Source: Zygnema circumcarinatum SAG 698-1b
Lineage: Eukaryota; Plantae; Zygnematophyceae
Length of the DNA stretch: 64,000 nt
Assembly (NCBI GenBank): GCA_037447605.1
Contig: CM074821.1
Span: 930,001 to 994,000, forward strand
Direction of reading: 5' to 3'
Under the pieces are notes generated by a model, which was given only the letters and a program-made list of their open reading frames with translations, was not told where the DNA came from and did no database searches. Position numbers and translations under genes: made by a program. How positions within the stretch are numbered: position 1 is the first letter of the stretch; the number at the start of each line of letters is the position of its first letter. Below, piece by piece: positions 1 to 64,000 of the stretch.

Positions 1-747
1 AGGAAGGTCACTGTTGTTTTGAAAGGAGAGGAAGGGATGTATAAAGATGAAAAAGGAATAGGGTGAGATGAAGCCAAAGTGTGAGAATGGAGTGAATAGA
101 GGGTCGAATATAGGTGGATGATGGGTGAGGGAAATGATGGATGGCTGGTAACTGAATCACAGAGAAGGTGTATCGGCAGGGATCAAGCAAGTAGATGAGT
201 GTGATAGAGGTGGGAGGATCCTGGAAGAAGAATGCAATCGCTCAGGCTTTGCATGTGATGGCCAGCGAGCAAATGCGGTGGCATAGAATGAGAGATGAAT
301 TGGGTAACAGGGAGTGAAGATGAAAGAAAGAAAGTGTTCCAGTCGGGGATTCCGTAAACAACAAGGACTTGTTTTACCAGATTGTGTTGTTGGGTTATCT
401 TCAATTAGGTCTTGTTCATGATGTGTTTCATTAACTGGGTATTTTCCATGCGTTGTTCCATCTGTAAGTGGTCTACTTCAATATGGTGCTGCATCACTCC
501 TCCTACTTTGTACCTTCCTGAGAATGACAGACGACCTTTTCTCCTCTTCAAACCAGCCAAAGCACGCATTCCTCCAACCCTAAATGAAAAGTTATCATCA
601 CACCTAAAACTTAACACTGACCCTTCTGCAGGCAGGTGACCTGCTGGTTGGCGGTCACAAATCCGGCTCGCCCCGTCCCTTAGTCCGGCGGTCCTGCAGC
701 GCCTCTTGGTAGCTTATCCAAACTCCTCTCTTTTCCTCTTCATCAGA

Positions 748-908
748 ATGAGCAGCCAAGTGGCAGCTCCTCAACACACCAGACCAATTGCAGCCAATGG
801 CGGAAACCGCCGCCGCATGGAACGGGATGTGGGAGGCAATTCTGGGCCTTCTCGATCAGACAGTGCAAACTGGCGATCAGGGACAACGCAAAACACTCGA
901 TTAGGAGG

Positions 909-949
<41 letters not shown>

Positions 950-2398
950 GAGGAGGAGTGGGAGGAGGAGGAGGAGGAGGAGGAGGAGGAGGAGGAGGAG
1001 GAGGAGGAGGAGGAGGAGGAGGAGGAGGAGGAGGAGGAGGAGGAGTGGGAGGAGGAGTGGGAGGAGGAGGCAATAACAGCAGCCGAGGGGGCCCACAGGC
1101 TTCTTCCCTGGGAACTGCTCCCCCACCCCAAGGGCCGGCAAGTGGGGGCCCCTCTGCTAGAAGCTTGGTGGTTGAGAAATTGCTGCCTCCCTCTGTAGGA
1201 GGAGGGAGAGAGGAGGCATTGGGAGTGTTCAAGGACAACGTTCCATATGACCGTTTTGTGCTCATGGCTACCTGCCTTATAGGCCAAACTGTGGAAGTGC
1301 AGACAAAACTGGGGCCGGTGTATACCGGAATATTCCACACTGCCCAAGAACGTGATTTTGGTCAGTTCTGCAGATTTCACGTTAACTCCGTTTGGTGTAG
1401 GTCTATTGCTGTGAGGGGTTGGCCAGTTTGGATTGCCCCAAGTTTTGGAGGAGTTTGGTTGTCAGATTGACTGTTTTGCTTGGTGGTGGGGAACAGGAGT
1501 GGTCTTGAAAATGGCGAGGCAAACCAAGGACCTTGTGAATATGAAGAGTCCGGCAGTGAAGGAAGCTGCACGCAAACCTCCTTCCAAAATTCTGATCATC
1601 AATGCAAAAGACTGTGTTCAAATCATTGCCAAGGTGAGTAGTAATCTCTGTCATCTCCACCATGAGACAGACTGATAGTTCTCTAAATCGAAAAAAACGC
1701 TATAGTTTAGAAAAAAAAATGCTCGCTCCATCCATCCATTTTCGAAGTCCTTTGGCAGACCCCAAAAGGAAAAGCTGTTTATCAAGAAAGAGATATGGAC
1801 TGGGTTTATGCTGGGTTTGGGGAGTAAAACTGGGCTAGTAAGCTGGAAATGCTAATTGGACAATCCTTAAAAGTGCTTGTCAACCTAAGAGAGAATTGAA
1901 GTCTGGCTATGCAGGATGTTACCCTGGGGGGAGATTCACAAATGAATGGAAAGCTGCGAGATTACAAAGGGGAGCTTGTAACAGACACGGGAATCTCAAA
2001 AAGTGGGAAAGGACTTGAAGAGAGGGAGCTAAAACCCTGGAAGCCTGAACCAGGAGAGGAAGCTTCCCGGAACTTGCGGCTTGAAAGTACCTTCAGTGGG
2101 GGTGCTTGGGGCAGGTAACCACTTTTTGCTCCTAAAACATCTCTTAAAGTAAATAAAGCAACTGTGCGATGATTGTTTCATGAATTGTATGGTTGTTTAC
2201 TCGGACAGGAATTGGGATCAATTCGAGGCCAACAAATCTCTTTTTGGAGTCGAAAGCACATTTGACGAGAATATGTACACAACAAGGCTGGAAAAGCAGA
2301 GCAGGGAGAGAGAGAGGGAAGCCACTCGAATTGCGCGGGAGATAGAGAGCCAAGGCTCGAGAAACGTACATTTGGCAGAGGTATGAGTGAGAGAGAGG

Positions 2399-2476
<78 letters not shown>

Positions 2477-5400
2477 AAGGGGAATTTTTACTCTATATTT
2501 TACGCTAGTTTTGTTCCAACATATGTTAAAACTTTGGCACTTTGGTTGTGTTCAAAGAACACATTTGTCATTGCCAAGTTCAGCTGCATTCCTCCCAACA
2601 TGATTGAACCTCACATGTTGATTTTTAATGTCAGCCGTATCGAAGTCTTAATCAAACTTGCATTGCTGCAGGGATGTGGGTTAAACAGGAAACTGCCCAG
2701 CTAGTCAACCTGCAATGATAGAGAAAAAACTTGACAGTTTAGAATGTTTCAGATGGAGGCTGTTGATGCAAGAGTTCAAAGTTAGGGTTTGTTCCCTTTT
2801 CGTAATATTTGGTCTTAAATTCGATATCTTTTTGCAGGAAAGAGGACAGCATCTTCCTCCTGGGGTTGAGGATATGGATGAAGAAACACGATTTTCTTCA
2901 GTTATAAGGTGCTTCCTTCTCTTTATGACCTGTCTATCCCGAGTTGAAGAGAGGAGAGGAGGAAAGGAGGGGAGAGAGAGGAGAATATTCCCCAATCTTT
3001 CAACTAACTGAAGGATAGGCCTTCTACCTTTCATGTTTTCCGAACTTCCCAAAACTCTGCCCGAAACAATACACTTCTCAAACTAAGTGGGTTGCTTTAG
3101 TTCAATCCCTTAGCATATACGCAGACTAATTGACCTATGGGAGTGCGATGCAAGTCCTGCAGGGAGAATGGAGAGAATCAGGATGCGGGAGAGGGAGAGG
3201 ATGAGGAGGATGACTCTCTCGATGTACGGAATGATGATACTTTCGGGCCCTCCACTCCCGACAGACACTCTCCCCACACTCTCCCTCTCTCTCTCCCTTG
3301 TTCAGAGGGTTCTTCTGAACCCTCTCTCGGACCCAAAGAAAGGAGTTCGAGAGCAGAAGGAGGCGTAAAACTAAACGTCGACTCTCTGCAGGTTAATTCA
3401 CCCCCTTCAAATGGCCCTTTTTAGGGATTCAGGGTTGTCTTGCCGAAAAAAAAAAAAAGAATCAAAATCAAATGCTTAAATGCTAAATTTTAGCTTAATC
3501 AAATGTGAAGTTTATTATGGGGGAAGTGGGGCCAAGGGATTTCTTAAGAGTTCTGAGTTTTTCTTTTGATTTTTTTCCTTTTCCTTTCCCTTCAGGACTC
3601 GGCTGCCATCTCACCCAATAGCAGCCGGTTGCGGAAGGATTTGGAGCCGACTACTCCCACGCAGGAGAGGAAGGCGGGAGGGCTGGAAACCTCTCCCTCT
3701 ATGGAGAGAGAGGAGCAGATAGGGTTGGTTCACAAAGAGCACTTGAGACTGAGACTCCACCCAAAGCGTTCTGTGAACTCTTTCTCCAAGGTGAGAAGCC
3801 TCCAAAAAAGCTCTTTTTTTCCCTCTCACAGGAAGGAGGGTTGATTGTAAAAACCTAAGTAAGAATCTTGAGTGAAACACTCTGCTTGCAGTGCTTCACT
3901 CCCTTTGAATTGAGACTTCAAAGCGAGTGATTTGAGATTACCAACTAAAGAAGAAGAACCTTCAGATCCACTTGGACTCCTATGTAACATTTACTAGTTA
4001 GATATTCTATTGTTGTTTACTTTGTCGAGAGATATCTCACTGTCTATTTGCAGGCTACGGGAGGGTCTCCCTACCACAGCCCTGTGGGACGGCGATCTCC
4101 TCTCCTCTCCCCCCTTGTGGGAGAGGCTGCAAGTATTCATGCTCTCAATTTAGATCCGAGTACGCCACAAGTGCCGGAGGAGGTATACAGGTGAGATATT
4201 TCTTATTCTGTTAGCTGTTGTCTTTTTTCTGTTTTCTGTGCTCCGCATGCTTCTTGTCTAAGGGCTGCAACCGGTTTTGTGAATTCTAAGGGTTTCTCTG
4301 AGTGATGGCTGATGGGAAGGAGACTTTTGAGTGGGTGAACTGAATTTTCCATTCCTTTCCTTCGTTCCTGCAGAGAATTTGCGGAATTTAAGTTGCAAGA
4401 GACTGCGAAAAAGAGCAAGAAGGGAAGAGAGGATCAAGTGAATGAGCTCAAGTCATTCAGTGAATCTCTGCGAGAGAGAACGGTACGCTTTCTTGGCTTT
4501 TTCTGCTTGAAGTTTATACTATTAGGGCACTGCCTAAGAGCCTATCTGATTTCCATGTAATGATGTTTCAACTTCATCTGTGAATGTCATCACTACCACA
4601 ATTCTGAGTGTTCAACTTCATGCATCACCAACTGATGATGAATGTCTTCCGATTCTTGTGAAAATCTGCATGATTTGAACGTGTGCTGTGTTTCTACATT
4701 ACCTTTTTACCATTCCATTTCTTTGTGGTTTTCTGACTTTTGCAGGCAATAGAACCCAGGTCCCCACTCGCTCGTAAGAATCTCCCTCTCCATCCCATTG
4801 TTTACCATCAATCCCTAAAACCCTATAAACCCTAAAACCCTAAAGCAGGAATGGTCGATTTGTCACATTCTCGAAACCTTTATTGTCCCGAAAACCGATG
4901 CATTCATCCTCTACAGAATCAAACTTATTCGCAAATCCTCACCACCATTTTATGAAAAAAGAAAAAAAACAAATTCTGCAGTCACATTCAGACCCCTTAT
5001 TGACTCCATCAATTTCTTTTCGTGATGTCTTTCAGCAAGGTCTGCCTCTGCCTCAGGGCAGGAAACGCCGCCACCTGGCAGCAGCAAACTTTCCTACTCT
5101 GAGTCAGCTTCAAGGGGGCCCTCCTCTCCCTCTCCCGACCCTCTCTCCCGCTACTCCATCTCTCCCTTCTCAGCACACCGCCCTGCCTTTTCCAGCCCTG
5201 CCTCCTCTCCCGCAGGCACTCCCAAACCTCTCTCTGCTACAAAAGCAGCCGCAGCAACAGCTGCTGCAGAAGAAAACTCCACTTCTCGGGAGGGTTTAAG
5301 AAAGTCTCTCTCTTCCACTCTGTTAGCTCAACATTCTGCTGCAAATGAACCTTCTTCCGGACCTCCCACAGCAGGAGGGGAAACTGCGACTCCCTCTCCC

Positions 5401-7356
5401 CCTCCTTCTGCTGAAACAGGGGCCAATCCCAGTGCGCCACCTGTCACCAAACCCAAAACCCCAGCAGACCCATCCTCCACCTCATCAACTCCGGCGAAGA
5501 AATCAACCCTAAACCCTAATGCGAAGGAATTCAAACTAAACCCAAATGCAAAAGTGTTCACACCGGGCTCGTCCACATTCACTCCTCCCTCTGCCTCTCC
5601 CTCTCCCTCTCCCGCTGCCCCTCCTCCTCCCCCTTCTGTAGGAAACAACCCTCCTCGCCCCATGAACCCTAGCATGGTTTCCGGCCCTATCTTTCTGCCA
5701 CCTGGCATGATGCCATCGGCCGGAATGCAGATGCCTGCCATGATGGCACAATTTGTGCCTCAGGGAGTGCCAGGTCAGCATGGGCCATTTCCTGGCCAAT
5801 ACAATGCTGCCATGGCGGCCTACATGCAGCAGGGGGGGGGGGGACCACCGGGGACATTCGGAGTGCCAGGTGGCGTTCCGGGAGGGGTGCCAGGTGGCGT
5901 CCCAGGAGCCATTATGCCAGGTCAGCAAGGGATGAAGCTGCCGCCCCATTCGCAGCAGCAGGTGGGCCATCCATTCATCTGCCTCTCCGAATGAATGAAT
6001 GAATGAGAATGAGATGAGAATGAGATATTTGAAACTCAGAATTTTCTGCATTTCGTAGAGTTTTCGGGAGGGGGGGGGGGGGGTGTAACACTTTGAGGGA
6101 TTTTCTGCATTCGTCCAAAGGTTGTACATTTAGGTATGAACTTCAGTCTCCGAGAAAGTGTAACTGACAGAAGTAGATACTCCGTATGTAACCAATTGGG
6201 CTCTGCCAGGTGGCACCAATATATGTGCAACAGCAGCAGGGAGTGAGAGGCTACCCTCCCCAAGGTCCCGGCATGCAGGCCGGCCCTCCCTATATGTATC
6301 CCAATGGCCAGCAGGTGAACATCATACCATTCATTCTTGAAAAAAAATAAGGAAGAAAGTTGGTCTCTTGAATCTCTTTTTCTATCTTTGTTTCCATTGC
6401 GAAATGAGCAAAAAAAAACTCGAAAGACTTGAATTTGGCTGGGGGGTGTGTGTTTAGGGCTTGTGGAGTTCCCTTACATAGAGGGTGTAAGATTTTTTAG
6501 GGGATAGTGGTACGTCTATTGGGTTAGCAAATTGGGCATGTTCTGATTAAGGTTTTGGAAGGGTCTGTGTTGCTTGCAGGGCATTGTGTATGGGCCGCAG
6601 GGGCAGATGATGTACATGCATCCCGTGCATCAGGTGCGTATGTTAAGGATCTTACTAATTCCTGCACCTTTTGCTTCCTTTTGACTCTTATCTCTCCTCC
6701 TCTCTCCCACTCTCACTCTCTTGCTCTCTCTCTCTCTCTATCTCTCTTTCTCTCTTTTCCTCTCTCTCTCGCTCTCTATGTTTCATCAATCTTCCTCACT
6801 ACAAACAAGTGATGTGGTATGTTACTGTCATGCTTCCCTAAGTACTTTACCTACCACTCCTTGTCCTCATTTTTGCAAGAGGGAGGATATGGGAGCTCAG
6901 CAAATGATGCAGGGTCAGCCCATGGCCCCCCCTCAGGAAGGAGGCCCCCCCATCCCCCACCCTGGAGGAGGCCCTAAGCACCGAGGTCCAATTCCATACC
7001 CTAAACCCTAAACCCTAAACCTATTCCATGTAAAACCCTTCTTGCTACCCCTATCCTCCCACCACGTTCTATGCAAAAATATGAGCAATTCTGTAACCTC
7101 TTCCTTCCATGCAGGCGGCGGCCCCGTTCCGGTGCAGTTCCACGGGCCAGGTGGCGGCCCCCTATTGGCTCCCGGCCAGCATCCGGCCATGCTTCAGCAG
7201 CATGGGCCCCCCCCTGGTGGGCCCCACCCCCCTCCCCCGCCCCCAGGGGGGCAGCCCGGGCCACCCCCTTCAGGGGGAGGGGGACCCATGATGGCAAACG
7301 GAGGAGGGCAAGGGAGGGGGGGGGGAGGAGGACCAAAGAATGGAGGGAGTGCGTGA
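748..7356 (+). CDS. ATXN2: Ataxin-2-like / CID3-CID4 class PABP-interacting protein (LSm + LsmAD + tandem PAM2, P/G/Q-rich C-terminus), multi-exon
   Basis: Spliced exons 748-1360 (DRFVLMATCLIGQTVEVQTKLGPVYTGIFHT, SM-ATX), 1497-1633 (GVVLKMAR...), 1915-~2114 (LVTDTGIS...ERELKPW), ~2209-2380 (NWDQFEANKSLFGVESTFDENMYTTRL...IAREIE, LsmAD). Tandem PAM2 KKSTLNPNAKEFKLNPNAKVFTP at ~5500-5565. Last exon ends GGPKNGGSA* at 7356. Middle exon boundaries are approximate and an upstream exon cannot be excluded (CAG directly before the ATG region). Confidence 0.92.
910..1070 (+). repeat. Coding trinucleotide repeats (GCA)12 then (GGA)n, giving polyAla12 and polyGly (28 uninterrupted)
   Basis: Direct reading of 910-945 (GCA x12) and 961-1044 (GGA x28) in the ATXN2 frame. 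Confidence 0.95.
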
Positions 7357-8314
7357 CGTGACGGAGAGAGTGACGTGACGCATGGCTGTCTGTGATGGCG
7401 TCAGCATGGGTAGTTCCGTTCTCGCCGAATTTCGAGCCTTTTCGATTCGTTCTGTTCCTCGAGTTGGGGCGAAGGGAGGGAAGGAGGGAGAGAGGGAGGG
7501 AGGGAGGGAAGGAGGGAGGGAGGGAGGGAGAGAGGGGTTGGCGGCGGCAGAGAGGGAGGCTGTGGGGTAAAGGCGATTTTTTTGAAGTGTGGGCCACTGT
7601 GGAATGTGAATAGGAAGCGCGGGAGGTGCAGCATTTTTGAGAGGGAGCTCTCACGGTGCAGGAGAGGAGAGCGGGTGGAAGGAAGGAGAGGGGAGAGAGA
7701 GGGTGCGGGAGAGGCGACCGAAAAGTGGAAGGGCAGCTGAGGCTGCTCAAGTCGAGGCTTTGGCAGCGGGGCTTCCTGGTGAAGGTGAAACGGCGCGGAG
7801 GTCGGGAAGTAATGCAATTATTGGTGACGATGATGGTGTTGTTGATGATGATGATTCTGGTGGTGATGATGATGAATTTTGATGTATTGGGGGCGAAGTT
7901 TTGAGCATGTTCTCTGCCAAACCGAGGCTTACTTGAGCCACCCACGGCTGGTGACAACTGTTCTTGCCTTAGTCCTTTTGTTACTCTGCCCTCACGTCAG
8001 TCAGTCACGCAGGTTGACGTCATAACATGATCGCTGTTTACGCTGCAATGCACGTGGGTCGTCTCACAGCTTTCAATTTCCGACAATTAGGTGACAAACC
8101 GTGATGGACTGCCTGCTATCGTCAAACTATCGAAGGTTGGTGGTGACTGGGGCTTTGAAATCCGCTCTCAAAGGAACTGGTCGCGGTGGAAACCCATGGT
8201 TTGAAGTCAGAAACTCAGAGGCTGGTTTTTGAAACCATGCAAACCTGGTTTCTGCTTTTTCTGTCCAAGCAGATCGGCCCATTAGATCAACCATTCGACT
8301 GGTTCCGAACCATT

Positions 8315-8538
8315 AGGGCTTGTCAGACTCGACGAAATCTTATGAAAAGCTTTACGAAAATGAAAGTTAAGAAAGTACTTTGCTACAAGCGAATCGCAAT
8401 ATCTCCGAATACACGTTTTGGTGAAAAGTTTAGATGAATAGACAAACTAAAAACCAAAATGGGACGAACTGGCATTGATTTCACGATGGCGAGGCCATCA
8501 AATGATATACTAACTTAAAAGTAAGTCTGACAAGTCCT
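8315..8538. mobile_element. MITE-like non-autonomous TIR element, copy 1 (224 bp, 15-bp TIR, 3-bp ATT target duplication)
   Basis: Left AGGGCTTGTCAGACT (8315-8329) vs right AGTCTGACAAGTCCT (8524-8538): 14/15 inverted match. ATT flanks both sides (8312-8314, 8539-8541). A homologous copy lies at ~38151-38276. Confidence 0.65.
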
Positions 8539-8559
8539 ATTGGCGCTGGACCGAAACAG

Positions 8560-8650
8560 CCATCCGAATGGTTCGTATTCTTCGGAACCATTGGACTTCC
8601 AACCATTGCCATCCAATGGTTTCCAACCATTGCCATCCAATGGTTGGCGC
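8560..8650. repeat. AACCATTG-n5-CAATGGTT palindrome cluster (dispersed family)
   Basis: Tandemly duplicated TCCAACCATTGCCATCCAATGGTT units. Related clusters at ~10113-10250, ~59950-60050 and ~61385-61860. Confidence 0.75.
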
Positions 8651-9069
8651 AGCCTGTGATGTTCTTGTACGGCATTCAATTTGTTCGTACAACTACCGTA
8701 CTGTACCTTCTTGCCGTACGGTCAGCCGTCGAGCCCGACCGCGACCGACGTCCGCGTCCCCGCAGCAGATGGACGGCCCGGAACCGAATCCGTCTGAAAT
8801 CATTTAAGTTTCCGTCCGCCTTGGCGTATTAGAGCCACGTGTCGCTTAGTTTGACTACCTAGGCAAGTGTTATCATGACTTTGTCGTATTTGACGACCGG
8901 CCCCACCTGCCATGTGTCCACGACCAAGAAAAATATTTCTCCGTGCGGCTTTGAACCCTCAAAACCCTAAAAACGACAAAAACCCTGTGGAATCGCCAAT
9001 CAAAGTAGGGTTTAGTCCAAAATCATTACATCGGTTTTTGGATCGTTCGATGAGTTTCGTACAGTCATC

Positions 9070-9208
9070 ACCGACAACACCGACAATGTTTAACGGCTGT
9101 AGACAGGCACCGACATAACTGTCGACCTAAGCTTGTACAATTGCTGTACGGTCATCAACTGCCGCCCGCGCCCACCGACATTTCCAACTGCCGCCGTCAG
9201 CTGCCGAC
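9070..9208 (+). promoter_or_regulatory. Cluster of five DRE/CRT-like cores (RCCGAC) upstream of the sedolisin gene
   Basis: ACCGAC at 9070, 9079, 9109, 9174 and GCCGAC at 9203, all on one strand, 450-590 bp upstream of ATG 9655. Confidence 0.45.
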
Positions 9209-9654
9209 GCGACACGCGCTTGCAAGGGGCGACGGCGCTGGCGAAAAAGACGGCGGCTGGAGGCCTTGTAGCGGGAGGTGGAGGGGGAGAGAGAGAGGGA
9301 GAGGGAGAGGGAGGAGAGGAGGGAGGGGAAAGAGGGACAGGGAGAATAGGGAGAGGGAGGAGAGGATAGGAGGGATAGGGAAAAGAGAGAGAAGGAGGAG
9401 AGGGAGAGGGAGAGGGAGGAGAGGACGGAGGGGAACGAGGGAGAGGGAGGAGGGGAGGGAGGGGAACGAGGGAGAGGGAGGAGAGGAGGGAGGGGAAGGA
9501 GGGAGAGGGAGAGGAGAGAAAGAGGGAGGAGAGGAGGGAGGCGAGGGAGGGAGGGAGGGAGAGGGAGGAGAGGGCCTGGGAGGTGAGGGAGAGGAGAGGA
9601 AGAGGGAGGATAGGACGAAGGAGAAGAGGAATAGGGGAAAGAGGCGAGGCCTCC

Positions 9655-12471
9655 ATGGCGGTGTGTGCAGGGGCGAAGGTGCGGCCATGGCTGCTGTTGT
9701 CACTGCTCGTTTTGGAAGGAGTGTGGGTGGCGCACGTGAGCGAGGCCCGGCAGGTTCAGGTGGGAGAGAGGAGAGAGAGAGAGGAGAGAGGAGAGCGGAG
9801 AGAGGAGAGAGGAGAGAGGAGAGAGGAGAGAGGAAAGAGGAGAGAGGAGAGAGGAGAGAGGAGAGGAGAGAGGAGAGAGGAGACAGGAGAGGAGAGAGGA
9901 GAGAGGAGAGAGGAGAGAGGAGAGAGGAGAGGAGAGAGGAGAGAGGAGGAGAGGGAGAGGGAGGGAGGGAGGGAAGGCTCCGGTAATGACTATGGCGATG
10001 AGGGTTCAGGAGGAGATGAAGAGAGGGAGGTTTGGGGGCGAGGGAAGGGCTTAGGTCTAAGAGGGAGGTGGGGCCGTTCGTGTACTGCCAAGGAAGGAAG
10101 GGCTCCTGCATGGCTGCAATGGTTGGCAGCCATTGGCGTCGTACCAAAACAAACATTGCCAACCAATGGTTGTCATCCGTCGGTAACCATTCAATCGGCC
10201 AACCGTTGCCATCCAATGTTTGGCCAATGGTTGGCGATCCAATGGTCCGCCCTGAGCCGAGTTTCCGCATGGAAGCTAACCACTAACTTTTGACCAAAAG
10301 GAGGCAGCTGCGGACTAATAACTAACTTACAACTGTATGACTAACCAGACTTTAGTCACAATACGTTGAGTTTTGCCATAATAATTGGACTCTTTTGTTC
10401 AGTCACGTCATGAGTATATTTTTTTCTTAATCATTCCTATAAGCAACTACATCTAAACAAAAAAAAAAAAAAGGTTCAATCCCACGTTCCCCTTTGAACA
10501 AAAAAAAGGTTGGTGAGCTGTAAGCAGAAGTCACGTCCGGCTAATAAATTATAGTTCGTAAATGGTTAGTCTGTCTAACCATGTGTACACTTGTACGGAA
10601 CGTACTTCATCGCTAACCCTGAACCCTGAACCCTAACCCTAACCCTAACCCTAACCCTAACCCTAACCCTAACCCTAACCCTAACCCTAACCTTAACCTT
10701 AACCTTAACCCTATCCCTAACCCTAACCTTAACCCTAACCCTAACCCTAACCCTAACCCTAACCTGAACCCTAACCCTAACCCTAACCCTAATTTTCAAG
10801 GTCTGCGCCTGCTCTGCTCTGCTGTAGGAGGGCCGCCTTCCTCTTCTCCACGCCCGCCCGCCATGGGCGACCTCGGCCTCCTTCCTCGGCGAGGCTCCAG
10901 CAGACGACGCCGTGCGCCTCTCCATCCACCTGCCATGGCGGAACGCCGCCAAGCTCGTGGAGCTCGCGCAGGCCGTCTCCTCTCCTCAGGGGGGAAGCTA
11001 TGGGAAGTTTCTCTCAGGGACAAGCTTCAGGGAGGCGCACAGCCCTGCAGAGACTGACTTTAGCGCGATTCAAGAATGGCTGCAGCAAGAAGGGTTCAAA
11101 ATTGTGCATACTTCTGCAACGAGGAAGTTCGTTATTGCAGAGGGGACGGTGAGGCAGGCTTCTGCAGCGTTTAGAACAAGATTAGGGTTATACAAGGTGA
11201 GGATGCCATGGAGGAGGAAGGGAGGATGGGGGGGGGGGGGGGTATTAGGTGTACAGAAGTTGATGGTTAGAACAAAGTTAGAGTGTGGAACGGCAGTGAT
11301 GAGAGGAGGCAGAGTTGTGTATTGCGAGTGAGTGGTGAAGCATTGGGAAGGTCTGCGGGTTGAATCATGCGCAGCAGAAATGTGAGGGTGTATAGGACTA
11401 TTGTGAATTGAAACTTGGAGACCAGTGCAGCAAAAACGTTTCCTTGCATTGTGCTTATTTTTTCTCCATACCTTGTCTGCGTTGCGCCCACAGGTCAACG
11501 GTCTAAGTTTGCGTGCTCCTTCATCGTTACCGTCGATTCCGCAATCTTTGAGCAAAGTAGACGGCATAAACATTTTAGGGTTGCATCAAGACTGGGCGCT
11601 GCAACGGCCCTTTTACGCAACTCGAGGAAACTTGTCAGCTCCTTTGGAAGGCAAGAAAATCAAAAAGCAAGCTGCGGTGTCGACCAGTGACGAGGAGTGC
11701 GTTTTCAATTTAGCCAAAACTGGATACTCGACATTTCCTGATTGCGGATACTCGAGTTCACAGGTGAGCAGAAGTGGCGCCGAGTACACTTTTGTATCTC
11801 CTTATCTTGTGCCCTTTGTAGTGAAGACTTGCGTTCCGTTTGTTCCTGTTAGATGTGAATATCAGGAATCGTCAATTGTAGGACACAGATAAAGGGGACA
11901 GAACCCTGTAAACTCCCGAATCATGTAACTGTATACAATGGCAAATTCTCCACAAACCCTAAAGTCCACGAAAAGGCTTTGCCGATTCTCGTATGTTTTC
12001 CCTGCACTGCTGCTTCGTGTTGATCTACTTTGTGCTGTTCCGTCGCAGCTCCGATCCGCATACGAAGTTCCGCCAAAGTTGACAGGGAAGGGACAGAACA
12101 TTGCCATAGTGACCCCATTTTCCTCTCCCTTCGTTCAAAATGATCTAAGCATCTATTGCCGGCAGGCAGGAATTCCGTCAACTTTTATTAAACAGTACTT
12201 TCCGACCTACTCTTATAACATTTCTGAGTCGCTGCTTAATCCTGCTCCGCCTTACGAGCCCGGATGGGCTTCGGAACAGACCCTTGATATTGAGGTTAGA
12301 TGCTTGTTCCCTGTTCTCATATCTACCCATAACACATCTCTCCTTCACTGCATCCATACATAGACATGGAACGACTTGGATCCTCCTTCATTAATGTTTA
12401 CTCTCGCTGTTTGTATCCCAACAAGTGCATCCTGCCAGCTCTCAGTCTCCAGCAGAAGCAGAATCAGAAAG

Positions 12472-12519
<48 letters not shown>

Positions 12520-15406
12520 ACTTCATTTTGTTGAACTACTTTCTTCTTTTGGGGCGAAATTCAGGCTGTGCATTCCATTGCCCCGGGTGCTACTTTGCAC
12601 TTTTTCGCTGCGAGCTCTCCTTCGGATGCAGATGTGATCGCGGCCTTAGAGGCAGTTGTGGACTCGGGGGTTGCATCCATTGTCAGCAATTCATATGGTC
12701 ACATTGTTCCCCCCACATGGTATCAGAGTGCTGCAGCCACTCTGAACCAGAATCAGGTAAGCCCCACCGACCCTTCACTTCAAAACCGTAAATTTTATAA
12801 AGGCTTCTGTTCACACGAAGTTGAGGATATTACGTGAAAGTCGTAAATCCTAAAGGACCTTAATGACTGACTTTAAACAGGGTCCGATATACGATAAGCC
12901 CAAAAATTCGTCGTCTAAACTCGGATATCTAGGGACCCTAGAAGTCAATAGCTTCTGATTTTAGAACCCTCCCTATTGTTTTTTTTTCAGCCATGGACAG
13001 ATGTTTTGATCCAAGCCGCAGCTCGTGGAGTCGGTGTCTATTTTTCGAGTGGAGATAATGGGGACGAATCAACGGAAACATCATATAATAATCAACCATT
13101 AACAAATTATCCCGCGAGTGACCCATGGGCAACTGCAGTTGGAGGGACCTCTTTAGGCATAGATGCGAGCAACAAGCGAAACATGGAGGTCTATTGGGGT
13201 AATTATTATAACTCACAGTTTGTCGGAGGAGCAGGGGGCGGCATATCTGAAATTTATGGAGTCCCCTTCTATCAGAAAAGTGGGCCTGCTCAGTCGTTCA
13301 TTAATAAGTACGTGAAGGGTGCGAAGGGGAGAGTAGTGCCGGATATCAGCCTCGTTGGAGACCCCTTTACAGGGTAAGCTGGTTAGCACTTGGTTGTGTT
13401 CCCTCTCTCCCTCACTCTCTGTCACTCTCTCAACCACCTCTCACATTTCTTTTCCCTCAGTTCCCCCTTCTTCCCCCGCCCTGTTTCCCCTTTTTCTTCT
13501 CTCCCTCTCTCTCCCATGACTCTCACCTATCCCTCCATTTTTCCTCTCTCACTTCGCCTCTCTCCCCCTCCCTTCCCATATATTTCGTCTCTGCCCCTCC
13601 CTCCCTCCCTCCCTCCCTCACCTCCCCTCCCTCCCTCCCTCCCTCCCTCCCCTCCCTGCCTCCCTCCCTCCCTCCCTCCCTCCCTCCCTCCCTCCCTCCC
13701 TCCCTCCCTCCCTCTCCTCCCTCCCTCCCTCCCTCCCTCCCTCCCTCCCTCCCTCCCTCCCTCCCTCCCTCCCTCCTCCCTCCCTCCCTCCCTCCTCCCT
13801 CCCTCCCTCCTCCCTCCCTCCCTCCCTCCCTCCCTCCCTCCCTCCCTCCCTCCCTCCCTCCCTCCCTCCCTCCCTCCCTCCCTCCCTCCCTCCTCCCTCC
13901 CTCCCTCCCTCCCTCCCTCCCTCCCTCCCTCCCTCCCTCCCTCCCTCCCTCCCTCCCTCCCTCCCTCCCTCCCTCCTCCTCCCTCCTCCCTCCCTCCCTC
14001 CCTCCCTCCCTCCCTCCCTCCCTCCCTCCCTCCCTCCCTCCCTCCCTCCCTCCCTCCCTCCCTCCCTCCCTCCCTCCCCTCCCTCCCTCCCTCCCCTCCC
14101 CTCCCTCCCTCCCTCCTCCCTCCCTCCCTCCTCCCTCCTCCCTCCCTCCCTCCCTCCCTCCCTCCCTCCCTCCCCTCCCTCCCTCCCTCCCTCCCTCCCT
14201 CCCTCCCTCCCTCCCTCCCTCCCTCCCTCCCTCCCTCCCTCCCTCCCTCCCTCCCTCCTCCCTCCCTCCCTCCCTCCCTCCCTCCCTCCCTCCCTCTCCC
14301 TCCCTCCCTCCCTCCTCCCTCCTCCCTCCCTCCTCCCTCCCTCTCTCCCTCCCTCCCTCCCTCCCTCCCTCCCTCCCTCCCTCCCTCCCTCCCTCCCTCC
14401 CTCCCTCCCTCCTCCTCCCTCCCTCCCTCCCTCCCTCCCTCCCTCCCTCCCTCCCTCCCTCCCTCCCTCCCTCCCTCCCTCCCTCCCTCCTCCCTCCCTC
14501 CTCCCTCCCTCCCTCCCTCCTCCCTCCCTCCCTCCCTCCCTCCCTCCCTCCCTCCCTCCCTCCCTCCCTCCCTCCCTCCCTCCCTCCCTCCCTCCCTCCC
14601 TCCCTCCTCCCTCCCTCCCTCCCTCCCTCCCTCCCTCCCTCCCTCCCTCCCTCCCTCCCTCCCTCCCTCCCTCCCTCCCTCCCCTCCCCTCCCTCCCTCC
14701 CTCCCCTCCCCCCTCCCTCCCTCCTTCCCTCCCTCCCTCCCTCCCCTCCCTCCCCTCCCTCCCTCCCTCCCTCCCCTCCCTCCCTCCCTCCCCTCCCTCC
14801 CTCCCTCCCTCCTCCCTCCTCCCTCCCTCCCTCCCTCCCTCCCTCCCTCCCTCCCCTCCCTCCCCTCCCTCCCCTCCCTCCCCTCCCTCCCTCCCTCCCT
14901 CCCTCCCTCCCCTCCCTCCCTCCCTCCCCTCCCTCCCTCCTCCCTGCACTGCCTTTTCCAGCGAAGAAACAGCGTAGAGAGGGTAGCTAACTCTGTAAGG
15001 GCTCCTGCTTACCAGGTTCGTCTACGGAGGGTCCTCTATATTGCTGGACAATGGTCCGTCGCAGTCTACGGAACAGCGTTACTACCAGCCAGTTTACATG
15101 ACAGGCATCATCGGAGGAACGAGTCTCTCCTGTCCCATAATGGCGGCCTTTGTTGCGCTTGCACAAGAACAAACTGGCAGAAAATTTGGGTTTATAAATC
15201 CCTTACTTTACGGCCTTCCCAACTCTTCCTTTGTTGATATTGTGAAGCCCTCTAATCCCATTCAAGCCAAGATAGGTCAAAACGGCATCTTGACTTTTGG
15301 GGATGCCCAGAAAGGGCTGATTTTGGCTAAGGGGTTTGATTCAGCGACGGGGTTGGGTTCACCGAGTCGATCTTTTTGGTCAGATCTGGCAAAAAATAGT
15401 GTATAA
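9655..15406 (+). CDS. Secreted sedolisin / S53 serine-carboxyl peptidase (signal peptide + pro-kumamolisin-type prodomain + catalytic domain), 7 exons, ~651 aa
   Basis: Exons 9655-9759, 10828-11196, 11494-11763, 12049-12294, 12565-12756, 12991-13373, 15016-15406 join in frame through GT-AG (1956 nt). Motifs: EQTLDIE (catalytic Glu/Asp), [16 protein letters not shown] (oxyanion Asp), [32 protein letters not shown] (catalytic Ser), [19 protein letters not shown] (Ca site). The exon 1 donor could be 6 nt earlier. Confidence 0.93.
10614..10792 (+). repeat. Interstitial telomere-like (CCCTAA)n, ~30 hexamers, in sedolisin intron 1 just upstream of the acceptor
   Basis: Direct reading, with a few CCTTAA/CCTGAA variants. 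Confidence 0.95.
13600..14945 (+). repeat. ~1.35-kb essentially pure C/T (CCCT)n tract in sedolisin intron 6 (13374-15015)
   Basis: Direct reading. It is the source of the spurious 615-aa and 443-aa ORFs. Confidence 0.95.
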
Positions 15407-15983
15407 AAGGTGGGACTGTAAGGGGCATTTTTTCGAAGGGAAGGTGAATTACCTTTCTGGGAGAGGGCAACTCTTTTCGGGGTTACAGTGTCTTTGATAT
15501 TTATTAGGGCATTAGAATTTTGAAGGAACAGTTTCATACGTGTCTTTAATCTCGATTTCCTCACATTCTCTTGCATCCTTAGGGTGAGCCATACATAAAG
15601 AATGAAAGTAGTTGGGAGCAAACTTTCGTTCGACAAATTTTGTAGACTTATCTCTCTCTTTCTTTTTCGTTTATCCTTTATCTTCCCTTTTCCAGACTTT
15701 CTAAACTCTTCCTTCGTTAGCTGCCCGGAGTCTCTGGTAGGGATATATTCGACTATGTATATATTGCCTCGGCATTATTCATTATTGGCAATCGGGTATC
15801 GATAGTACAATTGACTTGGGCGTGTTCAAAATGTGGAAAGTTTTCTCGTCACTCATTTGAAGTTCAAGTTCTGTTTGTGCGAGCGTCTTGAACCTTGACT
15901 GGGCCCTGAAAACCTCAACAGGGGTTCTAAGCGCAACTATGTCCTTTATGCTCGTCTCTACTCATTACTTGCAACCGTGATTG

Positions 15984-16108
15984 TGAGGGTGGTGGTGTTA
16001 AGGGTGTGATGTTGAGGGAGGTGATGTTGAGGGTGGTGATGTTGAGGGTGGTAGTGATGTTAAGAGTGTGATGTTGAGGGAGGTGATGTTGAGGGTGGTG
16101 ATGTTGGC
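15984..16108. repeat. Short minisatellite, ~7 copies of a 15-18-bp GGTGATGTTGAGGG-type unit
   Basis: Direct reading. It lies between the convergent 3' ends of the sedolisin and Cys-rich genes. Confidence 0.8.
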
Positions 16109-16466
16109 TAGGGGCTACAACACAACGGTGATGCTGTCTCAACCCCTTATAACTCCTGAACCCCCAAGAATGTAAAGACTCTAGAATCCCCTTGAAGCCT
16201 TAAATTCTTATGGAGCCGATGTCCTGGGCCTCTCACACTCATATAACATCATCCAAGTCCTCATTATAACGTATTGTACATGCACAGCAAGATTCTCCTT
16301 GCTATGATCCCTTCAGAAACCCTAAAGGTCTAAACTCTAACAAGTAAAAACCATAAATTGCTTTTGAAGGATTTATTTTTCCTGAAGAAGAACGTGTCGT
16401 ATTCACACAAAGGCTGCATACTTCTCCTGCCGCTAGTACATACATTGCAGATAATTCCGAATATTC

Positions 16467-17474
16467 TTATGAATAAGGAGCGGTGTGGCAAGCTTGGAAA
16501 GAAAAGGAGTTCGGAACAGTGGGGTCAAAATTCTCTTCAAGGCTTCCGCGTGCGTCGGAAAATACGCATTGGTCGATCGTAAATCCTTCACAAATTCCTG
16601 CAAAAAACGAAGCAGCTCTTTTTTAATGAAATGGAAGGAAAACCCCTACTTTTCGCCGTCGCCATTCGGTGGTATGAAGCTGGAGAGTCGAGGGTATGCA
16701 AAATCTTCCGAATAGAAATGTAGGGCTTGTGCAATGCAGGCATCCGCAGTGAAGCTAACTTCAAGTCAAAGCCCCAAATAGCTGTAAACCCTAAAACCCT
16801 GAAACCCCAAAACCTGTACACCCTAAAACCGCACATTATTCCCCAACTCCGACTGAAAATCCCTAATTCCAATATTCCAAACCTCCAAATTTCCCAAGTC
16901 CCAACCCCATACCCACATCCCTCAAACCCAAATCCCCTCAAAACCCTAAAACCTAGCCCTAACCCTACACCCTAACCCTAAACCCTAACCCTAAATCTTG
17001 ATTTCACTCACCGACATTATCGGAAGCCGTAAGCCCTGTGTGCTGCCACGTCCAATACTCGCACGTGTCATGATTGGTGCAGAGCGCGCAGCACTGGTCG
17101 ATCATCACTCCGCCCCCTTCCTCTCCCTCTCCCTCTCCCTCTCCCTCTCCCTCTCCCTCTCCCCCAGGGAAGAGAGCGATCCGCGAATATTCGTTGGTGG
17201 TGTAGCCCTCGTGAGGGAGGAGCCTCCCCTTTACAGCTCCGGGGAAGGAGAGGGCGAAGACTGCAGGGAGGTCGGAGAAGGTGGGACACATGGCGCAGCT
17301 GGAGGGGTCGGCGGAGAGGAGGGAGGGGCAGGGGATGGCTGCGGAGGCAGCAGAAGCTCGAGGGAGGGAAGTTGGGGCGGAAAGGAGGAGGAGGAGGACA
17401 AGGAGGGACGGGAGAGCGAGAGGGAGTGCGAGTGGGAGTGGGAAGAGTGACCGGCTGGTAACTTTGGGAGCCAT
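16467..17474 (-). CDS. Small secreted Cys-rich protein with a PAN/apple-like Cys pattern, 2 exons, ~197 aa
   Basis: Exon 1 17474-17012 (MAPKVTSRSLFPLPLALPLALPSLLVLLLLLSAP signal; ...DQCCALCTNHDTCEYWTWQH...DNV), donor GTGAGT. Acceptor TTTTTTGCAG, exon 2 16597-16467 (GICEGFTIDQCVFSDARGSLEENFDPTVPNSFSFQACHTAPYS*). Phase-1 junction is in frame and the protein has 10 Cys. Confidence 0.72.
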
Positions 17475-18594
17475 GGCGATTAGGAACCTTTCGGGGCCTT
17501 TATGGTTATTAAGGCTCGTAGGGCTTTTTGGGTTTCTAGGAATTTCAGAGTTTGCTGCAGTTGGGTTGTTCAGGACTTTTGGGACTTTTCAGGGTTTTTT
17601 CAAAAATATCTTCAAGGTTCAGAAGTAAGCGGCTACAGATGCTTCCTGGTTTTGCAATGGCAGATTGAGGGAGGATGGGTGTGCAGTAAGGGACTGTCTC
17701 GGTCTGGAGAAAAACGGTTAGTTGGCATTCAAAGAATACTTATCGGTTTGGAGATGGGGTTGGCGGTTATGTTCAAAGTACGGCGATGCCGGTATTTCCG
17801 GTATTGCGGTTGGTGGACCCAGTGGATCGCAGTCGCCTTCATGTGAGGTTCGCTTCGTCGAATTCCTAACTGTGACTACAGCTATACTTTAGGAGAAAAT
17901 TTGGCATATGATGTTGTAATATTTTTTTGTATCAATTATGTCAGAATTTGACAATAGAGCAACATGGTCGCACAGTATGCGAGTTTAATCTCGATCACTC
18001 GATGCATAGCGTCTTCCCACCTCACGAAATAGTCTTATTAGAAACGAAGTAAGACTGAAGGTACCCAAAATGAGCCATATGATGGCATGGCATGCCAGGG
18101 GGGGCCATGCATGGCATGCCATATGCCACTCTAAAAATCCTACAACCTTAGAAACCCTAAATGGAAACGTATGAGGAACGTCGACCTCCACAAGCCCACC
18201 ATCGTTCAATGGCCTTTGTATGCACACATGCAAACGGAGGTCATCTGTATTGCGAACCCGAGCATGTAACACACCACATACTTGCAGCTCTGAAACTCTA
18301 CAAACCCTGCAAAGTCTAAAACCCTTGACTAGCTTGAAAACTCTAGTAGATTACATCACAGCAATGGCATCCTCAGGCTCCTCCCATGCCTCCATACATC
18401 CATGGAAGTTCCACAACACTAAAAATCATAAAAGCCCTAAAAAACGCCCTGCCTTCCTCCCTCAAATCGACCCATCCCACTTGTCACCTTAACCCAGTCC
18501 CCCTCCCTCGAAAAATCTCAAGCTCACTCTCTCTCTAAACAACCCCAAAAACAACCCTCTACCGCACTATCGTGCACAAACGCTCTCTCTCCCC

Positions 18595-18624
<30 letters not shown>

Positions 18625-18626
<2 letters not shown>

Positions 18627-21068
18627 ACCACTCTCTCTCTTCAGCACTCGCTATGTCTCTCGCCTCCACAGAATGCTCCGAAAATTCCTTATCACACGTG
18701 TGGCACAAAAAATACATTTCGCTGCTCCGAAAAACGGCCTCCTCCTCCACGTGTGCTGCGCAGCATGCAAGCTCGCATTTAGCACATTTAGGGAGCACCT
18801 CCTCCCAGCACTCCTGACACACGTGGCAGCCACAAAGGGCTAAGCCTTCTCCAAAGGGAATGTTCATACATGTTCCGCACTGAACGCACCGTCGGATGCA
18901 GTTAAGGCACCCTCTGCACTCGGAAAGATTTGAGCCCTACACACACAGGGAGAACGTTCTTTGCTTCAAACATTAGTTAGGAAAGGAAACAGCATTGGAA
19001 GCTGGGCAGAGAGAGAGAGAGCAGGGGAAGAAATACCTTAAAACCTAATCTTTTCAGAAGGTGCGCTTCAAGAGAGAACTGAAAGAAGGTAATGAATATT
19101 ATGGAATGTGCGAGAGGCTCGGCAAGAGAACGGTAAAGGACAGCTTAACCCTAGCCTTTTTCCAAAGGTCGGCTTGCAGAGAGAACAGAAACAGAGTTCA
19201 AATATTATGAGAGCAAAAAGGACCACAAAAGCGAATTTGGCCTCTCCCACCACCCACCTGACTTAGTAACCCTCCTACGAAAGGGGAGTTCACTGCACAG
19301 TCGACACAGTCGAACACCTGTGACACCCTGTCACACCTCGGACAGACCGCTAAATCGATGAGCCTCTCATCCTCCGCCAGCCAATCCCGTCCTTCCACGT
19401 GGTCTCCGTGGGTGTGCAAGAACACCAACTCCCGTTCCTTCAGGAAATGCTTTCTCCTTGCAGAAGTATCACTAGCAGATTCACCCCGTTCTGTTACCTG
19501 AAAAGCATCTGACTTAGCCGCTGCCTTTTCCAGGCCGGTGACAAGAGAACGAAATTGATCGACTGAAATGTTTTCTATAGCGCAAGTGCCCACAAGGCGG
19601 AGTTGGGGGGGTGCTCCACTATCTGCCATACGGGCAGCGTATTCATTTGCAAAGTTTACAATTGTTGGAGCTTCTATACGACGGCATTTCGGCAGATAAA
19701 CCTGTCAAAGAAAGCAAATAAGTCGAGAAAAAGAATCGATTGGTGAAACGGACTCTCTCCTCAATTTTCTATTTCAAGTGAGTTCTCTGAATGCAGCCAG
19801 TATTCTTCACAGCTCCAAAACAAACCTTTTTAAGCTTCCTCAAAGACCAGAATGCGTTAACGCATTCGGGTGTGAGTTTGCAGCACTCTTCCAGAAGGAG
19901 CTCCTCCGTCATACCACACCCCCTTTCAATGAACTTTTGGAGTAATTCGTCGGTAAATCGAGCACTGAGAGGAGGCCGCAAAACGAGGCGCTGCCATAGA
20001 AGCGGGTCCCCTGATATTGCAAGCTGCAACGCATGGCAAACCTGCACAGAACATGTATATTCGCATTCATTCGTAATGGATTCGACGAATCTCTCTCTTT
20101 CTCACTTTCTCTCTCTCACACACACACAAAGTTGAGCCTAGCTAGAATCCTTCAATCCTGTGTGGAGCTAAGCGAAACTTTGGTTTCACATACTATGGAG
20201 TTTTCAGGGATGCATGAAGCATGCGTCCTTTGCAAGGAAGGAGTCTAAATTCTTGAAGACTGTGGGGTCTGAAGGAGAGAATGGTTGATCAAAACATCCA
20301 CCTCAACGAAGTGCAAAGACTCAGATAGAAAAAGGTGGAGAGAGCAGCGTTAGAGGAAGAGCGGGCGGAAGGAGAAGGAGAAAGAGAGAAGCGCCAAGGA
20401 GTGAAGGAGACTAATAAAAAAACAAATATAAAGCAGCATGCAAGGGTGGGGGGAAGGGGGCGCTGGAGAGGTATAAGAGAGAGTGTTTGGAAGGTCAAGA
20501 GAAGCCAGAGAGCGTCGAGTTTGAGAAAAACAGACAGAGGATAGAACAAAAAATTCCATAACCTGCAAAGTACAGCTGGAAGAAAAAGCAATGGATGATG
20601 TATACATGGTTTTCAAAAGTTCGACGTTTCGATCAAATGATGTTTGGAGTTGCTATTAAATGAGGTCGTTGATATTGACATTGAGCTTCTTCAACTAAAA
20701 CGTCTCAGCTCCCGTCTATAAGCAAGCAAATTCATACCCTAAAAGAAAAAATAAGGCACCTGTTCAACAGCCAAAAGCTCGAGCAGGTTCAAGTACGGCA
20801 GAACATAGAACAGAGCCTCGTGCACTGCCGCAATCCCTCTCTCTTCCCTCTCGCCCCCCCCTCCCTTTCCTGTCTCCCCTCTCTCATTTCCTTCCCCTTC
20901 TCCTCGCTCCTCTCCCTCCCTCCCATCCCTTCCCTCCCTTCCCTCTCCCTCTCCTCGTCCGCCTCTACTCCCACTTGTCTCGACCCCTTCACTCTCTTCC
21001 TCCTTCCCTTCATTGCTGCTGAACCCTAGACACGCCTTAGGCCCAGCGAGTGAGAGCTCCGCCGCCAT
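18625..21068 (-). CDS. F-box protein, SKIP14/SKIP28-like, with a Cys-rich C-terminus, ~4 exons
   Basis: HEALFYVLPYLNLLELLAVEQ|VCHAL...DPLLWQRL (F-box), LLLEECCKLT, IDLAVCPRCDRVSQVFDC, final exon RCLNCIRRCVQCG...CQECW...PKCAKC ending at 18625. Exons 21068-20760, 20041-19826, ~19702-19260, ~18935-18625. Confidence 0.85.
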
Positions 21069-21858
21069 GGCCGCCTCGTCCCCTTCTCCCTCCCCTTCCT
21101 CCAAAAATTCTAGGGGTGCTGTGACAGAGAAAGACGTCTCTCTCTTGCCGAGGCGAGTAGGGCACCCGGACGCACTTGCCACGTGGCTAGAAAATATACG
21201 GCCATGTGGCAATGCCACCTCAGGCGACGCCACGTGACAGCCATCGAGCGTCCGCATCATACATGACCGTACGGTGGTAACACTACAGTACAGGACAAAT
21301 AAGTACGGATTGGGTCTGAAACTAGGAGTTCAACTTGTCCTGATTCTGCCGATTCCATCTGCCTATTCCATGGATCCACCACAACTCGTTGATCCTGCCC
21401 TTGCTACGAGGTCCACCTCCAACTACCATTCCGTACTAACTAACGCCAATCTTGAAAGTATCCTTTTTGGACTCCGGTACTGAGCGTACGGACGCGTCAC
21501 CCCCTACTACCGCCACGCCTCGGACGGTTTGGAGCGTCTGTCGGCGGACGCGCCTCCTTGATAGGAAAGGGAGCCAACCCTAAAGTGCGCGGAGCGATGG
21601 TGCGGTATGCTGAGGGGCCGCGTTGGGGCTGCGGTTTTTAGGGTTGCGGGGAGGGAAGGGCAGGCGCTGCTGGGAAGGAGGGGAGGGGGAGGGGGAGGGG
21701 GAGGGGGAGGTGGTAGGGACGGAGGGAGAGGGCGAGGAGGGAGACTGGGAGGAGGGAGAGTGGGAGGAGTGGGAGGGGGAGGGGGAGGAGGAGGAGGAGT
21801 GGGAGGGGGAGGGGGCGGAGGAGGAGTGGGAGGGAGGTGGGGAGGGGAAAGGGTAGTC

Positions 21859-24800
21859 ATGGCAAGGCTGCTACAGACGCTGCTGGATAAGATCACATAT
21901 GTGGAAGAGGAAGAGGATGACAGCCAGCCGGAGTCGCCGTCGGAGAGGAAGAGGGAGGGGAAGGGGAGAGTGAAGGGGAGGAAGAAGCAGGAGGAGGAGG
22001 AGGAAGTGGATGAGGATGAGGAGGACGAGAGTGAAGAGGAAAGGTTGAGGGAGAAGAGGAGGGAGAAGGAGGAGAGGAAGAAGGAGAGGAGGTTGAAGGA
22101 GGAGAGTATGCTGAAGGAGAAGCGGGAGAAGGAGGAGAGAGAGGAGGCGGCGAGGTTGGAGAGGGCGAGAGAAGAGAGGATGATTAAGGGGAAGAAAGAG
22201 AAGGATGAAGAGAGTGCCAAGGATAGGAGGAGGAAGGAGGAGGAGGAGAGGGTCAACGAGGAGAGGAGGATGAAGGAGGAGAAGAGAGTGAGGGATGAGG
22301 AGATGGCTAAGGAAAAGAGAATGAAGGAGGAGAGTGCGAAGGTGGAGGGAGGGAAGGAGGGGAAGTTGAAAGAGGAGAAGAAAGAGAGTGAAGAGAAGGG
22401 GAAGAAAGAGAGGAGGAGCTCCTGGAGGAGCATGTTGTGGGGAAGCAAAGGAGGGGGAGGATCTCTGGGAGACGCGAAGGACCTCCTTGTAAGGCCTCTT
22501 GCAGGTGAGAGAAATATGTACGGAGAGTAATTCAGACTAATTGAGATGGTAGCCTTGTTTGATCTGCTCTCTGCGATAATGTAGTTCTGAGCATATTTTG
22601 AAGGAGGTATTGGGGGAGGGCGATCAGATTCGGAGCTGATCTAACTTTAAAAGATAAAAATTGGGTAGTAAAAGGCTTTCTGTTGCTGTTTGACATTCTC
22701 TCTCTCTCTCTCTTTCGTCCTCTCTGTCTCCCCCGTCCTACTTTTACTCTCTCATTTGTGTGAAACGATTACTGGTGAGTTCTCGTAATTGTGGCCTTAT
22801 TAGAGATCCGCCGTGACTATAGTTCTATCCAAATCATTTGCAATATTTGCACACGTGGTCTGAATGTGAATTCCCGTTAGCGTTACACTAAATCACTCCT
22901 TTCTGAGCGTGTTCTCAGGGTACATTGCACATCCTTTTTGAATGCATACATTGAGCTTAAATGCTCACTCTCTCTCTCTGCCCTGGTTGTAGTTTTTATT
23001 TATCTGAGAAGTTCCGGACTTCAGATAGCCTCAGGGTAGAGGACTATCTTAGAGAAACGCGGAGGACCTCAAATCGTAATACATTAGTGTTAGTGATACT
23101 GTTACTGTTGTTCTTTTGTTATTGCTCCTTTTTTTTTTTGCCAGTACTCTCTCTTCACTCCTCTGTAAGCAGTGAAGTTTGGATCTCTGGTCATCGATGT
23201 CTTTTCCTCCTCTCCAACAAGCTCCGTTTAGGTGGTTTATTCAACAATATGGAAGTATTATTTCTCCTTCTCCTTGATGCCTTTTTTTGAGGGGTTTCAG
23301 GTAGTGGCACGAAGACTCCTCACACAAAGGGAACCAAAAAGGTCACTGTGGTCGGAATCGGGATGGTGGGAATGGCCTGTGCCCAAACTATACTGACTCA
23401 GGTAAGTAAAGAAGGGCTCGACTTTTTCAAAGCAAATGTACAAAAGCTCAATCTATCCGAACCATGACACTTGCAAACCACACTAACGCGAGTGTTAATC
23501 CGACCTTTTTGATGACGAAGTTCTCTGCATAGAGGGCTATCGATGTTGGTCTTCATTGTTTTTTCTGATACAAAGTTTGGATATTCTGATTGCTGTGTAC
23601 AGCACCTCTGCGATGAGCTTGCCCTAGTCGATGTCTCCTCAAAGAAGCTGGAAGGCGAGCTGTTAGATCTCCAACATGGAGCCGCTTTTCTGCCACGTGT
23701 AAAGATAATGGCTGATACTGATTACACGTAAGAGCCTTTTTTTTAACTACACAACCTATAATCGATAATAGGCTGATACAAATGCCTGCAATTATGGCCG
23801 CTAATACACACTATAACAACATTTTCTCATGAGACTGATGTTATCTCCTTTGGCTGCATGTGAGTTCAGAGTGAGTGCAGGTTCAGACATCTGCATCGTG
23901 ACAGCTGGAGTTCGGCAACAAGAGGGTGAATCTCGCCTTGCTTTGGTAAGGCAGAAACTCAAGGCCTGAAAGGAACGTTCCTAATGACTTTAGTTGGCTT
24001 AGAAATTCTCCGTTTTTTCCTTGTGACGAGATAAAAGCCTTGGTTGCATGTGGCCTATAGCTGCAGAAGATGAGGTAGCTACAGCTAGCTAGCAGTACCA
24101 AAAAAGTATAGGTGAGAGTTTGGAAGAGCTAAGAAGAAGGTGACTCCTTGATTCAATATCAAATATTCATGGCAGCCATTTTCCGCTCCTTAGCTTTTCC
24201 CGTTTCCCTCCAGGTTGGCCGAAATGTAGCGCTGTTAAGAAACATCATCCCTCCATTGGTGAAGTACTCTCCCAACACGGTTTTCATCGTCGTGGCGAAT
24301 CCGGTGGATATTCTTACTTATATTACATGGAAGCTGTCAGGTCTTCCGTCAAATCGAGTGCTCGGTAAGCTTCTGCGTCTCACTCTGCATCTCTCTCCCC
24401 NNNNNNNNNNCCCCTCCCCCTCCCCCTCAATGTTTCATAATATGGTGCAGGGAGTGGGACAAACTTGGACTCCTCTCGCCTCGCGTTCGTCATAGCGGAC
24501 GCCCTTGAAGTGAACGCGCAGAATGTGAACGGGTACATCATCGGCGAGCATGGGGACTCGAGTGTGCCGGTCTGGTCATCCATCAGCATTGCGGGCGTTT
24601 CTCTAGTTGACTATTTGCGCATACAGAACTTGAAGATGGGAGAAGCCGAATTGCAAAAAATCCATAAAGAGGTAAAGTAGAGAAGGCTCTCTGAATGGTG
24701 GCTGAATTCAGGTGTATTTTTTCAAAGCCGAAGTTCTTGAAGACGTTCGCGGGCTGATTTTTCTTCATCGTATACTGTGCTTGAATGGTGGGAATTGACC

Positions 24801-25537
24801 TGTTGAGATAACCTGTAAAAGTGAGTACCTTGTTGCAGGTAATGGAGGGCGCGTATAAGGTGATATCTTTGAAGGGATATACAAATTGGGCCATTGGCTA
24901 TTCAGTAGCGTCTCTTGTGGGCACGTTGGTCAGGTACGTCAAGTATATAATGGGGATGTTGCTTTTGGCTTTATTGACTTTGCTAGCTGAAAGCCTCCTT
25001 GGCAGTCGGAGAAACCTGTGTGCTCTATGATCTCCTTAAGCAGGAGTTTGTTTTTCCTTAAAGAGTATAAAATTGTAAACGAACAGTCGTACTGTGAAGT
25101 GGCCCGGTGGGAGTGAAGGTGAATGCTCCCGTGTAATAAGGGAAGAGGTTGTGCAAAGTCTGGGAGAAGGGGTAAGATAGAGGAAGAGGAGTGGGTGTGT
25201 TAGTAGGAGTGTCAGGGAACGCAGAGATGCAGAAGGAGAGGGGAGAGAATTACCGCAGAGCCCACAAGTGAAGCTTCTCTTACAGTGTGTCAGATAAGAT
25301 ATTAAATGTTCGCCATCACCATCTTCATGCAGGGATCAACGGCGAGTCCATGCAGTGTCCACATTGGCGCAGGGTTTCCATGGTGTGAAGGGAGAAGTGT
25401 TTTTGAGTCTTCCATGTCTTCTTGGAAGCTCAGGAGTAGTGGGAGTGCTCGATCAGCCTCTCACTCCCACAGAGACCTCCCTTTTCCAGCAGTCGGCAGC
25501 TACTCTCCTCGAGCTGCAGTCTCAGCTGACTCCATAG
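21859..25537 (+). CDS. LDH: L-lactate dehydrogenase with a long charged N-terminal extension, multi-exon
   Basis: [16 protein letters not shown] (Rossmann motif), DELALVDV...[62 protein letters not shown] (catalytic His), [17 protein letters not shown]. Exon 1 21859-22504 joins exon 2 23301-23401 in phase 1. A 10-N gap lies in an intron at 24401-24410. Confidence 0.93.
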
Positions 25538-26746
25538 GGAGAATACGCGGCACAATATTCTTACTATTTAATGTTCTTCTACTTGACCTGTATGCCAGTA
25601 AAGCTGGTTGTGAAGAAAGGTACTTAAAAAAAGAAAGAAAAAAAAGAAAGGTACTGCTGAGGTAGAAGGAAGGACTGGCTAACTACTAGCCCTCTTTTGT
25701 GTACTGTAGTTGGTAGAGTGGAGGTCAAGCATGGAGAAGGTTCGGTTGTCTCTGTTCCCTTATTTTGGCTTGTCTGCGTGACAAGTGCTTTGACAGGCAG
25801 GTAAGTTTCAAAGGGGTCAGAAAGAACCGCATTCAATCATCATGCTGGCGAGTGAGTGCTTTGAAGGTTGCACAATTGGAAGCATCCAAGAAGCTTTATT
25901 CTTGATTAGTTTATGTAGGAAGGTGTTGTGGGCTTCACGTTTGGCAATTGATCAAACACTGTCGCGCGACCCTACTGTAATTGTTCCAACCTTCATTGGT
26001 TGGTAATTGTTCCAAATTTCATGTGGTAAGTAATAAAAAAGTCTAAGATTTTCAGCCCCTGTCCTCTTGTGTAGGCAGATGATAGTGGTCCTCTCCTCTC
26101 CACTCCATTTCTCTCGTAGAGTAGAGCCAGATAGTGAAGTATCAAACATCCTCTGATGTTTGAATACCAACCATGGAATTTGATGCACATGCGCGCCACA
26201 CATCACTTGCCAATGTCGACCACACATGAAATTGGTCCTCGCAGTTCCACGTAGTACACATAGCCCACAAGTCAATATGAGAACAAACATGAGTTCAACA
26301 TGCCACCCTGGGGACCTTAGCCATGCACTCGACTATTCTTTCTCCAGAGATCAAGGGTGCAGAAAGGTCAGAAGGGTCCGCCCTCAATTGCTGAATTTTG
26401 GGCCGGCTCGGGGGTGGTGGCTAGAGATATCTTTAGGTACCTAGTGCACTCACAGTATAGCTAGACTAGCTCCTACCCATAAGCCTGAAAGGATGGTTCG
26501 GCCTCATTGCTCTCTCCCACTTAGATCACGTCCACTGTGTCTATCGTCGGTTACTGTTTTTCGAAGATGGAGCGTAGCAGCTACTTTTTGCTGAAATCTA
26601 CCCAACAACTAAACCCACAGGAGAATGTCCCCCGGCTCTCTCCACTGAATCATCCCAAATGATCTGCGATTGAATTATGTACTCTTCCCCCCCTNNNNNN
26701 NNNNTTACTGATTCTGTTATGAAGTTCAAGAACTGCGAATAGACTT

Positions 26747-29423
26747 TTAAGGTGAGGAGATGTTTGCCTCCAGCTCTGCGGCCAGCTCCCGTTCCCGCCC
26801 AAGAATTACGTCCACGTGGTCCCTTCCGGGCACACACTTCACCGACACATTTGAGTGCAGCTGAGAGAGCTCCAAGCTGCCTGAAAACGGGCAGATGGGG
26901 TCATTCGAGCCGTGAATTATGGACACGTGGCGCCCATGAGAGCGAAGAATCTCAAAGTAAGAGTTCACAAGGCGGGCCCCCCCACAGACAGTGTTGTGAA
27001 ATGTGTGCCACGCGGAGTAGTGCGTGTGCCGCATGAAGTCCCGAACAAAGGAGGGAGGAACTCTGCATGCAGTGAAATACAAAAGTCCGTTACAAGGAGT
27101 CGGAGAAGCAGTCAACAGCTCCAATAATCTAGAAAACCCAAATCATAAAAAACGCCACTGTAGCAAAGAAAGACCTTCAGAGCAAGCTCACCGTGTTTGT
27201 ACGAGGAGGGGTAGAGCTTGAGAGAGAAGAAGCTCCCACAAGCGGTGGCCACGGCAGAGGATGGAGCAGAGGAGGCGGCCGACATGCTCGTACCATGACA
27301 TGATGCTGATGCCCAATGTGAGCGGCGGCCATGCATGGCGAGGGGCGGTGCTGCGGAAGAAGGCGAGAGAGGGGTCTGCTCCAGGGGGCGCTTGGACGTA
27401 TGGCTGCAAAGGGAAGTGAGGAGATGGAAGCATGAGAAGGGGCATTTCATTTTATTATTATTATTATTATTATTATTTTTTTTTTCATTTCATTTTTTTG
27501 GCCAGCTGACTGGGCATGCAAGGCTGTTCAAAGGGGGAGGGGGAGGGGGAACAAGGAGGTTACTTGCCCTCCCCACAGCAAAACCACACAAGCATTCGTA
27601 TAGGTATGAAGTTTTTGAAATTGGAAAAGGAATGATTAAAGAGATCTGGGAGGGATGGGGAGAGGAAGGCAGTAATGAGAGCTTGAGAGAGAGGTCACTT
27701 TCCGTTATTAGGGAGAAGAGATGGAGGAAGGGAAGGAGAGTGAGAGAGGGGGTGCAGAGCAGGAAGTAGTCTATAACAAAGGATGTGATGGAATGGAGGA
27801 GGAACATACCGGAGCAATGAGAGTGATGCTGCAGATTCTGTTGGCATTGCGAGCAGCCAAAGCGAGGGCCACAACACATCCCATGGAATGTGCGACAATG
27901 TGAAACCGCTCAACATGGAAGCGCTCCAATACCGAGTGTTCTATCCGGCTGCATATCCACCGATCAAAGTCAATAAAAAGCACGAATCACATGCCAGGAA
28001 ACTGCCACAGTGGAAGATTGCTTCTGTAGAACATTTGACTGCACCTTTCAATCAGAACAACTCATGCCATCACTAGTTTTCTCCCCCTTTGACTGCGGCT
28101 TTTTCCTATCATGCTTTTGGTTTTTGAAGAAAAGCAAAGGAAGAGAGAACCCGTTCTATCTTTGAAAAGCTGTTGTGAGTCGTAACTGATTTCTGGAAAC
28201 CAAACATTGACTGCTTTTGCTCACCTTACATGATCCTCCATCGTGTACCCACAATCACGGGGCTTTGGGCTTTCTCCAAAACCCAAAAGGTCGACAGCAA
28301 AGAGTCGATAGCTATTTCTAATCTTTGGAGAGAGTCGAGGAATGATGGTGTCAATCCAAAAGGAGGAGGAAGAGAGGAAGCCATGGATGAATATGATGTT
28401 GGAGTCTGAATTGCTTTTAAAGCAGAGAGAAGCATCTTTAAACGGAGAAGGCAAGAAGCTCTCAGAAGGAAAACTCATCGAACGGTTCATTAGAGGAGGG
28501 GCATTGCCAGTTTTTAAGTATGAGTTGGGAATCCGAGGGAATGTAGAACTCTCCGTTGGCCGAACTACCCCACTCTTTAAAGTGGCCTCTAGCCTGTAAA
28601 GCAATTCATTGAAGCTGCTCTTAAACACTCCATCCTCATCCCTTGCTAATTCAAAAGTAACCTTTTTTCTTCTTCTGTTCTTACTACCCGTGCTTTCATT
28701 CCATTGCCACAAGACTCTTGAGCATTTCTTCGTCGACGAAAATGCTTCCAACTCTTCTCCCATCTCCGAGTTTATCTCCAGTTTCCCCAGAGCTGAAGCT
28801 CTCTTCTCTCCTCCTCCTCCTCCTCCTCTCTCCCTCCCCTCCACTCTCACAAACAGGTGCCCGTCCCCTCTCTCCCACACCCGACACGTGGCGCACTGAC
28901 AGTCTGTCCACCTCACCGACGTCCTCGCCTTTGTCATTGCCAGTGGAAACTTCGTGGGTCCTTCCGAAAAGGCACCAATGTCTTCCTTAGCCGAACTTCC
29001 CCATCCAAACTCTTCAATATAGAGAGCTCGAGAGGGAGAATTCGCCGTGCTCCTAAGCAGCCAATGCCTCAGTCCCCCCTGCGTCCACGTGGCAACGCTG
29101 CGAATCCAAAATCGGAGCCCCCCCATATTCTCCCGCCCTCGAATTGTTGCTGAAGGGGAGCTCCATGATGGGGGGGGGCATCCGCCATGGATAATAGGGC
29201 CCTCTTGAGGGGAGGAGGGGCACAATGTGGGGGCTTTATGAGAGCCCAAAGGCGGGATTGGGGGGGAGCAGGAGCATCCTTCCCAGCGCTGGCAGAGGAG
29301 GGAGTCGAGGAAGGAGAAGAGGGGGCAGAGGAGGAGGTCGAGCACGTCGAGGAGGAGGAAGAGCAGCGCGCTGAGGGAGAGGAAGGCGACCCTCTGTAGA
29401 GCTCTCACGATGCTTCTGAACAT
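26747..29423 (-). CDS. BDG: BODYGUARD-family alpha/beta hydrolase, multi-exon
   Basis: N-terminal FLLLDVLDLLLCPLFSFLD...WEGCSC (BDG-type N-terminus); IFIHGFLSSSSFW; FAVDLLGFGESPKP...YTMEDHV; SVLERFHVERFHIVAHSMGCVVALALA (nucleophile Ser); RHTHYSAWHTFHNTVCG; IHGSNDPICP (Asp); RDHVDVILGRE (His). Confidence 0.9.
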
Positions 29424-30277
29424 GGCTGTGGAGGTGAGGGAAAGAGAGAGGGAGAGAGAGAGGGAGAGAGAGAGAGAGAGGGAAGCGCAATGTGGGAGAG
29501 AAGGCGAGGAGAGGGAGTGGCTGCGGGGAGGCTGTCAGAAAGGGAAGAGAGAGTGGTGGCGGAATGGGTGGGAGGGCGGGAGCAGGGCAGAAGGTTCCGG
29601 GAGGGTCCCCCTCACTGAGGCTGACGGCCTGTTTTGTCGGTTAGGGCTTCCTGCTGTCGTCAGCGGTGTGGGCACTTGATGAAAGTGGCGGCAGACATTG
29701 CGCCACGTGACATGCTTTGTGGCCGCTACCAGTCGTTACTAAACGACAAAACTATGTACAGGAAGGTCTCCGTACCTTTTCGTACGTTGTTACGACGGTT
29801 TGGCGTCTGGCATGGTACGAACTGTACGGTGCGGGTTTTGAAAGTTGAGATGTGCGCATAGGAGCGGACGGTCAACGGGTCGTACGGTAGACTCAGTCAG
29901 GACCCGGTCAGCCGCGGTCACCGGCCGTGACCCGGGCCATGACCCCAAAGGTCATGACCCGGGTCACGACATTTGGTTCGTGGCCAGTTTGCAAACCAGA
30001 AACCGGATGGTGACAGCTCGAGAGGGGGAAGCGCTCGGATTCGTAGAGCCGGTAGCACTCGCTCTCTCTCTCTCTTGTTCTCTCTCCCTATGTGTCTCCA
30101 TCTCTCCCTCTCTCCCTTCTTCCCACCCTTCCTCCCTCCCTTTATCCATCTCTCCCTGTCCCCTTCGCCTTTCCCACCCATTTCATTGTCAACTTCCCCT
30201 CTCTCTCCTCCAATTCTTCACTCTCTCCCACCCTATGCCCCCTCAGCCTCGTCGTTTTCTTTTTGTTTTCTCTGCTG

Positions 30278-30311
<34 letters not shown>

Positions 30312-32521
30312 CCCTCTATCCTCCATTCACCCCTTCCCATCCCTCCCTCCCTCCCTCCCTCCCTCCCTATGCCCCGCCATAGTGAGCTTTGCGAAAGAAT
30401 GCGAATGTAGTAGAGTATTTTACCCACGATCCACCATCACGTCATCACAAGAAAGAAAGGGAAATTGAAATAAAAAATGAGGGAGGGCCACGGTGCGAGA
30501 GAGTGGTAGGGAGAGAGAGCGAACGAGGGGACGGAGAGGAGATAAAGGGAGTGAGAATGGGAGAATGAGCAAGAGTCGGAGGGAGTAGTAGAAGTCAAGT
30601 GGGGAGAGAGATGAGAGCGCGGCGAGCTTGCAAGCAGGTGTGCACTTGAATGCATAAATGAATGAGAAGCCAGAAAAGCGGGAAAAGGCAGATGAACCTC
30701 AAAACCTAACATTGCTAGGAGCTCGCAACCGAAAATACCTCCAATGGCAGGTACGAGGCATGCCATGCCCATGCATCGCCGCATCAACAAGAAGTTCAGC
30801 CCATACTCTCAGCATGAGACGCCGCCAGAGGCCTTCTTGGAACTGCCCCTTCCTAAATTAATTTAATTAGGATCCGGCATTGGTGCAGATGTGAGCCTTG
30901 AAGAGTTTACTAGACCCGTAAAGAGTTCGAAAGCTCTGACACTTTTAGGAACTCAAAAGACCTCAAAAGTCACTACGGCAATTTGTTTTTGGCGGAGGGC
31001 TGTGGCGCGGTGCCTATGTGGCAGTGCGGTCAGTGAAGCACAAAGGCGAAACCCTAAACTATAAACCCTGAACTGCGCTTGCAACACAAGACAAGCTGGG
31101 GCTGCCGAATGCACTTCTTTCATATATTTTACTCATTTTATTGACAGATCTACCTTTATCTTTTTTAATCAATAATACCACGGAGGATCCCCAGTGCTGT
31201 CATATCACGCCACACGTTTCTGTGCTGCTAAGTCTTCAATCTCGGTACATTTTTAGAAATTAAGAGCACTTGGACAAGAAAAACTGAGAGGAATCATCTT
31301 CAAGCCAACCTCAGATTTGTGTCAACAGTTACGCAAAACTTCCATTTTGTAAAAAGTGTTATTTTCTAGTCCTCCGCCTGGCTGGCTTGCAAACTCTTCC
31401 TTTTTCTTTTTTTATCTACAGCGAAGGTCTGGCCATCCTTTTACTGGCTCAGAGCAAGTGAACAACTTATTAAGCATAATTGGTCAATTAACAGCTCGAA
31501 GCTTAAGGAATGGACACAGCACGCAGGTGAGGTTGCTGGATATCGATCCTGTAATGGCGGAGTGGGAGGGATCTGAGGGAGGGCTGCCAGACCTCCGCGG
31601 GGTGATCTCCAGGCGATGCGGAAGAAAGCCTTGGTATGGCTTTGGATTTGTTTGCTGTTTGTTTTTGGGGAAGTGTTAGGGTTCTCTTTTCTCCTTTTGG
31701 GTTTTCGTGGAGGAGGGAGGGGGAGTGGAACGTGGTTACGGGGAAAGGAGATTGCTGTGTGTTGCTTTGGGATGTGCTCGTTCGAGCAGGGAGGAGCGGA
31801 GAAAGATGGAAGTCTTTACTTCCTTTTTTCTGGAGGGGTTTCTGCGATTTTAAGATGCTAGCTGCAAATTGAGGGGTGGTTCACTTTGACTTAAAGGCAT
31901 TTTGAGGCTCCCGGGTGGAGGGTTGAGGAGACCCATTTGTCTCAGAGTTGAGCATTTTTCTGCACAAGGGGACGCCGGAGAGAGATGAAGTGACACTGAT
32001 GATGATGATATGATGACACTCGCCTTCCTTTCTTTGTTCGAAAAAAGTTTGCGAGCACCGTTTTTGACGCATGGAACTGGCTGCTGGGCCGACCTGGTCC
32101 TGGAAGTGCACAGGCATTCATGCGGCATGGGAGGGGGAGGAGGGAGGGGGGAGGAGGGAGGGGGAATGAGGTGTCGCTGCTAGGAAGGAGCTGCTAAAAA
32201 TGTGAGGAAAAAGGAGGGAGTCGTGAGGGAGAGGGGCAGGGAGAAAGAGGGACGGAGGGAGGGAAGTAGGGATTTTCTTCGTCAGAAACCCCCTAACTTG
32301 GAGCTGAAATGACGTTTCCCACAGATACTTCTTCTAAATCCCATATCGACTCCATTCCACTCTCCATCATTGTCCACGGAAGGAAACGTTTCAGCACGCA
32401 TATGAGTCGTCCAAAATTCGTGCATGTAAATGATCGTCACACGGACTACAATACATCGTCTTGAACCTTAGGAAGGTAACCTTTTGTGCAAAAGCATTAA
32501 TAAACGCAGTAGATGCTCAGA

Positions 32522-32575
<54 letters not shown>

Positions 32576-32854
32576 GAGAGAGAGAGAGAGAGAGAGATCA
32601 CTACTAGAGAGACCTTGCCATGCTAATCGCCCTCGTTGACGAAGAACATTTGAAGGATGAAAACATCTAGACGCCTCTCAAGGCGTCAGTTTAGGAAATG
32701 GACTCCAACAACAATCGGCCCTCCAGTTCTGCTACTTTACACGCTTTCTTTGCTTGGAGAGATGGAGAGAAAGATAGAGAGAGAGGGGGAGGGAGAGCGA
32801 GAGCGAGAGAGAGAGGGTGGACCCTTATCGTTACAGTAGGCCGCCCTTTCAGAC

Positions 32855-35720
32855 TCAGCTCGTAAGGTTGTCAGAGGAGAGGAGAGAGGGACGGGCCATG
32901 AGAACGGCCGCGAGATATTCCGGGTGCTTCTGCAGGAAGAGGCTGACGTCATCCGCAGTCACAGCCCCGCTCTTGGAGCCATTCAGAGCCTCAAACAGCT
33001 TCTGCACCTGCCCATGTGCTCAAACCCAAAAGAAAGGAAATTCTGAGGAAAATGAATGAATCGAACTCCACTGGCGTATACAGAGAGAAAAAAGTCTATC
33101 TCCTTAAAGGCCCAAAACATTGAAACTGCTGATCCCCGAAACCATGCAAACGATTTTTGAAAACTTGAAGTCAAATATTCACTAAACCCAACCCGAAAGG
33201 GCTCAACTCCTTGATCTCAGTTAACCCGGCTGACCCTCAAGACCGAAATGAGAAAACCCGAAAGATAACCTCGGAGGTTTTTTATACAAAAACCAAAAAA
33301 AGGAAGGACTGCATTCTTACCTGCGCTTCAGAGATGGTTGGAAAGAGCATCTCCAAGCTTTCCTTCACATCCTCGGCATTCAGCACTCCGTCCTTGTCTG
33401 CATCGAGAAAATTGAATGTCACCTCCACAGATTCTTTGAACCGCTTGTGCTTGCTGACGAAGGCTAACCCTGCAACATACTGCACAAAGACAAGGAGGTG
33501 AACGCAGCAATCAGTCAATATCTGAGGGGAGAGAGAGAGAGTGGGGAGAGGGGGAGGGAGAAAGGGGGATGGGGGTCAAATGGGACTTGCTCCCCATTTC
33601 CCTCTCTCCCCCATCCGGCTAGAGAGAGGAAAATGGGAAGGCAAGAGATTGGGAAGGTTGAGGGAAAAGGGGAGAAAAAGGGGGAAAAGAAAGGAAGGGT
33701 CAAAGAGAGAACAGGAGGGAGAGGTTGGGAGAGAGGGGGGCGAGAGACACGGAAGTGGAGGGATAAAAAGGAGTGAAGGGGCGTTAAAAGGGGGGTGAAG
33801 GACAAGGAGAGAGAAGACCCCGAGAAAGAGAGAGAGAGAGCGCTTCAAGAGAAGGATTGGCCTTGCTGTACTTTCGACGCATGAAGAAGCAGTTTTCTTG
33901 GGAATGAGTTTTGCCCTTGCGATGTACAAGCACAAGCGAACTTACCTCTCGGAAATTGATATGCCCTCGATCAGATGTGTCAAATAAGCCGAAAACTCTC
34001 CTCGTCACGGATGAGTCGGGAAGACCCAAGCCAATCAAGAATTCCTCAACGGTAACCAGTCCCCTGTAAAAGACCGGGTCAACCTTCAAGTTTAGCTATC
34101 TATACAATTTGACCTCTAAATCAGAGAAATGCTTTGCCTTGCTGGCTACAGTAGAAAACAAATCGATGGTGTATTGCCCAGCATTTCCCACCAAATAGTA
34201 AGCAACACACAACCTACTGGCTTTGAAAAATTCTCAAATATGTTTCACTCCATGCTCGGCCCTTTCTTTTACTTTTTTTCCACAGTCCACTTTTTTCTCT
34301 CTCATACAAAGCAGAGATGAACTGATTGCTATCCCTTGGATTCTCCTCCATAATGTCAAACCTATCAAACCATTGCCAGTTCCGTCTGCCATAGCGAACA
34401 ACAGCTGCAGCTTAAAGGACTCATCGCTCAATCCTTACAACACACCTCCTGGCAACGTCCATTTCCTCAAACTTGTGGAGAAAACCAATTGCCTCCTTTA
34501 AATTCAGTTTGAACAGCCGTTCCATGCGTCCAAATTCGATATTTGCCACACCTGTGCATGTGAACACAGTAAAACCATAAAGACTAACACCGATCACTGA
34601 CGTGCTGACGTGCTATGTTCCCTTTATTACTCTCCGTAAACAATGAAATTGTGAAATTGAGACATAGAGGCATGCTCATTCATGAATGTGAAGCATGTGC
34701 CCCCTCAATTATACGTGATATTGTAAGGTATGATTGAACATGACTTCCCAAACCCTAAAGCAGCAAAGTGTTTCATATATACCCGCGGGACCCGGCGGCT
34801 TCAGCTTGAGACTCTCTAAGGCCAAAGCAACATCTCCAAAAGCATGTTCTGTCACGGTCACGTTCAAAGCACGAGCCATCGTCATACGGCATCGTTCCGC
34901 AAAAAAATGCGGATTTTTCTGCTCTTTGATTGTTGGTTCCAACACATCCAGATACTCCACCTGCAAGCTTATTCACGAAGAAATAAGAGATTTTACAGGA
35001 TGCCCATGCTAGGCCCACATCTTCAAACGGCAACCTTATCACTCCAAAGCCATAGTTCATAATGCCATCGCACCCCCATCTGCTGAATGATCAGGCTCTA
35101 AATGTGTTCACTATCTTGCAGGTGTTTCAGGGTTTCTCACAAAATACACAGAGTGAAAGTTCCTTTTGCAAGCAGGACTCCCGACCTTTCTTCCTGACGA
35201 AGCTTACCTCCATATGATTGTGCAATTGCATCATCAAACGGAACAGCAAGATGTGAACAGGGGGTCCCTCCACCACCCATGACGGATCGCATCGAACATG
35301 TGGATATCTCACTATCACCGGCTGTATGGGAACGCCGGGAGTGAAGGCTCCTGCCTTGAAGGATACAAGTGCCCTCCCGTTGGTGGTAGTGGCTTCCGGA
35401 AAGAGAGCCACTCGGTTCCAATCATTGCATATACTGCGCCTCTTGATCTCTCCAGCTGCATCTTTCCGGGATGTGGGGGAGGCTCTGTCGACTGGAATTG
35501 CCTGCACAGCAAAGGACAATAGTGATGAATTTCAGACCACAAGCAGGTAATAAGGCACTTATCTGAACAGGTAAAAGCTACCTTGACGACGATGACAAAT
35601 GTGAGCAACTGAATATGGTGATAAAAGTTGAAAACTCTGAAGTCCCTGTCGCATGACATAATTTGACAGCTAACAGACATTTTACAAGTGTGTGCATCTA
35701 TCCTGCCCCCTCCCCCGCTC

Positions 35721-35765
<45 letters not shown>

Positions 35766-36859
35766 CTCGCCAGTAAAGGCTACCCTAATCGTCTAAATGA
35801 TCAAATCGTTCTAACCTGTCCTCAAAGGGCTTCTGAACCAAGCAACCCTGCAAATTCACTCCATACCCATCATCATGTTGTGCATTCCATCCGGGCACGC
35901 CCACCTGAATCGCCAACATGATCTCGCCTGCGATGGGAATTTTAAGATTCTCTTTTGCCGTGACGAACATGGGCAGGTGTGCAAAGAATAGGAAAACTGG
36001 GTCGATAAAGGAACAGTGATTGGAGACAAGAATTGGCGCTACGTCCCTTGGAGCTTGCTTGCCCTTCACTTTTATCCAGTTGTACCCGCAGACAAGGAGG
36101 ACTCCGCGAGCACATAGGCGGACAGGCAAGAGGAGGTTACGCCTCCACTGGGGGAAAGGCCTGCAGTAGCATCAGGAAGGTTAAAACTGTTTTTTTTTTT
36201 AATTCATCAAGGCAACGGGTGAGAGAAAGGCATACGAAAGAACATAGAGAGAACGGAAAAAGAAGAGAGGCATGGGATTGTCAGATGCCCAGGAGAGATG
36301 AGCGAATTGTGTTTGGACCTGAAGGGGATGAAATGGAAGGTTTTGAGAAAACGAAGGTGAAGGAGTGAGGAGGGATGGGAAACGGCGAGAGAGAGAGAGA
36401 GGAAGGACGAAAGAAGTGGAAAAATTGTGCGATGAGAAAAGGAAAGGTGGGGACGAGAGGAAGTTAGAGGAAGAAAAAACAAGAACGTTATAAGGGGAGA
36501 AAAGCAAATGCCTCGACTAGAAAAGCCATAAACGAAACTTTCAGCTCCAACGGTTTGAAAAGAGGCTAAGGTTCAGAATTTAGACTGTACTTGGTCAAAA
36601 CATCCTTCGCTCCCAGCATCGCAACCTTGGCTGTAATGTATCCGACTAAAAAACACAGCAGGAGGAGCACCACGCGCAGCAGGAATATAGGCGTCATCAG
36701 GACCATCTTCAGCATTTCCCCCGCACCATCCATAGGAACACTGTTGTTCTTAAAGGGATTGAAGGGCATTTCGCTTGAAACGAAAGGCGGCGTTCCCAAA
36801 GGAAACTCCGCCATGGCATCTTTCTCCCTGCCATTCTGCCGGCCCTCGCCCGCCACCAT
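32855..36859 (-). CDS. LPEAT2: Lysophospholipid acyltransferase LPEAT2/LPCAT-type with C-terminal EF-hands, multi-exon
   Basis: TM segment MVLMTPIFLLRVVLLLLCFLVGY; APILVSNHCSFIDPVF (HxxxxD); VALFPEATTTNGRALVSFKAGAF; PIQPVIVRYP; EF-hand-like loops DGTGNGLI, DTSDRGHINFRE, DADKDGVLNAEDV, NGSKSGAVTADDV. Start is either 36859 or 36814. Confidence 0.92.
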
Positions 36860-37262
36860 GGCGGCCGCAGCTGTTGCTGAGAGCGCAGCCTTCTTGCAAC
36901 CCTAATCCTTCAAACCCTAAAATTGCCAGGGCCTCAGCCGGGGAGGGAGGGAGGGTCGAACTCTAAAATTCTGAAGGCCTGCAACTGCTGCCGCTGGCGA
37001 GGGAGGGTCGTGACCGGTCTTCGCTGACGAAGTCCAGCCAATCAGGACATGTCACGTCATCCAGATAATACATGTGGTAGACTCCGATTGGACCCCGGTC
37101 TCGGCCGTACACCCTTGAATATGGTGGCACTCCCAGTTTCAATCTGCCAGGTGGTAGCCTCTCATTGGCTCCGCACTTTTTTTTGTTCCTAGTTTTTTTT
37201 TCACGATATCTTCAATATATTTTTCGCCAGCGACCCCGCGGAGGAGGGCCCATCCAGCTGCT

Positions 37263-37320
37263 GCCACGTGGGCCGAATCACCACGTGGCAGCAAGTGGAG
37301 CGCTTCAAGCGACCACGTGG
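37263..37320. promoter_or_regulatory. Three G-box/ABRE-like CCACGTGG motifs upstream of LPEAT2
   Basis: CCACGTGG at ~37264, 37281 and 37313. Confidence 0.45.
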
Positions 37321-38150
37321 CGGCATGGAGCGCTCTGAACGGAACTGGTTTGGGGCCGTTTCCATGTGCCCAGGGCCGGGGGGGTTCGTAGCGACGTTAC
37401 GTGACGTTACGTGACTTGGTTTGACTTGACTTGACTTGACTTGATTATATTTTTTGTTCATCTTCTTCTTCTTCTTCCTCTACTTCTTGGTCTCTGTGGT
37501 TGGGTGCTTTGATGGCATGGCATGGCAAGGGGCGGATGCAGGGTTGTAGTTCAAGGTGACTGAGGTCCAAGGTTTTATTTTTTTTGGGGGGGGAGGGGGG
37601 GGGAGGGAGGGAATGATCCTGAAATTTGAGTGTGTATTTTTGCTATTCAACCTTCAAAGGCGATCGGTTGCTCGCAACCTTTCAACATTTGAGGGAGGGC
37701 GAGCCCCCCAAAAGGCCCCTACTGCAGACCCGCCCGTGCTCATGGCGCCGTCCGCATGGTCCAGCCCCTCGCTCGCTGAGGACCATCTTATCTATGTGTC
37801 CACCGTCCATAGTCAATTGTTCCATGGAACGCTGAGGTTCGACATGTGGCACTGGTTGAAGCATGCAGCTGTTGGCGGCAGGCTCTGTCTGGCGAGATAG
37901 CGCCGCCTGACATTTCGGAAGCACAGTGAACCTAACAGATATGTCAGACGAGCTAGAGATTGTTATCGCGTGCTCCAACATGCCCAATACCTTGTAGTAC
38001 TCCACCTAGGCAAGAAGACGAACGAGTTGATGTGAACTCGTACATTTTTCCACCTATTACTACCACGTATTCCCCCTTAGGTTTGCATTTTATTTGCCCC
38101 GGCCTTTCTCGTGTCAAGGAAACTGCTATGGGATTCATTTATGACTAGTG

Positions 38151-38276
38151 AGGGGTGTCAGACTTAACGAAATCTTACGAAAAAAAAAGTTACTGAAATA
38201 CTCCCTTACGAGCGTACACCGCAGTACCCGCTTTGGTGTCAAACTTACCAACTTCTTGTTAAGTCTGACATGCCCT
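38151..38276. mobile_element. MITE-like TIR element, copy 2 (shorter, same family as 8315-8538)
   Basis: AGGGGTGTCAGACTTAAC...GTTAAGTCTGACATGCCCT inverted ends. Internal GAAATCTTA(T/C)GAAAA and TTTGGTG are shared with copy 1. TSD is unclear. Confidence 0.55.
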
Positions 38277-38741
38277 CGTGGTGGCAACTTTCTGACCAAG
38301 TCACAATTGCTTCACGAAATCTTTAGTCATGACTGACATCCCTGGCTGAGGGGTCCGTCCTTTGAATATTTTCTGTGTTTTACAACCAATCAAAAAGCCA
38401 GGAAAGCCATAACCTAAACAGGACGGGCCCATTAGCCAGGTACAGTCATGACTAGTACTTCCTTTTGAGAATTAACAGTCACAGTCGAAGATTTCCCCAC
38501 ATCCACACAAACGGACCACCACCCAACGTTCAAAGAAAGAAATGTTGAATTGGCACGTCGCAAAAAAGCAGAGCATGAATGGTACAATATGTACACAAAG
38601 ACGAGGCCCAAACCCCTCCGAAATGAATCTCCCACTGAGAGCTCGACCCTGTCCTCGCCACTGCCCTTATCTGCGACCATCCTCCGTTTATTCTTCTTTT
38701 TTTTTTCTTTAATGAATACCCTCCCCTCCCCTCCCCTCCCC

Positions 38742-52818
<14,077 letters not shown>

Positions 52819-55254
52819 GGCCAGCCGAGCGGAGCTCTGTCCCCCCCCGAGGTCAGGCCGCCATGGCTGCCACACCTGCTACTGCAGGGGAAGCTCCGTA
52901 CAGTCTCAACGGAAACCCTAAAAAACACGTACGAAAAGTACGAGCTTGCTGCACCTGTCCGTATGGTAGTACTAAATTGTACGGACAATGGTACAGCTCC
53001 CGGTTTGGCGGCAACGGTCATATAGGGAGCGCATTCGCCTCGCGGCCTTTTGGGGAACGTTTTTAAGTTCAGTACTTTGCATATCGCTCTTATGGGGCAC
53101 CATGCGGAAGACACGTACTGGTTTTGCTTTCACTTTGCTTAGAATTGGACGCAAAAAAGGAAAATAATTTTTGGGATTTTTTTATTTGAAAAAAAAGGTC
53201 GTTCAAATCGAAATCTGACGCCGAAGTGGCGTTCGCTTACCATCATTTTGGGCCTAGAGAAAGTTGTGCGTTGGGGCCATGTTCAAGGAGGACCTCGCTC
53301 CGAGCCGGGTCAACATTTGGGGAGAGGCAGGTCACGTGTTCGATACTCGCCTGAAAACCGCCTCGAGCGGTGGATGGTGCAGTCCTGAAGGCTCTCGCTC
53401 AATTCAACAACAACAACAACAACAACATTAGATAACAACATTGGATAACAACCTTGGACAACAACATTCAACAACATTGTTGTTGGCTCAGCAGCATTGG
53501 ACGATTAAAACTACATAAAGGTGTATGGTCCGCACGTGTCGGTTTACTGTAGTCCAATGGTGATTCGCTCTGTCTATAGATTTTAATAGGTGGGGAACTA
53601 CCATTAGTAGATGCATGAATATACTTCCTATTATTGGGTTAACGAGAGCCTCGAGACAAAATAATGGTTTTGGAGTTTGGGGCCCTACCACCCTCCAGGG
53701 AAATATGTTTTGCTTGTCAATGCGTCATGATGTTTTCAGGGGGGGGGGGGGGTTTTTTTTTCAATTGTATTCTGAGAATATACAGATGTGATTTTATTCC
53801 TCAATGCATGTAAGTGTTTATGATCTCGTGATGGCTTTGCAGAGAATTCGCAAAGGGAGGTCGGACATGAGGATGAAAGCAGTTCACAAGAGACTCTCAC
53901 AACATGCGCACAAAAGCCATTGTTCTAAGAATGGACCATCAATTTGCATTCGTTATGAATGTAGAATCTCATGGAACTTTACTTCCAGCTACAACAAATA
54001 TGAAGAAGAGCGGTGAAGGGGCCACGCTGATTGCAACTTTGCTCTTTGTGTTGTGCGCTCCCTTTAAATTAGTGCACGATCTGACTGGCGAGCGTTCCAA
54101 CATGGAACCCATTATGCCCATACCACTTCAAACTCTTACCAGGAGTTTCTTTGGCAGCCATGCGTAATAAATGTGATATTCCTCAAGAGAAATTTGCATT
54201 GGTCTCACGATGACGATGCCATCAAATGTACATGCACAACATCAACATGGGGAACTACGAGGAACCGGTCCCTTGGTGTTGTTATACCGATTTGGGTGGG
54301 TACTTCACGCTGCCGCCCGTACAAAGTGGCCCTGGCCCTCCCCTCCACACTCCCAAGCCATCCATTCCTCCGCCTCTAGCGCAGTCCATGGAGTCCTTGG
54401 AGCCACAACCCAAGTGGGCCCGTACCAGGCCGGCCCTAGCGTTGTGGTACAAGTCCCAAGTTCGCACTCATGAGTCATGACCAATGTCCGCTGAAGGACC
54501 GATCTTCAGAATATTCAGAGTATTCCATTGGCGAAAGAGACAAAAAAGGAATCAGGGCCTTCGAAAACAAACGCGCCCGTCTGAAGTCTCCGAACAGCCG
54601 CTCCCCATTCCCTCGAAAACATTTCGCGCGCTGCCCGATCCTATGCCGCCTCCTGCCCGTCGTCGTAGCTATTTTCCACGTGTCGTTCACCCATTGGCAC
54701 CTCCGTCGAGTCAACGTTACCACGTCCGCCCGCCAGCCAATCAGCGGCGAGCGGTCACTCCCCTGCCCGTCGCGGTCGGCCGCCATGTGGGGTTGGAGGC
54801 TTGGGGGGGGGCCATGGGCCGGGGCACGAAAATCCCAGAAATACCGTGACCCTCCACCGTCCCCCCTACGTCAGCGTACCACGTCACGGCCGGGGACCGG
54901 ACGGTGACTACTGGCATGGAACTCTCATGTGGAGACAAAAATTTCGTACTTCTCGTACCATTCACGCTTCCCGCATTCTTTCCGTACTGTAATGGGTCTG
55001 ATTTGAACGGTTCTATGTCGTCACGTCACGGGGCACGAAAGGGGCACGTGCCCCGGGGCACGAATTGGGCCGTGACCGTCCGTGCCGCCAACCCTACCGC
55101 CCCCTGCGCCGCTCGGGCAGCCAAAACCATTCCGGCCTGCCCTCAAAAACCTTTCCAAACATCGTACCGAAGATGTCGCCCAACCGACAGCGGGCAGATA
55201 TCAAAACATTTCTCACTGCCCGCCTCAGCCGCGCCCAGATCCCCCGATCCCCGC

Positions 55255-55595
55255 GCGCCACGTGGCTCCCTGTCCTTGCGCGGCGCCGTGACGCCCTGTC
55301 CCCCGGCGACCCCCCCACGTCCCCCCCCCGTCCCCCCCCCGGTCACCGCCGTCCGACCGGCGGTCACCGGCCGTCGCCGCGGCCCGCCGCGCACCGACAC
55401 GCCGGCCGTCACGTTTTGGCGCAACTGACCGTTGGCCCCAGCGGCCCGTTGGCCCCGGCCCGCCCACCAATCGCAGCCTGCCATGTGGACACTTAAAGCT
55501 CCACTCGGATAACGCCACGTGGAAAGTTACCAATGAATGGAGGCCACGTGGCCCTCCCAACGGACACCGGGCCCTCCGCGGGTGCCACGTGGCCG
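55255..55595. promoter_or_regulatory. G-box (GCCACGTGG) cluster in a GC-rich region upstream of the MS5-like gene
   Basis: GCCACGTGG at ~55257, 55514, 55543 and 55585. Confidence 0.45.
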
Positions 55596-55955
55596 AACGG
55601 CTACACGACGCCAGGCGGGCGAGCGGCGGCCCCCTCCGCGGGGGCGCGGCGCTTGGGACCCGTCACGTCGCGTCACGTCACGGGTCGGCGGGAGCTGGGC
55701 GGCGCCAACGGTCGCGTGCCACGCGCCCCCCCCCCCCAAGCGCGCTGCAGCCCGCGGCGCGGGCCCCTTATGAGGGGGGAGGGAGGGAGGGGGAGAGAGA
55801 GAGTGGGAGAGAGGGAGTCGAAGGGAGGGAGAGAGGTGGAGAGAGACGCTTGTACTTGAGGGGGGACTCGGAGTGGGAGGGCGAGGGAGGAAGGGAGAGA
55901 AGGGGATGCGAGGGAGCGTGTAAGTGGTGGAAGGAGATAAAGGAGGGCGAGGAGA

Positions 55956-58900
55956 ATGGCGAATATGGGGCCTCTGGGGCTGAGCAGCATGTGGGGAGAA
56001 AATTACATGGCGAGAGGGCATGCAGGTGGGAGGAGCTTGGGAGGGGGAGGGAGGCTGGGAAGCCTTCCGCCTGTTGCTCCTCTCGCCAATCAGATGCAGG
56101 GAGGGGGAAATCAGTTAAACGGAAACGGAGCAATGCAGCCACATAGAGCGCCTTTGAAGTCTGCGCCTTGCTCTCCCCAGAAAGCTCCGCCAGCTCCAAC
56201 TGCTCCTCCAATGAATGCGAGCATTGCGCAGTCGACGGGCACCCTGTCACGGGCGGAGTCGTTCCATGTCATTCACAAAGTGCCAGTTGGCGACTCGCCA
56301 TACGTCCGAGCGAAGCATGTGCAGGTGGTCCTTCCTGAACGCCTTTTAAACTTTCAAAATGCTAGTTGAATTAAGAGATTAGGAAGATGGGGAGCTCTGG
56401 TGCGGCGAAGTATAGGGAAATTAGAGAATCGAAACACTCTAAAAGCTTTAAAAGTTCGAGAACTTCTCTGATTAGGAGCCTGTTTATAGATGAACGGCAT
56501 TGGATTTGCTTGCACTCGGCAGACCCACCTCGTACCTCTTTTGAGTTCTTCAACCTCGCAGAACTGGGGTGCGGGAGTGATAGAGAGGGAGGGACGGGGG
56601 AGAGGGGGGGGGGGGGAAGGGGAGGAGAGGGGGTGGGGGAGGGGAGGAGAGAGAGAAGGGGGGGGGGGACAGTGGAGCATTCGAGGTTCAGATTTGAAAT
56701 ATAGACACTTGCCCGAGTTACGAAAATTGGCTCCAGAATTCAAATTTATTTTGTGGGGCTTCTAATGCAGCTTGTGGATAAGGACCCGGACCGCGCAATT
56801 GCTCTTTTTTGGGCCGCCATTAACGCGGGCGACCGAGTTGACAGCGCGCTGAAGGACATGGCCATTGTGATGAAGCAGCAGAACCGGCCGGAGGAGGCAA
56901 TAGAGGCCATAAAGTCACTAAGGGTGCGCTGCACAGAGCAGGCGCAGGAGTCCCTTGATAATGTGCTGCTGGACCTATACAAGGTACAACAACTCTTTAA
57001 ACTGTTGGAGATGATGAAGTTAACGCTACTTTTAATCAACTTACATGCGAATATTGAGTTTAAGTTTAAAGCAAGTCTCTTCTTTCAAGTCTCTTTCCTT
57101 GTGAAGCGCGGCTTCACTTCTGATGTTCAAGCGAGAATGTGGGGGAGTGAGAGCTTCAAAAGCTGAAAGGTTGTGACCGTGGTGTTGGGCTGAGCAGAGA
57201 TGCGGCAGACTTGATGATCAGATCCTGCTCCTTAAACATAAGCTGGACATGATTCACCAAGGCAGCGCTTTCAACGGAAAACGGACAAAAACAGCTCGCT
57301 CACAAGGAAAGAAGTTTCAAGTTTCGATCGAGCAGGAGGCCACAAGGCTACTGGTATGGCTTCATCTTGAGAACACTCCGCTTTACTTCAAGCAAGTATG
57401 TTGCATAGAGAGGGAGTGAGAGTGCGGGGCAGAGAAGCAGCAGATATTGGGGGGGGGGGGATGGACTACGAGAGCTGATCTGACTAGTTGTTACCTTTCT
57501 TTGGTGTGCAGGGAAATCTTGGATGGGCATACATGCAGCAGAACAACTTCATGGCAGCAGAAGCTGTTTACAGGTACGAGGAGGCTACAAATTTCTGGAC
57601 AAAAGGGGTAACCCATGACTGACAACTGCAGATGCGTGTTAGTAAGCACAGTTTCAACTCTTTTTGTGACGGCTAACATGGTCACGGGGAAGCGTCTGCA
57701 GAAAGGCCCTTTCAATTGAGCCGGACAACAACAAGGTCTGCAATTTGGGCATCTGTTTGATGAAGCAAAGCCGACTGGATGAGGCTCGTTCCATGCTGCA
57801 GTCAGTTACACAGACAGGAGATACGCGATGGGGCTCTGAATCACACCTGAAGGTAAGTTCTGCTCACCTTCCCCCGACACTCATTCTGGCAAAATTCGCC
57901 TAAAGGAGCTCATTTCCTGCCTGAGTTCGACTTTGCCTCTAACGGTCCCTCTCTCTCCTTCTCCCCCCCTCTCTCTCTCTCTGTCGTGTGGTTTCAGTCA
58001 TATGAACGGGCGCAGGAGATGCTGAAGGAGCTTGAAGCTTCAGCAAGCAACCGCCATGGTGGAGCTCAAGCAGGAGCCATCTCCTACTTCCAACCGCAGC
58101 AGCAGCAAGCAGAAAATTCCCAACAGGATTTCAAGGCTTCTTCTGAGCAGTGGGACCTTTGGCAGCATCAAGCCGCTCCACGACAAGTCCGGCGATCCCT
58201 AGCCATGGAGGATCAAAGCTCTGAAGCAGACAGTGAAGAGTCTAACCTCTCTCAACAGCTTTGGAGTTCAAGCATCCATGGCTTGCCGGCTAAGAACGAA
58301 GCAGGTCCACAGCGACCATTTTCATTTGAGCAGGGAGCCATATCCACGTTTGAGGCAACATCAGGGTTTGGAAGTGCATCTGGTTCAACTTCTTCCGCGG
58401 GGCTCAATAGTGGGAGCAGTGAGAGGGGGGTAGGGCCGGAGCTTTACCACTCGAGCAATTCGGCTCAGGCAGTCCAAACGGGTTCAACAGTTCAACAGCA
58501 CAAGCAGCAGCAGCAGCAGCAGAGTGGGATAACTCTGATGCAGCTCTCCCAACAGTATCACATGGCTTCCTATAATACTGCAGGCTCTGCACAGCTTGGA
58601 TTGCCTCAGAAGTTAGGAAACGGCAGTCAGGAGGGCACCAAGGGGGCTTTCAGCTTTTGGGAGGATCAATACGCCACTCCGCCGGCAGATGACTGCATCT
58701 CTCCTCCGGAGGTCGACATTGCAGTCGTTAGGAACATGGGAGAGAGCATGCAGGGAGGAGCAAGGGGGGCGATAGGAGCAGGAATGGGCATGGCGGCTGG
58801 TAGCATAGCGAACCAATCTTTCCTGCAGCAGCAGCAGCAGCAGCAGGAAGACATGGCTTGGCATGCTCAAGCTCTAAGGCTGAGATTGGAAGCTGTGCAG

Positions 58901-59917
58901 AAGCAGTGGTCCCTCTCTGCAGCACCTGTTCCTGCGGTTCAGACTGCGGTGGCTACTGGAGGCTCTCGCAGCAACGGTCTGCAGGCGGTTGGCACGCAGA
59001 AGCAGGGAGGAGTGGGAGTGGGAAATGGGCTGCGAGCAGACGCGGTGCCATTCAATTTGCCGAGAGGGCCAAGTGGGAAGGAGGTGGGCGGGAGAGGAGT
59101 GCACAGCAGGCCTCTTGAAGGAGGTCTCTCCAACAATCGCATGCCTTTGACCTTCGACCGCACGAATGAATTTGTGGCCCGACCTCCTAGCAGAACGCCC
59201 TCTCCCAACTTGGTTCTGGCCGAGGGAGATGTGAACACTATGGCAGGGTTCAACTGGAAGGTTGGAGGAGGAGGAGGAGGGTTCGGGCGCAGTGCCAACA
59301 CAGACAGCTCTTTTCTGTTCCCGACAGAGTTGGGCTCATTTTTGCCGGAGAAGAGCGGATGGAGCAGCTACCAGCCTCTCTACAAGCAGTTGCAGAACGA
59401 AAACCAGCCTGCATGGGGAGTGAACGGAGCTGGACCTCCTCAAATCCCACCAGCCCTCAGTGCAGATGACAGTAGTATGTCATGTCTGGTTGACAAGACA
59501 GGCAGCATCAGTATGCGAGGTGTGGGAGAGAACACTCTGAATAACCCTCCCCTCCTTAGCAGCCAGAAGAGGAACCGCGTGCCGACACCTGTGAAGGACA
59601 AGAAGCAGGAGGGTCAGTGGGGTGCATTAGGGTTTACTGTGAGTCCTGGGAGGCTCGACTTTGGCTCGGTCGACAGCGTTGTGAATAGTGTCATTGGGGC
59701 TGAAAGCGTCCAGTCTTCCCCTGCTGGCAAGCTGTTCCTGCAGCAGCCCTCTGACTCCGCTTCTAACACGGCGGAGACTAAGCTTGGAAGGTGGGATACC
59801 ATGTCGACTAAGGCGCAGACTGGGATGCCCGCCATGGCCACAAGCGAGATGGACGTGAAGCGCCAGCGGAGGCTGAGAATTTTCCAGGAGATGACGGTTA
59901 CAAGGGTTGCCGCGTGA
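55956..59917 (+). CDS. POLLENLESS3/MS5(TDM1)/SDI-family TPR protein with a long low-complexity C-terminal exon
   Basis: FHVIHKVPVGDSPYVRAKHVQ|LVDKDPDRAIALFWAAINAGDRVDSALKDMAIVMKQQNRPEEAIEAIKSLR...SLDNVLLDLYK|RCGRLDDQI...TKTARSQGKKFQVSIEQEATRLL|GNLGWAYMQQNNFMAAEAVYR|KALSIEPDNNKVCNLGICLMKQ; C-terminal RRLRIFQEMT motif. Confidence 0.92.
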
Positions 59918-60244
59918 GAGGGAGGCAGAGCAGCAGGGGGAGGCCGGCATCGGATACCATTGCTGGTTCGCCAACCAATGGTTGGCAACCATCGGCAATG
60001 GTTGGTTTGGTCGCGAATCAATTTGTTCGCAGCCATACCAATGGCTGGTCCAACGCTTCGTACGTCTCCATGCTGTAGTTTACAGTAACTGGACGGCCGG
60101 CTGGCCGGCTGTACGGAATTTAACTCTTTCCGTTCTTTAAACCAATAAACTGTACGATTTCGTACGAATTGTACGAACTGTACATTCTCCTGCGCGGGGC
60201 AGCCTGCGCTAAAAAATGAATGGCAGACTTAGAGCCGGCAGCCC

Positions 60245-61150
60245 ATGGCGGCGCCGGAGCAGGTGCAGGGGGAGGAGGAGCCGCTGCATGCCATGGATGT
60301 GATGAGGGAGGCGAGAGCTCATGCCTGTCTCCATGTGTTCGGGATACAAGTAGTCGAAGGTTCGCATGATTCTCGTTGTGACATCTGTACAACTGAGTTA
60401 GAAATCGGGATTTTTAGGGTTAGCGCTCCTTAGGGTTAGAAGAACTAGAGAGAAGCACTCAGCTCTGACTTTTTTCGAAACCGTTTCATAGATTCCTTTC
60501 AATTCCGCTGCAAACTGCGAAGAGATGTGGCATTGATCTCACGCTGCAAACTGTTTTAGTTCAGTACTTGCTTTACAGTCTTCAATTTCATTTGTCCATT
60601 TGTTTATGCTTCCCTCTCCTTTCCTCTCTCTGCTGTTTGCTTTGTGTACGCCTCCGTCTTCTTCCCCTATAATGAGATGCTGAGCTCATATATATGGTGG
60701 CCAAAATCAGTAGCGAAGCACTGTTCTTCAACTCTATTCTATTCCTACGTACATACGGTGGGACCATCGATATATTGTACCGTATCGAGTACCGTTATGT
60801 TCTGAATACTGCACGGAACCGTAGGCGATGTACCACAGTATACACTACAGTATGGTGCGGCAAAGTACGAGGGCGACCGCACTTCCTCGCTATGGAAGAA
60901 GAGAGATATATCCGCGTGAGTGGAAAACAAAGAAAGGCGGAGAGATAGGAGAGGACGACTGTATGCTTGCATTGTAGGCGAACATTTGCATTTTTTTAAA
61001 TTGCATTCCTTGTTGTGTATCTTTTTGTCCAATATCAAGGAATTCGAAGTCCTTAACTTCAGCTTATCGAAACTGAAGCATAGGCTGACCCCCGCTGATC
61101 TAGCACTTGTAAACAAGCAACAGTTCGCGCGTTTAATTAGCCGCTATTAG
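60245..61150 (+). CDS. Candidate orphan small spliced protein (~96 aa), function unknown
   Basis: GCCCATGGCG start context after a promoter-like GTAC cluster. A hand-built phase-consistent model is 60245-60359, 60851-60915, 61040-61150. The unspliced alternative is a 62-aa ORF with CxxC. No family recognised. Confidence 0.35.
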
Positions 61151-62486
61151 TGTGGGCTGAAAAATAGTGTGGCATTTACTTAATATATGTGATAGACTCG
61201 ATTGAGACATTCATGCTTCGATAGTCATTTATTGAAATAAGTTGAAAAAAAAAAAAAACGGCATTGACCTAACGAAATAAGTTAAAAAAGGGAAAAAATA
61301 ATGTTCAAAAGCTTCCTGTACATTTTCTATAGTACGGCATTTCAATTTCACCGCACTGAACTGTACGCTTCAGCACAGGAAGACCGATGGATCAACCAAT
61401 GGAATGGTTGCTAGCCTCTGACCTGTGACACAACCAACCAGTTGCCAATGGTTGCCCAACAATGCAAAACTTGTCATTAGTTGCAACCATTCTTTTTCGT
61501 ATTGCTGGCAATCATTAGCAATGGTTGAGCCATTGGTTAGGGAGCCTTTCTAATTTTGTTTGTTTTTTCCAACAGTGCGTGAATTTTAATTGCGATATAA
61601 CGTTCCAAACTATTGCGATGGTTGCAACCATTGCTGGGCTGACCGGCCAACGATTGGATTGATCGCCCAACCACGAAAAAATGACTTCAAGACCCAACCA
61701 GCCATTGCCAATGGTTGGAACCAGTGGCAACTAATTCAATACGGTATCGGTACTGTGGTTGCGGACCATTGGACGGCCAACCATTGCCAACCAATGGTTG
61801 GCCAACCGACCCATTGGTCCGACCTGTGCCCTTTCTCCTACAGCCCCATTGGCCATACATACAATTCAGTTCAGCCAGTACAGTTCTGCAGTTCAGTTCT
61901 GGTTCTACCTGACGCTGCATTGATGTCCTAAAAAGTTGTTACAGTTTTAAATTACAGCGCGGCGGACTAGACAACATGTAAGCAGAAATCTCAACGTGGT
62001 TCTTCGCCCTCCCTCATTATTTTCTGCTCGCCAGCCGCCAATGCCAGCCCGCCACGTAAGCGTCATATTCGTACGGACCGTCCCACCGGTTCACGTAGGG
62101 GGCCAAATCGCGAAAACGAAAAATGTGGCACCCGGGGGGCCCTTCCTCCCTCCTTGTACGACAGCCAATCGCAGGCGCACCGCACACGCGCGAACGAGCA
62201 AGACGCGCAGTCGTTCGGCGCCAACATGTGGCTGTCGGAGCCGCGCCGTTTGCGGCTCACCAGACGCAGCCAATCAGGGCCACGGAGGGGCCCCATTTGC
62301 ACGTGTGATGTACGTCGACCGTCCGATCGACCCTATCCGCCAGATGGACGGCTGAGATGTGCCTGCTGGGAGCCGGAACGCGGTACCATATCTTTGTGAG
62401 GGCCGACTAGGGGCGAGTGTAGGGATTTGGAAGGCAGGAAGCAGGACTTGGAGGGAAGAAGCAAGGAAGCAAGTAAGGAAGCAGCC

Positions 62487-63970
<1,484 letters not shown>

Positions 63971-64000
63971 TAAGGTTAAGCTTGTCCATTGCTCGTTTCG

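Follow-up and report, generated by a model that had tools for sequence, protein, structure and literature searches.

Whether a protease gene of bacterial appearance in a streptophyte alga was captured from a bacterium by that alga, or came to it through older eukaryotic history, is the question raised by one locus of Zygnema circumcarinatum SAG 698-1b. Peptidases of family S53 do not belong, to our knowledge, to the standard protease set of land plants. The window analyzed here, a 64,000-nucleotide stretch of contig CM074821.1 (positions 930,001 to 994,000), contains an intact seven-exon gene for an S53 (sedolisin/kumamolisin-type) pro-peptidase at positions 9655 to 15406 of the plus strand. 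A preliminary description of this DNA had proposed it as a candidate domesticated horizontal transfer. We present here its gene structure, transcript support, relatives, and phylogenetic position. The locus probably encodes an expressed, secreted S53 pro-peptidase that belongs to a small and old eukaryotic clade founded by a single ancient transfer from bacteria, and we do not read it as a recent bacterial capture by Zygnema. The presence of the domain in Zygnema is already on record (Feng et al. 2024, PMC11096116).

Gene structure, integration, and expression

The gene was modeled by three-frame translation and direct reading of the DNA (Table 1). All six introns have GT..AG boundaries. Exon 1 has two other possible phase-0 donors, after 9753 and after 9759, and the choice of donor yields a protein of 643, 649, or 651 amino acids; the 651 amino acids given in the preliminary description correspond to the donor after 9759. 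Judged by eye, the N-terminus encoded by exon 1 is a typical predicted signal peptide, and the N-termini of the relatives in our alignment (A1) are likewise hydrophobic. The prodomain match in exon 2 scores 85.5 bits against a Pfam cut-off of 23.5. Exon 6 alone matches kumamolisin (E value, 1.7e-8) and TPP1 (2.9e-7) among PDB sequences. The first 25 amino acids of exon 3 are 68% identical to the bacterial protein P0171, and this exon also aligns with the eukaryotic relatives. In alignment A1, the exons tile onto three full-length relatives with no gaps at the junctions. No NCBIfam model matched any exon or clade member, and no second S53 copy was found within the 64-kb window.

Table 1 Positions in the window of the S53 gene, its functional residues, and domains of neighboring genes
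Feature	Position	Strand	Description
Exon 1	9655..9735	+	Start codon and predicted signal peptide; read from DNA
Intron 1	9736..10827	+	GA-rich microsatellite and interstitial telomere-like (CCCTAA)n tract at ~10610-10792
Exon 2	10828..11196	+	S53 prodomain Pro-kuma_activ; Pfam PF09286, E value 5.5e-24
Exon 3	11494..11763	+	End of prodomain (11-letter motif), then ~90-aa linker closing with a Cys...Cys-Gly-Tyr motif
Intron 3	11764..12048	+	Phase 0, between ...GYSSSQ and LRSAY
Exon 4	12049..12294	+	Start of catalytic domain; catalytic Glu and Asp in SEQTLDIE
Catalytic Glu	12274-12276	+	SEQTLD; aligned to kumamolisin E78
Catalytic Asp	12286-12288	+	SEQTLD; aligned to kumamolisin D82
Exon 5	12565..12756	+	Catalytic domain (AVHSIAPGA...VSNSYG...)
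Exon 6	12991..13373	+	Catalytic domain with oxyanion-hole Asp in SSGDNG; ends in phase 2 within the Gly codon of DPFTG
Oxyanion-hole Asp	13054-13056	+	SSGDNG; aligned to kumamolisin D164
Intron 6	13374..15015	+	Phase 2; nearly all a 1.6-kb pyrimidine (CCCT/CT) microsatellite
Exon 7	15016..15406	+	Catalytic Ser in GGTSLSCP, Ca-site motifs (VDI; 11-letter motif), stop codon TAA at 15404-15406
Catalytic Ser	15122-15124	+	GGTSLS; aligned to kumamolisin S278
SM-ATX domain	706-1467		Ataxin-2-like neighbor; Pfam
Ldh_1_N domain	24148-24399		LDH-like neighbor; Pfam
Abhydrolase_1 domain	28221-29420	minus	Neighbor; Pfam

Catalytic residues were mapped through the relative P0003 onto E78, D82, D164, and S278 of kumamolisin, with exon 6 also aligned directly. 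The catalytic Glu and Asp, the oxyanion-hole Asp, and the catalytic Ser are all present and follow the order of the S53 family. At the calcium site, VDI and AKGFD align with HDI and GPGWD of kumamolisin; both Asp ligands are kept, and in AKGFD the first Gly, a main-chain ligand position, is replaced by Ala. By homology to solved S53 structures, the catalytic domain would have a subtilisin-like fold. The complete seven-exon gene with signal peptide, prodomain, and catalytic residues that the preliminary description had reported was thus recovered in full, with all seven exons and the tetrad in place.

Transcript support was assessed with contigs from four public runs of three studies, compared with positions 10828 to 13380, a segment that leaves out introns 1 and 6. 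The splice joints 11196|11494, 11763|12049, and 12756|12991 are present in all four runs, and the joint 12294|12565 is present in three of the four. Introns 2 through 5 are therefore confirmed exactly by spliced contigs, and intron 6 is supported by the loose end of the contigs at 13375, which runs into the first bases of exon 7; the junctions for which RNA-seq had been suggested as a check are borne out to this extent. Contig X1 extends 171 nt upstream of 10828, and the donor joint of exon 1 lies outside what it shows. Read depth in the four runs is 20 to 200 in exons and 0 to 7 in introns, so the runs behave like RNA-seq, the RNA label itself being a guess.

The gene is expressed and is a genuine part of the host genome. 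There is no run of N between positions 1 and 24400, and the gene is joined without a gap to its ataxin-2-like and LDH-like neighbors. Purine or pyrimidine microsatellites like those in its introns recur elsewhere in the window (21942-22253, 43700-44243, 46888-47868, and 48645-49035), and its composition and repeats are fully host-like. The argument against contamination made in the preliminary description, from spliceosomal introns and plant-type flanking genes, gains from the confirmed introns, the host-type repeats within them, and the gap-free linkage. A contaminant, a misassembly, or a pseudogene is scarcely conceivable: the bacterial look of the protein would suit one and nothing else was found in favor, while GT..AG introns are removed in contigs from three separate studies, the reading frame and catalytic residues are intact, and eukaryotic genes are linked to the locus without a gap.

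The enzyme can reasonably be regarded as an acid-active secreted protease, with secretion, acid activation, and substrate taken from knowledge of the family. The signal peptide would route the zymogen through the secretory pathway. Once it reaches an acidic compartment, which may be the cell wall/mucilage space or a vacuole, the Pro-kuma_activ prodomain and the linker would be removed autocatalytically. The mature subtilisin-fold enzyme would then cut peptides, with Ser acting as the nucleophile and Glu as the general base, one Asp in a supporting role, and another Asp forming the oxyanion hole, and one Ca2+ would stabilize it.

Relatives and phylogenetic position

A pattern scan of prokaryotes, with one genome per species, returned 26 loci, mostly from Actinomycetota and Ktedonobacteraceae, with 31 to 52% identity to exon 6 over the best segment. 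An exhaustive HMMER search with exon 6 covered 1.84 billion cluster representatives; the top three matches were EukProt transcriptome open reading frames (P0001, P0002, and P0003; 53 to 55% identity; E values, 1e-30 to 1e-28), followed by bacteria. No match exceeded 55%, which indicates that the Zygnema protein itself is absent from this library. Further members of eukaryotic source are P0276, P0076, and P0095, all from EukProt, and P0133, which RNA-like Logan contigs show as a single open reading frame flanked by untranslated sequence. The EukProt label alone would be compatible with contaminants, but intron-bearing environmental genes, described below, speak against that. A word prefilter limited to 8000 candidates passed over known clade members, so the absence of named eukaryotic relatives is weak evidence.

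Summed over all exons, the Zygnema protein shares 44 to 47% identity with the four inner-clade proteins P0001, P0002, P0003, and P0276. The best bacterial value is 39%, for the cluster of a Nitrolancea metagenome-assembled genome, and other bacteria and the outer eukaryotic members reach 35 to 37%. Divergence within the eukaryote-source clade is deep (41 to 57% identity). Over the same 127 residues of exon 6, bacterial proteins score up to 109 bits by local BLASTP, versus 38 bits for kumamolisin and 34 bits for TPP1 by phmmer. The full-length relative P0003 scores 118 bits against kumamolisin, 70 against TPP1, and 44 against sedolisin, and the relative P0001 scores 350 to 380 bits against bacterial long S53 proteins. 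By these alignment scores, the Zygnema protein is far closer to the long S53 proteins of Actinomycetota, Chloroflexota, and Acidobacteriota than to kumamolisin, TPP1, or sedolisin, in agreement with the earlier suggestion of an actinobacterial/acidobacterial type rather than a TPP1 type. Bacterial members of this type number thousands across phyla, and eukaryotic ones a handful.

Two trees were built, one of 88 rows and a more careful one of 69 rows (LG+C20+F+G4 PMSF), from sequence sets without TPP1, fungal sedolisins, or physarolisin. The seven eukaryote-source sequences form one clade in both, with an SH-aLRT value of 100 in the 88-row tree and support of 100/100 in the 69-row tree. In the latter, this clade and 56 core bacteria are separated at 95/96 from a distant set of prokaryotic S53 sequences, which comprises Ktedonobacteraceae and another Chloroflexota bacterium (L004 and L016), the Thermoplasmata archaeon L021, and the unlabeled P0099, P0129, and P0102, of which P0099 is TPP1-like. 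The closest relatives of the eukaryote-source clade are prokaryotic, and so are those one step farther out.

Each exon was also placed as its own row on a fixed backbone tree. Exons 2 through 7, placed singly, all fall inside the inner clade of P0001, P0002, P0003, and P0276 (six of six), which speaks against a chimeric gene. The preliminary description had named nesting in a well-supported eukaryotic clade as evidence against its proposal, and at the first level the gene does nest in one, the seven-member clade at 100/100.

The position of that clade relative to the core bacteria is less sharply defined. In the free tree it adjoins a mainly actinobacterial group, and the intervening nodes are weak (75/74, 59/88, 80/92, and 84/62). 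An AU test under LG+F+G4 with a thorough search gave a log likelihood of -69125.1 for the topology with the clade sister to the 56 bacteria and -69126.7 for the free topology (p-AU, 0.55 and 0.48, respectively). The two trees are equally likely, so nesting inside the core bacteria is unproven and a sister position fits equally well. An early AU rejection of the sister topology (p 0.003) was discarded as an artefact of a fast constrained search, since the thorough search found an equally good tree. The direction of transfer depends on how the tree is rooted and on the much larger diversity among bacteria.

Origin of the gene

Intron positions give a second line of evidence. Four short open reading frames near the clade lie on metagenome contigs with intron-split S53 genes (P0035 on L032, P0415 on L035, P0046 on L034, and P0047 on L033). 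Three of these genes (L032, L033, and L035) belong to the P0133 type and the fourth (L034) to the P0076 type; the two types represent the other two subclades. All four share with Zygnema the site of intron 3 (phase 0, between ...GY..Q and [LI]R[SK]AY) and the site of intron 6 (phase 2, inside the Gly codon of DP..G); in L034, the exon after the shared phase-2 intron begins at the same place as exon 7. The remaining introns are lineage-specific, so that two of the six Zygnema introns are shared. By our own estimate for ~1,900 coding positions, about 0.01 exact coincidences per gene pair would be expected by chance. Introns 3 and 6 are shared beyond chance and thus predate the split of the three subclades. 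It follows that the gene was eukaryotic and intron-bearing long before the Zygnema lineage was distinct and that, if it was acquired secondarily, the donor was a eukaryote. A Pfam search of the genes beside the environmental homologues found no domain.

An ancient bacterial transfer is the most likely origin because the nearest relatives are soil-bacterial enzymes of the long S53 type (Actinomycetota, Chloroflexota, and Acidobacteriota). One ancient transfer from a bacterium to a eukaryote would have founded a small, deeply diverged clade, whose common ancestor would already have had at least two introns. The Zygnema gene would derive from this ancestor by descent, with many losses elsewhere, or would have come from another eukaryote. 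Of the domesticated horizontal transfer first proposed, the ancient bacterial origin is thus likely to hold, given the grouping with prokaryotes at 95/96; a lone capture by this alga does not, in view of the 100/100 clade and the shared introns.

It is improbable that a bacterium passed the gene directly and recently to the lineage of this alga, where all six introns would then have been gained. Such a history would fit the bacterial nature of the nearest non-eukaryotic relatives and the report by Feng et al. 2024 (PMC11096116), in which filamentous Zygnema has Pro-kuma_activ/S53, three unicellular Zygnematophyceae lack it, and the domain is an exception to the families that also occur outside Phragmoplastophyta. 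Against it, identity to bacteria reaches ~39% at best, closer relatives of eukaryotic source exist, two introns are common to distant members of the clade, and the gene is fully host-like in composition and repeats. The reverse extreme, in which the gene is an ancient, vertically inherited eukaryotic S53 paralogue and the bacterial enzymes are its true sister lineage or were received from eukaryotes, is likewise doubtful and, in our estimate, a little more so. The AU test does not reject the sister topology that this history would leave, and the deep divergence within the clade would suit its age; the next groups outward (L004, L016, and L021) are also prokaryotic, though, the thousands of bacterial members across phyla face only a handful of eukaryotic ones, and the eukaryotic S53 enzymes of known structure outside the clade lie much farther away.

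More room is left for transfer between eukaryotes, in which the Zygnema lineage obtained an S53 gene that already had introns from some other alga or protist; we consider this possible, though unlikely. It would account for the very patchy distribution in streptophytes and agrees with the introns shared across the clade, with the report by Feng et al. 2024 (PMC11096116) that the family is lacking in the majority of the streptophyte and chlorophyte genomes sampled, and with the source of all relatives in transcriptomes or metagenomes of sparse sampling. These data are also explained by vertical descent with repeated loss, and the relatives carry no taxon labels. As a tentative extension of this idea, the gene received from another eukaryote would belong to a rare, undescribed clade of eukaryotic sedolisins, anciently derived from bacteria and missing from land plants and from most green algae, and it may serve extracellular protein scavenging or wall/mucilage remodeling in filamentous streptophyte algae.

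Under the favored reading of one ancient bacterial transfer, an expressed S53 gene in an alga closely related to land plants is one more entry among the bacterial-type secreted hydrolases of such algae. It also brings a correction: the gene is one of an old eukaryotic clade with conserved introns and therefore not a lineage-specific bacterial capture to be entered in tallies of horizontal gene transfer for terrestrialization. The protein is a concrete candidate enzyme for acid-active extracellular proteolysis in streptophyte algae.

Comparison with known systems

The record of this domain in Zygnema by Feng et al. 2024 (PMC11096116) is a mention at the domain level, without phylogeny, intron comparison, or expression detail, and the text supplements of that paper do not mention Pro-kuma_activ. 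Apart from that paper, our literature search found no mention of Pro-kuma_activ in algae or plants.

The Zygnema protein resembles kumamolisin of Bacillus sp. MN-32 (PDB 1GT9/1T1E; MEROPS S53) in its Pro-kuma_activ domain, its catalytic tetrad, and the Asp ligands of its calcium site. Kumamolisin is distant by the exon 6 and P0003 scores given above and does not have the ~90-amino-acid linker of the Zygnema protein. At kumamolisin position 32, which is Ala in the matched chain, the aligned Zygnema residue is not acidic.

The standard eukaryotic example of family S53 is TPP1, which is synthesized as a zymogen and is active in an acidic compartment. The Zygnema protein shares its family with TPP1/CLN2 (PDB 3EDY/3EE6), which is much more distant by the same two scores, with an alignment limited to the C-terminal part. 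A reading of the gene as a TPP1 orthologue was rejected, as P0003 reaches only 70 bits against TPP1 and aligns with it in that part alone.

The closest match in architecture is with the long S53 proteins of Actinomycetota, Chloroflexota, and Acidobacteriota, which are uncharacterized and annotated as 'S53 family peptidase' or 'protease pro-enzyme activation domain-containing protein'; similar clusters are labeled 'Physarolisin II family protein' in the Atlas. Like the Zygnema protein, they are ~620 to 700 amino acids long, with prodomain, LRAP...P.IP motif, long linker, and catalytic domain in this order. They share 35 to 39% identity with it over all exons, and for exons 2, 3, 6, and 7 their local BLASTP bit scores are the highest of any proteins not in the eukaryotic clade. 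Unlike the Zygnema gene, the bacterial genes have no introns and lie in compact bacterial gene neighborhoods (e.g., L029). The Zygnema gene differs from them in its six introns, its predicted eukaryotic signal peptide, and its grouping with eukaryote-source sequences at 100/100.

Environmental relatives and outgroup of the S53 gene

Four metagenome contigs, L032 (ERZ28593383), L033 (ERZ25067493), and L034 and L035 (both ERZ27272769), carry intron-split S53 genes that belong to the same eukaryotic clade as the gene for a predicted secreted, sedolisin-type peptidase in the Zygnema window. These contigs show that the S53 family of the window gene is present in environmental eukaryotes. Prokaryotic gene callers fragmented the S53 genes on all four, and those on L032 and L035, which come from two different samples, are near-identical. 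The outgroup consisted of distant S53 proteins, P0099 and P0129 among them; P0099 scores 84 bits against TPP1 but has no match to kumamolisin.

Neighboring genes and assembly gaps

The ataxin-2-like gene contains an SM-ATX domain and a long Gly/Ala-coding tract. Three assembly gaps of 10 N each lie in the window, the first of which interrupts the LDH/MDH-like gene (Ldh_1_N at 24148-24399).

Features of the window
Feature	Position	Strand	Remark
Ataxin-2-like gene	706-1467, continuing downstream to ~8000	+	
CCCTAAA ×3	6999-7019		
Microsatellite, GA-rich	9216-10075		overlaps S53 gene 5′ end and exon 1
(CCCTAA)n tract	10610-10792		S53 gene intron 1
Microsatellite, purine or pyrimidine	13394-14998		within S53 gene intron 6
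Microsatellite, purine or pyrimidine	21942-22253		
Assembly gap	24401-24410		
Assembly gap	26695-26704		
Microsatellite, purine or pyrimidine	43700-44243		
Assembly gap	45640-45649		
Microsatellite, purine or pyrimidine	46888-47868		
Microsatellite, purine or pyrimidine	48645-49035		

Microsatellites and telomere-like repeats

At several sites in the window there are very long microsatellites with strand asymmetry, made up of purines or of pyrimidines. The one in intron 6 of the S53 gene yields spurious open reading frames (ORFs) of 615 (Pro/Ser/Leu) and 443 (Gly/Arg/Glu) amino acids, and automated ORF calling could wrongly report these as genes. Intron 1 of the same gene contains an interstitial telomere-like tract with the variants CCTTAA and CCCTGA; its repeats are of the hexamer type, whereas the short CCCTAAA repeat elsewhere in the window is of the plant heptamer type.
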